Shown here: positions 1-64,000 of the stretch, piece by piece
How positions within the stretch are numbered: position 1 is the first letter of the stretch
How the letters are laid out: every line of letters begins with the position of its first letter
Translations under genes and position numbers: made by a program
The notes under the pieces: generated by a model
Seen by the model: only the letters and a program-made list of their open reading frames with translations
Databases searched by the model: none
What the model was told of the DNA's origin: nothing
Origin: Diplonema japonicum
Lineage: Eukaryota > Protista > Euglenozoa: Diplonemea
Direction of reading: 5' to 3'
Assembly (NCBI GenBank): GCA_964019335.1
Contig: OZ025732.1
Location: 62,001 to 126,000 of the forward strand
DNA: 64,000 nucleotides

Positions 1-134
1 ATGAGAACACCAGTACGGTCATGAGTACCCGGGCAACCGGGTGAGCGTCTCGAGACAAAAAATATAAGAAAAGCAAGCGAACGACCCCTGTTGAATCCCT
101 ACTAAGGGTAGCCCGGCTCTGGCCAATCGAAGAC

Positions 135-1223
135 ATGATAGGATATGAGACATCCACATGGTATGAACGATTCCGGAGAATGGAAGGCACCAGCGGACAA
201 CTGGCGATGCAAGGTGAAGGAAAGGAAGAGCGGTCGTGGCTCCACAAGGCCCGAAAACGAGAGGAAGACCTGAAGATGGAACAATGTCCACGAGCTCCAC
301 TGCACAGGAAGGCAGCCATCATAGAGTGGAACACGCTGGAGAGGTTGTGCATAAGGACAGAAGGCGAGGGGACAAAGAAGCTGGAAGTGACGAAACAGAG
401 AACGGCTGCCCTCGAGATGATCGCCAAGCTCCCAAAAGCCGACATCACCGTCTACACCGATGGGTCAGTCGAAGAGGGCAAGGGCGGCGCAGGAATCGTA
501 ATAGAAAGGGCTGGGGGGACGGCGACGGAGATAAGCGTAGGCGTCTGCAACCTGTGTGACAGTTTCCAAGCAGAGATGAACGCCATCAACACGGCACTAG
601 CGAGGCTCGTGAAGGAGGACACGCAAGGGACGCAGATCAACCTGCTGACAGACTCTATGGCGTGTCTGCAAAAGCTTAAGCAAGGTCCCGCAAGGCAACA
701 AGAAGACATGGTGGTCGAGGCATGGCACAACATACACGTGCTGACAACGAGAGGAAACCACCTCACATGCTGCTTTATCCCAGGCCACTGCGGATTAGAA
801 GGAAACGAGAAGGCAGACCAACTCGCCAGCAACGGCAGAGACAAGGAAGCAACACAGAAGATAAGCATGGGTGTGGCAAAGAACCACCTAAGAAAAGCTG
901 GGAAGCGGGAAATATTAGCAGGGTTGAACAAGGAAAAGACATACAATAAGTGGGCAGGTAGAACGGAAGCACCGAAGAAGATGGAAGGGCTGAACAGGAA
1001 GGAAGAAGTGCTGATCAACCAGCTAAAGACTGGGCACCATGACCTGCTGAAGGTGGGATACGCCGAGCAGCGAATTTGCGTGAAGTGCGGCCCCAACACG
1101 AAGCGAACCCTCCAACATCTCTTCCTAGACTGTCCGTCATCCAAAGCAAGCAGGGACAAACACTTCGACACCCTGACGCTGAGACACATCCTTGTGGAGA
1201 ACCCACGAAAAGCAATCCGTTGA
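135..1223 (+). mobile_element. Ingi-2 non-LTR retrotransposon ORF2 C-terminal fragment (RNase H + zinc knuckle)
   Basis: YTDGS, LLTDS and FIPGHCGLEGNEKADQLA RNase H motifs, then LKTGH..CVKC..HLFLDCP. No RT or endonuclease upstream. Cut at ~1218 by a Fam-E fragment. Confidence 0.9.
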
Positions 1224-1638
1224 CCTCCTCGTCGGTCATCACCGGTAGCGCCGGAGTAGAAGAACGTATTGCAGATGCTCAGGGTGACGAACAGGCCTAG
1301 AAGAGGCACAGAAGAAAACAAGAAGTACTCGACAAGATCGATGCATGGGCCAAAAGCGGGGAACTTAAACTGTCGTACAAGAAAACCTGCTTGAAGGGCA
1401 CCAGGTGGTTGCAATTAAAAAGAACAGCCCCACTCCGTACCCCCTACAGCAGGAAGGCGTGCAACATCGGGGAGTAGCTGTACGGGATGTCCTACGCCAA
1501 GACGTCAGACAACGACGACGACCCTGGGGAGCTTGTTGTGTCTCGATCTTCACCTTCATTTATATATTTCCTCGTTTGCAAGATCACTTTCAAACAGAAA
1601 CACAACAACAAAAATAAAAAAAGAAAAGAAGAAAAGAA

Positions 1639-2790
1639 ATGAACGATATGACAGTGTTCGTGAAGACGGGAGGTGGGGTTCACGATGTGGAAGTGTCGGG
1701 GAAGGAGACGGTGGGGAGCCTGTACAAGAAGGCGGGGTGTGCTGCTGGTTTACTCGAAGGCAGGTTCAAACTGGTTTGGGAGGGTGAGGTCCTTGACAGG
1801 AATGGGGGTGAAGAGCTTCAGCAACTTGCCCTCGTGGAGGGCTCCGTGGTCCATGTGGAGGAGAACAAGAAAACAGTTCATTTGGAAGAGCTGAAGGACG
1901 AGAACTCAGAAGTGGTTTCGGAGCTTGAGGGTCTTGTGTCAGCTGATCCTGAGCTTGTTCTGGTGGTGGAGGTGGGGGACTCTCCAGCTGTCTTGTCCAT
2001 GAGCAGCAGTGACCTTCCTTCTGGACTTCGGTTCCTTGTTGTCACCGACTCCACAGGCTGTGTTACAAGTATAGACAATGATTTTCTTCAAGAATGCCAC
2101 CACCTGACGTCTGTCTCTCTCATCCTCCCCAATGTTTCTACCATTCTTGATGACGTTTTAAGAGACTGCACCAATCTAGAAACCATCGACTTGAATGTGA
2201 TGACCAATCTTAATTCCATTGGTGATTACTTCTTGTTTGGGTGCAAAGAACTAGAAACCATCAACTTGAATGCAATGACCAATCTTAATTCTATTGGTGA
2301 TGGCTTCTTGTCACAGTGCGAAAATCTAGAAACCATCGACTTGAATGGGATGACCAAACTTAATTCAGTTGGACATTACTTCTTGTTAGGGTGCGAAAAA
2401 CTAGAGACCATCGACTTGCATGCGATGACCAATCTTGATTCAATTGGTGATCGCTTCTTGTCAGGGTGCGAAAATCTAGAAACCACCAACTTGAGTTCGA
2501 TGACCAATCTTTATTCCATTGGTGATTACTTCTTGTGTGGGTGCGAAAAACTAGAAACCATCAACTTGAATGTGATGACCAATCTTTCTTCCATTGGTGA
2601 TTACTTTTTGTGTGGGTGCGGAAAACTAAAAACCATCAACTTGAATGGGATGACCAATCTTTCTTCTGTTGGTGATGGCTTCTTGTCAGGGTGTAACAAT
2701 TTAGAGACCATCGTTTTGAGAGGAGGCACTGATACTTTTAACAAGCTCTTAGAGGCTAAGGTGCCACCGGGGGTAAGTATACAGAAATAG
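1639..2790 (+). CDS. Ubiquitin-like domain + 25-aa BspA-like leucine-rich repeat protein
   Basis: N-terminal MTVFVKTGGGVHDVEVSGKETVGSL..FKLVWEGEVL (UBL pattern); repeats LETIxLNxMTNLxSIGxxFLxGC. Confidence 0.85.
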   Translation: MNDMTVFVKTGGGVHDVEVSGKETVGSLYKKAGCAAGLLEGRFKLVWEGEVLDRNGGEELQQLALVEGSVVHVEENKKTVHLEELKDENSEVVSELEGLVSADPELVLVVEVGDSPAVLSMSSSDLPSGLRFLVVTDSTGCVTSIDNDFLQECHHLTSVSLILPNVSTILDDVLRDCTNLETIDLNVMTNLNSIGDYFLFGCKELETINLNAMTNLNSIGDGFLSQCENLETIDLNGMTKLNSVGHYFLLGCEKLETIDLHAMTNLDSIGDRFLSGCENLETTNLSSMTNLYSIGDYFLCGCEKLETINLNVMTNLSSIGDYFLCGCGKLKTINLNGMTNLSSVGDGFLSGCNNLETIVLRGGTDTFNKLLEAKVPPGVSIQK

Positions 2791-3497
2791 AAATAAAAGA
2801 AAAGAGTACATTTTGCACCTCTTGCTTCACTTGGAAGCAGATGACTTTTTATGTTTTTACTTTCCTCCGTTTGCCCTGTCTTGATCCTGTCACATACTGC
2901 AGGTTCCCTACTTAGACGGACTGTGAGCGATGATCTTACCGCAGATGCCATCCATGACTGAAAGGCAAACCCCGACAGCTAACACCAAGATGCAACAGCA
3001 GAATAGTGACAGGCACGTGTAGGATCCCCTGTCCGCGGTAGGCACCAACCATGGCACAAATACCGCAAAAATTTGTTGATCTTCCGGCGTCTTTTCTCTG
3101 AAGACCATTTTCACAAAATCTGCAGAAAACATGAGGGGCTGGCTTGGGTCTTGTCACACGTTGTGTCTTGAGAAAGTGGGCTTTGGTCCACGTACGTCCT
3201 GGCCATTGCCTCGCTTTGCCATCCTAGATGAGTGGCCGGTTGGGATGAAAGAAACATGAAGAAACAAAATAAAGTTACTTTATCTGGATTCCCTCTAAAG
3301 GGATTTTGGCTAGTGGACAGGAAAATAAAGTTCTCTATATTTTCCGGCAGCCACCCAGGCCGCCCTAAGCACACATGGTATCAAAATCCATGCATCAAGC
3401 AGGAGAAGTAGTAGCTGACTAGTAGCCCAACTACTGGTTCACCCTTTTTTTCTTTTCTTTTCTGCCATCATTTATTTTTTAGTAGAACGTCCTCAGC

Positions 3498-3542
<45 letters not shown>

Positions 3543-4400
3543 GCTAGGTTGGGGGGCAAAAACAATAAAATAACAGATTCTGCTATTAAAGTGGACTTTA
3601 CCCCTTTCCCTTGGCCCATTTTCTGTCCCTTGGGTCATGATTATCCCAATGTTTTTTATTGTTTTCCAATTGGTTTTTTTACTGTCATATTATTTGTCTT
3701 TTTCTGCAGTGGCTCCTCCAATGAATGGTAGGAATGCACCAGGGCCCTGATAAAAGGGTGGGGAGCCGCAGCGAGAGGTGCAGTGTATTTTCTTCTTTCC
3801 CCAGGGCTTTCCCCCCCTTTTTTTTCTTTTTTTTTGTGGTTTTATGTCTCTTCTTCTTTTCTTCACTTTCTTTTATGAAGAGTATTATTATTGTGTTCCT
3901 GTGAGTTTACCTTCAAGGCAAGTACAGGAAGAAAGAAAAAAAACAAAAATAAAATAAAATGGGAGGCATGCTGTGAGCGGAGAAGAACAAAAGCACTAAC
4001 GAAACGCTGAAAGCAGCTGGGGACAAAGCGAGGGATGGATGACCACACGTAGTGCAACCTCAGGGGGGGGCTTGGCGTGTGGGCCTCTTTGGATGACAGC
4101 GACCGACGACGATGAGGCCTCGGCCCCACCACCCTGCCCTTCAGGCTGCACTGGGGTGTTTCTCAATTGCCTCTGGCAAACCTACTCAAAGCACTACTCC
4201 CTCACAGCACCCTTAGTTAACACTTAGCAAGTGACTTGCAGGCACCAGGTACGCATCCAAAAGGACAAGCTAGCTGTGTACCCCTGCAGCACCCTCCATG
4301 CTTCCTCACAGCACCCTTAGTTAACACTTAGCAAGTGACTTGCAGGGCACCAGGTGGTTGTTCAAGAGACAAGATAGCTGTTCCTACTCTGTCCCAAATA

Positions 4401-4522
4401 TGAGAACACCAGTACGGTCATGAGTACCAACCGGGTGAGCGTCTCGAGACACTTCCAACCCACCTAGTGGGTGCGGCCTTAGCAAGTCGAAAAGGAAGTG
4501 GAATTTAAAAAAAAAAAAAAAA
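4401..4522 (+). mobile_element. Ingi-2 3' end (subfamily A) with GGAATTT-poly(A) tail
   Basis: Same sequence at 1-56, 9790-9878, 19986-20062 and 61671-61755. At 61378-61755 it is joined to the end of the Ingi-2 ORF (VENPRKAI). Confidence 0.8.
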
Positions 4523-4775
4523 TACTGTAAAATGAAAAACTCCGGACGGAAAAATGTCCGAGTTTTTTTGGCGTCCGGGAATTTTTCCTTCCGGGAGTTT
4601 TTTTTTAGGTAAGGCCGTCAGGGGGCCTGGTCCACTACCACCTGCAAACTGGCCTGGGCTGCAAACGGCAACCGCGCGAAGAAACCCCCAGGGTTCCCTT
4701 TCTGCATCTTTGTCCTCCCTTGCTGCCCCTGAGGCAATCAGCTTGTCGAGCCTTCGTGTGGCCCACTATTTATAA
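4523..4775 (-). mobile_element. Right end of a pogo/Tigger-like DNA transposon
   Basis: Reverse complement of ~23960-24150. Begins TACTGTAAAA plus CCGGACGGAAAAA subterminal repeats, as at 22448. Confidence 0.7.
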
Positions 4776-4927
4776 CCTTAATAGATGCTTTAGAATAAAG
4801 AAGCGAAAAAGTGAAATAAAAAGGGGAGCAAGGATCTTATTCTTATTATGCTTGCTAAAGGGGACTTACGACATATTTACTACAACATATTAAAAGCTGA
4901 AGAAACCCGGAGATAGAAAACACAAAC

Positions 4928-6268
4928 ATGAGCCTCACAGTGTTGATCAGGACTGTCGACGAGGATGTGGTGCACGAGGTGGAGCTGTCTGGGTTTGACA
5001 GGGTGAAGGACCTGTACAGGAAGGCGGCAGAGGCTTCTGCGGTGGAGGAGGGGATATTCCTCTTGCACTTCGAAGGTGTTGTCTTGGATAATGATGGGAC
5101 ATCTGGCGGTGGTGGGAAGGAGCAGGAGATACAGCAGCTTGGGATGGGGCAGGGGAGCGAGCTTCTCTTGTGCGGTATTAGTCATAATAAACCACTTGAT
5201 GTCAACGTCAGTCATGTGGAGCTCTGGAGTCGAAGAGAGGAGATTGCAAGGCTTCTTGAGGAGAATCCTGAGCTTTCTCTTGCGGTGGATGTCACTGGTC
5301 TGGACTGTCTTGATGTCAGGCTCACAAGCAAGCTTCCCTCAAAGCTTCGGCACCTCAAGGTGTGGTCCCTGGGCGGTGCGACCTCTATTGGGGACTCCTT
5401 TTTGTCTCGCTCCTCACTCGTCACCTTGGACCTGACGGCCTTGCAGGGTGTTCAGTCCGTTGGGCACTCTTTCCTCTGCGAGTGCAGATCCCTAACTACT
5501 GTTGATCTGTGTTCCCTCCGGAACTGGGTACCTGTCGGACATAAGTTCCTTGAAGGCTGTTCTTCATTGACTTCTGTTGATCTGAGTACTTTGCGGAATG
5601 TTCAGTCCATTGGGAACTGGTTTCTTTCGGATTGCAGCTCTCTGAAGACTGTTGATCTGAGCCCCCTTCGCAATGTCACCACCGTCGGCAGCGGTTTTCT
5701 CACTGGCCTCAAGTCGTTGGCTTCTGTTGACCTGAGTCCCTTGCAGAATGTGACCAGGATGAACCACTGTCATTTCATGTCTCATTGTGCTTCTTTAAGA
5801 TCTATCGATCTGAGCCCCCTGCACAACACCTTTCATAAATTCCGGGTGTACTATTTTCTCTACGGATGCAAAGCTCTAACGACTGTGGATCTGGGTCCTT
5901 TGTGGAACGTTCAGTCAGTTGGCGATGCTTTTCTCAACAGCTGCAAGTCTTTGAAAACAATTGATCTGAGCCCCCTTCGCAATGTCACCACTGTCGGCAG
6001 CTGTTTTCTTTCAGGGACCCCAGTGGCACACAGGAAAGATGTTCTGGAATTCCTCAGACTACGGGTACAGGAGCGAATAGAGCCAACAAGGTTCGTGGGC
6101 CCTGAGCAACTAGCACAACAAAAGGAGCAACCAGCAAAGCCAACAAGGTTCGTGGGCCCTGAGCTACCAGAACAACAAAAGGAGCAACCAACAAAGCCAA
6201 CAAGGTTCCGGGGCCCTCCTGTGAGGCAAACAACCTGTAAAAGTAAAGAGTGTTGCATCGTTTCCTGA
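4928..6268 (+). CDS. UBL + LRR protein (second subtype) with C-terminal CaaX box
   Basis: UBL N-terminus, LxTVDLSPLRNVxxVGxxFL repeats, 57-nt repeat at 6081-6215, ends CCIVS. Confidence 0.85.
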   Translation: MSLTVLIRTVDEDVVHEVELSGFDRVKDLYRKAAEASAVEEGIFLLHFEGVVLDNDGTSGGGGKEQEIQQLGMGQGSELLLCGISHNKPLDVNVSHVELWSRREEIARLLEENPELSLAVDVTGLDCLDVRLTSKLPSKLRHLKVWSLGGATSIGDSFLSRSSLVTLDLTALQGVQSVGHSFLCECRSLTTVDLCSLRNWVPVGHKFLEGCSSLTSVDLSTLRNVQSIGNWFLSDCSSLKTVDLSPLRNVTTVGSGFLTGLKSLASVDLSPLQNVTRMNHCHFMSHCASLRSIDLSPLHNTFHKFRVYYFLYGCKALTTVDLGPLWNVQSVGDAFLNSCKSLKTIDLSPLRNVTTVGSCFLSGTPVAHRKDVLEFLRLRVQERIEPTRFVGPEQLAQQKEQPAKPTRFVGPELPEQQKEQPTKPTRFRGPPVRQTTCKSKECCIVS

Positions 6269-7046
6269 TGACTTCACGGGGCAGGAAGAAGGCATCACGG
6301 GCTACCGTCACCCCTCCAACACCTACTTATCTAATAGTGCAATTTAAAAAGAAAGAAAGGAAAGTCCTACTTCTTCTTCTTTCTTTTCTTGTATCGTTGT
6401 CTTTTTCACTTTTCTCTCATTTCCTTTGTTCCTTTTTTTCCCATTCGTCCCCCTGCTGCCCCTTCCGCAAACCTAAACTACCCGTTCAACTTCCCCTCCT
6501 GTTTCTTACTATTTGGACGTTCCAAAACAGGGACCTCCTTTATCTCATCTCTACTATTTTCTTTCTTCTGCATAACATTGCAGTTCCCTGACCTGCTCAT
6601 ATACGTAAGAAAGCCCCCCCCCAAAAAAAACGAACTTATTCTCAGTAAACATTTTAGCCACCCCGATAACGTGATCTTGGGCAGGAAGTCCAGCCTCATT
6701 TTGGGGTGAGCCGCGGACGAGAGTCGTGATTGACGGGAGAGCCCGAACAAGGCGCACCACTGTGTCTCATGGTGTAGAGGAACAGACCAATCGTATTACA
6801 AAAAGCTACAGACAAGCGAGCAAAGTACGCGAGTGTCAATCCTGTGGGGGCTTTTTTACAATGAAGTTTCATCCGATCAAACGATTCTTCACGCACTCAA
6901 CCTCTCATGGGAACACGCACACGTCCCGCAGAGTTGGCGCAACCCAACAAAAACAGAGCACACCTCTGTAACCTAACTGAGAAGCTTTTGAAAACACGGA
7001 GACACGTTCTCTATGCACCTCCTACCCCCAACAACAGAAAATAAAA

Positions 7047-7346
7047 ATGAACGATATGACAGTGTTCGTGAAGACGGGAGGTGGGGTTCACGATGTGGAA
7101 GTGTCGGGGAAGGAGACGGTGGGGAGCCTGTACAAGAAGGCGGGGTGTGCTGCTGGTTTACTCGAAGGCAGGTTCAAACTGGTTTGGGAGGGTGAGGTCC
7201 TTGACAGGAACGGCTGTGAAGAGCTTCATTCACTTGCCCTCTTGGAGGGCTCCGTGGTCCATGTGGAGGAGAACAAGAGGAGAACCGTTCGTCTGGCAGA
7301 GCTGAAGGACGAGAACTCAGGAGTGGTTTCGGAGCTTGAGGGTCTT
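7047..7346 (+). pseudogene. 3'-truncated UBL-LRR gene (UBL only)
   Basis: Near-identical to 1639 and 11520 up to SELEGL, then unrelated sequence. Confidence 0.8.
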
Positions 7347-7523
7347 ACGCTGATATCACGTCAGCTAGGCACTACGGTGCGGGTGGCAGAACACTTCGTT
7401 ATTCTGGCCTTAAAAAGAAATAAAAAAGAAGCTTTTTCCTCTCTTTTAATATCAACATGCACAATTTTATAACAACAAACAACGCAGGAGTTTGAAAGAA
7501 AACAAAAGAAAAGAGACATAACC

Positions 7524-9053
7524 ATGAAAGGAAGCGAAGGACCATCGGCAGTGACGCTGCAGGCGAGGCTCCCCACCTCTGAGACCATCAGCATTGAGGC
7601 AGTGGCTTCGGAGGAGATGATGAAGGTGAAGGAGAGGATCGCATCGATGGGACGGTTGGATGTGGACAGCTTCACCCTCACCTTCGATGGGGAGGTGGTG
7701 GCGGCAGCTGCTGACGACGGCGGTGGGCAGCTTGTCGAAGATCTTCCTTTTGAGGATGGAAGCATGCTTGAAGTGGTGGTGTGCAAGAGGCAGGCGGCTC
7801 TGTTGAAACTCTCTGAGATGGGGATCGAAGTGAAAGGAAGGGACTTGTACGGAGTCTTACGTGATGGCTTACGTGATGGCTTACGTGATGGCTTACGTGA
7901 TGGCTTACGTGATGGCTTACGTGATGGCTTACGTGATGGCTTACGTGATGGCTTACGTGATGGCTTACGTGATGGCTTACGTGATGGCTTACGTGATGGC
8001 TTACGTGATGGCTTACGTGATGGCTTACGTGATGGCTTACGTGATGGCTTACGTGATGGCTTACGTGATGGCTTACGTGATGGCTTACGTGACTTTTCAG
8101 ATGACAGACACAGACACAGACACTTTACAGAGGGGGACGTAATAGAAGACGAGAAGGTTATGAACTGCGAGATTATGAACCTTCTCCTGGATGCTGGGGT
8201 GAGTGGTGGGGAGGAGAAGGTTTTTCACATGGCGGCCCAGCACAATCTTCCTTCTTGTGTGGAGGTCCTCTTGATTCGCACTTCTGTGGACGTGAATTCA
8301 AAAGTGTTTTGCGAAGATTTAAGCACTCCTTCTTGTGTGGACGTGAATTCAGAAATAGGTCTCCCTTACGATTGGGGATGTTCGTATACAGCACTTCACC
8401 GGGCCACTTCTGAGGAGGTGGCGGCTGTTCTCTTGAGACACAATGCAGATGTCAACGCAAGAGACAGTGAAGGTGTTCCTGTCATTCACGGTTCAACAAA
8501 CATGCTTTCTCTACTTCTGAAACACAATGCAGATGTGAATGCGAGAGACTGGGAAGGAAGGACAGTTCTTCATCGCCATGTTGATCCCTCTGCTGTACAC
8601 CTGCTTCTTGAACACAAGGCAGACATCGAAGCAAAAGACAAGGAGGGAAGAACACCCCTGTGCTTGGCTTATCTAAACATGGCAGAAGCACTTCTTGAGC
8701 ACAATGCTGATGTGAAGGCAAGGGACTATAGAGGGAACACGTGTCTGCACCACGCTGTTAAAAGGGGTTATTTAGATGTGTTGCCTGTTCTGCTGAGACA
8801 CAATGCAGATGTGACGGCAAGGAACGATGAAGGGAAGACGGCTCTCGATCTTGTCCACTCTGATGATGATGATGATGATGATGATGGATATAGGGACTTC
8901 AGAGCAGCGACGATGCGATACCTGTTGGAGGACCCGAGTCTCGCTCATGATCTGGAGCTGTTCGAAAGTGGGAGGGAGCTGAGCGACGTCAGCAGGCTTC
9001 CTGTTGTTCAACTGCTTTCAAGGAGTATCGCCCGTTGGGATGAAGAATACTGA
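7524..9053 (+). CDS. UBL + ankyrin-repeat protein with in-frame (LRDG)n expansion
   Basis: UBL-like N-terminus; ankyrin repeats LLxHNADVNARDxEGxTxLH. Confidence 0.85.
   Translation: MKGSEGPSAVTLQARLPTSETISIEAVASEEMMKVKERIASMGRLDVDSFTLTFDGEVVAAAADDGGGQLVEDLPFEDGSMLEVVVCKRQAALLKLSEMGIEVKGRDLYGVLRDGLRDGLRDGLRDGLRDGLRDGLRDGLRDGLRDGLRDGLRDGLRDGLRDGLRDGLRDGLRDGLRDGLRDGLRDGLRDFSDDRHRHRHFTEGDVIEDEKVMNCEIMNLLLDAGVSGGEEKVFHMAAQHNLPSCVEVLLIRTSVDVNSKVFCEDLSTPSCVDVNSEIGLPYDWGCSYTALHRATSEEVAAVLLRHNADVNARDSEGVPVIHGSTNMLSLLLKHNADVNARDWEGRTVLHRHVDPSAVHLLLEHKADIEAKDKEGRTPLCLAYLNMAEALLEHNADVKARDYRGNTCLHHAVKRGYLDVLPVLLRHNADVTARNDEGKTALDLVHSDDDDDDDDGYRDFRAATMRYLLEDPSLAHDLELFESGRELSDVSRLPVVQLLSRSIARWDEEY
7856..8092 (+). 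repeat. Perfect 12-bp tandem repeat (CTTACGTGATGG) x ~19.75
   Basis: Read directly from the sequence; encodes LRDG. Confidence 0.97.
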
Positions 9054-9379
9054 TTGGAGGAGTACGCCCACCGGCAAGCCCCCCGACGAGCCCACCGACT
9101 AGCCGTCTACCTACCCTGCTTCTTCATCCTAACTTAAAACCATTTCAGCTACCTAGCAAGCTAATCAAAAGGCAGCAGGAAGAAAACAAATCAAGTGTAA
9201 ACAAATAGAAAAAAAAAAAAAAAAAAAAAAAAAAAGGAAAGAAAGAAAAAATAACATAAACCCCAACAACCCTCTTCCCCCATGAGCATCAACAAAAAAA
9301 AAAAAAAAAACAAAAAAAAAAAAAAAGAATCCCGAGGACTGGCAACCAAAGGAGAAGAAAAAAAAAAAAAAAAAAAAGA

Positions 9380-9552
9380 AAAGCCATTAGCCAAACAGTG
9401 GAAAGAGAATACCCATGTCACAAAGGTGCTAGAACAATAACACAGGCCGACACGAAAGCACGAACGTCTCAACACACTTCCGTTGGCTCCACACAGCCCA
9501 GCTGGGTGGGGTCGGTCTGGCTAGACCAAGAGGAGGTGGAATTTAAAAAAAA
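9380..9552 (+). mobile_element. Ingi-2 3' end (subfamily B) with GGAATTT-poly(A)
   Basis: Near-identical to 45010-45194, which follows the RNase H ORF at 44184. Partial copy at 16381-16450. Confidence 0.8.
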
Positions 9553-10173
9553 AAGAAAAACTATTTGGACGTTCCAAAACAGGGACCTCCTTTATCTCAT
9601 CTCTACCATTCTGCATAACATTGCAGTTCCCTGACCCGCTCATCCACATAAGAAACCCCCCACATCCAGCACCCCCTGACTGACTATTCAACATATAAGA
9701 AGATGCTGAGGACCGGCACCCTCAGTAGCCTTCAAAAAAAAAAAAAAAAAAAAAAAAAAAAGCCAAACAACCAGCAAAGCTTGTGGAAAAGAGAACACCA
9801 GTACGGTCATGAGTACCCGAGCAACCGGGTAAGCGTCTCGAGACACTTCCAACCCACCTATTGGGTGCGGCCTTAGCATTACGTTCTTCCACTCGGGCGC
9901 TACCGGTGATGACCGACGAGGAGGTCAACAGCGAACAACACATCTGATGTACTTCTTATATTTTCATGTTATTTCCACCACCTTTTTTTTTTTTTTTTTT
10001 TTTTGTCACCCGACTCACCGCAGTGTAGTCGGGGACCAATGCTCGCAATAAGCAATGGGTATTTTTCCAATCATTTTTTTTTACCGACTTGTAATGGAAG
10101 TTCCTACTCGCGAAAGTGGAATCGACTATAAAAAGAAGTCCCACTTCTTCATATTAGTAACGTTGTTTGTTGC

Positions 10174-11236
10174 GGAAACACCCACTCTTCGGTTCCGAGG
10201 CCCCAAGAGGTGACGAGACTAGGACTCCAGGGAGGACCCCTCTCCTGCTCACCTACAACGGGCAGAGGAACAAACGCCCGGAACCCGAAGACGGCCCCGC
10301 CCTTCCCGCGGCCAAACGGGATCTCGCCGCGACGAGGCCGAACACCAGAGTCACTGGACTTGTCGCCCTTAAGAGGCTCACCAGGGAAGCAGACGTCGAC
10401 GGCCCTGAGGACCTGGATGAGCTTCGACACCTGGGCTTCCTTTCCCAGGGCGAGGCCGTCTTTGACCTCAGCTGCATGTCCAGGGCTTGCACACACTTCC
10501 TGGGTGAGACCCCCATGGTCACGGTCCCCCTCGACACACGCGTCGCGATCCCGTGTCTGCTGGTCTGTTATGACTCGACGTGGCTCTACGCTTCCCGCCA
10601 GGAACAGGGCTTTCGGTTGCAGACCCAAGGGTTCAAGGACAAGTCGTATCCGACTGTGGCAGCCCTACTCGCTGACTTCGTGGGGGCAGGGACCCTCTAC
10701 TACAGCGAGTCACAGTGGTCGACTGTGCTGAACTCCTACAACTAGGAACTACTGGAGACGACCCTACGCAATGTAGGAGTGCCGGCCCGGCGTGCTACGA
10801 GGGCGATAGGCTATGCAGGGTCTCACAGACCTCGCACCCTATGATTTTAGTTTCCACCTTTTCCTTTTCCACTTCTTGTCTTTTAACTTCCCTTCTGCTT
10901 TCCCAACATGGTTTCCGTCCCGGGTATGACGTTAAACTGCGTCCGCCGACGCATTTGGGTCAACATTCTCTGATGACCAAGCCGTCTTTCTCCGTTTCTT
11001 CTCCCCTTCTCTTTGTTATGTTATTTTCATTATTCTTTCTGGCGATAGACTGATACGGGCCATGGAAGCAACCTCTGCTTAATTCCTGGTACGTGGGAGG
11101 CTCCTCTTGAGGATGTCAGTCACCTTTTCCCTTTTTTACTCGACTCTCTGTTTTCGTATGCAGTATTTATTCTTTCCCACCCCTTTTTATCTATTTCTTC
11201 GCTTCTTCATCCTAACTTAACTTAAAACCATTTCAG
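10174..11236 (+). mobile_element. Fam-D 5'-truncated retroposon (ORF C-terminus to 10745 + structured 3' UTR ending CTAAC..TTTCAG)
   Basis: Homologous copies at 41469, 45193, 58393 and 62813 have ragged 5' ends and a common 3' end. Confidence 0.8.
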
Positions 11237-11519
11237 TTGCCCCCCCCCCCTCCTTTTTATCTTCTTCACTTTTCTTTCATATCCTTTTCCACTTTTTCCC
11301 ATTCGTCCCCTCCCCCACCCCCTTCACCTACCACCCACCACAGCACGAAGAAGGAAGAAAAAAAGTAGTATTTCATAAGAAGTTATCGGAATTTAGAAAA
11401 AAGAAGAATTGCGTCTCGTTTTTACACATATTTCCTCCTTTGCAAGATCACATTCAAAACACAGGGCTTGAGAGAGAAACGGAGCAGAAACACAACAACA
11501 AAACAAGAAAAAAAAGAAA

Positions 11520-12515
11520 ATGAACGATATGACAGTGTTCGTGAAGACGGGAGGCGGGGTTCACGATGTGGAAGTGTCGGGGAAGGAGACGGTGGGGATC
11601 CTGTACAAGAAGGCGGGGTGTGCTGCTGGTTTACTCGAAGGCAGGTTCAAACTGGTTTGGGAGGGTGAGGTCCTTGACAGGAATGGGGGTGAAGAGCTTC
11701 AGCAACTTGGGCTTGTGGAGGGCTGTGTGGTCCATGTGGAGAACAAGAGGAGAACCGTTCGTCTGGCAGAGCTGAAGGACGAGAACTCAGGAGTGGTTTC
11801 GGAGCTTGAGGGGCTTTTGTCAGCTGACCCTGAGCTTGTTCTGGTGGTGGAGGTGGGGAATATCGAAGTCTTGTCCATGCGCAAGAAACATCTTCCTTCT
11901 GGACTTCGGTTCCTCGTTGTCACCGACCCCACAGGCTGTGTTACAAGGATAGACGAAGCGTTTCTAAACAACTGCGACCACCTGACGTCTGCCGACCTCA
12001 TCCTCCCCAATGTTTCTACCATTGGCCATCAGTTTTTGATATCGTGCAAAAGATTAGAAACCATCGACTTGAATGCGATGACCAATCTTAATTCCATTGG
12101 TAATAGCTTCTTGTCAGGGTGCATACAAGTAGAAACCATCGACTTGAGTTCTATGGCAAATGTTTCTTCTATTTCTAATTTCTTTTTGTCTGGTTGGAAG
12201 AAACTAGAAACTATCGACTTGAGTGCGATGACCAATCTTGATTACATTGGGGATGGTTTCTTGTTTGGGTGCAGTAACTTAGAAACCATCGACTTGAGTG
12301 CGATGGCCAATCTTGATTACATTGGCTCTTACTTTTTGTCAAGGTGCGAAAAACTTGAAACCATCCACATGACTGCGATTACTCTTTCTTTCGTTGGTCA
12401 TTACTTCTTGGATAGGTGCGACAAACTAGAAACCATCGTTTTGAGAGGAGGCACTGATACTTTTAACAGGCTCATAAAGGCTCAGATCCCAACAGGGGTA
12501 AGTATACAGAAATAA
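11520..12515 (+). CDS. UBL + 25-aa LRR protein
   Basis: Paralog of 1639; ends with the same IVLRGGTDTFN..GVSIQK cap. Confidence 0.85.
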   Translation: MNDMTVFVKTGGGVHDVEVSGKETVGILYKKAGCAAGLLEGRFKLVWEGEVLDRNGGEELQQLGLVEGCVVHVENKRRTVRLAELKDENSGVVSELEGLLSADPELVLVVEVGNIEVLSMRKKHLPSGLRFLVVTDPTGCVTRIDEAFLNNCDHLTSADLILPNVSTIGHQFLISCKRLETIDLNAMTNLNSIGNSFLSGCIQVETIDLSSMANVSSISNFFLSGWKKLETIDLSAMTNLDYIGDGFLFGCSNLETIDLSAMANLDYIGSYFLSRCEKLETIHMTAITLSFVGHYFLDRCDKLETIVLRGGTDTFNRLIKAQIPTGVSIQK

Positions 12516-12601
12516 AAAGAAATTAAAAAAAAAAAGCAATTTTTTCTTTTCCTTTTTTATCTTTTTTTTTTTTTTTATGTTTCTCTTTTTTTTTATAAAA
12601 A

Positions 12602-12932
12602 AGGTGGTGGGGATAACATAGAAATATAAGAAGTACATCAGATGTGTTGTTCGCTGTTGACCTCCTCGTCGGTCATCACCGGTAGCGCCCCGAGTGGAAG
12701 ATCATAAAGCAGATGCTCAGGGTGACGAACAGGCAGCAAACTGCACGAGCGCAGAATCTTGGTTACCCGGAACGCCCCTGCTAGGGTTGAGCACACCGCA
12801 CGCATTAAGGACACGACGCGGAACGCAGAAGAAGCTACTGCTCGGCCGAGGAGCGCCCCCTGTAATCAAGTAGGTAGTTCGTGCTTCGTTGCACGCTTAA
12901 TGCCACCTAGTGTTGCAATCAAAGCCCCATTT
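12602..12932 (+). repeat. Fam-E short interspersed repeat
   Basis: Copies or fragments at 1219-1295, 9879-9985 (inverted), 19051-19335, 19411-19467, 25501-25698 and 26560-26718. Confidence 0.85.
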
Positions 12933-13267
12933 TCTTTTTTTTTTGCTTGAAACAAAAAAAGCAAACACTGTAAGTGAATTGTTTGTAAAAAGAAGAGCTT
13001 CGGCCTTGCTGCAAGGCTGCAAAGGCAGCAAGCTAGCCAGCAAGTAGGACGTAACGCAGCTTGCCCGGCTTTCCCGTTTTTATTCGACTCTCTGTTTTCG
13101 TATGCACTAAATATCCTTTCTTCTTCACCTGTTTTTTTACTTTTTCGCTTTTTATTCCCACTTGCAAATATCATTTGAGTTGCGCACCAATCCCTGTCCC
13201 CTTTTTAATTTAATTTTCGTATTTGCTTCATCAACAATATTCAAAGCTGAAGAAAGAAAACACAAAC

Positions 13268-13978
13268 ATGAGCCTCGCAGTGTTGATCAGGACTGTCGAC
13301 GAGGATGTGGTGCACGAGGTGGAGCTGGAGAACACGAAGACCTTACGCAAGTAAGAGTGCTGGCCCGGCGAGCTACGAGGGCAAAAAACCTCATTTCTCC
13401 TTGGAGATGAGAACATATATTATAGTGCGACATGATCAGACTGGAACGGCCGCCCCGGGGCATCCTCTGCTCAACCCGGCGGACGTGGGAGGCCCTTCTT
13501 CGGAAGGTGCCAGTCGCTTGATCAGTGTCGTCGAATGCGCGCTATATTTTATATTTTATAAGTACATATAACAATCGATTGAAAGAAGAAGAACGTTTAC
13601 CAAGAGGTGGAGCTGTCTGGGTTTGACAGGGTGAAGGACCTGTACAGGAAGGCGGCAGAGGCTTCTGCGGTGGAGGAGGGGATGTTCCTCTTGCACTTCG
13701 AAGGTGTTGTCTTGGATAATGATGGGACATCTGGCGGTGGTGGGAAGGAGCAGGAGATACAGCAACTTGGGATGGGGCAGGGGAGCGAGCTTCTCTTGTG
13801 CGGTATTCATAATAAACCACTTGATGTCAGTCATGTGGAGCTCTGGAGTCGAAGAGAGGAGATTGCAAGGCTTCTTGAGGAGAATCCTGAGCTTTCTCTT
13901 GCGGTGGATGTCACTGGTCTGGACTGTCTTGATGTCAGGCTCACAAGCAAGCTTCCCTCAAAGCTTCGGCACCTCAAG
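13268..13978 (+). pseudogene. Copy of the 4928-type UBL-LRR gene, interrupted by Fam-C and 3'-truncated
   Basis: Near-identical to 4928-5359 apart from the insertion. Confidence 0.85.
13328..13603 (+). mobile_element. Fam-C retroposon 3' fragment with 12-bp target-site duplication GAGGTGGAGCTG
   Basis: TSD at 13316-13327 and 13604-13615; the empty site is visible in the paralog at ~4976-4987. Confidence 0.9.
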
Positions 13979-14240
13979 GGGGTTATTGTGGGGGACTATT
14001 TTTTTTAACGCAAGAAGCTAGATGGTTCGTGATGAACGGTTCAAAATTTCACGGAACTACTTAGTTCGAAGGCGCTTTGTGGGTGGCCCGGGTGCTTCTG
14101 CGTTGCCGGAAGGGCACGTGGATTCATGTGTTGACAACTTATCCAGTATTTGCTTTCTTTCATGGCCCGCAATGTCAATATTCCATTCCTGAGCAAGATC
14201 CCAAAGCTGTGCCGTAGCCCACTGGGTATTGTGAGGCTGC

Positions 14241-14505
14241 TTTACGCAAGTAAGAGTGCTGGCCCGGCGAGCTACGAGGGAAAAAAACCCCATTTTCTTC
14301 TAGAAGATGAGAAATATGTTATAGTGCGACATGATCAGACTGGAACGGCCGCCCCAGGGCATCCTCTGCTCAACCCGGCGGACGTGGGAGGCCCTTCTTC
14401 GGAAGGTGCCAGTCGCTTGATCAGTGTCGTCGAATGCGCGCTATATTTTATAAGTACATAAAACAATGGAATTTAAAAAAAAAAAAAAAAATCGATTGAA
14501 AAGGA
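14241..14505 (+). mobile_element. Fam-C retroposon 3' fragment
   Basis: Matches ~13342-13585. Confidence 0.85.
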
Positions 14506-15295
14506 AAAGTATTTGAGTGTGGCACCGGCGATTCAGACCTCCCGTCATTTTGAGGGGTTAGGGAGGGCTGTGGCATGCCCCAAGCAGCCGAGGCGGGACG
14601 TTGATTGATGACTGCAGCAGAGCGCCGAATCAACGTGGCACTGTGGGTAGGGCAGGCACATGAAAAAGGTCATGCAACTGCTCGGCACCTTTAGCTGTAT
14701 GCGGACCATACAGCTGAGGGCACTTAGCAAAGTAAGCACTTTGAAGGGGTCGGACCCTTTAGGTTGTTGCGGGTGTTCCAATGGACACTACACCTGACGA
14801 GACTCCAGCAGCCTCCCAAGCCCTTGCAGCTTCTCAAGCCCCGACAGCTTCCCAAGCCTCTCAGACCCCCGCAACCTCCCAGCAACCACCTAACGCCAAA
14901 ACCAGGCGGTTTGTTTGCAACGTTTGTAGGTTCTCCACAGCCTGGGAGAAAAACTGTTAAAATTTCTAGGCATGAAAATCTTGGCACGATTTGGCATGTT
15001 AAGATTTCCGAAGTGCTCTAAGCCCCGCTCCCTGCTTTCCATGTGGCAGGCCCCCCTGCCCAAATAAGTACAACTCAAGTAAGTGTATTCCAAATAATTC
15101 TTTTTTTTTTGGAGCCCAAACACCCCCCCCCTCCACTGCCCAAATAAAGGGATTATTCGGACTTTACTTTTTTTTTTTTTTCCTTCATAAATCCAATAAG
15201 TTTTTTTTTTAATTTTTTTTAATATTTTTTTTTAGATAAAAATAATAAAAAAAGAATTAACAGGTTTTTTTTACCCCCCCCAAAAAAATATAAAT

Positions 15296-16279
15296 ATGAG
15301 TATCATGAAATACCTTCACCGGCAAACGGTTGTGAAAGCCTTCGTCCTCGCCTGTTTGTGGGGAGTCTGTATTTATTTCGTGGTGAGGCTGACCTCAGAG
15401 TACGAAGAAACAGGGAGGAAAAACACCGTGTCGTTGGAAGTACAAAGGTTCGAACAGTTGGAGTTACCGAACTTTGTAATATTCAGTGGGGCGGGAAGCC
15501 TGTGTCACTTCGAGCCAGTTGAATGCGTGTTCGCCGGGGAGAACGTAACAAAGGTTAACTGCATACCGGCGGTAATGGAGAAGAATTACAATGGGGAAGC
15601 TTCGTTACTCAACGCCACGACAGGGAGTAGCCTAGGGGTAGCGTTTAAGACCCCCTTTGACATTCTTCACCTCACCTTCAGCCTTGTACATAGAGGGAAC
15701 CTGTCTGCTGCCACACCTGAGGAGTGCGGGCTGTTATCTGCTGGACCTGACACGGAACTGTCGCAGTTTGTTGTTCCAGTGAGCGACCGTGACATCATTA
15801 TTGCATTAGGTTTGGGGAAGAATGAGGAAAGTTTAAGTTTAAAGGGTCTTGGAATCCCCTCATATGTGGGATTTGGTCAGATCGCGCACTTCACCTTCTC
15901 TCTAGAACAGGAGCTCTTTATCGGCGACAGCGACGCAGAGAACACCACAGCTTTTGGTTTGTCTCAATTTCCAAAATACCACAAGCGTGACGCGTTTGAA
16001 ATTCGAATCAGTGCCGCCTCGTTCCTTATCCGCCGCATCGTTCACAAGAAAGGCCAATCGTTACTTGACCTCATGGGAGGGATTTTTGGGTGGGTCGGTG
16101 TGTTCACAGGGGCGTGTATCCACAGTCTGTTCTCAACTGCCGTGGACGTTGCGACAAGGGCGAAGGGGGAGCAGGAGAAGCAGAAGCGCAAGATGCTGGA
16201 GAAGCAGGAGGAGAGCATGTTGTCACCTACGCCGTCGCTCTGTGCTTCTCCACAGGAGGCGCAGTACTTTCAGATTTGA
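15296..16279 (+). CDS. Two-TM DEG/ENaC/PAC-like ion channel subunit
   Basis: N-terminal TM, post-TM1 LPNFVIF, Cys-containing ectodomain; TM2 LLDLMGGIFGWVGVFTGACIHSL resembles DEG/ENaC GGxxGLxxGAS. Confidence 0.7.
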   Translation: MSIMKYLHRQTVVKAFVLACLWGVCIYFVVRLTSEYEETGRKNTVSLEVQRFEQLELPNFVIFSGAGSLCHFEPVECVFAGENVTKVNCIPAVMEKNYNGEASLLNATTGSSLGVAFKTPFDILHLTFSLVHRGNLSAATPEECGLLSAGPDTELSQFVVPVSDRDIIIALGLGKNEESLSLKGLGIPSYVGFGQIAHFTFSLEQELFIGDSDAENTTAFGLSQFPKYHKRDAFEIRISAASFLIRRIVHKKGQSLLDLMGGIFGWVGVFTGACIHSLFSTAVDVATRAKGEQEKQKRKMLEKQEESMLSPTPSLCASPQEAQYFQI

Positions 16280-16416
16280 ATTTTTTTTTCTTTTCTTTTT
16301 TTTTTTTCCCGGCGTTTTTATCGCAGTTTTTTTTTTTTTTTTTTTTTTTTTTTCTCTTCCTGGTACCTGGTACTCATGTCGTCTCAACACGGTCTGGCTA
16401 GACCAAGAGGAGGTGG

Positions 16417-16453
<37 letters not shown>

Positions 16454-16836
16454 AAATGTTGGAAGAATTCATATGAATTCTTCCGCACCTTACAGTAAAA
16501 GAAGAAAAAAAAAGGTGGGGTGTGTGTGGACGTTGTAGTCGTCTTGAAGCGTCACTCAAGGAACAAAAAGCACATCTGGTCGCCTCTCTCAGCAGACGAA
16601 GGGGAGAGAGGTGGGCTTGGCAAGCCAGCAGGATGTGTCTGATTTAAAAAAAAAGAGTCGGTTGATTGTTGTTTGTGCACAGCCGGGATTAACCTGTAGA
16701 AGGAGAAGCCCAACAATGCTACTTTTCATCTATTTTTTCGCTTCTCTATTCTAACTTAAAATCAATTCCGCTAGCACTACTCTTTTAGCACTAACTGGTC
16801 CGGCCCCATGTTCCACGTAAGGCGCAGGCCTCGGGA

Positions 16837-16874
<38 letters not shown>

Positions 16875-16985
16875 CCCTGGTATAGTGCCCATTTAATTGT
16901 TTTACAGTAGTTCTTCTTTTCTTTTTTTTTTTTTTTTGGAGCCCAAACACTCCACTGCCCAAATAAAGGGATTATTCGGACCCTT

Positions 16986-17025
<40 letters not shown>

Positions 17026-17199
17026 CTCTCATCTTGATTCCTTTTTTTAAAAAAAGAAAAAAAGAGAGACCGATAAAGTTTGAGCGAGGCAAAATAAAAT
17101 TACCCCCGAACGGGTATGAAAAAGAAAGAAAGAAAAAAAAAAAAGAGTCTTCAGTCTGGTTGTATGTGTTGTTCTGCTTCTTATAAGATTATAACCTGC

Positions 17200-17232
<33 letters not shown>

Positions 17233-18012
17233 AAAGAAAATATGAAAAGAAAAAAATAAAGAACGAAACTGCCTCGTCCCCGAACATTCCGTTTTTTTTT
17301 TTAATTAGGGAACGTTACAAGCTTAGAGACTAGTCTCCAAGTTCCTACCCCCCCCCCCCCCCCCCCCCCATTCTCAATCACAGCAGCCACCCGCTCACGT
17401 GCCAAACAGTTGGTTCCTTTTTTTCTTTTCTTCTTTTTTTAAAAATCCACATCCTCACCTCAGTGGTACTGGGAATACAAAAAAAAAATTATATTTTTTA
17501 GTAGGGGGAGGGGGATTAATTATTTTTTTTTTCATTCTGCTTTTTTTTGGAGGAGAAACCGCTGCTGAAAGGGGATAGGTGCAGGTAGAAGATGAGAACA
17601 AGGGGGCGTCTCACAAAGACTTCCTTTAACTCATATATATTTTTTCTTCTTCTTCTTTTTTTTTAAAAAACCTCCCTTCTTCCTCCCCACTGTTTTGGTG
17701 GTGGGGATGACCTGGAGATTTAATGATGTACATCACTAGTAGCATCCTAGTGGAACAACGTTTTTGATTCTCTTTTCTCGCGCTCTCGTGCGACCTATGA
17801 GGCAACGGTTACTGTTCGTGTTCTCTCCCCAGCCTGCTTGCCCTGTTATTAGGTAACTCTAACTTAAAATCATTTCGGTTGCCCTGTTTTAGCATGCAAG
17901 CAGGGTTATTCCTTTAACTATTTTATATTTCTCTCTTTTTTTTTTTATTTTTTTTTTTCTTATTTTATTTTTTATTGATTTCCCAAAAAAAAGGAAAAAA
18001 AAGAAAAAAAAA

Positions 18013-19002
18013 ATGCACGCGACGTTCCCACAGCGAGTGGCGGTCTGGTTGGCGCTCTTGTGCAGCATGAGCGCGTGTTTTCTCTTCATGCAGAGCCGCA
18101 CGGTGACAGGAGATGCTTCCTTCGAGGTTTCCAAGTTCGATGTGATGGAGGTGCCGAGCCTTGTCGTCTTCACTGATGCTTCACCAGAATGCGCTTTTAA
18201 ATTGAAAACCTGTTACTTCTCAAGCCAAGGAGAGTTCACAGACTGCAAGCAAGCGATAACCAACAAAAACTACGGCGGCCAAGTATCCTTGCTGAACGCG
18301 ACGGTGATGAGAAAGCTCGGAATTTTTTACTCCTCACCGCTGGACATGCTGTCAGTACAGTACTCGCTCACGTTTATCACAAACGGGACGAAGGCCACAC
18401 CGCAGGCTTGCAATCTTCTGTCCCATGGAAGAAACACAGAACTGTCCAAGTTTGTTATTCCAGTAGGCGATACCAACGTATTGGAAGCAATCGACAACGA
18501 CGACCATTTATTTGACATGAGGCGGCTTGGGGCACCAGCTTACATAGGCTACGGCATGATGGCACATTTTACATTCTCGTTGGAGCAGGAGTTACTCAGG
18601 GGACCTTCGGGTGTTAAGAATACGACAATCTTCGGGGTTTCACAACTTCCAAAGCACCTCGACAGGGATGCCATGGAGTTTCGCATCAGCGCTGCCTCCT
18701 TCAACGTCCGCCGTATTGTTCACAAGGAAGGCCAGTCGCTCATCGACCTCATGGGAGGGGTGTTTTTATTTACCGCAGTGTGCTGTCTGTTCGCCCTTCT
18801 TCTCGCCAAGGAAGCAGCGAAGAAGCGACACAATTGTCTTGCTGCAGGTGATGATATTGTGGGCACGGAAACAGAGCATGCTGTTGTTTCCTTAGTCCAA
18901 TCACCGCATTCATGCTGTGAGAATGATGCGGGAGCAGCCCCCACAGCGAGGGTCGTGCAGGTTCCACTTATGGCGCCGAAGCTGATTTACTATGATGTTT
19001 AG
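18013..19002 (+). CDS. DEG/ENaC-like paralog with replaced N-terminus and TM2/C-terminus (chimera or pseudogene)
   Basis: Ectodomain homologous to 15296; homology stops at LIDLMGG. Confidence 0.55.
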   Translation: MHATFPQRVAVWLALLCSMSACFLFMQSRTVTGDASFEVSKFDVMEVPSLVVFTDASPECAFKLKTCYFSSQGEFTDCKQAITNKNYGGQVSLLNATVMRKLGIFYSSPLDMLSVQYSLTFITNGTKATPQACNLLSHGRNTELSKFVIPVGDTNVLEAIDNDDHLFDMRRLGAPAYIGYGMMAHFTFSLEQELLRGPSGVKNTTIFGVSQLPKHLDRDAMEFRISAASFNVRRIVHKEGQSLIDLMGGVFLFTAVCCLFALLLAKEAAKKRHNCLAAGDDIVGTETEHAVVSLVQSPHSCCENDAGAAPTARVVQVPLMAPKLIYYDV

Positions 19003-20031
19003 AAAAAAATGCGATTGAGGCCAAACCCCCATCTCGGCTGTTTTCTTTTAAGGTGGTGGGGATAACATGAAAATATAAGAAAAAATCAGATGTGTTGTTC
19101 GCTGTTGACCTCCTCGTCGGTCATCACCGGTAGCGCCCCGAGTGGAAGATCATAATGCAGATGCTCAGGGTGACGAACAGGCAGCAAACTGCACGAGCGC
19201 AGAATCTTGGTTACCCGGGACGCACCGGCTGGGGTTGAGCTGTACACCGCACGCATTAAGGACACGACGCGGAACGCAGAAGAAGCTACAACTCGGCCGC
19301 GGTGCGCCCCCTGTAATCAAGTAGACAGTTCTTGTGCAGGGCGCCGCCAACACCGGCCTCCTTTAACTCATATATTCTTTTTCTCCCCCCCCCCCTTTTC
19401 TTTTTTCTTTAGGTGGTGGGGATAACTGGTGACGAACAGGCAGTAAATTGCACGAGCGCAGAATCTCGCCGCCAACACCGGCCTCCTTTATCTCATACAT
19501 ATATTTTTTTTGAGACAAGGGGGACGTTCCAAGACAGGAACCTCCTATCTCATCTCTTTTTTTTTTTGTTCCCCCGTTGACAAATATGAAGAATCACTCT
19601 TCTTTTTTTACTGAATAAAAAAAAAAAAGAACCCCCAACGAAAAAGTTTGCCCCCCCCCCCCCCCCCCCACTTATATTCATTATATAAGAAAAGAATCGA
19701 AGATTATAAAAAAAAAAAAGAACATGGAAAAAAAAAAAAAACTCTCACGAGGATGGGATTACCCTCCCCGTTGAGGAAAGTGGCAGAACTGTACTACCTC
19801 CCTTCAAATTTTTGTTTCCCTTTTTTTTTCCTTTTTTTTTGTCTCACAAACACTTCCTTTAACTCATATATTCTTTTTTTTTTTTTGGTTTTCTTTTTTG
19901 TCCTAACTCTTTAACAATATTATTGTCGAGACTAAAACTAGTTGATGGCAGCGTAATGAGCTACCCTCCCGCTCGTGCGCACAAACAACCCACCTAGTGG
20001 GTGCGGCCTTAGCAAGTCGAAAAGGAAGTGG

Positions 20032-20065
<34 letters not shown>

Positions 20066-20578
20066 AAGTGGAGCGCCAAACTAGTTTTCTCTTTGTTTTT
20101 GTAGCAGTGCTTTGTGCAGTATTTATTCTTTCCCACCCCTTTTTATCTATTTCTTCGCTTCTTCATCCTAACTTAAAACCATTTCAGGTGCCAGGACGCC
20201 ACGAACAACCGGCCTCCTTTATTTTCTTTTTTCTTTCTTTCCTTTCTTTTTTTTTTTTTTTTTTTGTTTCTTTTTTTTTTTTTTTTTTTTCCCTTCCCTC
20301 TTTGTTTTATTTTTGGAAAAAAAAAAAAAAAAGAAAAAAAAAAAGAGTAGAGGCAGCTTGTCTGTTTTATCCTTCGTAGGCCTCTTCTTCTCTTCTTTTT
20401 TTTTTTTCTTTTTTTTTTTTCGTGGGAAAAGATGTTCTGAAATGGATCCGAACGGTACCGTGCACAAGGGTGCACACACTACGATTCATCGGGACCGGAT
20501 CGTGAAGCATGACCTAGAGGCGTTAAGAATGGTGGATAGGTGCAGGTGGAGGACGGGAACAAGGGGGCGAGCCTCCTT

Positions 20579-20617
<39 letters not shown>

Positions 20618-21787
20618 CATATTTTGCTGCAGGTAGTGGATGAAAAACAAGGGAGCGTCTCAAAAGACTTTCCTTTGGAGGAAAGACCCAAACAAATCTT
20701 TTTTCCAAGATCTGCTGAAAAGTCCAAAAGAAAAAAAGATGCCGTCTGTACCTTTGTTTAATTTTCGCTTTATTCTAACTTACAATCATTTCAGGTACCT
20801 TTGTCTAATCCAGCTAGCAGTCAACCTTTCCAAATGTCGCATCTTGTCAGGGCAACAATTCTGTCTTGAAGAATGCGCCTTTTTTTTTTCTTTTTTTTTT
20901 TTTTCTTATAAGTAGAGACAAGGGGGACTTTCCAAGACAGGAACCTCCTTTATCTCATCTCTTTTTTTTTTTTCTTCCGAACAGAAAACAGAATTCTATT
21001 ATCGAGGCAGCAGTTGCAAGAACAAAAGGAACGAGGCTACCCTGTCGCAAAAAAAAAAAAAAAAAAAAAAAAAAGATCTCTGAAAGAAAAAAAATCGTTT
21101 TTTTTTTTTTTTAAACATTTCTTTAAAGCCCCATTTCTTTTTTTTTTTTTTTTATCTTTTGCTGCAGCATTGAACAGAAAGAGTGTTGCAAAGAGTCGGG
21201 GGGGAACCCCCCCCCCCCCCCCCCCGTCTTCCTCTCTCCACCCTTTTTTTTTAAAAAGAAAACACAGAATAAAGCAAGAACTTCTTAAACGAAAGGAATT
21301 TAAAAAAAAAAAATACTTCAGCTTGTAGGACGTTTAACTCGGTAACCCTAACTCTTTCTCCCCCCGTTGCAAAAAGAAAAAAAAAAAAAAGAAAAAATGC
21401 TACTGGAAGAATCTTCTTGTCATTTTTTTTTTCTTTTTTTTTTTTTTTTTTATTTCACCCTTCGTCATTTTCTTCACTCACTAGGGGCCTCATAATTTAA
21501 CGCGAAATGCGGGCCCTCGTGCAAAAAATTCGGGAACTCGAGTTAAATAATGACTCATAATTTGTTGGCAATAAATAGCTATATTTAGCAGTGATTGGAG
21601 ATAACATAAAGAAAGAGTTCGACAGCTGCAAACATTGCCAGACACATACGACGGCTATGTCGCCGATGATCTGATGGTGGAAGCCGGCACAGCCGCCGAA
21701 AAAGAAAGAGAAACCGCTGCTGAAAGGGGATAGGTGCAGGTAGTGGTTAAGGGACGTCTCACAAAAGACTTCCTTTAGCTCATAAAT

Positions 21788-21832
<45 letters not shown>

Positions 21833-22447
21833 CCGAGCAAAGAAATAATTTCTCACTGCCTCTCATACTTTTTTTTTTTGCTCGAGCGGGATGGAGGGGG
21901 GAAGAAGAAAAAAAAGTAAAACGGAACAACCCTTTCCTTCCTCCTAAAGAAAAAGAAAGTTTGCCAAGCTTATCTCTTTTTGTTTTAGCAATATTATTGT
22001 CGAGACTAAAAACTAGTTGATGGCAGCGTAATGAGCTATTTTATTAGGTAAAATTCCGCTCGTGCGCACAAACAAATGGAGCGCCAAACTAGTTTTTTTT
22101 TTCCTCTCCCTTTTACGAGTTTACTCAGTGCTTACTACCTTCAGTGCCCCCTGGACATTTCTTCTTTCTTTTTTTCAGGTAGAAGATAAGAACAAGGAGG
22201 GCGTCTCACAAAGACTTCCTTTACTCATATATATATTTGTGCACAAATCCAAAGATAAACTCCAGATGCAAAAAAAGAGGGGGAAAAAAAAAGGGGGGTC
22301 TTCTCGATCCTAAAGAAAAAAAAAAAAAAAAAAAAAAAAAAAAGAAAAGGCCGCCAAATCTGGTATGTAGAAGACTTACCTCCTTATCTTTGTCTATCTT
22401 GCTTTTCTTTCTTTTTTTTCTTTTTTTTTTTTTTTTTTTTTTTTTAT

Positions 22448-24150
22448 TACTGTAAAACGAATAATGTCGGACGGAAAAATTCTCGGACAGAAAAATTCCC
22501 GGACGGAAAAACTCCCGGACACCAAAAAAACCTGGACATTTTTCCGTCCGGGAGTTTTTCTGGGAAGAAGTTTTTTTACTTAAGGGGGGGTAGCAGCTCC
22601 CACCACGTTTGCCTGGAAGGGTTTTATTCCTTGTGCAGAGCCAAAATGTTTACCCTGCGTGGCAATTTTTCTTCCCCTTTCAATGCACCAACAAACAGCA
22701 CCCACGGGATCTTTAACTTCTCATAAACCCGTACTTCTTTCGTCAAATTGACCAGTTCGACTACCCAAGGCACGTTGAGCAGCTGGCTTGTGAGGGGCCC
22801 AACTTTGGTGCTGACACCCCCGGCCAGCTCACCCCCGAGAGGTGGAGGAGATAAACTCTTTACACCGGGCCGAGAAGGCTACGGCCTCTGCCTCGGTCAG
22901 AAGACGGCAGCAACAGGTTCAACAGAGCCCCCAGTTTCTTCCAGACGGAAATACTGGACGTTGCTATTCCACCCTACCACACCCTGGCCACCGCGACGCC
23001 GTGATAGCAGCGTATCGCCCAATACGGGATTTAGCATCCTTCGGGGGCTGAAAGGTTTTTGCTTGAGTCGATAGGTAAAACGGGCTTGGCGAGCCTATCC
23101 CAGCACAACAAATATGCACCTATGCAGAAGGGCTGCTGCGCGCCAATCCAGCCCGAAAGACAGACCTGGCAGACTGACAAAACTTTGCAGCAAGAAAGAC
23201 AAAAGCCGCAAGCCACCTCCGGAAAGCCCGGAAACGAGAAGGACAACGAGAAGGCACGCTGTTTAACAATGGAATTCAGGTCCATAATCGACACCCATAA
23301 AGTAAGGCCGGAATTGGTCTGGAATACGGGGTTAAAAACTAAAACGAAAAGGGGTGCTAAGGTCGTAAAAAGTCCGTGGCTTGGGGGACAAAACGGGCTA
23401 TAACCGAACAGCTGGCCGTTTCCTTGGCTGGATGGGTTGCATCCGCACTTAAATACAAAGGCAAAGCGGGAACGCAACCGGCAGGGATTATCCGTGCCCC
23501 GGTCAAGCACCCGCCCATCGAATGGAGCCTAACGGCATCGCCCAATCATTGGGCTAATTATGATACACGGTATCTGGGTTACGGAGCTGTTTCTTCCTTT
23601 TTGCTATAAATCATCGATTCCCATGGTTTTGCCGAACGGGCCGGTTCTGCTGCTTGTCGGCGACCACAACTCTCATACGACCTATGCCTATGGGTTGTAG
23701 AGTTGTGGGGTGTGTGAAAAAGAAATAAGAAAGAAGGAGCATAGTTAGTTTATTACTTTCGTGCACTTGAACACTTCAGAGAAGAGAGAAATAAAAAAAG
23801 AGAGAGGACATAAACAAAAGAAGAAAAAAAAGATCTATGCCTATGGGTTCGTAGAGTGGTTCGCAGGCGCAAACGTGCACATTGCTTTTGTCCCCCTGGG
23901 CTCACCTACATGGTTCAACCGATGGATATTGGGTTGAACGCAGCTGTAAAGCATCTATTAAGAAAGGTAGTAGGCCACACGAAGGCTCGACAAGCTGATT
24001 GCCTCAGGGGCAGCAAGGGAGGACAATGTTGCAGAAAGGGAACCCTGGGGGTTTCTTCGCGCGGTTGCCGTTTGCAGCCCTGGCCAGTATGTAGGTGGTA
24101 GTGGACCAGGCGCCTTACCTAAAAAAAATTCCCGGACGGAAAAAATCACC
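22448..24150 (+). mobile_element. Decayed pogo/Tigger-like (DDE_1) DNA transposon
   Basis: Frameshifted remnants PVLLLVGDHNSH (~23640) and PPGLTYMVQPMDIGLNAAVK (~23890). Left end TACTGTAAAA plus CCGGACGGAAAAA repeats. Confidence 0.75.
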
Positions 24151-24243
24151 AATTTTTTTTTTTCTTTTTTTTTTTTTTATTTTTTTAAAAAAAAAATCGC
24201 ATTACTTTAAAGATGCCCCCCTCTCCCAAAAAATAATAAAAAA

Positions 24244-25242
24244 ATGAGCATAGCAAAGTACATCGACCGGCAAACTGTCGCAAAGGCTTTGGTCCTGATT
24301 GTGCTGTGGGGTGTGTGCATCTACTTTGTTGTGAAGCTCAGCAGGGAGTACCAAGACTCTGGCCAGAAGAACACCGTCTCACAGGACATCCTTCGCGTGA
24401 CCTCCATGGAGGTACCATACTTCATTGTAGCAACCAGTGCGGGGGAGTGCAAGTGGAATATGTTGGGCTGCTCTTTCTTCAGAAACTCAACATTGACTAG
24501 CTGTTCTGAAGCGGTCACCTATCGAGATCTTACAGGAGAAGTTTCTTTTCTAAACGCAACACGAGCAAGGGAGCTAGGCGTGCTCTTCACCACCCCCTTT
24601 GACATTATCTTATGGAACTTTAAATTGGTGTTCGTTTCCAATGGTACCCCAGCGACCCCTGGTGCATGCAGGCTCTTAACCCACGATTTATTTGTGATAC
24701 CGGTGGGAGACCAGGCTACTATAGCTGACATTGTGAATGGGGGGAATAATCTAGATTTGAACCGGGTAGGCATTCCCTCGTACATTGGGTACGGCCAGCA
24801 TGCACACTTCACCTTCTCCCTCGAGCAGGAGATCTTCATCGGGAGCAACAAGCCTCAAAACACCACCACGTTCGGTCTGACACAGTTCCCCGTTTTCCCC
24901 AAGAAAGACGCCTTTCAACTTCGCATCAGCGCTGCCTCATTTTACGTCCGCCGTATTGTTCACAAGGAAGGCCAGTCGCTCATCGACCTCATGGGAGGGA
25001 TCTTCGGGTGGGTCGGGATCCTCACAGGAGCGTGTATCCAAAGTCTGTTCTCCACCCTGGTCGATGTCGCAGCGAAGGCCAAGAAGGAACAGGAGAAACA
25101 GATGAAAAAGAAGAAGCGGATGGATAGCCTTGGTGAAAATGACTTTGACAGCTTGAAGCAAAGCATGCTACCTGTGGATCTTACAGGCGATAAGGCAGCT
25201 GTACAGGGTGAGCGTATCGAGGTCGCGGTGTTCAATCTTTGA
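24244..25242 (+). CDS. Two-TM DEG/ENaC/PAC-like ion channel subunit
   Basis: Paralog of 15296; TM2 LIDLMGGIFGWVGILTGACIQSL. Confidence 0.7.
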   Translation: MSIAKYIDRQTVAKALVLIVLWGVCIYFVVKLSREYQDSGQKNTVSQDILRVTSMEVPYFIVATSAGECKWNMLGCSFFRNSTLTSCSEAVTYRDLTGEVSFLNATRARELGVLFTTPFDIILWNFKLVFVSNGTPATPGACRLLTHDLFVIPVGDQATIADIVNGGNNLDLNRVGIPSYIGYGQHAHFTFSLEQEIFIGSNKPQNTTTFGLTQFPVFPKKDAFQLRISAASFYVRRIVHKEGQSLIDLMGGIFGWVGILTGACIQSLFSTLVDVAAKAKKEQEKQMKKKKRMDSLGENDFDSLKQSMLPVDLTGDKAAVQGERIEVAVFNL

Positions 25243-25347
25243 TATACATAAAAAGAGTTTGGATACCTTCGACAGCTTGAAGACAGTGCTTCTTTCAAAT
25301 GTGAAAAAGAGGAGGGGTGTCACGTACGACTTACCACTTACGACTAG

Positions 25348-25378
<31 letters not shown>

Positions 25379-25464
25379 TTCTTACGAGAAAACAACAGGA
25401 CTATTCTAACTCGTTCCTCTTTTCTTTTTTTTTTTTTCTCTTCCGTTTTTTTTTTTTTTTTTTT

Positions 25465-25502
25465 CCAACCATTCTAAAGCTACAGTTTCTGTACTTTTAC
25501 AG
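25465..25502 (+). other. Spliced-leader (SL) exon relic
   Basis: CCAACCATTCTAAAGCTACAGTTTCTGTACTTT contains the euglenozoan SL core ACAGTTTCTGTACT. It closely resembles the diplonemid SL as I recall it. Confidence 0.8.
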
Positions 25503-26759
25503 GTGGTAGGGGCAGCAAACTGCACGAGCGCAGAATCTTGGTTACCGGGACGCCCCGGCTAGGGTTGAGTTACACACCGCACGCATTAAGGACACGACGC
25601 GGAACGCAGAAGAAGCTATGCGCCCCCTGTAATCAAGTAGATGGCCAGTGCTTCGTTGCACTTAACGCCACTTTAGTGTTGCAATCAAAGCCCCATTTTC
25701 TTTTTTTTTTTTTTTCTCTTGTTTTAATACAAAAAGGTAGGCACGCCACCGCAGTGGGCAGTGATCAGTGCGGTAGGCAGTTGCTAACCAGCTTTGTTTC
25801 CTATCAAAGAACCGTCTGTGGCTAGCCTTAAACAAGGAGGAGGGGAGGGGCAACGCGTTATTTTTTTTTTCTTCTTTTTTCTTTTTACTTTTTTTATCTT
25901 CGTTCAATAAACGCGTGCTCTTTCTTCAGTTCTCTCATCCCCCCTGTGGCTGGAGGGCTTGCGGCCTGACTGCAGTGCACTAGACTAGGCGAACGTCAAC
26001 GGCTCATAGCCGAGATATACGTACACCTTCCACCGGTTAAAAAATGGGTCTCCTCCCCCCCCCCCCCTTTCTTTTTCTTTTTCTTTTTGAAGATATGTTG
26101 AAACAAGGAGGGTGGCACGCCCTATTGAATTGTTTATCACGAAAAAAAGGGTACACGTTGTTCCAAAGCGGGCCAGATTTGCCCTTCAACAGTTTTTTAA
26201 AAAGCACCATTTTGATAAACATCAGCACCCAGTCATTTAAGGGATCCTTTTTATAAATATCCCGTTTTTCTTTTCCCGGAAAAAAAAAAAAAAAAGAAAG
26301 GACTCCTGCTGGTACAATGATAAAGCCAGGAGGACGGGGAAAAAAAAAAAGAATTTAAAAAAGAAAAGAAAAAAAAAAAAAAAAACAACCCTTTTGCAAG
26401 AACGACTCTTTGACTTTTGTCTAAACAAAAAGGGGGAACGTTGGCAATGTGTTTTCGGGTTTACAAACCTTCTCCAGGTTTTACCCAGAATATATACGGC
26501 TTGTTCCTCTTCTATTGATTTTGGTAAAATAAAGTGGACTTTATTTCTTTCTGTCCCGCGCACCGGCTGGGGTTGAGCATACCGCACGCATTAAGGACAC
26601 GACGCGGAACGCAGAAGAAGCTACTGCTCGGCCGAGGAGCGCCCCCTGTATTCAAGTAGGTAGTTCGTGCTTCATTGCACGCTTAACGCCACCTAGTGTT
26701 GCAATCAAAGCCCCATTTGTTTTGTAAAAAAAAGGGGGGGGGGAGGAATAAAAAGAAAA

Positions 26760-27764
26760 ATGAGCATAGCAAAGTACATCGACCGGCAAACTGTCGCAAA
26801 GGCTTTGGTCCTGATTGTGCTGTGGGGTGTGTGCATCTACTTTGTGGTGAAGCTCAGCAGGGAGTACCAAGAAGAAGGGCAGAAGAACACCGTCTCACAG
26901 GAGCTGAAGAGTGTAGCCTCCTTGGAGCTACCGTACTTCCTGGTCTCCACGCTCGTGGGAGGAGAGTGCAGGTGGATGATGAACGAGTGTATTTTCTTAG
27001 GGAACACAACCGTGGACTGCTCAGAGGCAGTAACTAATAATGTTCTTTCAGGTTCAGTTGCTCTCTTGAACGCCTCACGGGCAAGGGAGCTTGGCATGCG
27101 ATTCACGACACCCTTTGACATAGTGTCTTGGGGCTTCAAACTCATATTCACATCTAATCAGACATCTGCTTCTCTCGAAGCCTGTGGTCTTGAAGGCTTG
27201 CAACACTCGCAGTTCGTCATTCCCCTTGGCGATCAGAAGACAGTAGACAGGCTTGAAGAAGAACTAGACAATGACGACCTGAGGCGGATAGGCATTCCCT
27301 CGTACATTGGGTTCGGTCAGATGGCACACTTCACCTTCTCGCTCGAACAGGAGATCTTCATCGGGAGCAACAAGCCTCAAAACACCACCACGTTCGGTCT
27401 GACACAGTTTCTAAACTTCCCCAAGAAAGACGCCTTTCAACTTCGCATCAGCGCTGCCTCATTTTACGTCCGCCGTATCGTTCACAAGGAAGGCCAGTCG
27501 CTCATCGACCTCATGGGAGGGATCTTCGGGTGGGTCGGGATCCTCACAGGAGCGTGTATCCAAAGTCTGTTCTCCACCCTGGTCGATGTCGCAGCGAAGG
27601 CCAAGAAGGAACAGGAGAAACAGATGAAAAAGAAGAAGCGGATGGATAGCCTTGGTGAAAATGACTTTGACAGCTTGAAGCAAAGCATGCTACCTGTGGA
27701 TCTTACAGGCGATAAGGCAGCTGTACAGGGTGAGCGTATCGAGGTCGCGGTGTTCAATCTTTGA
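26760..27764 (+). CDS. Two-TM DEG/ENaC/PAC-like ion channel subunit
   Basis: Ends nearly identical to 24244; middle divergent. Confidence 0.7.
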   Translation: MSIAKYIDRQTVAKALVLIVLWGVCIYFVVKLSREYQEEGQKNTVSQELKSVASLELPYFLVSTLVGGECRWMMNECIFLGNTTVDCSEAVTNNVLSGSVALLNASRARELGMRFTTPFDIVSWGFKLIFTSNQTSASLEACGLEGLQHSQFVIPLGDQKTVDRLEEELDNDDLRRIGIPSYIGFGQMAHFTFSLEQEIFIGSNKPQNTTTFGLTQFLNFPKKDAFQLRISAASFYVRRIVHKEGQSLIDLMGGIFGWVGILTGACIQSLFSTLVDVAAKAKKEQEKQMKKKKRMDSLGENDFDSLKQSMLPVDLTGDKAAVQGERIEVAVFNL

Positions 27765-29880
27765 TATACATAATAAATAAAAAAAAAAGTTTTTGTTTTA
27801 ACAATATTATTGTCGAGACTAAAAACTAGTTGATGGCAGCGTAATGAGCTATTTTTATTAGGTAAAATTCCGCTCGTGCGCACAAACAAAGAAAATGTCA
27901 AAGGCACGTGTTCGAACTAGGGAAGGTTAAGTGGACGGACGTCGAGACATCGACATATCTGGCCCATGATCTGGGTAACCATTGCGCGAGGGGGGGATCT
28001 CGAGTGCCTACGGGCGAAAATGAAAACGAAGGCCCTCCCGCTCGTGCACACAAACAAATGAAGCGCCAAACTAGTTTTTTTCTCCCGCCTAAAGCTAGTT
28101 TCAAAAATGTGAAGAAGAGAGGGGGTAAAGGAAAACCAAATACGACTGGTTTTTCTTTACCACATTTTTTCTTTCTTTTTTTTTTTTTAATACTTGTTGC
28201 CCTCAGTGCCTCGTGTTTTCTTTTCTGTACAAAAGAAATCTTTTTTTTTTTTCCTCTTCTTCTTCTTTTCTTTTCTTTCTAACTCTTTTGCCCAATGTGT
28301 GCACTTCCCCAATGTTCGTTTCATCTCGACTGTCCCTTTTCTTGAAATGCAAAAGAAGTAAAAGTACAGGGGATGAAAGTGTAAGCGAACGTCTGATTCC
28401 TCCTTACTGCCCTTTTTCGATAATCTATGTTATCAATCCCATCTTATCTATCCGTATCCGTATCTAATCTTCGTTGATTTTTCTCTTTTGACATCCAGTG
28501 ACTGTGAGGTGGGTAAACCCCTTGGCCTCAGATGTCTTGTTTTGGCTTTGCTGTGTCGGACCCCCCCCCCCCCCCCCCCCCCAGACTCATTGTTAAGGTG
28601 GTTGAAGGCGTCATCGTTGTTGATTCATTTTTAGAAAATTCTTGTCTTCCGTCGGGGGGGTTACCAGTGATTTCCTTTTGACACTGTGAGCCAACCCCCT
28701 CATGTCAAGGCAGTATTCAGTGCTGCTTTCATTTGACACTCCGACTTTTTTTATTTATTTTTTTTTTTTATTTTACATTTCTTTTTTTTTTTCTCTTACT
28801 CTCTCCTGTCTCACTCAAAGACAAACGAGCGAAGCCTATGATGGCCCCTCCACAATAGGCTTCTTCAATTGACCCGAACGAACATAAACAAGGAAAATTC
28901 GACGGTCAAGAAGCAAAAAAGAAAGAAAAAAAAAAAAAAAAGAAGAAAATTTATTTTTTTTTTTTTTTCGTTCTTCTTTTTTTTTTTTTTCCTCTCTTGT
29001 TACAATATCAGTATGCCCAACCTTACGTACGTGGCTTGTGCAGGGCGGCACCAACACTGGGCCTTCTTTATCTCTTTTTTGATCCTTCTGTTTCGCGAAT
29101 AGACCCCCTTTTGTTTTCTTTTCTTTGATTAAACTAATAAATAAGGGGGGGAAAGAAAAGAAGTAGAAATCCAGCTGCCTTTCAAGCTTTGCATATTGCT
29201 GGTTTTCCCAGACCAACTCTTCCCACTCTTCATCAAGCACACACACCACAGTATGCTGCTTCACTTGGCAGAAAAAAGAGGGAAAAGTTGAATTACTAAA
29301 AAGAAATACCTCAGATGTGGTCCCTTTATCTCACTTTGTATTTTGGTACCGTTCGCTCTTCCTGACGGTTCCCTTCGTCCACAAAATAGGTGAGGTCTGG
29401 GGGGACAAACGCTAAGTGAACGTTTGTTTCTGAAAACAAGTTCACAAAAGCCTGCGTAATGCGGACATTGTAGTCATCAAAGATGAGGTTGTAGCAAAAA
29501 AAAAGGGAGCAACATATCTTCTACCCAGATTGTCTCAAATCCCTAACCTTGACGTCGCACTGGACGAGAAAGGTGAACCCCCCTCCGTTACTTTTGACAA
29601 CCTCACTTTTACCATTCTGCGTGTCGCTGCACGCCTCCCTAACCTTCGGGTCAGGTATCTCAGCGGACTGTTATTCTTTAACACCAATGTTGACAAAAAA
29701 AAATAAAAAAAAGAAGGCAACAAGCAACACAGGATATTGAAAGAAAACAAGAAAAGAGACCAAAACCATGAAAGGAAGCGAAGGACCATCGGCAGTGACG
29801 CTGCAGGCGAGGCTCCCACCTCTGAGACCATCAGCATTGAGGCAGTGGCTTCGGAGGAGATGCACAGTAGCCAAAAGAAA

Positions 29881-31071
29881 ATGAAAAGAAAGAGATCAAA
29901 TGAAGGAATGAACGATATGACAGTGTTCGTGAAGACGGGAGGCGGGGTTCACGATGTGGAAGTGTCGGGGAAGGAGACGGTGGGGAGCCTGTACAAGAAG
30001 GCGGGGTGTGCTGCTGGTTTACTCGAAGGCAAGTTCGAACTGGTTTGGGAGGGAGAGGTCCTGGACAGGAACGGCTGTGAAGATATCCAGGAACTCGGGC
30101 TCGTGGAGGGCAGCGTGCGTGGTCCATGTGGAGGCGAAGATGAGAACCGTTCAGCTGGAGGAGCTTGAGAGCTCAGAAGTGGTTTCAGAGCTTGAGGAGC
30201 TTGTGAGAGCTGACCCTGAGCTGGTTCTGGTGGTGGAGGTGGGGAACTCGCCAGCTGTCGAAGTCTTGTCCATGGACAGGACGGTCCTTCCTTCTGGACT
30301 TCGGTTCCTCGTTGTCACCGACTCCACAGGCTGTGTTACAAGGATAGGCTCTGGGTTTCTTCAAGAGTGCGACCACCTGACGTCTGTTGATCTCATCCTC
30401 CCCAATGTTTCCACCATTGATGAAAGTCTTTTATATGAGTGCAAAAATCTAGAAACCATCAACTTGAATGCGTTGACCAATCTTTCTTCCATTGGTGATG
30501 GCTTCTTGGAGGGGTGCGAAAAACTAGAAACCATCGACTTGAATGCGATGACCAATCTTTCTTCTATTGGTGATAGCTTCTTGTCTGGGTGCGAAAAACT
30601 AGAAACCATCGACTTGAATGCGTTGACCAATCTTTCTTCCATTGGTGGTCATGGCTTCTTGTGTAGGTGCAAAAAACTAGAAACCATCAACTTGAATGGG
30701 ATGACCAATCTTTCTTCTATTGGTGATCGCTTCTTGTCTGGGTGCAAAAAACTAGAAACCATCGACTTGAATGCGTTGACCAATCTTTCTTCTATTGGTC
30801 ATAACTTCTTGAAGGGGTGCAAAAAACTAGAAACCATCGACTTGAATGCGATGACCAATCTTTCTTCCATTGGGAAAGGCTTCTTGTTTGGGTGCGTAAA
30901 ACTAGAAACCATCAACTTGAATGCGATGACCAATCTTTCTTCTATTGGTCATAACTTCTTGAAGGGGTGCGAAAAATAGAAACCATCGACTTGAATACGT
31001 TGACCAATCTTTCTTCCATTGGTGATGGCTTCTTGGAGGGGTGCGTAAAACTAGAAACTGTCGACTTGAAT
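29881..31071 (+). pseudogene. UBL-LRR pseudogene, preceded by a UBL-ankyrin 5' fragment (29768-29861)
   Basis: Near-identical N-terminus to 46953, but a 4-nt GCGT duplication (~30116) and a 1-nt loss (~30976) break the frame. Confidence 0.85.
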
Positions 31072-31147
31072 TTAAGAAGAAAAAAAAGAAAAGTCGGTGT
31101 TTAGAAGAAGAAGAAAAAAAGAGGGGGAAAAAAGAAGAAAAAAGAAC

Positions 31148-31570
31148 ACCCTGGCGCTGAGAAACATCTTTGTGGAAAAACCAACGAAAAGCAATCCAAT
31201 ACCTCGAAGACACCGGGGACCTGCCCCCCTCCGCAACAACTCCACAACAACCATCTAACCTGCTGAAGTAGCATGCCGATCAGAAGGCGGCTGAGGCACT
31301 TGTCATTTAATCAGAATCCCGAGATCCCATCCCTGATCCCCAAATAGAGAGTGTACAATCCTGTTTCTCGCGGAAACAGAGAACCTACCCCCTCCCCACC
31401 ACAGCACCCGACCAATCAGATGCAGCAGTGTGAAAAAAAAAAAGCCCCCCTCTCCCCAAACAAAACAAACAAACAAACATTTCCCCACCCCCGATAACGT
31501 ATAATTAAGAAAAAAATATGGGGGATACTGAGGTCCGGCACCCTTAGTAGCCAAAAAAAAAAAAAAAAAA
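31148..31570 (+). mobile_element. Ingi-2 ORF end and 3' UTR fragment
   Basis: Matches 1170-1218 and 61378-61660. Confidence 0.75.
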
Positions 31571-32048
31571 GGAATAAAAAGAATTTTATCATTAAGAATT
31601 TTTTATTTTTATTTTTATTTTATTTATTCCTTGTTTTCCCTAAACAATGTTTTGGTCAAAACGTTCTTTTTAGGGAAGGAAAAAAAAAAAAAAAAAAAAG
31701 GAACAAAAGAAAGAGAAGAAAGCAATTGATTGTATGCCTCTCTTCTCCCTCTTATTTTTATTTTTATTTTAATTTTATTTTATTCACAGGGTGCCCCAAC
31801 CGGCTTCCTTTAAATCATCGAGCTTATTTTTATTTTTAGTTTTATATAACTCCAGTCAGATTTTCAAGGGTGGGAGTGAATATAATATTTCACCATTATT
31901 TCACTTTATTTTCATTGCAGATTTCAGGCTTGTTTTAGGAAGAAAACAGGGGCAGAAATGAAAATTACTTTTATGAGTGAATATAAAGTACTTTATATTC
32001 ACGCTTGCCCTATTTTCACTGCACAGCAAGGGGCCGGGGGCGAAAACA

Positions 32049-32455
32049 CAGATCTACGACCTCATTGTTGAGTCTGGCCTGCTCGCCTGGTCACGCTCCG
32101 GACTGTTCACCTCTCCATCATCCCTGGCGTCTGCAGACGTCACTGCACCTTCGAATGTGCCGCCCCCTCCTCCGGTCTCTCTTGATGCCGGTCCCGCGGC
32201 CCCCGTGCTGCGCTAAGGGACCTTGTGTCTCCCCATTCTCTCTTCCTCTCCTTGTTTTCCCATTTCCCCTTTCCTTTTATGATTCGCTCAATAGGAGCAA
32301 TACCTCCCTGGGGGGCTTTCCGCCGGAGGTTCCAGCCAAAGAATGACATCCAGCTTTCTCAGGTGTTGCTCTCCATGGCGGCCCTGCATTGGTATTTTGA
32401 AAAAAAAAAAAAAAAAAAAAAAAAGAAAACACAGAAAAAGAAAAGAAAAGAAAAG

Positions 32456-32511
<56 letters not shown>
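32049..32511 (+). mobile_element. Ingi-1 3'-end fragment with A-rich tail, abutting the full-length copy
   Basis: Matches 39545-40190 with internal deletions. Confidence 0.9.
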
Positions 32512-33465
32512 ATGGGCAAGAAGAAAGACAAGCACAAGGAGAAGGCAAAGCCGGAAGGGAACGGGGCCAGCACGCAGCTGGCCCAGTCCAAGGCCAGGGA
32601 GGAGCGGCGGGTGGAGAGGATGCTCCGCAGCGCGGGAGCAGCCGGGGAGCTGGGGCAGCTCCTGACACCGGAGCACCGGGAGAAGATGACGGGGGTGGTC
32701 ACCGTAATTGACCTCCTCACGCCCGACGCCGCCGCCGCTACAGCCGGCCCAGCGACACCTGTCGCCTCCACCCCGACCGGCTCCGTCAAAAGGCCGGTTT
32801 CGCCTGACGCCAGCGTCGCCACCCCGACCTCCAGCAAAAAAGCTAGGAGGAAGGCCGCCAGAGCCGCGCGCGCTGACGCTGCCGCCGAAGCCGCACACAT
32901 AGCTGACGCCACACACCCCCTCGAAGCCGCACGCACTGCGGCCGACGTCGAACTCGCGGGAATCGCTGCTGATTTGGAAGCTGCACGCGAGTCGGCCGAC
33001 GTGGTAGCTGCAGAAATAGCAGCTAAGATGAAGGCTGCGCAGGAGGTGGCTGATGCTGCTGTTGTCAAAATGGCAGCCGAGACGGAAGCTGCACGCGTGG
33101 CTGGTGTGGAGGCTGCTCGCAGAGCAGTCGAGGCAGAGGAGAAGGCTCTGCGCGAGCGGTCTACTGCACGACTTGCGGCAGAGGAGAAGGAGGCTGCGCG
33201 TGCTGCGGCCGAGATGAAAGCAGCCGAGGAGAAGAAGGCTACAGCCGCAGCCGCTGCAGCCGAGAAGAAGAAAGCCGCAGCCGCCGCCGCCGCCGAGAAG
33301 AAGGCCGACGCCGAGAAGAAAGCAGCAGCCGCCGCCGCCGCCGAGAAGAAGGCCGCAGCCGCCGCCGCCGCCGAGGAGAAGGCCGCCGCCGAGAAGAAAG
33401 CCGCAGCCGCCGCCGCCGCCGCCGAGAAGAAGGCCGCTGCCGACGCCGCCAGGAAGAAAGCTGCA

Positions 33466-33496
<31 letters not shown>

Positions 33497-35422
33497 AGAA
33501 GGAGACCGCAGCCGCAGCCGCCGCCGCCGAGGAGAAGAAGAAGGTCGCAGCCACCGCCGCCGCCGAAAAGGAAGCCGCCGCAGCCGCTGCCAAAAAGGAG
33601 GAAGCTTTGAGGTTGGCGGCCGCCAAGAAGGCAGATGCCCAGAAGGTCGAGGACGAAGCAGTCGCGAACGCTTCCGCCAACGCGTCAACAGACCAAGGCA
33701 CGCTCCTCCTCAGCTCAGACTCTGACACCAGCTCTGGCCCTGAGGAGATGGAGGACGACCCTGCCCCTGCCCCTTCCACAACCCCGCGATGGGACCTGGT
33801 GCCAGACACATGGGACGCCCCGATCTACACTAACGTGTCCCCCCCGACGGAAACATCCCGCGCTGTCATTGCGCTCCGGAATGGGGGTCGTGTGCTCCGC
33901 GTTACCTACGGCATCCATCACCTTTGTCCTTATGACAGAGGTCCCCGGTGTCACCACCCCCAGCGAGATTGTCATGGTCTCTGGGTCGCGCGCAGTGAAC
34001 AGGAGGGTCCACGTCTCCACGTTCGGGCTGGACCCCCCCACCTACACCCCGCCTTCCACCTTCAACAGCGGATCGGAGGTCGTCTACGTCTGTGTCAGTG
34101 CAGACAGCCTGAAGGAGGCGAAGGCCAGGGTCCTGGAGCTCGCCAAGGCTCAGGGCGCGGTGGTGGAGGATCGTGCGGTCTTCCGCCCAAGGAAGTTCGG
34201 TGAGGAGGAACCGCGGGCGAGGCACTGGACCCACGAGGTGGGGCTGCGCCTGCAAGCAGCACACGTCCACGCCGTCCTGCGCCGGTCCGGGGACGGGTGC
34301 ATGATCCGGACGACGGAGAGACGCGGGGGGTACGCTTATGTACCCATCGTGGCGGAAGGGAGGGCGGATGCCTTTCGGATTGCGGGGACGCTGGGTGGGT
34401 TGTCTCTCGGGGTGGCGCACCGTAAGGGATGGACTGTGCGGTGCCTACCGGAGACGGAACAGCGGCTCCGGGAAACCCTCGCAAAACTGCGTACGAAGCG
34501 CAAGTTTTTGCTCACCGGGGCCCCGCCGTCCACCACCAGGGCGGCCTTCGATGAAATGATGGACCACATCGGCTGGAAACCATCCTCCGTCCTGCGGCGC
34601 ACGCAGACGATGTTCCAGGGCACGAGGCAACTCGTGTTCTTCATCGTCGTCGACAGCCCGCCCCCGAAGTCCAGGACGTGGCTCCTTGGGGGGCGCCTTG
34701 TCTGCCTCCGTGATGCGGACGACCACCCGACCGTCAAGCCGCCCCCTCTCATCAACAGGACGACACCTGCATCTGCACCTGCGCTTGCAACGTCCTCGAC
34801 CCCGGCACCCACATCTTCTCATGTACCTGCACCTGCGCCTACACCTGTACCTGACCCGGCACCTGTATCGGCGTCGACACCCTCGGGGACTGACCCTGCG
34901 GTGAAAGCAACTGGGCTTCCTCCCACCAGCCCGTGGGCGTCCATACCGAGCTCGGTGGCTCCCCCCCAGCTCGACACTGTGACGTCCCCTACACCGCCCC
35001 GCAACGTGTCTGGGGGAAACAAGGAGGGGGTCCCTTCCGGGTCGCCTGAGGTCGCCGCTCTCACTGAGCTCGTCGCCACGCTGAAGGAGTCGATCGTCGG
35101 GCTGCAGAGGACGATCGACTCTCAGCAGGAGATGATCTCCGATCTGCGGACGACGCTCCGCCTCCTCCTGCCGCAGGCGGCCACGCTGACGACGGGAACG
35201 GCAGTGCCGCGGGACCCTACACCGGGGGCGACGACGACACACGACAGTGTCTGGAAAGGGAAGGGGAAGGGGAAGAAGGGGGCTCCTCCTCTCGCTACGA
35301 CCTCTGAGGCTGCGGTGACGAACCTGGGTACGAGGGGGCGGGCCAGGTCGTTCGCGGAGACCAAAGATCTCTTCACCAATGGGGTCAAGGGGCGCTCTGC
35401 CTCCATGGGTCCATCCAATTGA
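32512..35422 (+). CDS. Ingi-1 ORF1 (Ala/Glu/Lys coiled coil, globular middle, C-terminal coiled coil), split by a frameshift near 33880
   Basis: Overlapping ORFs 32512-34203 and 33635-35422; the protein-like composition switches frame near VIALR/MGVVCSAL. Confidence 0.65.
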
Positions 35423-35563
35423 AGGGGCCCCGCAGAACAGGGGGAGCAGCAGATCTACGACCATGCTCCCTCTCCTAGTCTCCCTCGCATCCTCCCCAGG
35501 AGACTCCTACCTCTCTGTTTCTTCACCGACTTTTCTGCACTGATCCCCACCCTACTCGGGAGG

Positions 35564-38500
35564 ATGTCCGTCAGGGACCTGCTGGGGCTGCTTGGGCTGG
35601 TCGAAACAAACCCTGGCCCACCCAAGAAGCTGCCGCCCCCGTCGCCTAAGGGTCTCAAGGTTGTCTCGTGGAACTGCAACGGCCTCGTTGCGAAATGGAC
35701 CGTCGTATCTCGCCATGCTGACTTCTTGTCGCTGGACATCATCATGATACAGGAGACGCACCTGAGGGAAGGGCACGACACGCCACACCTGCCTGGGTAC
35801 AGGTCATACAGGAGGGATCGGTTGACACCGGTGACTGACGGCACTGCGACGAGGGGTGGTGGTATTGTCACGTATGTCCGCGACGATCTTGCCTCGGAGG
35901 AGGTTCCGCACGTACTCCCGGCTGGGGACTGTGTCACTGAGAGACTGGATGTGAGGATCTCCTGCGAGAAGCGTGAGCCGATCACTCTCTCCAACGTTTA
36001 CCTTACACCGGTAAGCGCGAGCAGAGGCACGAGGGACCCTGAGTACCTGCGGCCTGGCAGCCTTCCCATGGGGAAGAACACAGTCATAGCGGGTGACTTC
36101 AATGCTCATCACAGCTCCTGGGACGCCACGGTGACGACGCCGAACGAGAGGGGGAACGTGGTCAGGGACTGGCTGGACACCCACGGGTACACCGTCTACA
36201 ACGACCGCAACGAACCGACGAGGGACTCGTCACGACACGTTCTGGACCTGGTTGTGGGGCGCTGCGCGAAGCTTGAGCCGAAGACGCTGGGCACGTGGGG
36301 CTCCGATCATAGTCCCGTATCCTTTCACCTGCCTCTTGAGGACGTCTACCGTTCGGAGCGCCCCTTCCCCACCTGGAATTTTAAAAAAGCCAGATGGGAT
36401 GACTACACTGCTGCTGTTGCCCGCCTGCTTGCTGGTGTTGACACGGCGGCTCCGATTGACTCTGTCACGAAGGGGTTTACACAAGCCCTTTTGACTGCGG
36501 CGAACGACCACATTCCCCTCTGTGGGATGCGACGTGGCCCGACCCCCTGGTGGACTGCTGAGCTCGAGGACGCCTTCGAAGAGCGGAACACCCTGCGCGA
36601 ACTCCTGCTTCAAGAGGCGGACGTGGTGGAGGAGTACAGGGCGAAGGTGAAGGAAGTCAACCGACTCCTTGACGAGACGAAGCGTGAGGCATGGGGAAGG
36701 ATGGCGGCCGACCTCAGCCGGAGCAAGGACCTCGGGGCTGCGTTCAGAGCGGTGAAGAAGCTGGACGGCAGGCACCGAAAGACACACCTTCCTGTACTCG
36801 AGGGAAGATTTGTGTCGGACAAGGCGAAGGCCGACCGGCTGGGGGCGCACTTCGCTAAGCTCTACGGCAGGCGTGGTGACGGGAACTCGAAGGACGCCGC
36901 TCCTTCTGCAAGCAGACTCGGGTGTCAAGCGTTCACCGTGGACGACCTCACCCGCGGCCTGAGAAGGATGAAGACGCGCAGCGCGGCCGGGGAAGACGGA
37001 ATCTTCTCGGAGATGCTCCTACACCTGAACACGGACTCTCTCGGTGTCCTCCTTCTACTCCTCAATCGCTCCTGGCTGATGGGTGTCGTCCCCGGTGCCT
37101 GGAAGAAGGGAGTGATCGTCCCGGTACCGAAACCTGGAAAAGATGCGACTCTCTTGGCTTCCTACCGGCCGATCTGCCTGACCAGCTGCCTCTGCAAGCT
37201 GCTGGAGAGGATGATCGAGGAGAGGCTCACGTTTCTTCTTGACGCGGACGGGACGGGAGTCGAGGGACTCCACGACAGCCAGGCTGGTTTCAGACGCGGC
37301 CGCTCCACGGAGGAGCAGGTGGCAACCCTCACTGAGTGCATGTCGAGGAACAAAGACGATCGACGTCTCTCGGCCGCTCTGCTGTTCGACTTCTCTTCTG
37401 CCTTCGACCTGGTGCCCCATGGTGCCCTGCTGGACAAGATGCGAGGGAAGGGTCTCCCCGAACCCTTCGTGGAGTGGACGCGGTCCTTTCTATGCGGCCG
37501 TACTGCTGCGGTCACGATTGGACGGTCGAGGGGGTCGACGACGAAGGTGCGACGGGGTGTCCCCCAGGGCTCTGTCTTGGGTCCCATCCTGTACACCATC
37601 TACGTCGACGAACTCGCCAGGAGACTGGAGGGACTGGCGGACGTCTCGGTGCTCTACGCCGACGACGTGGCGGTTGTGATCTCCTCTGGACAAGGGGACG
37701 TGGCTGGGCTGGAGCGGAAGGCGCAGGCAGTGGTGGATGCGGTTGAGGACTGGTGCAGGGAGCGTGACATGCTGCTGAGCACGTCCAAGACGCAGGCAGT
37801 CTGCGTCCCCCCCCAGAAACGTCTCGGGGTCTACTTCACTTCGTCACGAGTCCCCCTTCAGCCAGGTGCCTTCCAGAACCCGCTCTTCGGCCTGGGGGTG
37901 AACGCCGATGGCACGATCTCCGGGGACCAGGAGCTGGCGGGCCTTCAGGTTGTGGAGGCGGGTGGTGTGCGGATCCGCTGCGTGCGGGACATGCATGCAG
38001 CCGTGCGACGGCCCGACGTGGACTACGTTGCGGCCCGTCCCCTGCCTCTGTCTGAACACGCGAGGTACCTTGGGGTTACGGTGGACTCTGGGCTCACGTT
38101 CGGTGAACACGCACAGGACATCCTACGGCGGGCCAGCAAAAGGCTGAGGGTGCTGAAGCTCTTGTCCGGCACGTCCTGGGGCAGCAAGAGGGACACTCTG
38201 CGGTCTCTCTACGTTACGTACATCCTCCCGCTGCTGCGCTACTGCATGGGGGTCTACTACAGCAGGCTCGATGATGTCGGGAGGAAGGACCTGGCTGGGC
38301 TTCACCAGGAGGCGGCGGTGCTGATCACGGGCTGCTGGAGTGGCTCCGGAGGGTACAAGCTCCTAGCTGAGGCAGGACTGCTTCCCCTCGAAAGAATGGC
38401 GGAGGGTGCTGCGGCGACGATGACGGCGAAGGCCTTCTGCTGGCAGTCTTCCCCGGTTCACAGGGAGACGGTCAAGCTGAAGCAGGCGAACAGGCTGGGG

Positions 38501-39712
38501 TGTGGGTGGCTGCGCTCTGGCTACCAAGCACTGCGTCGATGCGGGTTGGAACCAAAGGTGCACTTCGAGTACCTGTCGGCTACGCCCCTGGCGGCCCCGT
38601 GGCAGACAGGCATGGTCGACTTCAGGACTGACCTCCCCGGCGGGGTCACGCGATCGTCGCCAGACGCGGACAGGCGGAAGGCGGCCGAGGCTGCTCTTGC
38701 GGCTCTCCCCCCGGGCATCCATGCCTACACGGATGGCTCGGTTGTACAGGTCGGACAGAAGGCGAAAGGTGGCTCTGGGGTTTATCTACAGCTGCCTCCC
38801 CCCCTGACCCCTGTGTCTGTGTGCCATGGCGTCAACGACTTCTGTTCATCTTTTCGGGCAGAGGGCATGGCTGTGAAAACGGCGCTGGATATGGTGGCTA
38901 CCCTCCGAAAAACACACCCTTCGCTGGCGAAGTCCCCGCTGTCGATCTGCACCGACTCCCTCTCCCTCGTCGAGCAGCTGCGAGCTGGCCCAACGCGACA
39001 GAGGGAGAAGCTCGACCACCAGACGTGGAGCCGGCTGGTGACCGCGGCGCGCACGCAGGGGACACCGGTGGTCCTCCAGTTTGTGCCCTCCCACTGTGGG
39101 GTGGACGGGAACGAGAAGGCTGACGCTCTGGCCGGGGAGGGAACGAAGCGGAAGCAGGACAGGCCCTCCCTTGACTACCGATCAGTGAGGGCCCTGGTGC
39201 GACGGTGGGTGGTGCGGAGGTCCACGGAGCTCATAACATCCCTCGCCCACAACTACGCGGTGGCGACCGAGCTTCGGTCTGCGCACTTCCCCCTTGGCTT
39301 CCCCAGACAAGCTGAAACGGTCATCTCGCGGCTGCGGATTGGTCACTCGGCTCTCTTCTTCGGCTTCCTGCAGACTGCTGGCCCGAACAGGAAGCACAAG
39401 GGTGTGCTCCGGTGCCCAGCCTGCCACGCAGCACCGATGTCCAGGGAGCATGTTGTCGGTGGGTGCCCTGTGATCGGGAGGGGGGCGATCGACACTCCTG
39501 CTGGTACTCCCTCCCTAGCGTTCTCCCTGTCGAGACGCGTGACCCAGATCTACGACCTCATTGTTGAGTCTGGCCTGCTCGCCTGGTCACGCTCCGGACT
39601 GTTCACCTCGCCATCATCCCTGGCGTCTACAGACGTCACTGCACCTTCAAACGTGCCGCCTCCTCCTCCGGTCTCTCTTGACGCCGGTCCCGCGGCCCCC
39701 GTGCTGCGCTAA
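35564..39712 (+). CDS. Ingi-1 ORF2: 2A-like motif, AP endonuclease, reverse transcriptase, RNase H, zinc knuckle
   Basis: VETNPGP; SWNCNG/QETH/GDFNAHH/SDH; GVPQGSVLGP/YADD/RYLG; YTDGS/PSHCGVDGNEKAD; CPAC..H..CP. Confidence 0.96.
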   Translation: MSVRDLLGLLGLVETNPGPPKKLPPPSPKGLKVVSWNCNGLVAKWTVVSRHADFLSLDIIMIQETHLREGHDTPHLPGYRSYRRDRLTPVTDGTATRGGGIVTYVRDDLASEEVPHVLPAGDCVTERLDVRISCEKREPITLSNVYLTPVSASRGTRDPEYLRPGSLPMGKNTVIAGDFNAHHSSWDATVTTPNERGNVVRDWLDTHGYTVYNDRNEPTRDSSRHVLDLVVGRCAKLEPKTLGTWGSDHSPVSFHLPLEDVYRSERPFPTWNFKKARWDDYTAAVARLLAGVDTAAPIDSVTKGFTQALLTAANDHIPLCGMRRGPTPWWTAELEDAFEERNTLRELLLQEADVVEEYRAKVKEVNRLLDETKREAWGRMAADLSRSKDLGAAFRAVKKLDGRHRKTHLPVLEGRFVSDKAKADRLGAHFAKLYGRRGDGNSKDAAPSASRLGCQAFTVDDLTRGLRRMKTRSAAGEDGIFSEMLLHLNTDSLGVLLLLLNRSWLMGVVPGAWKKGVIVPVPKPGKDATLLASYRPICLTSCLCKLLERMIEERLTFLLDADGTGVEGLHDSQAGFRRGRSTEEQVATLTECMSRNKDDRRLSAALLFDFSSAFDLVPHGALLDKMRGKGLPEPFVEWTRSFLCGRTAAVTIGRSRGSTTKVRRGVPQGSVLGPILYTIYVDELARRLEGLADVSVLYADDVAVVISSGQGDVAGLERKAQAVVDAVEDWCRERDMLLSTSKTQAVCVPPQKRLGVYFTSSRVPLQPGAFQNPLFGLGVNADGTISGDQELAGLQVVEAGGVRIRCVRDMHAAVRRPDVDYVAARPLPLSEHARYLGVTVDSGLTFGEHAQDILRRASKRLRVLKLLSGTSWGSKRDTLRSLYVTYILPLLRYCMGVYYSRLDDVGRKDLAGLHQEAAVLITGCWSGSGGYKLLAEAGLLPLERMAEGAAATMTAKAFCWQSSPVHRETVKLKQANRLGCGWLRSGYQALRRCGLEPKVHFEYLSATPLAAPWQTGMVDFRTDLPGGVTRSSPDADRRKAAEAALAALPPGIHAYTDGSVVQVGQKAKGGSGVYLQLPPPLTPVSVCHGVNDFCSSFRAEGMAVKTALDMVATLRKTHPSLAKSPLSICTDSLSLVEQLRAGPTRQREKLDHQTWSRLVTAARTQGTPVVLQFVPSHCGVDGNEKADALAGEGTKRKQDRPSLDYRSVRALVRRWVVRRSTELITSLAHNYAVATELRSAHFPLGFPRQAETVISRLRIGHSALFFGFLQTAGPNRKHKGVLRCPACHAAPMSREHVVGGCPVIGRGAIDTPAGTPSLAFSLSRRVTQIYDLIVESGLLAWSRSGLFTSPSSLASTDVTAPSNVPPPPPVSLDAGPAAPVLR

Positions 39713-40565
39713 GGGATCGCCCCGTGTGTGTGTGTTAAATGGAATGTTGTGTTTCCCACTTTCCTTTCCCTTCCCTTCCTTTCCCTTCCCTTCCCTTCCT
39801 TTCCCTTCCTTCTCCTTCCTCTCACTGTTTCCCATTTCCCCTTTTATTTCACACTCACCAATGATTCGCTCAATAGGAGCAATACCTCCCTGGGGGGCTT
39901 TCCGCCGGAGGTTCCAGCCAAAGAAGGACATCCAGCTGGAAGGTAGGCCCCCGTTTTTCTCTCACTTGACTGAGGGAATAATGTAATTCAGCCCTCTTCG
40001 GCTGTCCCAAAGCAGAGCACGGGTTGGTGGGGGACCAGGGCTCCTCCTGCTTGCAGAAGCCTGGTCCTTTGCCCTCCCTATTTCCCCATGGTTTCCCTTC
40101 ACCTTTTTTTTTCCCTTTTCTCAGGTGTTGCTCTCCATGGCGGCCCTGCATTGGTATTTTGAAAAAAAAAAAAAAAAAAAAAAAAAGAAAACACGGAAAA
40201 GGAATCACCTAAGTGGTTACCACACAGGCCCCTTGTTTTGGAAACCCCGGTTCGAATCTGGGAATCTCACTTTTTACGTCACTCAAGGATCTGGTCGCCT
40301 CTCAACAGAAGGGGAGAGAGGTGGGCTTGGCAAGCCAGCAGCGGTGACAGCTGCTAGTGGGGCAACCTCAGCAACCCAGGCAGCAGCCCCACAGGTCCAG
40401 ACCGAGGTCCTGTCAGCACCCATGGACGCACAGCCCGCACCACACAGGAGATGCCTTGACAATCAATATCAACCATAAGCACCCCCAATAAGATTTGTAA
40501 CTTGTAACTTGTAACCTGTAATACCCCACCCTTTCAAATCTGACTGACGTTAAATAAAACAACGG

Positions 40566-40714
40566 ATTTAGTGAAAATAGATCCGATTTTCACTTGTGGT
40601 GGCATGTTTAACTCGTTGATGTTACTTCACTCGCTTCGCTCGTGAAGTCATATACCCACTCGTTAAACCACTGCCACCACGCGTGAAAATCATACGATCT
40701 TATTTTCACTAAAT
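40566..40714. repeat. Fold-back (palindromic) MITE-like element
   Basis: Nested inverted repeats ATTTAGTGAAAATA/TATTTTCACTAAAT, GATTTTCAC/GTGAAAATC, GTGGTGGCA/TGCCACCAC and ACTTCAC/GTGAAGT. Confidence 0.85.
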
Positions 40715-40723
40715 AAATAGTTA

Positions 40724-40958
40724 TTATTTTTATTTTTATTTTTATTTTTATTTTTATTTTTATTTTTATTTTTATTTTTATTTTTATTTTTATTTTTATT
40801 TTTATTTTTATTTTTATTTTTATTTTTATTTTTATTTTTATTTTTATTTTTATTTTTATTTTTATTTTTATTTTTATTTTTATTTTTATTTTTATTTTTA
40901 TTTTTATTTTTATTTTTATTTTTATTTTTAGTTTTATTTTTAATTTTTATTTTTATTT
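40724..40958 (+). repeat. (TTTTTA)n microsatellite
   Basis: Read directly from the sequence. Confidence 0.97.
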
Positions 40959-41468
40959 TGTTGTTTCTTTTTCTTATTTTTCTTTCTATCTTAAAATTTT
41001 TAATCTTCCTAGTTTAAAAGTTTAAAAGAAAGAAAATGAAAAAGATTGTTTGATATGGGTTCTAGGTTTTTAGAAAAAAAAAAAAAGAAAGAACATATTC
41101 CGAGGGTGGTTTAGGAAAGAGAAAACTTTTTCTTTCTTTTTATTTTTCTTTTTTCTTTTCCCCCCCTCCATCTCTTCCTCTCAAGTTTGATAGCCCTCCC
41201 TCCCCCCCCACTTTCTTGAACTTCTTTTCACCTCTTTCCCCCCCTACCTCTCCGTGGTTCCCAGTGAACATGAAAGAAGTGAAAGTAAATAAAAAAAGCC
41301 TTTCCCGTCCCTTGTTCACTCCGCCGTGCACCCCGATATCCTCCTCCCTTTAGTTTCTTCCCCCTAGTTTCGCACGGGTGGGTCCATTGTTATTTGCCAA
41401 AAAAAAAAAAAAAAAAAAAAAAAAAGTGTAAAGTGTTAAACAGCCAGCAAAGCTTGTGGAAAGAGAAC

Positions 41469-42861
41469 GGGAAACGGGATGTGGAGCTCATGCAAATAGA
41501 CAACGCCAGCACACAGCCGCTGCCGTGGGTACGCAATGTGGAGGGAAGGAGATGCCTCGTGCAAACGGCGGGGGAGCTCGAAGGAGTGGGAGGAATCGTC
41601 GCAGAATTCTTGAACCCGCTGCTGCAGTGGTTGTCACAGCTACGATGGGTGAAGGAGGACACCAGCTCTGAAGTGTCAGCGGTGGAATTGGCCATCGACT
41701 TCGAATGGACGACAGGCAAGTTACTGGGAGGTCTGCTGGAAGATAGGGCTCGCAAGATGAAAGCACTGATAAGAAAGCTGAACGCGGCATGCAGGGCACG
41801 GAAGAAGCCACGCCCCTTCCCAGCGGCAGAGAGTGAAGTCCCTCATCGCAATAGGTGGGAAGACGGCTATGGGTTTCGCCAGGAGGCCCATCTTCGCCAC
41901 CCACTCCACGCACGACAAGCTGATGGAACTGAAAGCCGCTTACAAGCTAGACCGCATCACACGACTCCGCAAGACGCTCAAGGCCTCGATTGGAACGAAG
42001 CACCCGCTCTTTGACTCCGAGACCCCAGGAGGCGATAAAGCTAGGCCTTCGGGGAAGACCCCTCTCCTGATCACCTACAACGTACGAACAAACGCCCGAG
42101 CCCGAGGACGGTCCCGCACTCCCCGCGGCCAAGCGAGATCTCGCTGCGACGCGGCCGAACACCAGGATCACTGGGCTCGTCGCCCTCCGGAGGCTCACCA
42201 AGGATGCAGGCGTTGACGGCCCTGAGGACCTGGATGAGCTTCGACATCTGGGCTTTCTTTCCAAGGGCGAGGCCATTTTTGACCCCAATTGCATGTCCAG
42301 GGCGTGCACTCACTTCTTGGGTGAGGCCCCCCTGGTCGCGGTCCCCCTCGACACACGGGTTGCGATCCCGTGCCTGCTGATCTGTCACGGCTCGACGTGG
42401 CACTACGCATCCCGCCAGGAACAGGGCTTTCTGCTGCAAACCCAAGGGTTCGGGGACAAGTCCTACTCGACCGTGGCAGCCCTGCTCGCTGACTTTGTAG
42501 GGGCCGGGACCCTCTATTACAACGAATCGCAGTGGTCGACTGTCCTGCATTCCTACAACTAGGAACAATCGGAAACAACCCTACACAATACAATGTAGGA
42601 GTGCCGGCCCGGCGTGCTACGAGGGCGATAGGCTATGCAAGGTTTCACAGACCTCGCACCCTATTATTTAGTTTCCACCCTTTCCGTTTTCTTTCCAATT
42701 TTAAGCTTGTTATTACCCTTTCTGCTTTTTCCTTTTCCTACATGTTTTCGGTCCCGGGTATGACGTTAAACTGCGTCCGCCGACGCGTCTGAACCAGCAC
42801 TTCCTTCTTTTCCTTTTTCGCTTCGTTCCGTTATTTTCATTATTCTTTCCGGCGATAGACT
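41469..42861 (+). mobile_element. Longest Fam-D copy (frameshifted ORF to 42562; 3' end displaced by Ingi-2)
   Basis: Extends the 10174 ORF upstream (ELAIDFEWTTGKLL...). Confidence 0.8.
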
Positions 42862-45194
42862 ACAGCAGGGCGGCGGAGATCTGTCCGGGGTACTACAGGA
42901 GATTGCAGCGTTGAAGGCACAACAACAACAGCAAGCACAGCAACAAGCCCAACAACAAAAACAAGCGCAGGACGAGCATAACCACAGGCTGCAGAACATG
43001 ACAGGACTACGACAGGAAGTGGCACAAATTAAGACAGCCCAAACAGAACAAAGCGCCGTCTTAGAAAAACAACACCACCAGCAACAACAACAACTACTGG
43101 AATGGCAGCAGAGGCAAGAAAAGCAGAGAGACGCATGGAAACAAGAGCAGGAACAGAAGCAACAGGGGCTCGACGGGAAGATTGAGACCCTGAAGGCCGA
43201 GGTAGGGGGTGTGACGTCGGTCCTGCAGCAGCTACAGGAGACCATGAACCTCGTACTGAAAAACACAGCGGGGGTACAGGAGGCCGTGGCAGCAGCGACA
43301 GCCGCACAACAAGAAGCGATGCTGGCAACGGAATCAGCCAAAGCAGCAACGAAGGCGGCGACAACAGCAACGGCCGCACTCCCCACACCACAGCCAACAG
43401 AGAAAATACTGCAACAACAACAGCAACAGCAGCCACCCCAAGAGCCAACGCAAACAAGAAGGGAACCGGAAGAGGCACCAGGGAAGGTGGCACAGAAGTT
43501 CGTAAGATCGCGGTCAAGCGAAAGGCCGCCTCAAATGAAGAACCCCAAAGAGGGGGTAAACCTTGACAAGCAGGCAGAGGGGAGAAAAGAACTGGGGAAG
43601 AAGGTGGCCGGAAACAGGCGAGCACAAGCACAGAACGAAAAAAGGTCCCAAACACCGGAACCAATACAAGTGCACGTGCTGAAGAGACCCCAACAAAGGG
43701 GATATGAAACGCGGGCCAACCCCAAACAACCCCAACAAAACCGTCCCCTGCAACAACAACATCAACCCCGCATCTCAAGCAGCATCAAGCGCAGACGAGG
43801 AAGTGGCCTCAAGCCAAGAACATCAACAAAAACAGCAAAGTCCTATACAACACCACCCCGACAAGCAGCAAACAGCGCAGGGGTGTAAAGAAATAGAAAA
43901 AACCACTTGTCAAGCAGCGTCAAGCGCGGACAAAAAGAAAGAAGCAACATGCCAAGGAACATCAACAACCTCGCAACAAATTCCCCGCCAAGCAGCACCA
44001 AGCGCAGACGAGGAGAGAGCAGGGCAAAACACCCCACAAGCAACAACAACGCCGACACCCACACAAGAGCAGCAGCCCCAAAGAACACCCACACCACGCA
44101 CTCCATCAGAAAGATGGATCCCGCCTACACCATCATCGTATCGCAGACATGCAGAGGTGGCAGCATTGATAACAGGGTAACGAATGGAGGGAACCAGCGG
44201 GCACAGGGCGGCGCAGGGGAAGTGCAAAAACGAGAGGTTATGGCTACACAAAGCTAGACAGAAAGAGAGCACCCTGAAGATGGAAGAGAACGAGCGTGCA
44301 CCACTGCACAGAAAGGCAGCGATCCCACCGTGGGAGTGGGAAATCTTGAAAAATCTAACGATACGGACGGAAGGGAGCAGAGTGAAAAAACTCGAGCAGG
44401 CAGAACAGAAGAAAGCTGCCCTGCAGACAATCGCCAAACTACCCAAGGCCGACTACACGGTGTACACCGACGGATCAGTAGCAGACGGCACGGGGGGCGC
44501 AGGCATCTTGATTGAACACGCGGGTGGCACCGTTGAACTGAGCAGGGGTGTGTGCGAACTTTGCGACAGCTACCAGGCAGAGATGACGGCGATAGGCACC
44601 GCACTAGCACACATGGTCCAGAAGGAAGCACAAGGGAAGCAGATCAACCTCCTGACGGACTCGATGGCATGCCTGCAGAAATTGAAGCAGGTACCAGCAG
44701 GGCAACAGGAAGACATGGTGGTCGAGGTGTGGCACAGCATACATGTCCTTCTAAAAAATAAGAACCGCATCACCTGCTGTTACATCCCGGTCACTGCGGA
44801 ATAGAAGGTAACGAGAAGGCAGATGAACTCGCCGAGCAAGGTAGGGATAAGGAAGCGACGCAGAGGATAAGCCTGAACGCGGCGAAGAACTACCTGCAGA
44901 AGACGACGAAGGCGGAGATAAGAACAGGGCTCGATAAAAATCGAGAATACAACAAGTGGACGAAGGGGAGAGAGGCACCGAAGCGGATGGAAAAAAAAAA
45001 AAAAAAAAGAAAAGCCATTAGCCAACAGTGGAAAGAGAATACCCATGTCACAAAGGTGCTAGAACAATAACACAGGCCGACACGAAAGCACGAACGTCTC
45101 AACACACTTCCGTTGGCTCCACACAGCCCAGCTGGGTGGGGTCGGTCTGGCTAGACCAAGAGGAGGTGGAATTTAAAAAAAAAAAAAAAAAAAA
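42862..45194 (+). mobile_element. Internally deleted Ingi-2 (Gln-rich ORF1-like 42911-43888, RNase H remnant 44184-44990, subfamily B 3' end)
   Basis: RNase H is homologous to 135-1223; endonuclease and RT are absent. Assigning the Gln-rich ORF as ORF1 is inference. Confidence 0.7.
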
Positions 45195-45963
45195 TTGCAT
45201 GTCCAGGGCGTGCACTCACTTCTTGGGTGAGGCCCCCCTGGTCGCGGTCCCCCTCGACACACGGGTTGCGATCCCGTGCCTACTGGTCTGTCACGGCTCG
45301 ACGTGGCACTACGCATCCCGCCAGGAACAGGGCTTTCTGCTGCAAACCCAAGGGTTCGGGGACAAGTCCTACTCGACCGTGGCAGCCCTGCTCGCTGACT
45401 TTGTAGGGGCCGGGACCCTCTATTACAACGAATCGCAGTGGTCGACTGTCCTGCATTCCTACAACTAGGAACAATCGGAAACAACCCTACACAATGTAGG
45501 AGTGCCGGCCCGGCGTGCTACGAGGGCGATAGGCTATGCAAGGTTTCACAGACCTCGCACCCTATTATTTAGTTTCCACCCTTTCCGTTTTCTTTCCAAT
45601 TTTTAAGCTTGTTATTACCCTTTCTGCTTTTTCCTTTTCCTACATGTTTTCGGTCCCGGGTATGACGTTAAACTGCGTCCGCCGACGCGTCTGAACCAGC
45701 ACTTCCTGGCGACCAGGCCGTCTTTTCCCTTTTCCTACTTCACTTCGTTCCGCTATTTTCATTATTCTTTCCGGCGATAGACTGATACGGGCCATGGAAG
45801 CAACCTCTGCTTAATTCCTGGTACGTGGGAGGCTCCTCTTGAGGATGTCAGTCACCTTTTCCCTTTTTTATTCGACTCTCTGTTTTCGTATGCAGTATTT
45901 ATTCTTTTCCACCCCTTTTTATCTGTTTCTTCGCTTCTTCATCCTAACTTAAAACCATTTCAG
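45193..45963 (+). mobile_element. Fam-D copy ending TTTCAG inside a UBL-ankyrin gene
   Basis: Followed directly by CCACCTCTGAGACC of the UBL coding sequence. Confidence 0.88.
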
Positions 45964-46576
45964 CCACCTCTGAGACCATCAGCATTGAGGCAGTGGCTTC
46001 GGAGGAGATGAAGAAGGTGAAGGAGAGGATCGCATCGATGGGAGGGTTGGATGTGGACAGCTTCACCCTCACCTTCGATGGGGAGGTGGCGGCTGCTGCT
46101 GACGACGGCGGTGGACAGCTCGTCGGAGATCTTCCATTTGAGGATGGAAGCATGCTTGAAGTGGTGGTGTGCAAGAGGCAGGCGGCTCTGTTGAAACGAG
46201 GGAAGAACACCCCTTTTTTTTACTAATAGTTTAAAGGTAGCGGAAGCACTTCTTGAGCACAATGCTGATGTGAAGGCAAGGGACAATGAAGGGAACACCT
46301 GTCTGCACTACGCTGTTGAAAGAGGTTGGTTCGAAGTGTTACCTGTTCTGCTGAGACACAATGCAGATGTGACGGCAAGGAACGATGAAGGGAAGACGCC
46401 TCTCGATCTTGTCCCCTCTGTGTGATGAGGACATTACCAAAGCGATGCGATACCTGTTGGAGGACCCGAGTCTCGCTCATGATCTGGAGCTGTTCGAAAG
46501 TGGGAGGGAGCTGAGCGACGTCAGCAGGCTTTCTGTTGTTCAACTGATTTCAAAGTGTATTAACATGAGTTGGTGA
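45964..46576 (+). pseudogene. Deleted UBL-ankyrin pseudogene
   Basis: Pieces homologous to 7524-9053, with stops and frameshifts. Confidence 0.85.
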
Positions 46577-46952
46577 TCACTCCACACATGCCTGATTTCA
46601 AGGAGTATTCCCCGTGAGCGCCACAAAAGCCTGTGGGAAACGAAGCAGCAGGGGAACCCCTACATACGTGTGAGGGCACAGGTCTTAGAAGAAGCGTCTC
46701 AAGAGCAACAAAGCGACTCATTTACGAGTTAGATTTAAAAAAAAAAAAAAAAAAAAAAAAGCCATTCTGATTTCAAGGTATACTAGCGACACACCAGCCA
46801 AATTTTACCCCCACCCCGATAACCTGTTTTCTTTTTTTACTTGCTTTTTACTCCTACATACAATATCATTTCAGCCCACCCGATAACGTAATTTAAAAAG
46901 AAGAGAAAAAAAGAATACTGAGGTTTGGCACACCCACAGTAGCCAAAAGAAA

Positions 46953-48509
46953 ATGAAAAGAAAGAGATCAAATGAAGGAATGAACGATATGACAGTGTTC
47001 GTGAAGACGGGAGGCGGGGTTCACGATGTGGAAGTGTCGGGGAAGGAGACGGTGGGGATCCTGTACAAGAAGGCGGGGTGTGCTGCTGGTTTACTCGAAG
47101 GCAAGTTCGAACTGGTTTGGGAGGGCGAGGTCCTGGACAGGAACGGGGGTGAAGATATCCAGGAACTCGGGCTCGTGGAGGGCAGCGTGGTCCATGTGGA
47201 GGCGAAGAAGATGAGAACCGTTCAGCTGGAGGAGCTTGAGAGCTCAGAAGTGGTTTCAGAGCTTGAGGAGCTTGTGAGAGCTGACCCTGAGCTGGTTCTG
47301 GTGGTGGAGGTGGGGAACTCGCCAGCTGTCGAAGTCTTGTCCATGGACAGGACGGTCCTTCCTTCTGAACTTCGGTTCCTCGTTGTCACCGACTCCACAG
47401 GCTGTGTTACAAGGATAGGCTCTGGGTTTCTTCAAGAGTGCGACCACCTGACGTCTGTTGATCTCATCCTCCCCAATGTTTCCACCATTGATGAAAATCT
47501 TTTATATGGGTGCAAAAATTTAGAAACCATCAACTTGAATGCGATGACCAATCTTTCTTCCATTGGTGATCGCTTCTTGTTTGGGTGCGAAAAACTAGAA
47601 ACCATCAACTTGAATGCGATGACCAATCTTTCTTCTATTGGTGATAGCTTCTTGTTTGGGTGCGAAAAACTAGAAACCATCAACTTGAATGCGATGACCA
47701 ATCTTTCTTACATTGGTCATTACTTCTTGTCTGGGTGCGAAAAACTAGAAACCATCGACTTGAATGCGTTGACCAATCTTTCTTCCATTGGTTATTGCTT
47801 CTTGAAGGGGTGCAAAAAACTAGAAACCATCAACTTGAATGCGATGACCAATCTTTCTTCTATTGGTCCTTACTTCTTGGAGGGGTGCGAAAAACTAGAA
47901 ACCATCAACTTGAATGCGATGACCAATCTTTCTTCCATTAGTGATTACTTCTTGTCTGGGTGCAAAAAACTAGAAACCATCAACTTGAATGCGATGACCA
48001 ATCTTTCTTCTATTGGTGATTACTTCTTGTATGGGTGCGAAAAACTAGAAACCATCAACTTGAATGCGATGACCAATCTTTCTTCTATTGGTCCTTACTT
48101 CTTGGAGGGGTGCGAAAAACTAGAAACCATCAACTTGAATGCGATGACCAATCTTTCTTCCATTAGTGATTACTTCTTGTCTGGGTGCAAAAAACTAGAA
48201 ACCATCAACTTGAATGCGATGACCAATCTTTCTTCTATTGGTGATTACTTCTTGTATGGGTGCGAAAAACTAGAAGCCATCAACTTGAATGCGATGACCA
48301 ATCTTTCTTCCATTGGTCATTGCTTCTTGTTTGGGTGCGAAAAACTAGAAACCATCGACTTGAATACGTTGACCAATCTTTCTTCCATTGGTGATTGCTT
48401 CTTGCCTGGGTGCGTATCTCGACTTGAATTTAAAAAGAAAAAAAAAAAAAGTCGGTGTTTAGAAAAGAAGAGGGGAAAAAAAGAAGAAAAAAGAACACCC
48501 TGGCGCTGA
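46953..48509 (+). CDS. UBL + 12-13 near-identical 25-aa LRRs; normal C-cap replaced by an A-rich/Ingi-2 junction
   Basis: 75-nt tandem units at 47521-48413. The start could instead be 46980 (MNDM). Confidence 0.8.
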   Translation: MKRKRSNEGMNDMTVFVKTGGGVHDVEVSGKETVGILYKKAGCAAGLLEGKFELVWEGEVLDRNGGEDIQELGLVEGSVVHVEAKKMRTVQLEELESSEVVSELEELVRADPELVLVVEVGNSPAVEVLSMDRTVLPSELRFLVVTDSTGCVTRIGSGFLQECDHLTSVDLILPNVSTIDENLLYGCKNLETINLNAMTNLSSIGDRFLFGCEKLETINLNAMTNLSSIGDSFLFGCEKLETINLNAMTNLSYIGHYFLSGCEKLETIDLNALTNLSSIGYCFLKGCKKLETINLNAMTNLSSIGPYFLEGCEKLETINLNAMTNLSSISDYFLSGCKKLETINLNAMTNLSSIGDYFLYGCEKLETINLNAMTNLSSIGPYFLEGCEKLETINLNAMTNLSSISDYFLSGCKKLETINLNAMTNLSSIGDYFLYGCEKLEAINLNAMTNLSSIGHCFLFGCEKLETIDLNTLTNLSSIGDCFLPGCVSRLEFKKKKKKSRCLEKKRGKKEEKRTPWR

Positions 48510-48535
48510 GAAACATCTTTGTGGAAAAACCAACG

Positions 48536-48822
48536 TTATTTTTATTTTTATTTTTATTTTTATTTTTATTTTTATTTTTATTTTTATTTTTATTTTTATT
48601 TTTATTTTTATTTTTATTTTTATTTTTATTTTTATTTTTATTTTTATTTTTATTTTTATTTTTATTTTTATTTTTATTTTTATTTTTATTTTTATTTTTA
48701 TTTTTATTTTTATTTTTATTTTTATTTTTATTTTTATTTTTATTTTTATTTTTATTTTTATTTTTATTTTTATTTTTATTTTTATTTTTATTTTTATTTT
48801 TATTTTTATTTTTATTTTTATT
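48536..48822 (+). repeat. (TTTTTA)n microsatellite, ~47 units
   Basis: Read directly from the sequence; another array lies at 49271-49406. Confidence 0.97.
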
Positions 48823-49329
48823 GGGGACCAATGTTTCCAACCTCCCTGTGGTGGTTCCTGGTAATTGTGGTTTGGAGAAGCACAAGCGAAAGGGAAACTC
48901 TCGTTCTAAAGCCGTACACGTGGGGAAACCTGGACGGGGGTGGAGAGCCCACCCTACGCGTGGCGCCAGTTAGCATCGCCCTCAACGGAGAGTCCCTTAT
49001 CCCATTACATCGAACAAGGAGGTGGCTTCACCAGGTCAGGCAAGTAGCCTCCCCGCGGCATCGTGCCAGTGAAGCAAGCCTCCCACAACTCTCCAGTTGG
49101 TGTTTAATTGCTTCTGTGGCCCCTCTCCCTATTTCAATTTCCAAGCTTTCTTTACCTCTCCACTTTTACTTTCTACGGGACCACAGGGGACTTGGGAGGC
49201 TTCGGGGCGAAGTTTCACAAGGGTGGCCGCTGTGTCACATACTGCATGGCACCACTAAAATCGAGACAACTTTTATTTTTATTTTTATTTTTATTTTTAT
49301 TTTTATTTTTATTTTTATTTTTATTTTTA

Positions 49330-49360
<31 letters not shown>

Positions 49361-50417
49361 TTTATTTTTATTTTTATTTTTATTTTTATTTTTATTTTTA
49401 TTTTTAATCTTAGTTTTAAATTGTGTTTTATTTTTAGTTTTATTTTTAATTTTTTTTTTATTTTGTTGTTTCTTTTTCTTATTTTTCTTTCTATCTTAAA
49501 ATTTTTAATCTTCCTAGTTTAAAAGTTTAAAAGAAAGAAAATGCAAAAGATTGTTTGATATGGGTTCTAGGTTTTTAGAAAAAAAAAAAAAGAAAGAACA
49601 CATTCCGAGGGTGGTTTAGGAAAAAGAAAACTTTTTCTTTCTTTTTATTTTTCTTTTTTCTTTTACCCCCTCCATCTCTTCCTCTCAAGTTTGATAGCCC
49701 TCCCTCCCCCCCCCACTTTCTTGAACTTCTTTTCACCTCTTTTCCCCCCTACCTCTCCGTGGTTCCCAGTGAACATGAAAGAAGTGAAAGTAAATAAAAA
49801 AAGCCTTTCCCGTCCCTTGTTCACTCCGCCGTGCACCCCGATATCCTCCTCCCTTTAGTTTCTTCCCCCTAGTTTCGCACGGGTGGGTCCATTGTTATTT
49901 GCCAAAAAAAAAAAAAAAAAAAAAAAAAAAGTGTAAAGTGTTAAACAGCCAGCAAAGCTTGTGGAAAGAGAACACCAAGAAAAAAAAAGAGAGAGAAAAA
50001 AAGACCAGGACACCCCCTCCCCGGTCTGCTTTTTGTTCCTTGATCCCCAAGAGAGTGTACAATCCTGTTTCTCCCAGAAACAGAGAACACTAGGAAGGCA
50101 GCCATAACTTCAAGAAAAAAACTATTCTAGCGCAACGCCGGGGCTGTATGCCCCCTGAAATGCCTCCAGATGTCCCAATTCTAGAGAGAGGGTGACCACA
50201 CCCCCTGACACTGTCAGACATATCCCTTAGCGCAGAAGTTCTTTTTTCGAATCGTCTATATATAGAGGCTCGTTGGTAGATGATTAAAAAAGCAATAAGA
50301 ATACCTCTTTTATTCTTTTTCTTCTCTTTTAATATCTACATGCCCAACCTTGTATCAACAAACAACACAGGATATTACCAAAGGATATTGAAAGAAAACA
50401 AGAAAAGAAACAAAACC

Positions 50418-51563
50418 ATGAAAGGAAGCAAAGGACCATCGGCAGTGACGCTGCATGCGAGGCTCCCCACCTCTGAGACCATCAGCATTGAGGCAGTGGC
50501 TTCGGAGGAGATGATGAAGGTGAAGGAGAGGATCGCATCGATGGGAGGGTTGGATGTGGACATCTTCACCCTCACCTTCGATGGGGAGGTGGTGGTGGCG
50601 GCTGCTGCTGACGACGGCGGTGGACAGCTTGTCGGAGATCTTCCTTTTGAGGATGGAAGCATGCTTGAAGTGGTGGTGAGCAAGAGGCAGGCGGCTCTGT
50701 TGAAACTCTCTGAGATGGGGATCGAAGTGAAAGGAAGGGATTTGTTCGAGATATTTGAAAGCTGTTCAAGTCTGCAAGAGAACAAGATGTGTGAGGTTGT
50801 GAACCTTCTCCTGGATGCTGGGGTGGGTGGTCGGGAGGAGGAGGCAGTTCACTTTGCGATCAAGCACAATCTTCCTTCTTGTGTGGAGGTCCTCTTGATT
50901 CGCACTTCTGTGGACGTGAATTCAGAAGTAGGTCTCCCTTACGATTGGGGATGTTCGTATACAGCACTTCACCGGGCCACTTCGGAGGAGGTGGCGGCTG
51001 TTCTCTTGAGACACAATGCAGATGTCAATGCAAGAGACGGTAATGGTGTTCCTATCCTTCACATAGAAGCATGTAAGGTGCATCCTGGGAGCAAGCTTTC
51101 TGTACTTCTGAAACACAACGCAGATGCGAATGCGAGAGACTGGGAAGGAGATACGATTCTTCATTGCCACCGTGTTCACCCCTCTGCTGTACACCTTCTT
51201 CTTGAACACAAGGCAGACACCGAGGCAAAAGACAACAAGGGGAGAACACCCCTTTTCTTGGCTAATTTAGAGATGGCAAAAGCACTTCTTGAGCACAATG
51301 CTGATGTGAAGGCAAGGGACAACAGAGGGAACACGTGTCTGCACAGCGCTATTAAAAGATGTTGTTTCGAAGTGCTGCCTGTTCTGCTGAGACACAATGT
51401 AGATGTTACGGCAAGGAACGATGAAGGGAAGACGGCTCTCTGTGGTCTGTTGGAGGACCCGAGTCTCGCTCAGGACCTGGAGCTGTTCGAAAGTGGGAGG
51501 GAGCTGAGCGGCAGCAGCAGGCTTCCACTTCTTCAACTGATTTCAGTGACAAGAGCAAACTAG
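50418..51563 (+). CDS. UBL + ankyrin-repeat protein, copy 1
   Basis: Start set at MKGSKG by homology with 7524. Confidence 0.85.
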   Translation: MKGSKGPSAVTLHARLPTSETISIEAVASEEMMKVKERIASMGGLDVDIFTLTFDGEVVVAAAADDGGGQLVGDLPFEDGSMLEVVVSKRQAALLKLSEMGIEVKGRDLFEIFESCSSLQENKMCEVVNLLLDAGVGGREEEAVHFAIKHNLPSCVEVLLIRTSVDVNSEVGLPYDWGCSYTALHRATSEEVAAVLLRHNADVNARDGNGVPILHIEACKVHPGSKLSVLLKHNADANARDWEGDTILHCHRVHPSAVHLLLEHKADTEAKDNKGRTPLFLANLEMAKALLEHNADVKARDNRGNTCLHSAIKRCCFEVLPVLLRHNVDVTARNDEGKTALCGLLEDPSLAQDLELFESGRELSGSSRLPLLQLISVTRAN

Positions 51564-52226
51564 CCCACCGACTAGGAGGAGGTGGCGGCTGTTCTCTTGA
51601 AACACAACGCAGATGTCAACGCAAGAGACGAAGGCGGTGTTCCTATCCTTCACCGAGAAGCATGTAAGGTGCATCCTGGGTAACGTGATAAAAAGAAAAA
51701 AAAAAAGGATACTGAGGTCCGGCACCCGCAGTAGCCAAAAAAAAAAAAAAAAAAAGAAGTGTAAAGTGCCAAACAACCAGCAAAGCTTGTGGGATGAGAA
51801 CGACCGCATCGCTCGACTCCGCAAGGCGCTCACGGGAGAACCTACGAGCACTGAGAGGAAGAACTGATGCAAAGGACCATAGTCTACACACCACTCCACA
51901 GGAAGGCAGCCATAACTTCAAGAAAAAAACTATTCTAGCGCAACGCCGGGGCTGTATGCCCCCGGAAATGCCTCCAGATGTCCCAATTCTAGAGAGAGGG
52001 TGACCACACCCCCTGAACACTGTCAGACATATCCCTTAGCGCAGAAGTTCTTTTTTCGAATCGTCTATATATAGAGGCTCGTTGGTAGATGATTAAAAAA
52101 GCAATAAGAATACCTCTTTTATTCTTTTTCTTCTCTTTTAATATCTACATGCCCAACCTTGTATCAACAAACAACACAGGATATTACCAAAGGATATTGA
52201 AAGAAAACAAGAAAAGAAACAAAACC

Positions 52227-53372
52227 ATGAAAGGAAGCAAAGGACCATCGGCAGTGACGCTGCATGCGAGGCTCCCTATTTTTGAGACCATCAGCATTGA
52301 GGCAGTGGCTTCGGAGGAGATGATGAAGGTGAAGGAGAGGATCGCATCGATGGGAGGGTTGGATGTGGACATCTTCACCCTCACCTTCGATGGGGAGGTG
52401 GTGGTGGCGGCTGCTGCTGACGACGGCGGTGGACAGCTTGTCGGAGATCTTCCTTTTGAGGATGGAAGCATGCTTGAAGTGGTGGTGAGCAAGAGGCAGG
52501 CGGCTCTGTTGAAACTCTCTGAGATGGGGATCGAAGTGAAAGGAAGGGATTTGTTCGAGATATTTGAAAGCTGTTCAAGTCTGCAAGAGAACAAGATGTG
52601 TGAGGTTGTGAACCTTCTCCTGGATGCTGGGGTGGGTGGTCGGGAGGAGGAGGCAGTTCACTTTGCGATCAAGCACAATCTTCCTTCTTGTGTGGAGGTC
52701 CTCTTGATTCGCACTTCTGTGGACGTGAATTCAGAAGTAGGTCTCCCTTACGATTGGGGATGTTCGTATACAGCACTTCACCGGGCCACTTCGGAGGAGG
52801 TGGCGGCTGTTCTCTTGAGACACAATGCAGATGTCAATGCAAGAGACGGTAATGGTGTTCCTATCCTTCACATAGAAGCATGTAAGGTGCATCCTGGGAG
52901 CAAGCTTTCTGTACTTCTGAAACACAACGCAGATGCGAATGCGAGAGACTGGGAAGGAGATACGATTCTTCATTGCCACCGTGTTCACCCCTCTGCTGTA
53001 CACCTTCTTCTTGAACACAAGGCAGACACCGAGGCAAAAGACAACAAGGGGAGAACACCCCTTTTCTTGGCTAATTTAGAGATGGCAAAAGCACTTCTTG
53101 AGCACAATGCTGATGTGAAGGCAAGGGACAACAGAGGGAACACGTGTCTGCACAGCGCTATTAAAAGATGTTGTTTCGAAGTGCTGCCTGTTCTGCTGAG
53201 ACACAATGTAGATGTTACGGCAAGGAACGATGAAGGGAAGACGGCTCTCTGTGGTCTGTTGGAGGACCCGAGTCTCGCTCAGGACCTGGAGCTGTTCGAA
53301 AGTGGGAGGGAGCTGAGCGGCAGCAGCAGGCTTCCACTTCTTCAACTGATTTCAGTGACAAGAGCAAACTAG
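52227..53372 (+). CDS. UBL + ankyrin-repeat protein, copy 2
   Basis: Tandem duplicate. Confidence 0.85.
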   Translation: MKGSKGPSAVTLHARLPIFETISIEAVASEEMMKVKERIASMGGLDVDIFTLTFDGEVVVAAAADDGGGQLVGDLPFEDGSMLEVVVSKRQAALLKLSEMGIEVKGRDLFEIFESCSSLQENKMCEVVNLLLDAGVGGREEEAVHFAIKHNLPSCVEVLLIRTSVDVNSEVGLPYDWGCSYTALHRATSEEVAAVLLRHNADVNARDGNGVPILHIEACKVHPGSKLSVLLKHNADANARDWEGDTILHCHRVHPSAVHLLLEHKADTEAKDNKGRTPLFLANLEMAKALLEHNADVKARDNRGNTCLHSAIKRCCFEVLPVLLRHNVDVTARNDEGKTALCGLLEDPSLAQDLELFESGRELSGSSRLPLLQLISVTRAN

Positions 53373-54035
53373 CCCACCGACTAGGAGGAGGTGGCGGCTG
53401 TTCTCTTGAAACACAACGCAGATGTCAACGCAAGAGACGAAGGCGGTGTTCCTATCCTTCACCGAGAAGCATGTAAGGTGCATCCTGGGTAACGTGATAA
53501 AAAGAAAAAAAAAAAGGATACTGAGGTCCGGCACCCGCAGTAGCCAAAAAAAAAAAAAAAAAAAGAAGTGTAAAGTGCCAAACAACCAGCAAAGCTTGTG
53601 GGATGAGAACGACCGCATCGCTCGACTCCGCAAGGCGCTCACGGGAGAACCTACGAGCACTGAGAGGAAGAACTGATGCAAAGGACCATAGTCTACACAC
53701 CACTCCACAGGAAGGCAGCCATAACTTCAAGAAAAAAACTATTCTAGCGCAACGCCGGGGCTGTATGCCCCCGGAAATGCCTCCAGATGTCCCAATTCTA
53801 GAGAGAGGGTGACCACACCCCCTGAACACTGTCAGACATATCCCTTAGCGCAGAAGTTCTTTTTTCGAATCGTCTATATATAGAGGCTCGTTGGTAGATG
53901 ATTAAAAAAGCAATAAGAATACCTCTTTTATTCTTTTTCTTCTCTTTTAATATCTACATGCCCAACCTTGTATCAACAAACAACACAGGATATTACCAAA
54001 GGATATTGAAAGAAAACAAGAAAAGAAACAAAACC

Positions 54036-55181
54036 ATGAAAGGAAGCAAAGGACCATCGGCAGTGACGCTGCATGCGAGGCTCCCTATTTTTGAGACCAT
54101 CAGCATTGAGGCAGTGGCTTCGGAGGAGATGATGAAGGTGAAGGAGAGGATCGCATCGATGGGAGGGTTGGATGTGGACATCTTCACCCTCACCTTCGAT
54201 GGGGAGGTGGTGGTGGCGGCTGCTGCTGACGACGGCGGTGGACAGCTTGTCGGAGATCTTCCTTTTGAGGATGGAAGCATGCTTGAAGTGGTGGTGAGCA
54301 AGAGGCAGGCGGCTCTGTTGAAACTCTCTGAGATGGGGATCGAAGTGAAAGGAAGGGATTTGTTCGAGATATTTGAAAGCTGTTCAAGTCTGCAAGAGAA
54401 CAAGATGTGTGAGGTTGTGAACCTTCTCCTGGATGCTGGGGTGGGTGGTCGGGAGGAGGAGGCAGTTCACTTTGCGATCAAGCACAATCTTCCTTCTTGT
54501 GTGGAGGTCCTCTTGATTCGCACTTCTGTGGACGTGAATTCAGAAGTAGGTCTCCCTTACGATTGGGGATGTTCGTATACAGCACTTCACCGGGCCACTT
54601 CGGAGGAGGTGGCGGCTGTTCTCTTGAGACACAATGCAGATGTCAATGCAAGAGACGGTAATGGTGTTCCTATCCTTCACATAGAAGCATGTAAGGTGCA
54701 TCCTGGGAGCAAGCTTTCTGTACTTCTGAAACACAACGCAGATGCGAATGCGAGAGACTGGGAAGGAGATACGATTCTTCATTGCCACCGTGTTCACCCC
54801 TCTGCTGTACACCTTCTTCTTGAACACAAGGCAGACACCGAGGCAAAAGACAACAAGGGGAGAACACCCCTTTTCTTGGCTAATTTAGAGATGGCAAAAG
54901 CACTTCTTGAGCACAATGCTGATGTGAAGGCAAGGGACAACAGAGGGAACACGTGTCTGCACAGCGCTATTAAAAGATGTTGTTTCGAAGTGCTGCCTGT
55001 TCTGCTGAGACACAATGTAGATGTTACGGCAAGGAACGATGAAGGGAAGACGGCTCTCTGTGGTCTGTTGGAGGACCCGAGTCTCGCTCAGGACCTGGAG
55101 CTGTTCGAAAGTGGGAGGGAGCTGAGCGGCAGCAGCAGGCTTCCACTTCTTCAACTGATTTCAGTGACAAGAGCAAACTAG
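54036..55181 (+). CDS. UBL + ankyrin-repeat protein, copy 3
   Basis: Tandem duplicate. Confidence 0.85.
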   Translation: MKGSKGPSAVTLHARLPIFETISIEAVASEEMMKVKERIASMGGLDVDIFTLTFDGEVVVAAAADDGGGQLVGDLPFEDGSMLEVVVSKRQAALLKLSEMGIEVKGRDLFEIFESCSSLQENKMCEVVNLLLDAGVGGREEEAVHFAIKHNLPSCVEVLLIRTSVDVNSEVGLPYDWGCSYTALHRATSEEVAAVLLRHNADVNARDGNGVPILHIEACKVHPGSKLSVLLKHNADANARDWEGDTILHCHRVHPSAVHLLLEHKADTEAKDNKGRTPLFLANLEMAKALLEHNADVKARDNRGNTCLHSAIKRCCFEVLPVLLRHNVDVTARNDEGKTALCGLLEDPSLAQDLELFESGRELSGSSRLPLLQLISVTRAN

Positions 55182-55845
55182 CCCACCGACTAGGAGGAGG
55201 TGGCGGCTGTTCTCTTGAAACACAACGCAGATGTCAACGCAAGAGACGAAGGCGGTGTTCCTATCCTTCACCGAGAAGCATGTAAGGTGCATCCTGGGTA
55301 ACGTGATAAAAAGAAAAAAAAAAAGGATACTGAGGTCCGGCACCCGCAGTAGCCAAAAAAAAAAAAAAAAAAAAGAAGTGTAAAGTGCCAAACAACCAGC
55401 AAAGCTTGTGGGATGAGAACGACCGCATCGCTCGACTCCGCAAGGCGCTCACGGGAGAACCTACGAGCACTGAGAGGAAGAACTGATGCAAAGGACCATA
55501 GTCTACACACCACTCCACAGGAAGGCAGCCATAACTTCAAGAAAAAAACTATTCTAGCGCAACGCCGGGGCTGTATGCCCCCGGAAATGCCTCCAGATGT
55601 CCCAATTCTAGAGAGAGGGTGACCACACCCCCTGAACACTGTCAGACATATCCCTTAGCGCAGAAGTTCTTTTTTCGAATCGTCTATATATAGAGGCTCG
55701 TTGGTAGATGATTAAAAAAGCAATAAGAATACCTCTTTTATTCTTTTTCTTCTCTTTTAATATCTACATGCCCAACCTTGTATCAACAAACAACACAGGA
55801 TATTACCAAAGGATATTGAAAGAAAACAAGAAAAGAAACAAAACC

Positions 55846-56543
55846 ATGAAAGGAAGCAAAGGACCATCGGCAGTGACGCTGCATGCGAGGCTCCCTATTT
55901 TTGAGACCATCAGCATTGAGGCAGTGGCTTCGGAGGAGATGATGAAGGTGAAGGAGAGGATCGCATCGATGGGAGGGTTGGATGTGGACATCTTCACCCT
56001 CACCTTCGATGGGGAGGTGGTGGTGGCGGCTGCTGCTGACGACGGCGGTGGACAGCTTGTCGGAGATCTTCCTTTTGAGGATGGAAGCATGCTTGAAGTG
56101 GTGGTGAGCAAGAGGCAGGCGGCTCTGTTGAAACTCTCTGAGATGGGGATCGAAGTGAAAGGAAGGGATTTGTTCGAGATATTTGAAAGCTGTTCAAGTC
56201 TGCAAGAGAACAAGATGTGTGAGGTTGTGAACCTTCTCCTGGATGCTGGGGTGGGTGGTCGGGAGGAGGAGGCAGTTCACTTTGCGATCAAGCACAATCT
56301 TCCTTCTTGTGTGGAGGTCCTCTTGATTCGCACTTCTGTGGACGTGAATTCAGAAGTAGGTCTCCCTTACGATTGGGGATGTTCGTATACAGCACTTCAC
56401 CGGGCCACTTCGGAGGAGGTGGCGGCTGTTCTCTTGAGACACAATGCAGATGTCAATGCAAGAGACGGTAATGGTGTTCCTATCCTTCACATAGAAGCAT
56501 GTAAGGTGCATCCTGGGAGCAAGCTTTCTGTACTTCTGAAACA
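55846..56543 (+). pseudogene. UBL + ankyrin copy 4, truncated by Fam-C
   Basis: Homology stops at KLSVLLK. Confidence 0.85.
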
Positions 56544-57859
56544 GCGCGAAGCGCGGGCAGTTGTGCGACGGACAAGCGGAACCCGCAAAGAAGAAAGACC
56601 GCTTGGACCTCCTCAGGGCGAACCGACGGTCGGGCAAGGCCGCCGTTCACGCCCTGGCTGAAGAACATCGAGCGGGTCTGGAAGATAAGCTCTCCCACAC
56701 GAAACTGGCGACGGCCGGGATCGTCGAAGCGGAAGGGGAGTGGACGCCAGAAGCCATGATACGGGTCTGCAAACACGTCCTCGGCGAAGAGCCTAAAACC
56801 GCGAAGGAACTCGGGATTCACATGAAGTTTGTCCGGTTCGCCCTCATCCTGGACTTTGACAAGACGTGGATCATGGCCAGGTATGACTCGGAAGGCTGGA
56901 AGGCGAAGGGGGACGTCGAGAGACGGCAGCAGTTCACGCGGCACGGAGATATGAGAGCCTTGAAGGATCACTACTTCGTGGCCACTGACTGGCTGTTCTT
57001 CACCACGAGAACATATATTATAGTGCGACATGATCAGACTGGAACGTCACCATGAGAACATATATTATAGTGCGACATGATCAGACTGGAACGTCACCAT
57101 GAGAACATATATTATAGTGCGACATGATCAGACTGGAACGTCACCATGAGAACATATATTATAGTGCGACATGATCAGACTGGAACGTCACCATGAGAAC
57201 ATATATTATAGTGCGACATGATCAGACTGGAACGTCACCATGAGAACATATATTATAGTGCGACATGATCAGACTGGAACGTCACCATGAGAACATATAT
57301 TATAGTGCGACATGATCAGACTGGAACGTCACCATGAGAACATATATTATAGTGCGACATGATCAGACTGGAACGTCACCATGAGAACATATATTATAGT
57401 GCGACATGATCAGACTGGAACGTCACCATGAGAACATATATTATAGTGCGACATGATCAGACTGGAACGTCACCATGAGAACATATATTATAGTGCGACA
57501 TGATCAGACTGGAACGTCACCATGAGAACATATATTATAGTGCGACATGATCAGACTGGAACGTCACCATGAGAACATATATTATAGTGCGACATGATCA
57601 GACTGGAACGTCACCATGAGAACATATATTATAGTGCGACATGATCAGACTGGAACGTCACCATGAGAACATATATTATAGTGCGACATGATCAGACTGG
57701 AACGGCCGCCCCGGGGCATCCTCTGCTCAACCCGGCGGACGTGGGAGGCCCTTCTTCGGAAGGTGCCAGTCGCTTGATCAGTGTCGTCGAATGCGCGCTA
57801 TATTTTACATTTTATAAGTACATATAACAATCGATTGAAAGAAGAAGAACGTTTACCAA
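56544..57859 (+). mobile_element. Fam-C retroposon (ORF C-terminus + 3' UTR with internal 47-bp amplification)
   Basis: 3' part matches 13409-13603; ORF homologous to the Fam-D ORF. Confidence 0.8.
57000..57704 (+). repeat. 47-bp tandem repeat x15 (TCACCATGAGAACATATATTATAGTGCGACATGATCAGACTGGAACG)
   Basis: 705 bp = 15 x 47; no spacers; the first unit has one mismatch. Confidence 0.97.
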
Positions 57860-58392
57860 AGGCTGCAGCTGTAGCCGCCACCTCACGTGCCTGACGCTGG
57901 TATGACGAAGAAAGAAAAAAAAATGTAATAATAAAAAAAAAAAAAAAGGTATTGTACCTGATTGACGGCATTACGGGGTCCATCGTCGCGTCAATGGTGC
58001 AGCCAAACGCAGTGGGGCACGTTGCGCTTGTCTCTTTGGAACACATATACCTCTACACGTTCTTCAACACGAAGAGGGTATGCTTGGGAGAGGGACGGAG
58101 GAAAAAAAAAGTTTTTTTTTTATAGAAACGGTACCAACTCGGAGTCTGGAGCCTGTTCAAGGATACCGACCATCGACTTGAATTCGATGACCAAATCTTT
58201 CTTCCATTGGTGACGGCTTCTTGTTTGGGTGCACTATCACTAACCACTTCGGGCAATGAAGATCTCACAAGCGCATTAACAGGACGAGTCCGACTAGAAG
58301 ACATCCACAGCGAAGACGACCGCGAACGAGTGGAAGGCATCCAACACATGACCTTAACAAAACCCTCAAGACCACCCAAGGTCATGTTCCAA

Positions 58393-59032
58393 AGGAACAG
58401 GGCTTTCTGCTGCAAACCCAAGGGTTCGGGGACAAGTCCTACTCGACCGTGGCAGCCCTGCTCGCTGAATTTGTAGGGGCCGGGACCCTCTATTACAACG
58501 AATCGCAGTGGTCGACTGTCCTGCATTCCTACAACTAGGAACAATCGGAAACAACCCTACACAATGTAGGAGTGCCGGCCCGGCGTGCTACGAGGGCGAT
58601 AGGCTATGCAAGGTTTCACAGACCTCGCACCCTATTATTTAGTTTCCACCCTTTCCATTTTCTTTCCAATTTTAAACTTGTTTTTACCCTTTCTTCTTTT
58701 TCCTTTTCCTACATGTTTTCGGTCCCGGGTATGACGTTAAACTGCGTCCGCCGACGCGTCTGAACCAGCACTTCCTGGCGACCAGGCCGTCTTTTCTCTT
58801 TTCCTTTTTCACTTCGTTCCGTTATTTTCATTATTCTTTCCGGTGATAGACTGATACGGGCCATGGAAGCAACCTCTGCTTAATTCCTGGTACGTGGGAG
58901 GCTCCTCTTGAGGATGTCAGTCACCTTTTTCCTTTTTTATTCGACTCTCTGTTTTCGTATGCAGTATTTATTCTTTTCCACCCCTTTTTATCTATTTCTT
59001 CGCTTCTTCATCCTAACTTAAAACCATTTCAG
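58393..59032 (+). mobile_element. Fam-D copy ending TTTCAG
   Basis: Matches 45323-45963. Confidence 0.88.
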
Positions 59033-59493
59033 GAGCCTGTTCAAGGATACCGACCATCGACTTGAATTCGATGACGAATCTTTCTTCCATTGGTGATGGC
59101 TTCTTGTTTGGGTGCAACAAGTTAGAAACCATCGTACTATCACTAACCACTTCTGAAGATCTCACATGACCTTAACAAAACCCTCAAGACCACCCAAGGT
59201 CATGTTCCAACACTGCAAACCAAATGCACAACGGCATGTGGGGTACAGGACCGAAGGCGGCAAACGCACTTCGCGAAGCATGCTGCGACATGTCGGCAGG
59301 CTCCAGGCTCGCTCTCCGCAGAACCGAGGTTCAGAGAGACCATCCTCAACCTGATCGTCTGGTGTTGTTCCCCCTCCTTCTTTTTTTGTTTTATTTTTTA
59401 TAAATACAACTCTCGTTTTCTGAGTTCGCATGTTATCCCCCAACACAGCCCACCTATACCTGCACAACAACAACAACAATAACAACGAAAAGC

Positions 59494-61311
59494 ATGGATC
59501 CGTCGGTACTTCAGGAGCAAGGGGAGTGCTTCGTTACGAACGACAACAACACGAGGCTCACAAAAGAGGAGGGGAGGCTTGCCTTGTGGAGTGCTGTCTC
59601 AAAAGGGGACCTTGAGGAGATGAGGGATCTTGTTCTGGAGCGGGGTGTCGACCCTGGTGCAACGGACAGCGATGGTTTCACAGCCCTGCACTATGCAGCT
59701 CGCGAAAACAACTGTGTCGAGGCTGTGGCTGCTCTCGTCTCTACTTACCACCAGGACCCTGGTGTCAGAAGCAACGACGGTTTGACACCAGTTCATCAAG
59801 CAGCAGGGAAGGGACACATCGAGATAGTTAAATATCTCGCTGAGAGTTGCGGTCAAGACTGTGGTGTCAAATGCAACAACGGTTGGACACCGGTTTATTT
59901 TGCATCACAGAACGGCCACCTCGAGACATTAAGATATCTCGCCGAAGCTCGCGGTCAAGACTGTGGTGTCAAACACAGCGGCGGTTGGACACCGATTCAT
60001 CTTGCATCATGGAACGGCCACCTCGAGACATTAAGATATCTCACCGAAGCTCGCGGTCAAGACTGTGGAGTCAAACTCGACGACGGTTCTACACCGCTTC
60101 ATCTTGCATCACGGAACGGCCACCACGAGGCATTAAAATATCTCGCCGAAGCTCGCGGTCAAGACTGTGGTGTCACACGCAACGACGGTTTGACACCGGT
60201 TCTTCTTGCATCACGGAACGGCCACCTTGAGACTTTAAAATATCTCGCCGAAGCTCGCGGTCAAGACTGTGGTGTCAAACACAACGGCGGTTGGACACCG
60301 ATTCATCTTGCATCACAGAACGGCCACCTCGAGACATTAAGATATCTCGCCGAAGCTCGCGGTCAAGACTGTGGAGTCAAACTCGACGACGGTTCTACAC
60401 CGCTTCATCTTGCATCACGGAACGGCCACCACGAGACATTAAAATATCTCGCCGAAGCTCGCGGTCAAGACTGTGGTGTCACACGCAACGACGGTTTGAC
60501 ACCGGTTCTTCTTGCATCACAGAACGGCCACCTTGAGACTTTAAAATATCTCGCCGAAGCTCGCAGTCAAGACTGTGACATCAGATGCAACAAGGGTTTT
60601 ACACCGGTTCAATTTGCAGCACAGAACGGCCACCTTGAAATAGTTAAATATCTCGCCGAAAACCATGGTCAAGACTGTGGTGTCAAAAACAACGACGGTT
60701 GGACATCGGTTCTTCTTGCATCACGGAACGGCCGCCTTGAGACATTAAAATATCTTGTCGAAAACCGCGGTCAAGACTGTGGTGTCACAATCGATGACGG
60801 TTGGACACCGCTTCATTTTGCAGTAAACAAGGGACACATCGAGATCGTTAAATATCTCGCCGAAGCTCGCGGTCAAGACTGTGGTGTCAAACTCGACGAC
60901 GGCAGGACACCGCTTCATCTTGCATCACGGAAGGGCCACCTAGTGACATTAAGATATCTTGTCGAAAACCGCGGTCAAGACGCAGGTATTAAATGCAACG
61001 AGGGCTGGACACCGCTTCATCTTGCAGCAGATGGGGGACACATCGGGATAGTTAAATATCTCGCCGAAAACCGCGGTCAAGACTGTGGTGTCAAAAGCAA
61101 CGAGGGTTGGACACCGCTTCATCTTGCAGCAGAGAGGGGGCGAATCACGACTATTAAATATCTTGTTGAAAATCGCGGTCAAGACTGCGGCGTCCAAGGC
61201 CACGACGGTCGTACACCGATTGATAAAGCAGCACAGAAAAGTAACCTCGAAGTAGCTTTATATCTATACGGTCAAGCCCGTGGCCCGAAGCGTAGGAAGC
61301 TACAACAGTAG
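59494..61311 (+). CDS. Ankyrin-repeat protein (~16 x 34-aa repeats), possible C-terminal NLS
   Basis: GQDCGVxxxxGxTPxHLASxNGHLExLxYLAE units; ends PKRRKLQQ. Confidence 0.92.
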   Translation: MDPSVLQEQGECFVTNDNNTRLTKEEGRLALWSAVSKGDLEEMRDLVLERGVDPGATDSDGFTALHYAARENNCVEAVAALVSTYHQDPGVRSNDGLTPVHQAAGKGHIEIVKYLAESCGQDCGVKCNNGWTPVYFASQNGHLETLRYLAEARGQDCGVKHSGGWTPIHLASWNGHLETLRYLTEARGQDCGVKLDDGSTPLHLASRNGHHEALKYLAEARGQDCGVTRNDGLTPVLLASRNGHLETLKYLAEARGQDCGVKHNGGWTPIHLASQNGHLETLRYLAEARGQDCGVKLDDGSTPLHLASRNGHHETLKYLAEARGQDCGVTRNDGLTPVLLASQNGHLETLKYLAEARSQDCDIRCNKGFTPVQFAAQNGHLEIVKYLAENHGQDCGVKNNDGWTSVLLASRNGRLETLKYLVENRGQDCGVTIDDGWTPLHFAVNKGHIEIVKYLAEARGQDCGVKLDDGRTPLHLASRKGHLVTLRYLVENRGQDAGIKCNEGWTPLHLAADGGHIGIVKYLAENRGQDCGVKSNEGWTPLHLAAERGRITTIKYLVENRGQDCGVQGHDGRTPIDKAAQKSNLEVALYLYGQARGPKRRKLQQ

Positions 61312-61377
61312 GGCGCTGAAATAGTATAAACAGAAGGTCTTCATTATTTAACGCTGCTGGCCCCGACTCGTTTTTGA

Positions 61378-61755
61378 TTGTGGAGAACCCACGAAAAGCA
61401 ATCCAATACAACAACCATCTAACCTGCCGAAGTAGCATGCCAATCAGAAGGCGGCTGAGGCACTTATGATTCATTCAGAATCCCGAGATCCCATCCCTGA
61501 TCCCCAAGAGTGTACAATCCTGTTTCTCGCAGAAACAGAGAACAATACCAGCCGACAAGTCAGACGCAGCAGTGAACTAAAAAAGCCCCCCTGAACAAGT
61601 TTTTCCCCACCCCTATAACGTGATAATATTAAAAAAAAAAGGATACTGAGGTCCGGCACCCGGTATAAGAGGTGAGCGTCTCGGGACACTTCCAACCCAC
61701 CTAGTGGGTGCGGCCTTAGCAAGTCGAAAAGGAAGTGGAATTTAAAAAAAAAAAA
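61378..61755 (+). mobile_element. Ingi-2 ORF end + 3' UTR + GGAATTT-poly(A)
   Basis: Links the VENPRKAI end to the subfamily A terminus. Confidence 0.8.
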
Positions 61756-62199
61756 ATTATAGAGAAAGAAGGCACAGGAGACGATATAATGTTTATGGAT
61801 GAGAACAAGGGGGCGTCTCACAAAGACTTCCTTTAACTCATATATAATGTTACATTGTGTCACTCCTGCACCTGTTTTCAACCAGGCTCACGATAAACAT
61901 GGAAACCAAGTACCGGTTTTCTTTTTCTCAATTCTTTGCCTTTTTTGTTTTTGTGTTATATTTATATATATATTTTTTTTTTATTTTTGGATTGCATTCT
62001 CACCTCCATTTTCGTTTTTATTTTTGATTTAAATAGATAATTTTATGACATTTCTGTCGTTTCATCCCCTTTAGCTTCTCGTCCCCTCCCCCCACCCGAA
62101 CGTCTAGTTTTAAAAAAGAAAAAAGAAAGAGTTGTGACTGAGAGGCCTATATGTTTCCCCACACCTCCCCGAGTGATAAAGAAAACTCTGAAATCCCAA

Positions 62200-62525
62200 A
62201 ACTATACTTCATCACCCCGGAAGGACAAAACACCGGTCAACTACGAGAACAACGAACAGGTAAGCTTCAAGGAACACCTGAAGTACACGGCCAACCGACT
62301 TGAAAACAGGATGCAGGTGATGAAAGCACTGGCGGGTACGAAACTAGGAGGACCGTCTCAGTGGCAACGCACGCACTCGGAATATACGGACACAACGGAC
62401 CATCGAAAGCCTGCTGTGAGATACACAACGGACCATCGTAAGGCCTGATGAATGAGATAGACACAACCACGCCACCCGCCTCATAACAGGTGCTTCAAAG
62501 ACTACCACCTTGCCGAGGATACCCC
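62200..62525 (+). mobile_element. Degraded LINE RT-thumb remnant
   Basis: SFKEHLKYT..RMQVMKALAGTKLG and ATRLITGA resemble Ingi-1 TFGEHAQ..RLRVLKLLSGTSWG and AAVLITGC. Confidence 0.6.
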
Positions 62526-62812
62526 CCACATATTATTTGCCTGATGCCGCTCTCGTCCTGGGGAGAAGGACCTTTGGCGTTTCTTCGGTGTGACAGGGCC
62601 CCCCAAAAGGGGTTCGTGAGCACGTTCACTCACTTCGTTTCCTCTCTTCATGGTGAATTCTTTTTCCTCGCTTTTAGTATCAACATGCCCAAATATATAT
62701 CAACAAGCAACACAGGATGTTGAAAGAAAAATAGAAACGAGACAAAACCATGAAAGGAAGCGAAGGACCATCGGCAGTGACGCTGCAGGCGAGGCTCCCC
62801 ACCTCTGAGACC

Positions 62813-63446
62813 AGGGCTTTCTGCTGCAAACCCAAGGGTTCGGGGACAAGTCCTACTCGACCGTGGCAGCCCTGCTCGCTGACTTAGTAGGGGCCGGGAC
62901 CCTCTATTACAACGAGTCGCAGTGGTCGACTGTCCTGCATTCCTACAACTAGGAACAATCGGAAACAACCCTACACAATGTAGGAGTGCCGGCCCGGCGT
63001 GCTACGAGGGCGATAGGCTATGCAAGGTTTCACAGACCTCGCACCCTATTATTTAGTTTCCACCCTTTCCATTTTCTTTCCAATTTTAAACTTGTTTTTA
63101 CCCTTTCTTCTTTTTCCTTTTCCTACATGTTTTCGGTCCCGGGTATGACGTTAAACTGCGTCCGCCGACGCGTCTGAACCAGCACTTCCTGGCGACCAGG
63201 CCGTCTTTTCTCTTTTCCTTTTTCACTTCGTTCCGTTATTTTCATTATTCTTTCCGGTGATAGACTGATACGGGCCATGGAAGCAACCTCTGCTTAATTC
63301 CTGGTACGTGGGAGGCTCCTCTTGAGGATGTCAGTCACCTTTTTCCTTTTTTATTCGACTCTCTGTTTTCGTATGCAGTATTTATTCTTTTTCACCCCTT
63401 TTTATCTATTTTTTCGCTTCTCTATTCTAACTTAAAATCATTTCAG
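62813..63446 (+). mobile_element. Fam-D copy inserted after the 5' end (62750-62812) of a UBL-ankyrin gene
   Basis: Left flank CCACCTCTGAGACC; ends TTTCAG followed by CCACCT. Confidence 0.88.
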
Positions 63447-64000
63447 CCACCTTTTGCAGAATGCGGAATCTCCCCCTAAACTGCGACCACCATTCGCCCG
63501 CGTGGTGTACTCCGCCCCCGTCTCCTGGGGACACAGAATTTCACAAGGTGCACCTGTTCTCTCGTTGTAAGCAGGCAACTTGTCCTACTTTTCTGGGTAG
63601 GCTGCCTGTGTGGCCATGCCGAACTCCGTGGGGTGGAGGACCACGTCGGTACTGTCAATCTACACAGCTCGTAAAGATGGCTGCCTTCCTCGGGGTTGTC
63701 CAGCCCAGTTCATGCGATTGTGGCATCCATTTTTTGAACAGCGTCGTCAACCATCCTTACGCTCAGAGCTTTCCTGTCCAGTAGTTCGAACCGTCTGGCG
63801 TGGTTGTAGCAACTAAAAATGGCGTCATTGCCCCACTTCCCTCCGCCTCTGCTGTCGCTTTCTCCAACAGCTTCTTGTAGGGCTCCACGCTATCCCCTTT
63901 GGGGGCACACGTCGCCACTCGAGCGGAGGTCTGCTGGTTGACGCTACTGTGAGACCATATCACAGAAGCGACATTTTACTGTCTTCTTCAAAGCGTCTCC

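What the first reader, a model, noticed from the sequence alone, without database searches (positions are those of the whole stretch)
11130..11242. Tailless retroposon family (Fam-D) whose 3' end is exactly a spliceosomal 3' splice site
Seen: copies have ragged 5' ends (10174, 41469, 45193, 58393, 62813 and tiny tips), the usual LINE truncation pattern. They stop at one point with no poly(A): pyrimidine tract - CTAAC - TTAAAACCATTT - CAG (ends at 9148, 11236, 20187, 20794, 45963, 59032, 63446; TTTCGG variant at 17878). Known: CTAAC is the branch-point consensus and YAG the acceptor, and excised introns and trans-splicing outrons end at the AG without poly(A). Inference: the element RNA may be cut out of a polycistronic transcript by the cis or SL-trans spliceosome, which defines the template 3' end. 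Each insertion would also give the downstream host sequence a new acceptor. A GTATGA donor-like site lies at ~10924.
Basis: partly seen in the sequence, partly recalled or inferred. Interest (0 to 1): 0.92.

Follow-up and report, generated by a model that had tools for sequence, protein, structure and literature searches.

The report
Penelope-like retroelement with splice-acceptor-like end
The repeat is a truncated copy of a roughly 7.9 kb Penelope-like retrotransposon in a diplonemid-type protist; such elements normally lack poly(A) tails, so its splice-acceptor-looking end is interesting but need not be made by the spliceosome.

Summary
All Fam-D copies stop at ...CCTAAC-TTAAAACCATTT-CAG without poly(A), and their 5' ends are ragged.

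The class is wrong. Fam-D is not a LINE. It is a roughly 7.9 kb Penelope-like element (PLE) with one 2152-aa ORF: N-terminal GIY-YIG endonuclease, CxC motif, then reverse transcriptase (Naiad/Chlamys type). Its closest relatives are in Diplonema papillatum.

- All 8 full-length bodies are preceded by a pseudo-LTR: a partial copy of the element's own 3' end, up to about 410 nt, ending in the same CAG.
- Target-site duplications of 4-21 bp start directly after the CAG.
- Taillessness, 5' truncation and pseudo-LTRs are normal for this family, so no spliceosome is needed to explain them.
- All 41 distinct 3' flanks follow Y-Y-R-C-C-Y. This is what could pair, with wobble, with UUGCCU, the hexamer that follows the CAG at the pseudo-LTR/body junction. 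It suggests the template RNA runs past the CAG.
- A sister PLE family here shares a covarying 3'-UTR RNA domain but ends ...GTTTACCAA, with no pyrimidine tract.

A working SL acceptor is plausible, about 40%. The terminal AG is the first AG after the last long pyrimidine tract. It is untested because no RNA data were usable.

Other first-stage notes of this scan reached the PLE reading on other DNA of this genome.

The parts
10174..11236 (+). 5'-truncated Fam-D copy, 1,063 bp, equal to positions 6837-7894 of the 7,894-nt reference copy L040:300-8193. It is 99% identical to the young subfamily.
10176..10745 (+). Last 189 codons and the stop codon of the PLE ORF (C-terminal domain of the 2152-aa GIY-YIG/CxC/RT protein).
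10823..10829 (+). Position matching the start of the pseudo-LTR (tctc|ACAGACCTCGC). It is a hot spot of copy 5' ends: 5 independent copies start within 7 nt. Inferred to be a discrete RNA 5' end, either a transcription start or a processing site.
10922..10928 (+). GGTATGA donor-like site inside a 46-nt block that is invariant between the young and old subfamilies. No spliced form was seen.
11041..11124 (+). Structured RNA domain shared with the sister PLE family: closing helix GACUGR/YCAGUC plus two hairpins. 8 of 26 pairs show compensatory changes. Candidate RT-recognition element.
   Evidence: no Rfam match
11118..11126 (+). Internal CAG|TCACCT site that fits the target rule. Recurrent nested insertions occur here, giving ...TTTCAG|TCACCTTTT... 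tandem tips.
   Evidence: L003, L004, L023, L028
11130..11236 (+). The reported stretch: pyrimidine-rich tail, CTAAC (11212-16, with a private 5-nt duplication at 11217-21), then TTAAAACCATTTCAG. The terminal AG is the first AG in 73 nt.
11237..11242 (+). TTGCCC: host flank that fits the Y-Y-R-C-C-Y rule. TTGC is repeated at 10170-10173, a probable 4-bp TSD.
11237..11345 (+). The host's own ~105-nt pyrimidine tract followed by its first AG, 175 nt before the ATG at 11520. The copy sits at the upstream edge of a host intergenic processing region.
9118..9148 (+). 31-nt tip of Fam-D, flank CTACCT.
20115..20187 (+). 73-nt tip of Fam-D, flank GTGCCA.
41997..42861 (+). Old-subfamily copy (~81% identical) that lacks the 3' end.
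45196..45963 (+). Old-subfamily copy (~86%), flank CCACCT, inserted in the 5' part of an ankyrin-gene paralogue.
58393..59032 (+). Old-subfamily copy (~86%), flank GAGCCT.
62809..63446 (+). Old-subfamily copy (~85%), flank CCACCT.
13329..13607 (+). It has the same two conserved 3'-UTR motifs but ends ...GAAGAACGTTTACCAA.
56700..57858 (+). Second sister-family 3' end, with a 47-nt tandem array (57007-57690) inside its 3' UTR.

Best explanation
**What it is.** Fam-D is an autonomous Penelope-like retroelement of the N-terminal-endonuclease (Naiad/Chlamys-like) kind. It lives in a euglenozoan genome whose spliced leader is of the diplonemid type.

**Structure of a full unit.**
- A pseudo-LTR of up to about 410 nt, which is a copy of the element's own 3' end and finishes in ...TTTCAG.
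- A 7.87 kb body that starts TTGCCTCTAAC.
- A 952-nt leader and one 2152-aa ORF (GIY-YIG, CxC, RT, a Cys/His protease-like region and a C-terminal domain).
- A 490-nt 3' UTR ending in the same CAG.

**How it copies (inferred from the anatomy and from what is known of PLEs).**
- An RNA starts about 405 nt before the CAG of the upstream pseudo-LTR.
- The GIY-YIG enzyme nicks the target.
- cDNA synthesis begins exactly at the G of CAG, next to a target hexamer Y-Y-R-C-C-Y.
- Synthesis often stops early, giving ragged 5' ends.
- Second-strand cleavage 4-21 bp away makes the TSD.

**What sets the precise tailless end.** The position where reverse transcription starts sets it. This is probably guided by the conserved structured RNA 115 nt upstream and by pairing of the nicked DNA with the hexamer after the CAG. 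RNA cleavage at the AG is not required.

**The acceptor look.** The tail (pyrimidine tract, then the first AG at the terminus) may still be functional. In the pseudo-LTR/body arrangement it lies where an SL acceptor, or the 3' end of a 5'-UTR intron, would serve the element's own mRNA. I put that at about 40%. It is inferred, not shown.
For: **Protein and relatives.**
- GIY-YIG and RVT_1 lie in one ORF with GIY-YIG N-terminal.
- The alignment with relatives shows an invariant CxC and the DK, PYLYGTLKLHK, GIPMG and YIDD motifs.
- A profile of that alignment hits the I-TevI GIY-YIG domain and an RT in the PDB.
- 1951 relatives were found. The best are Diplonema papillatum proteins.

**Element structure.**
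- All 8 body starts in the genome are preceded by ...CCATTTCAG, 24 to ~410 nt of pseudo-LTR.
- One whole unit is flanked by an 18-bp TSD (L043).
- Truncated copies carry TSDs of 4-21 bp that begin right after the CAG.
- There is a tail-to-tail inverted pair (L020).
- No canonical hammerhead was found.
- All of these match the published description of Naiad/Chlamys PLEs (PMC8557442).

**Flank rule.**
- In 41 distinct flanks, +4 is C in 41, +5 is C in 39, +3 is R in 38, +2 is Y in 36 and +6 is Y in 38.
- Positions +7 to +10 are random.
- The body start TTGCCT fits the rule.

**Sister family.** It shares the covarying RNA domain but ends in GTTTACCAA.

**5' ends.** They cluster at element positions 7485-7491.
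Against: - No RNA data were available, so the RNA 5' and 3' ends, the SL site and any intron are inferred only.
- The flank rule could reflect the endonuclease's own sequence preference rather than RNA-DNA pairing. Position +1, next to the first copied base, is the least constrained, which is odd for a primer 3' end.
- The last ~220 nt are about 97% conserved between subfamilies whose ORFs are ~85% identical. The tail is therefore under constraint of some kind, which a spliceosomal role would also explain.
- RT and GIY-YIG Pfam scores are near or below the curated cut-offs. Family assignment rests on motif order and relatives, not on a tree with reference PLEs.
Confidence: 0.75

Rival explanations
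1. The spliceosome (SL trans-splicing or cis-splicing) cuts at the terminal AG. The released upstream RNA, ending in CAG-3'OH, is the template, so splicing defines the element's 3' end.
For: - The end is a pyrimidine tract + CTAAC + the first AG, exactly at the terminus.
- The host uses SL trans-splicing.
- The terminal ~220 nt are more conserved than the ORF.
Against: - PLEs in hosts without such a terminus are equally tailless (PMC8557442).
- The sister family in the same genome has a precise tailless end with no pyrimidine tract or acceptor.
- The YYRCCY rule matches pairing with UUGCCU 3' of the CAG, which an RNA ending at the AG would lack.
- If acceptors were used on template RNA, full-length copies should start with SL fused to TTGCCT. 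0 of 8 do; all carry pseudo-LTR sequence.
- An outron would carry a 2'-5' branch about 20 nt from its end.
Confidence: 0.07
2. The tail is a working portable processing module and nothing more. It has no role in 3'-end definition. It supplies an SL acceptor (and, by coupling, an upstream poly(A) site) to the element's own body in the pseudo-LTR arrangement and to whatever lies downstream of each insertion, as reported for SIRE in Trypanosoma cruzi.
For: - The terminal AG is the first AG after the final long pyrimidine tract, about 20 nt downstream of it.
- The cluster of copy 5' ends, 405 nt upstream and 80 nt after the stop codon, lies just before the first pyrimidine tract, where a coupled poly(A) site would be expected. 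This rests on kinetoplastid coupling of trans-splicing and polyadenylation (PMC4006747).
- All window copies are co-oriented with the host ORFs.
- 10 of 13 flanks with a >300-aa open frame have that frame on the same strand.
Against: - There are no RNA data.
- The body leader would be 952 nt with 12 upstream ATGs, and it holds another pyrimidine tract + AG 360 nt before the start codon.
- The sister family manages without such a tail.
- At 11237 the host already has its own pyrimidine tract and AG.
- Co-orientation may simply follow from a pyrimidine-rich target motif.
Confidence: 0.4
3. Fam-D is a non-LTR (LINE) element, or an LTR/DIRS-type element whose terminal repeats are true LTRs.
For: - 5' truncation and TSDs resemble a LINE.
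- The terminal direct repeat resembles an LTR.
Against: - No APE/RLE endonuclease, integrase, protease/RNase H or tyrosine recombinase was found. GIY-YIG is present instead.
- The upstream repeats vary in length (24, 227, 291 and ~405-410 nt).
- Short tips of any length occur, unlike solo LTRs.
Confidence: 0.02

Closest known systems
Chlamys / Naiad: N-terminal GIY-YIG Penelope-like elements (Craig, Yushenova, Rodriguez, Arkhipova 2021, PMC8557442)
   Same: - Domain order GIY-YIG, CxC, RT.
- The DK motif.
- Frequent 5' truncation.
- Pseudo-LTRs formed by a partial upstream copy.
- Inverted adjacent copies.
- No poly(A) tail and no canonical hammerhead.
- Size within the 3.3-8.2 kb reported for Chlamys.
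- In Chlamys-3_cRei the transcription start lies in the pseudo-LTR, and a 5'-UTR intron spans the pseudo-LTR/body boundary. That is the same place as this acceptor-like end.
   Different: - The host is a euglenozoan with a diplonemid-type SL. That paper mentions no Euglenozoa.
- The target is a YYRCCY hexamer rather than a microsatellite.
- The ORF carries a Cys/His protease-like region (USP-type in relatives) and a long C-terminal extension.
- The terminus coincides exactly with an acceptor-like AG.
- I did not place it between Naiad and Chlamys by phylogeny.
Penelope (Drosophila virilis) and canonical C-terminal EN+ PLEs
   Same: - Pseudo-LTRs.
- Transcription start and a small 5'-UTR intron inside the pseudo-LTR.
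- Introns retained in new copies.
- Tailless ends (as summarised in PMC8557442).
   Different: - Canonical PLEs carry the endonuclease at the C-terminus.
- They have hammerhead ribozymes in the pseudo-LTR.
- Both features are absent here.
SIRE/VIPER of Trypanosoma cruzi
   Same: A dispersed retroelement fragment in an SL-trans-splicing host whose 3' part can supply a trans-splicing acceptor to downstream genes. This is from my memory of Vazquez et al. 1994, Mol Biochem Parasitol; I could not retrieve the paper here.
   Different: - VIPER is a tyrosine-recombinase element with split direct repeats (PMC6681497).
- It has no GIY-YIG, no ragged 5' truncation and a different mechanism.
- Acceptor use is shown for SIRE but not for Fam-D.
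EN-minus PLEs (Athena, Coprina) and telomerase
   Same: They prime by pairing a DNA 3' end with a short RNA stretch at the template's 3' side: reverse-complement telomeric repeats (PMC8557442). This resembles the pairing I infer with UUGCCU.
   Different: - Those elements lack an endonuclease and attach to telomeres.
- Here pairing is only inferred from flank statistics.

Membership tests
Penelope-like elements, N-terminal EN+ clade (Naiad/Chlamys) | GIY-YIG endonuclease N-terminal to the RT in one ORF | tested here: met
   - Pfam GIY-YIG matches residues 263-303 and RVT_1 matches 955-1037 of the 2152-aa ORF.
- 4 of 10 aligned relatives hit GIY-YIG.
- A profile of the alignment hits the I-TevI catalytic domain, E 0.07.
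- Scores are weak, near the cut-offs.
Penelope-like elements, N-terminal EN+ clade (Naiad/Chlamys) | CxC motif in the linker between EN and RT | tested here: met
   An invariant C-x-C (NCPCSKRK...HEGHAC) is present in all 10 aligned sequences.
Penelope-like elements, N-terminal EN+ clade (Naiad/Chlamys) | PLE-type RT (DK(G) motif, telomerase-like core) that groups with PLE RTs in a tree | tested here: inconclusive
   - DK, LHK, GIPMG and YIDD motifs are present.
- No tree with reference PLE/TERT sequences was made.
- The single-sequence PDB search was blank.
Penelope-like elements, N-terminal EN+ clade (Naiad/Chlamys) | Pseudo-LTR: the full-length copy is preceded by a 5'-truncated copy of its own 3' end | tested here: met
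   8 of 8 body starts are preceded by 24 to ~410 nt of the 3' end.
Penelope-like elements, N-terminal EN+ clade (Naiad/Chlamys) | Frequent 5' truncation, no poly(A), variable TSD | tested here: met
Penelope-like elements, N-terminal EN+ clade (Naiad/Chlamys) | Lack of a canonical hammerhead ribozyme (this distinguishes the clade from canonical PLEs) | tested here: met
   - The Rfam scan of a full unit at E<=1 gave no ribozyme.
- The manual CUGANGA...GAAA scan found nothing.
Non-LTR retrotransposons (LINE) | APE or restriction-like endonuclease with a LINE-type RT | tested here: not met
   No such domain is present in the intact ORF.
   - No run is on record as RNA.
- The runs laid were contigs.
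- One possibly-RNA contig crosses the GTATGA site unspliced.

The most novel reading that the evidence does not exclude
Fam-D has adapted the PLE pseudo-LTR to euglenozoan gene expression. Its last ~400 nt would be a complete portable processing region, ending in a real SL trans-splice acceptor. That acceptor would cap the element's own mRNA and re-cap whatever lies downstream of each insertion.

Reverse transcription would be primed telomerase-style, by wobble pairing of the nicked target with the UUGCCU hexamer just 3' of that acceptor.

Probability: 0.25. Interest if true: 0.8.

Novelty: new member of a known kind. Interest (0 to 1): 0.5.

Why it matters
**New host lineage.** PLEs with an N-terminal endonuclease were described in 2021 from animals, green plants and a slime mould. 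Surveys of trypanosomatids and Bodo list only CRE, ingi, TATE and VIPER (PMC12278014). The Diplonema genome paper does not mention PLEs, and its PLE proteins carry misleading names such as kinesin-like protein 3, USP26 and V-ATPase a3. A young, intact family in a diplonemid-type genome extends the clade to Euglenozoa. Copies are 99% identical and at least one ORF is intact.

**A model for PLE initiation.** How these hammerhead-less PLEs pick their 3' end is unknown. This family offers three leads:
- a clean flank rule (C at +4 in 41 of 41 flanks)
- a covarying 3'-UTR RNA domain
- a discrete 5'-end hot spot

**Effect on host genes.** If the acceptor-like tail is used, each of the many insertions rewires trans-splicing of neighbouring genes.

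Tried and rejected
- **Trypanosoma cruzi SIRE/VIPER.** This was my first guess, from the composition and the acceptor idea. I rejected it once the ORF showed GIY-YIG + RT and the SL proved to be diplonemid-type.
- **Hammerhead or other known ribozyme defining the ends.** None was found.
- **RNA evidence.** The one run search found no RNA run. The four runs laid were contigs, three of them DNA-like. No GTATGA-to-CAG joint and no SL loose end was seen. That is no evidence of absence.
- **Word-based protein search.** It was blank. The exhaustive HMMER search then found 1951 relatives.
- **Acceptor-like ends in other diverged PLE families and in Diplonema copies.** This was blocked. Only one sister family, already held in L044 and the window, could be examined.
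- **Orientation versus host ORFs.** The 1.5 kb flanks give only a weak trend.
- **Fold of the last 227 nt.** It is not more stable than shuffles, z = -0.86.

Full report
**1. The observation**

The stretch 11130-11236 is pyrimidine-rich and ends ...CATCCTAACTTAACTTAAAACCATTTCAG.
- The same end, without this copy's private 5-nt duplication, occurs at 45963, 59032, 63446, 20187 and 9148.
- Degenerate versions occur at 20794 and 17878.
- Each is followed by unrelated sequence and none has poly(A).
- In the whole assembly (62.5 Mb, 132 contigs; the window is C85:62001-126000) at least 46 matches end at the same G, most 98-99% identical.
- Their 5' ends are scattered.
- One correction: the copy listed from 41469 starts at 41997. 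41469-41999 belongs to another high-copy repeat.

**2. The full element**

I walked upstream from long copies. I used one natural copy as the ruler (L040:300-8193, 7,894 nt) and built no consensus.

Seven further copies reach the same body start, TTGCCTCTAACTGCAC. In every one of the 8 body starts in the genome, the bases just before are ...CCATTTCAG, the element's own 3' end.
- This upstream piece is 24, 227 or 291 nt long in three copies.
- In four copies it is 404-410 nt long.
- One whole unit (upstream piece + body + 3' end) is flanked by an 18-bp duplication, CACCTACCTTTTTGGATG (L043). The unit therefore inserted in one event.
- This is a pseudo-LTR, not an LTR. Its length varies, and isolated tips of any length occur.

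**3. What it encodes**

An intact copy has a single 2152-aa ORF (L042:795-7253, minus strand).
- Pfam finds GIY-YIG at residues 263-303 and RVT_1 at 955-1037. Both are weak.
- An exhaustive HMMER search found 1951 relatives.
- The best relatives are Diplonema papillatum proteins, with names that hide their nature.
- The alignment shows G-I-I-Y...Y-x-G-Q-T, an invariant CxC, and the DK, PYLYGTLKLHK, GIPMG-N-SPDLANLF and YIDD motifs.
- The alignment profile touches the I-TevI GIY-YIG domain, an RT and, in the relatives, USP deubiquitinases in the PDB.

This domain order comes with pseudo-LTRs, 5' truncation, an inverted tail-to-tail pair (L020), no poly(A) and no hammerhead. Together these are the published description of Naiad/Chlamys PLEs (PMC8557442).

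**4. The host**

The genome holds 232 copies of CAGTTTCTGTACTTTATTG. The full leader reads ACCAACGATTCTAAAGCTACAGTTTCTGTACTTTATTG. From memory this is the diplonemid type, and it agrees with the nearest protein relatives.

**5. How the 3' end is set**

- Truncated copies have TSDs that begin directly after the CAG: 21 bp in L029, 15 bp in L027, 11 bp in L023, and shorter ones elsewhere. The CAG is therefore the true last base.
- Among 41 distinct flanks the next six bases follow Y-Y-R-C-C-Y, with 32, 36, 38, 41, 39 and 38 of 41 complying. Positions +7 to +10 are random.
- These are exactly the top-strand bases whose complements can pair, allowing G-U and G-T wobble, with RNA 5'-UUGCCU-3'. UUGCCU is the hexamer that follows the CAG at the pseudo-LTR/body junction. 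A random hexamer would fit the rule about 1 time in 128.
- I infer that the nicked target pairs with RNA just 3' of the CAG. If so, the template runs past the CAG. Any copy's read-through transcript carries such a hexamer, because its flank was selected by the same rule.
- The alternative is a sequence preference of the endonuclease. The loosest position, +1, favours neither model clearly.
- An internal CAG|TCACCT at 11118-11126 fits the rule and is a recurrent site of nested insertion.

**6. A sister family as a control**

Its C-terminal domain is 29% identical to Fam-D's.
- It shares two 3'-UTR motifs with Fam-D.
- The second motif (window 11041-11124) folds into a closing helix plus two hairpins, with compensatory changes in 8 of 26 pairs.
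- Fam-C copies also end precisely and without a tail, but at ...GAAGAACGTTTACCAA, with no pyrimidine tract.
- In this genome a precise tailless PLE end therefore does not need an acceptor-like sequence.

**7. Is the acceptor look meaningful?**

For:
- The terminal AG is the first AG in 73 nt and follows the final long pyrimidine tract by about 20 nt.
- The last ~220 nt are about 97% conserved between subfamilies whose ORFs differ by ~15%.
- The GGTATGA block is conserved too.
- In Penelope and Chlamys-3_cRei the pseudo-LTR holds the transcription start and a 5'-UTR intron at the same boundary.
- 5' ends of five independent copies cluster at element positions 7485-7491 (window ~10826), which points to a discrete RNA start.

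Against:
- No full-length copy begins with SL.
- The leader would be 952 nt with 12 upstream ATGs and has another candidate acceptor.
- The host already has its own pyrimidine tract and AG right after the insertion.
- There are no RNA data. The only possibly-RNA contig crosses the donor-like site unspliced.

I rate a working acceptor at about 40% and a spliceosome-made template end at about 7%.

**8. Limits**

- Other first-stage notes of this scan had already read PLEs, the NNRCC flank and the covarying RNA on this and other DNA of the genome. I checked each of these myself.

Noticed in passing
window 11041-11124 and 13437-13518 (also 57692-57773): A structured RNA domain shared by two PLE families whose C-terminal domains are only ~29% identical. 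It has a closing helix GACUGR/YCAGUC, two hairpins and an invariant GUGGGAGG that could pair with the invariant loop CCUCU (pseudoknot). 8 of 26 pairs are compensatory. There is no Rfam match.
   Followed up: partly
window 10775-10805 and 13354-13382: A second conserved motif just after the stop codon of both families: GAGTGCYGGCCCGGCGWGCTACGAGGGC.
   Followed up: no
window 57007-57690: A tandem array of about 14 units of 47 nt inside the 3' UTR of a sister-family (Fam-C) copy. It duplicates the 5' half of the conserved RNA domain.
   Followed up: no
L042:2814-3416 (minus strand), residues ~1280-1480 of the ORF: A Cys/His protease-like region (GLECGWAVINWL ... SGHWFIALRKKG) lies after the RT. 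Relatives carry USP-type deubiquitinase domains instead (Pfam UCH in 5 of 10). Other scan notes call it Josephin-like. My PDB sequence search was blank.
   Followed up: partly
L054-L059 (six places on contigs C1, C2 and C3): Complete spliced-leader exons are fused to unrelated sequences at dispersed sites. There are 232 SL matches genome-wide, many near contig ends. These are retro-copies of trans-spliced RNAs.
   Followed up: no
window 41430-41999; also 9398-9634 and 45028-45190: Other retroposon families. One is a high-copy repeat (over 300 candidates, 97% identical) that ends at 41999, right where an old Fam-D copy begins. Another is an A-rich-tailed element 3' end that abuts Fam-D at 45190. 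An RNase H ORF lies at 44184-44804.
   Followed up: no
proteins P0001, P0002 and P0162 (Diplonema papillatum, GenBank KAJ94...): PLE polyproteins in the public Diplonema annotation are named Kinesin-like protein 3, Ubiquitin carboxyl-terminal hydrolase 26 and V-type proton ATPase subunit a3. These are probably gene models fused with, or named after, TE-borne domains.
   Followed up: no
window 7524-9053 and 45964-46020: An ankyrin-repeat gene with a (GLRD)n run. A paralogue has an old Fam-D copy inserted in its 5' coding part, after ...PT|SETISIEAV.
   Followed up: no
L020 (C85:225451-225835): Two Fam-D 3' ends lie tail to tail, 34 nt apart, separated by a C20 run. This is the inverted arrangement typical of PLEs.
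   Followed up: no

What the first reader, a model, noticed from the sequence alone, without database searches (positions are those of the whole stretch)
11041..11124. Covarying pseudoknotted RNA motif shared by two diverged retroposon families (ribozyme-like candidate)
Seen: Fam-D (11048-11121, also ~45780, ~58848, ~63263) and Fam-C (13439-13515, also ~14337, ~57695) have otherwise dissimilar 3' UTRs but share one architecture with compensatory changes. The closing stem is GACTGA/TCAGTC vs GACTGG/CCAGTC, followed by ACG/CGT and then GCCA/TGGT vs CCGCC/GGCGG. The apical hairpin is AAGCA-ACCTC-TGCTT vs GGGCA-TCCTC-TGCTC. An invariant ACGTGGGAGGC linker has a GAGG that can pair with the loop CCTC (pseudoknot). 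The last hairpin is TCCTC-TT-GAGGA vs CCTTC-TTCG-GAAGG. I cannot fit it to hammerhead, HDV, twister or pistol consensus. Inference: an undescribed functional RNA, such as a self-cleaving ribozyme, an RT-recruitment element or a stability element for a tailless RNA.
Basis: partly seen in the sequence, partly recalled or inferred. Interest (0 to 1): 0.9.

Follow-up and report, generated by a model that had tools for sequence, protein, structure and literature searches.

The report
Conserved 3'UTR RNA fold of Penelope-like retroelements
A 74-77-base RNA fold, kept by paired compensating changes, sits in the 3' untranslated region of two old families of Penelope-like retroelements that lack the hammerhead ribozyme usual for such elements; it matches no described RNA family, its function is untested, and it most likely marks the element's RNA for its own reverse transcriptase.

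Summary
The motif occurs 7 times in the window, all on the + strand: Fam-D at 11048-11121, 45780, 58849 and 63263; Fam-C at 13439-13515, 14338 and 57695. The 62.5-Mb genome has at least 216 copies.

Fam-D and Fam-C share 53 of 77 columns. All 16 differences in paired columns form 8 double compensatory changes. None of the 24 pairs is broken (97% of cells paired, against about 42% with slid partners). The CCUC/GAGG pseudoknot never varies, so it is untested.

Rfam gives no hit even at E<=10, and there is no hammerhead core.

The hosts are not short retroposons. They are about 7-kb Penelope-like elements with an N-terminal GIY-YIG nuclease, an RT with RYIDDFLL, a Josephin-like domain and a long C-terminal extension. 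This permuted Naiad/Chlamys type is reported to lack canonical hammerheads.

Within each family the motif is invariant while its flanks diverge, in subfamilies D1/D2 and C1/C3 and in contigs of three other coded organisms.

- Best reading (about 0.45): a cis-acting three-way-junction RNA that recruits or positions the element's RT.
- New self-cleaving ribozyme: about 0.15.
- mRNA processing or stability element: about 0.15.

No tool here could test catalysis or binding. The scan's index lists this same stretch once more (s1-865586), not other DNA.

The parts
11048..11121 (+). Motif, Fam-D copy (the finding). P1 is 11048-11053/11116-11121. J is 11054. P2 is ACG 11055-11057 / CGT 11092-11094, with G11058 opposite A11091. 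P2b is 11059-11062/11087-11090. U11063 is a bulge. P3 is 11064-11067/11083-11086. P4 is 11068-11070/11076-11078 with loop ACCTC 11071-11075. The 3' bulge TTAA is 11079-11082. The invariant linker GGGAGGC is 11095-11101. P5 is 11102-11106/11109-11113 with loop TT. TG is 11114-11115.
   Evidence: (91.3 bits)
45780..45853 (+). Motif, Fam-D copy in the D2 subfamily. The element is about 85% identical to D1; the motif is identical.
58849..58922 (+). Motif, Fam-D copy (D2 subfamily)
63263..63336 (+). Motif, Fam-D copy (D2 subfamily)
13439..13515 (+). Motif, Fam-C copy
   Evidence: 104.4 bits
14338..14414 (+). Motif, Fam-C copy with one G>A change in the inner arm
57695..57771 (+). Motif, Fam-C copy, preceded by a 47-bp tandem array
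10174..11236 (+). 5'-truncated Fam-D element. It holds the end of the long ORF (stop TAG at 10743-10745) and a 491-nt 3'UTR that ends ...CATTTCAG.
13328..13603 (+). 5'-truncated Fam-C insertion (276 bp) inside a paralogue of the LRR gene at 4928-6268. It is flanked by the 12-bp target duplication GAGGTGGAGCTG (13316-13327 and 13604-13615).
10757..10804 (+). Second island shared by Fam-D and Fam-C just after the stop codon (matches 13336-13382 at 87.5%). It is also conserved between D1 and D2.

Best explanation
The motif is a cis-acting structured RNA in the 3'UTR of permuted-domain Penelope-like elements (N-terminal GIY-YIG nuclease, then RT).

The fold: a 6-bp closing helix carries two arms. 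One is a long bulged arm capped by a 3-bp hairpin with loop NCCUC. The other is a 5-bp hairpin. The arms are joined by invariant junction nucleotides (ACG...A-CGU-GGGAGGC...UG).

Proposed mechanism (inferred, not shown): the element's telomerase-related RT, or its ribonucleoprotein, binds this junction. That selects the element's own RNA and positions reverse transcription at the nearby 3' end during target-primed insertion. This would parallel the RNA protein-binding motif and internal stem-loop initiation site mapped in vitro for the Poseidon PLE of Anolis, and the 3'UTR recognition by R2 and stringent LINEs.

Shown: the structure, its conservation, and the type of host element. Inferred: binding and the role in priming.
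For: 1. Structure under selection.
- Fam-D and Fam-C have RTs only about 49% identical and otherwise unalignable UTRs.
- They keep 53 of 77 motif columns. All 16 stem differences are 8 double compensatory changes.
- Junction and loop bases are invariant.

2. Sequence under selection within families.
- D1 vs D2: 0 differences across 11044-11128, against 15% in the ORF and up to 59% elsewhere in the UTR.
- C3 keeps the C1 motif although its flanks have diverged.
- In contigs of three other coded organisms, the listed substitutions stop at 11044 and resume at 11122.

3. The host is a retroelement that copies from its 3' end.
- 5' truncation points vary while the 3' end is fixed.
- A Fam-C copy has a 12-bp target duplication.
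- GIY-YIG hits over the Pfam cut-off lie about 2.1 kb upstream of the RT on the same strand in 9 Fam-D copies, within open frames of up to 2175 aa.
- RT motifs GIPMGGNASPDLANL and CRYIDDFLLW are present.
- The homologue P0002 has weak sub-cut-off GIY-YIG and RVT_1 matches and a clear UCH domain.

4. Literature.
- PLE RT needs an RNA motif and initiates inside a stem-loop, and the hammerhead is dispensable in vitro (PMC11167929).
- Naiad/Chlamys PLEs lack canonical hammerheads (PMC8557442).

5. Position. The motif lies at a similar distance from the 3' end in both families (115 nt in Fam-D, 88 nt in the window's Fam-C copy), although the tails themselves are unrelated.
Against: - No binding or retrotransposition data exist.
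- The motif is 88-115 nt from the genomic 3' end, not at it.
- Only two deep lineages carry it, so the covariation rests on one Fam-D/Fam-C comparison.
- Strict invariance of even helical bases (GACUG/CAGUC, ACG/CGU, GCA/UGC) is more than a simple protein-binding hairpin usually shows. It would also fit a catalytic or tertiary-folded RNA.
- I found no trans-mobilised non-autonomous family that keeps only this module. The apparent one (C2) is a nested dead copy.
Confidence: 0.45

Rival explanations
1. A new class of self-cleaving ribozyme. It would take the place that the hammerhead holds near the 3' end or pseudo-LTR of canonical Penelope-like elements, perhaps protein-assisted as in the Anolis element.
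For: - Canonical PLEs carry a hammerhead in this region, while permuted PLEs lack it (PMC8557442). These UTRs have no CUGANGA...GAAA core.
- The conservation pattern is ribozyme-like: invariant junction and loop bases, covarying peripheral stems, and a possible loop-to-junction tertiary pair.
- Local pieces recall the HDV core: a 3-bp hairpin with loop UCCUC, GG after a helix strand, then a hairpin. This is by inspection and from my own memory of HDV.
Against: - No Rfam ribozyme family matches even at E<=10 on the isolated motif.
- The helix order is fully nested, not the HDV double pseudoknot. The junction sequence is not that of a hammerhead.
- No RNA ends could be seen, because only contigs were served.
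- The 5' ends of truncated copies do not pile up at one site in the motif.
- The hammerhead is not needed for PLE insertion in vitro (PMC11167929), so no replacement is required.
Confidence: 0.15
2. An mRNA-level element of the retroelement transcript. It could define or protect a 3' end in polycistronic transcripts (exonuclease block, polyadenylation-site context) or control export or translation.
For: - All large ORFs in the window lie on one strand, which fits polycistronic transcription.
- The Fam-D tail after the motif is a pyrimidine tract ending in AG.
- Contigs of runs guessed to be RNA stop matching at 11121 and 11127, the 3' edge of the motif.
- A three-way junction with a loop-junction pair is the general architecture of exonuclease-resistant RNAs (my own knowledge).
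Against: - The runs are only guessed to be RNA, and contigs cannot show RNA ends.
- The break at 11121 is equally explained by Fam-D-into-Fam-D insertions at CAG|TCACC.
- There is no match to Rfam xrRNA, SECIS or other UTR families.
- Genomic copies include the tail, so the template RNA extends past the motif.
Confidence: 0.15
3. A DNA-level or cDNA-level signal. Either the site is recognised by the element's own nuclease for homing into existing copies (pseudo-LTR formation), or it is a fold of the minus-strand cDNA used for second-strand priming.
For: - Tail-only Fam-D copies start exactly at TCACC (11120) directly after another copy's terminal CAG, in at least 2 independent places.
- The internal ...GTCAG|TCACC mimics the terminal ...TTCAG|NNRCC junction, which is seen in 21 of 21 copies.
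- Penelope nuclease is reported to recognise its own tail region (PMC11167929).
Against: - Compensatory changes preserve pairing, not sequence. That argues for a single-stranded fold rather than duplex DNA recognition.
- One G-U pair in Fam-D (11059-11090) fits the + strand RNA only.
- Fam-C has no NNRCC directly after its closing helix.
Confidence: 0.1
4. No function of its own: shared ancestry or module exchange between the two families, with conservation by hitch-hiking.
For: Most copies are near-identical recent insertions, so copy number alone says nothing.
Against: - Twenty-four of 77 columns differ between Fam-D and Fam-C, yet every stem difference is compensated (about 4e-4 by a crude 0.375^8 estimate).
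- There are zero changes in 85 nt between D1 and D2, against 15% or more around it (about 1e-6).
Confidence: 0.05

Closest known systems
Hammerhead ribozyme of canonical Penelope-like elements (type I, in the pseudo-LTR / near the 3' end)
   Same: Same kind of host element and the same region of it. Both are small three-helix junctions with invariant junction bases and covarying stems.
   Different: There is no CUGANGA/GAAA core and no hit to any Rfam hammerhead model. The junction strands are U|A, GGGAGGC and UG. Cleavage is not shown.
RNA protein-binding motif and stem-loop RT-initiation site of the Poseidon PLE of Anolis (Frangieh et al. 2024, PMC11167929)
   Same: Both are structured RNA near the copied end of a PLE template. 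In that system initiation is internal to the RNA 3' end. This is the functional analogy behind my best explanation.
   Different: That element has a C-terminal nuclease and an AC-rich stem-loop inside the ORF start/pLTR junction. No sequence or fold similarity was tested or is apparent. Binding is not shown here.
3'UTR recognition structures of R2 and stringent-type LINEs/SINEs (my own knowledge)
   Same: A cis-acting folded 3'UTR is kept by covariation between families whose sequences otherwise diverge, and it is used to select the template for target-primed reverse transcription.
   Different: The RT clade differs (LINE, not PLE/TERT-like). Here sequence conservation is much stricter, and the motif is 88-115 nt from the end.
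HDV-like ribozymes of retrotransposons (R2, RTE, L1Tc)
   Same: Local features match: a 3-bp hairpin with a UCCUC-type loop, GG following a helix strand that could pair with loop CC, then a hairpin.
   Different: Here the helix order is fully nested (outer helix, arm, hairpin), not P1-P2-P3-P1'-P4-P2'. The HDV-like ribozymes sit at element 5' ends. Rfam gives no hit.
Telomerase RNA three-way junction (CR4/5, TWJ) bound by TERT (my own knowledge)
   Same: Both are three-way junction RNAs. PLE RT is the sister group of TERT (PMC8557442).
   Different: There is no sequence or detailed structural correspondence, and none was tested. This is only a lead.

Membership tests
Hammerhead ribozyme | Conserved core CUGANGA ... 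GAAA ... UH at a three-helix junction | tested here: not met
   The pattern CTGANGA-N7-30-GAAA gives 5 hits in the window against 7.6 expected by chance, and none lies in a Fam-C or Fam-D UTR. The junction strands are U|A, GGGAGGC and UG.
Hammerhead ribozyme | Match to Rfam hammerhead covariance models | tested here: not met
   No match at gathering score over the window. None at E<=10 on 10700-14700 or on the isolated motifs.
HDV-like ribozyme | Nested double pseudoknot with strand order P1-P2-P3-P3'-P1'-P4-P4'-P2' | tested here: not met
   The covariation-supported helices are fully nested. The outer helix 5' strand lies before, not after, the P1-like strand. Rfam gives no hit.
Twister, twister-sister, pistol, hatchet, hairpin, VS, hovlinc ribozymes | Match to the family covariance model | tested here: not met
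   Nothing from any Rfam family at E<=10 on 131- and 136-nt stretches holding the motif.
Any self-cleaving ribozyme | Site-specific self-cleavage | not testable with these tools
   Only contigs were served, and they cannot show RNA ends.
Penelope-like element, permuted (Naiad/Chlamys) type (host element) | GIY-YIG endonuclease N-terminal to the RT in one ORF | tested here: met
   PF01541 hits of 24.7 bits (cut-off 22.6) lie about 2.1 kb upstream, on the same strand, of the RT segment in 9 Fam-D copies, within open frames of up to 2175 aa.
Penelope-like element, permuted (Naiad/Chlamys) type (host element) | PLE/TERT-type RT (phylogenetic placement; motif C RYxDD) | tested here: inconclusive
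   CRYIDDFLLW and GIPMGGNASPDLANL are present, and RVT_1 matches only weakly. The homologue P0002 has only weak sub-cut-off GIY-YIG and RVT_1 matches plus a clear UCH domain. No tree was built, and the first half of the RT was not retrievable.
Penelope-like element, permuted (Naiad/Chlamys) type (host element) | 5' truncation, partial tandem / inverted copies, microsatellite or (C)n insertion bias, no canonical hammerhead | tested here: met
   Variable 5' ends. Tail-to-tail inverted pair around (C)20 in L042 and tandem tails. A poly-C flank follows the window copy. No hammerhead core.
Penelope-like element, permuted (Naiad/Chlamys) type (host element) | CxC linker motif between nuclease and RT | not tested
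Retrotransposon 3'UTR RT-recognition element (R2 / stringent LINE type) | Structured RNA in the 3'UTR conserved by covariation between related families | tested here: met
Retrotransposon 3'UTR RT-recognition element (R2 / stringent LINE type) | Specific binding by the element's RT and requirement for reverse transcription | not testable with these tools
   This needs biochemistry.

The most novel reading that the evidence does not exclude
The motif is a previously unknown class of small self-cleaving (possibly protein-assisted) ribozyme that replaced the hammerhead in permuted-domain Penelope-like elements. A second novel reading that is also not excluded: it is a telomerase-RNA-like three-way junction that tethers a TERT-related RT to its template.
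Probability: 0.15. Interest if true: 0.85.

Novelty: new variant of a known kind. Interest (0 to 1): 0.55.

Why it matters
Penelope-like elements are the closest relatives of telomerase, and how their RT picks and primes its RNA is barely known. The permuted Naiad/Chlamys clade is very successful yet lacks the hammerhead of other PLEs.

A compact, strictly conserved and covarying RNA in the 3'UTR gives a defined handle of about 75 nt. It can be used to test RNA recognition by a TERT-like RT, or to look for a hammerhead substitute.

The host genome has same-strand gene arrays and an ingi/L1Tc-like LINE. If it is a kinetoplastid, PLEs would be a fifth retroelement clade there, where only four are listed (PMC12278014). 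I did not establish the organism.

Tried and rejected
- **Known RNA family:** Rfam gathering scan of the window and E<=10 scans of the region and of each isolated motif found nothing.
- **Hammerhead core scan:** nothing in the UTRs.
- **More diverged families in the genome:**
  - The covariance model's 150 scored hits are all Fam-C or Fam-D.
  - A pattern that excludes Fam-C and Fam-D gave only 2 unrelated hits.
  - The four hits from a mistyped 12-N pattern (L001-L004) are unrelated sequence.
- **Relatives in metagenomes:** The 80 listed loci were scored with the model and none matched at E<=1, so they look like chance hits.
- **'Fam-D is a 1.06-kb unit':** wrong. That was the truncation point of the window copy.
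- **'The ORF is a LINE RT tail':** no similarity to the window's APE-RT-RNase H LINE.
- **'C2 shows two compensatory events':** rejected as evidence. C2 is one insertion with a 17-bp target duplication inside another repeat, amplified passively. All five of its motif changes are CpG transitions, which keep pairing 3 times in 4 by chance.
- **'A non-autonomous family keeps only this module':** rejected for the same reason.
- **SECIS and xrRNA readings:** no Rfam support.
- **C-terminal protein domain shared by Fam-C and Fam-D:** no Pfam hit and no usable Atlas hit.
- **PDB sequence search of the homologue P0002:** only its USP domain matched.
- I therefore could not read the N-terminal half of the elements or more copies.

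Full report
**1. The observation**

The 11-mer ACGTGGGAGGC occurs seven times exactly in the window, all on the + strand, where 0.71 matches are expected. An alignment of the seven sites with flanks shows two sequence types. Fam-D is at 11048-11121, 45780, 58849 and 63263. Fam-C is at 13439-13515, 14338 and 57695. The two types align only across the motif.

A covariance model (R1, 77 positions, 23 pairs) run without filters over the window finds exactly these seven copies (91-104 bits). Nothing else scores above 10.3 bits.

In the whole assembly (62.5 Mb, 132 contigs; the window is C85:62001-126000) the pattern CCTCTGCT-N11-ACGTGGGAGGC has 216 matches on both strands. The reversed control has none.

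**2. The structure**

Fam-D and Fam-C (C1) are identical in 53 of 77 columns. Of the 24 pairs in my final drawing, none is broken in either family. All 16 differences that fall in paired columns form 8 double compensatory changes, and there is no one-sided change.

On an 8-sequence alignment:
- 97.2% of cells pair, against 39-45% when partners are slid by 1-3 columns.
- 0 of 500 shuffles reach the observed covariation score.
- RNAalifold predicts almost the same fold on its own.

RNAalifold differs in one place. It offers GGC of the linker pairing with G-Y-C in place of the last two pairs of the closing helix.

The fold has these parts:
- a closing helix GACUGR/YCAGUC;
- an arm made of ACG/CGU, a G-A opposition and two covarying helices separated by a 5' bulge;
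- a 3' bulge UYAA and a 3-bp cap GCA/UGC with loop NCCUC;
- an invariant linker GGGAGGC;
- a covarying 5-bp hairpin, then UG.

The proposed CCUC/GAGG pseudoknot never varies, so nothing speaks for or against it. A 5-nt loop pairing with 4 bases would be strained, so 2-3 pairs seem more realistic (inference). Single-sequence energies are ordinary (z -0.14 and +0.20).

**3. A caveat on covariation inside Fam-C**

The C2 variant carries two apparently compensated pairs. C2 is one Fam-C copy inserted into another repeat, with a 17-bp target duplication GTATTGTGAGGCTGCTT. It was then amplified along with that repeat.

All five of its motif changes are CpG transitions. Facing CpGs stay paired in three of the four possible outcomes, so I do not count C2 as evidence. 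The case for the fold rests on the Fam-D/Fam-C comparison.

**4. Conservation within families**

- D1 and D2 differ by about 15% in the ORF and by up to 59% in parts of the UTR. They have no difference at all across 11044-11128.
- A third Fam-C subfamily (C3) has different flanks but the C1 motif.
- Contigs of four public runs from four coded organisms were laid on 10700-13650. The listed substitutions stop at 11044 and start again at 11122.
- For the most distant organism (run X4, 13 differences over 10999-11173), at least 10 differences lie outside the 74-nt motif.
- The Fam-C motif is covered without substitutions in two organisms.
- That table shows only the best-supported differences, so 'none inside' is not proven.

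**5. What carries the motif**

The hosts are not short retroposons. Copies of both families have variable 5' ends and a fixed 3' end.

The window's Fam-C copy (13328-13603) interrupts a paralogue of the LRR gene at 4928-6268 and has a 12-bp target duplication.

Walking upstream in Fam-D showed one long open frame. It contains:
- RT motifs GIPMGGNASPDLANL and CRYIDDFLLW;
- a Josephin-like Cys/His pair (ECGWAVINW ... GHWFIALRK), read by eye against my memory of ataxin-3;
- a long low-complexity stretch;
- a C-terminal domain of about 100 aa shared with Fam-C at about 25% identity.

The RT parts of Fam-C and Fam-D are about 49% identical.

The Pfam GIY-YIG model hits nine places over its cut-off (24.7 bits). 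Each lies about 2.1 kb upstream of a Fam-D RT segment on the same strand, in open frames of up to 2175 aa. A database homologue has weak sub-cut-off GIY-YIG and RVT_1 matches and a clear ubiquitin hydrolase (UCH) domain.

This is the permuted Penelope-like architecture described as Naiad/Chlamys. One Chlamys family is reported to carry a Josephin-like extension. The clade shows (C)n insertion bias and 'lacks canonical hammerhead ribozyme motifs' (PMC8557442).

Matching details here:
- ...CATTTCAG|NNRCC in 21 of 21 Fam-D ends;
- poly-C flanks;
- a tail-to-tail inverted pair around (C)20;
- tandem tails.

The RT was not placed in a tree and the CxC motif was not read.

**6. Known RNA families**

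Rfam gives nothing at gathering score over the window. It gives nothing at E<=10 over 10700-14700 or over each isolated motif. The hammerhead core pattern is absent from these UTRs.

The helix order is nested, so it is not an HDV-type double pseudoknot, although the cap hairpin, the UCCUC loop and the following GG recall that core.

The 80 listed loci were scored with the model and none passed, so they look like chance matches.

**7. Mechanism**

For a canonical PLE, purified protein needs an RNA motif and starts reverse transcription inside a stem-loop, internal to the RNA 3' end. The hammerhead is dispensable in vitro (PMC11167929).

I therefore take the motif most likely (0.45) to be the RNA handle by which the Fam-C and Fam-D RT recognises its template and is positioned for priming 88-115 nt downstream.

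One detail fits the 'two start sites flanking a tail' picture of PLEs. The motif ends ...GUCAG|UCACC, which mimics the terminal ...UUCAG|NNRCC. Tail-only copies beginning exactly at TCACC follow the terminal CAG of another copy in at least two independent places. Contigs of two organisms stop matching at 11121 and 11127. These same facts also fit Fam-D inserting into Fam-D at that site.

Rivals:
- a new ribozyme replacing the hammerhead (0.15);
- an mRNA end-forming or protective element (0.15);
- a DNA or cDNA-level signal (0.10);
- no function (0.05).

No run kept as raw reads was available, so RNA ends could not be examined.

**8. Verdict**

This is a real, selectively maintained and undescribed RNA structure. 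Its host elements are reclassified as permuted Penelope-like elements. Its function is inferred, not shown.

Noticed in passing
window 57000-57704: There are fifteen tandem copies of a 47-bp chimeric unit (99% matches). The unit joins TCACCA from the Fam-C ORF (...TTCTTCACCAC) to the UTR stretch GAGAAC...GACTGGAACG. It ends after the first 10 bases of the motif and deletes the ORF end. GACTGG occurs at both joined sites.
   Followed up: partly
window 11229-11241 and loci L035-L046, L005-L034: Fam-D copies end ...CATTTCAG followed by NNRCC in 21 of 21 cases. Flanks are often poly-C. L042 holds two copies tail-to-tail around (C)20. The same CAG|TCACC occurs inside the element at the 3' edge of the motif (11117-11124), and tail-only copies start there (G000:C85:163633, 60484, 47679).
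   Followed up: partly
loci L007, L009, L013-L017, L019-L024, L027-L029, L065, L068, L076: The C2 form of the motif belongs to one Fam-C insertion with a 17-bp target duplication (GTATTGTGAGGCTGCTT) inside another repeat, which then spread. All five motif differences from C1 are CpG transitions. The two CpGs of the invariant ACG/CGU helix are the only ones left intact.
   Followed up: partly
window 10757-10804 and 13336-13382: A second island shared by Fam-D and Fam-C lies right after the stop codon (GAGTGCYGGCCCGGCGWGCTACGAGGGC, 87.5% identical). It differs by only 3-5% between D1 and D2. It may be a further RNA element. Its structure was not analysed.
   Followed up: no
window 35564-40188: A separate, apparently intact LINE has an APE endonuclease-RT-RNase H ORF of 1382 aa and a poly(A) tail at 40161-40188 (ingi/L1Tc-like architecture). 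It does not carry the motif.
   Followed up: partly
G000:C52:208264-208386 (-) and eight similar places: Fam-D appears to encode a single ORF of about 2000-2175 aa: GIY-YIG, RT, a Josephin-like Cys/His domain, a long low-complexity region and a conserved C-terminal domain without Pfam or Atlas match. Its copies are 99-100% identical, so it was recently active.
   Followed up: partly
locus L078, reverse strand, about 6407-6620 of the reverse complement: Upstream of a truncated Fam-C copy, an open frame reads ...CPLKRKRYGIKIYCLNCVSTGCLSRFRVHATK..., which to my eye resembles a piggyBac-type transposase segment. No Pfam hit was found at E<=0.01.
   Followed up: no
window 12581-12976: In the laid contigs, depth is far higher here than in the neighbouring bins in all four runs (about 100-fold and over in X1 and X3, modest in X4). 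Many joints and loose ends also fall here, which suggests a very abundant repeat or RNA unrelated to the motif.
   Followed up: no
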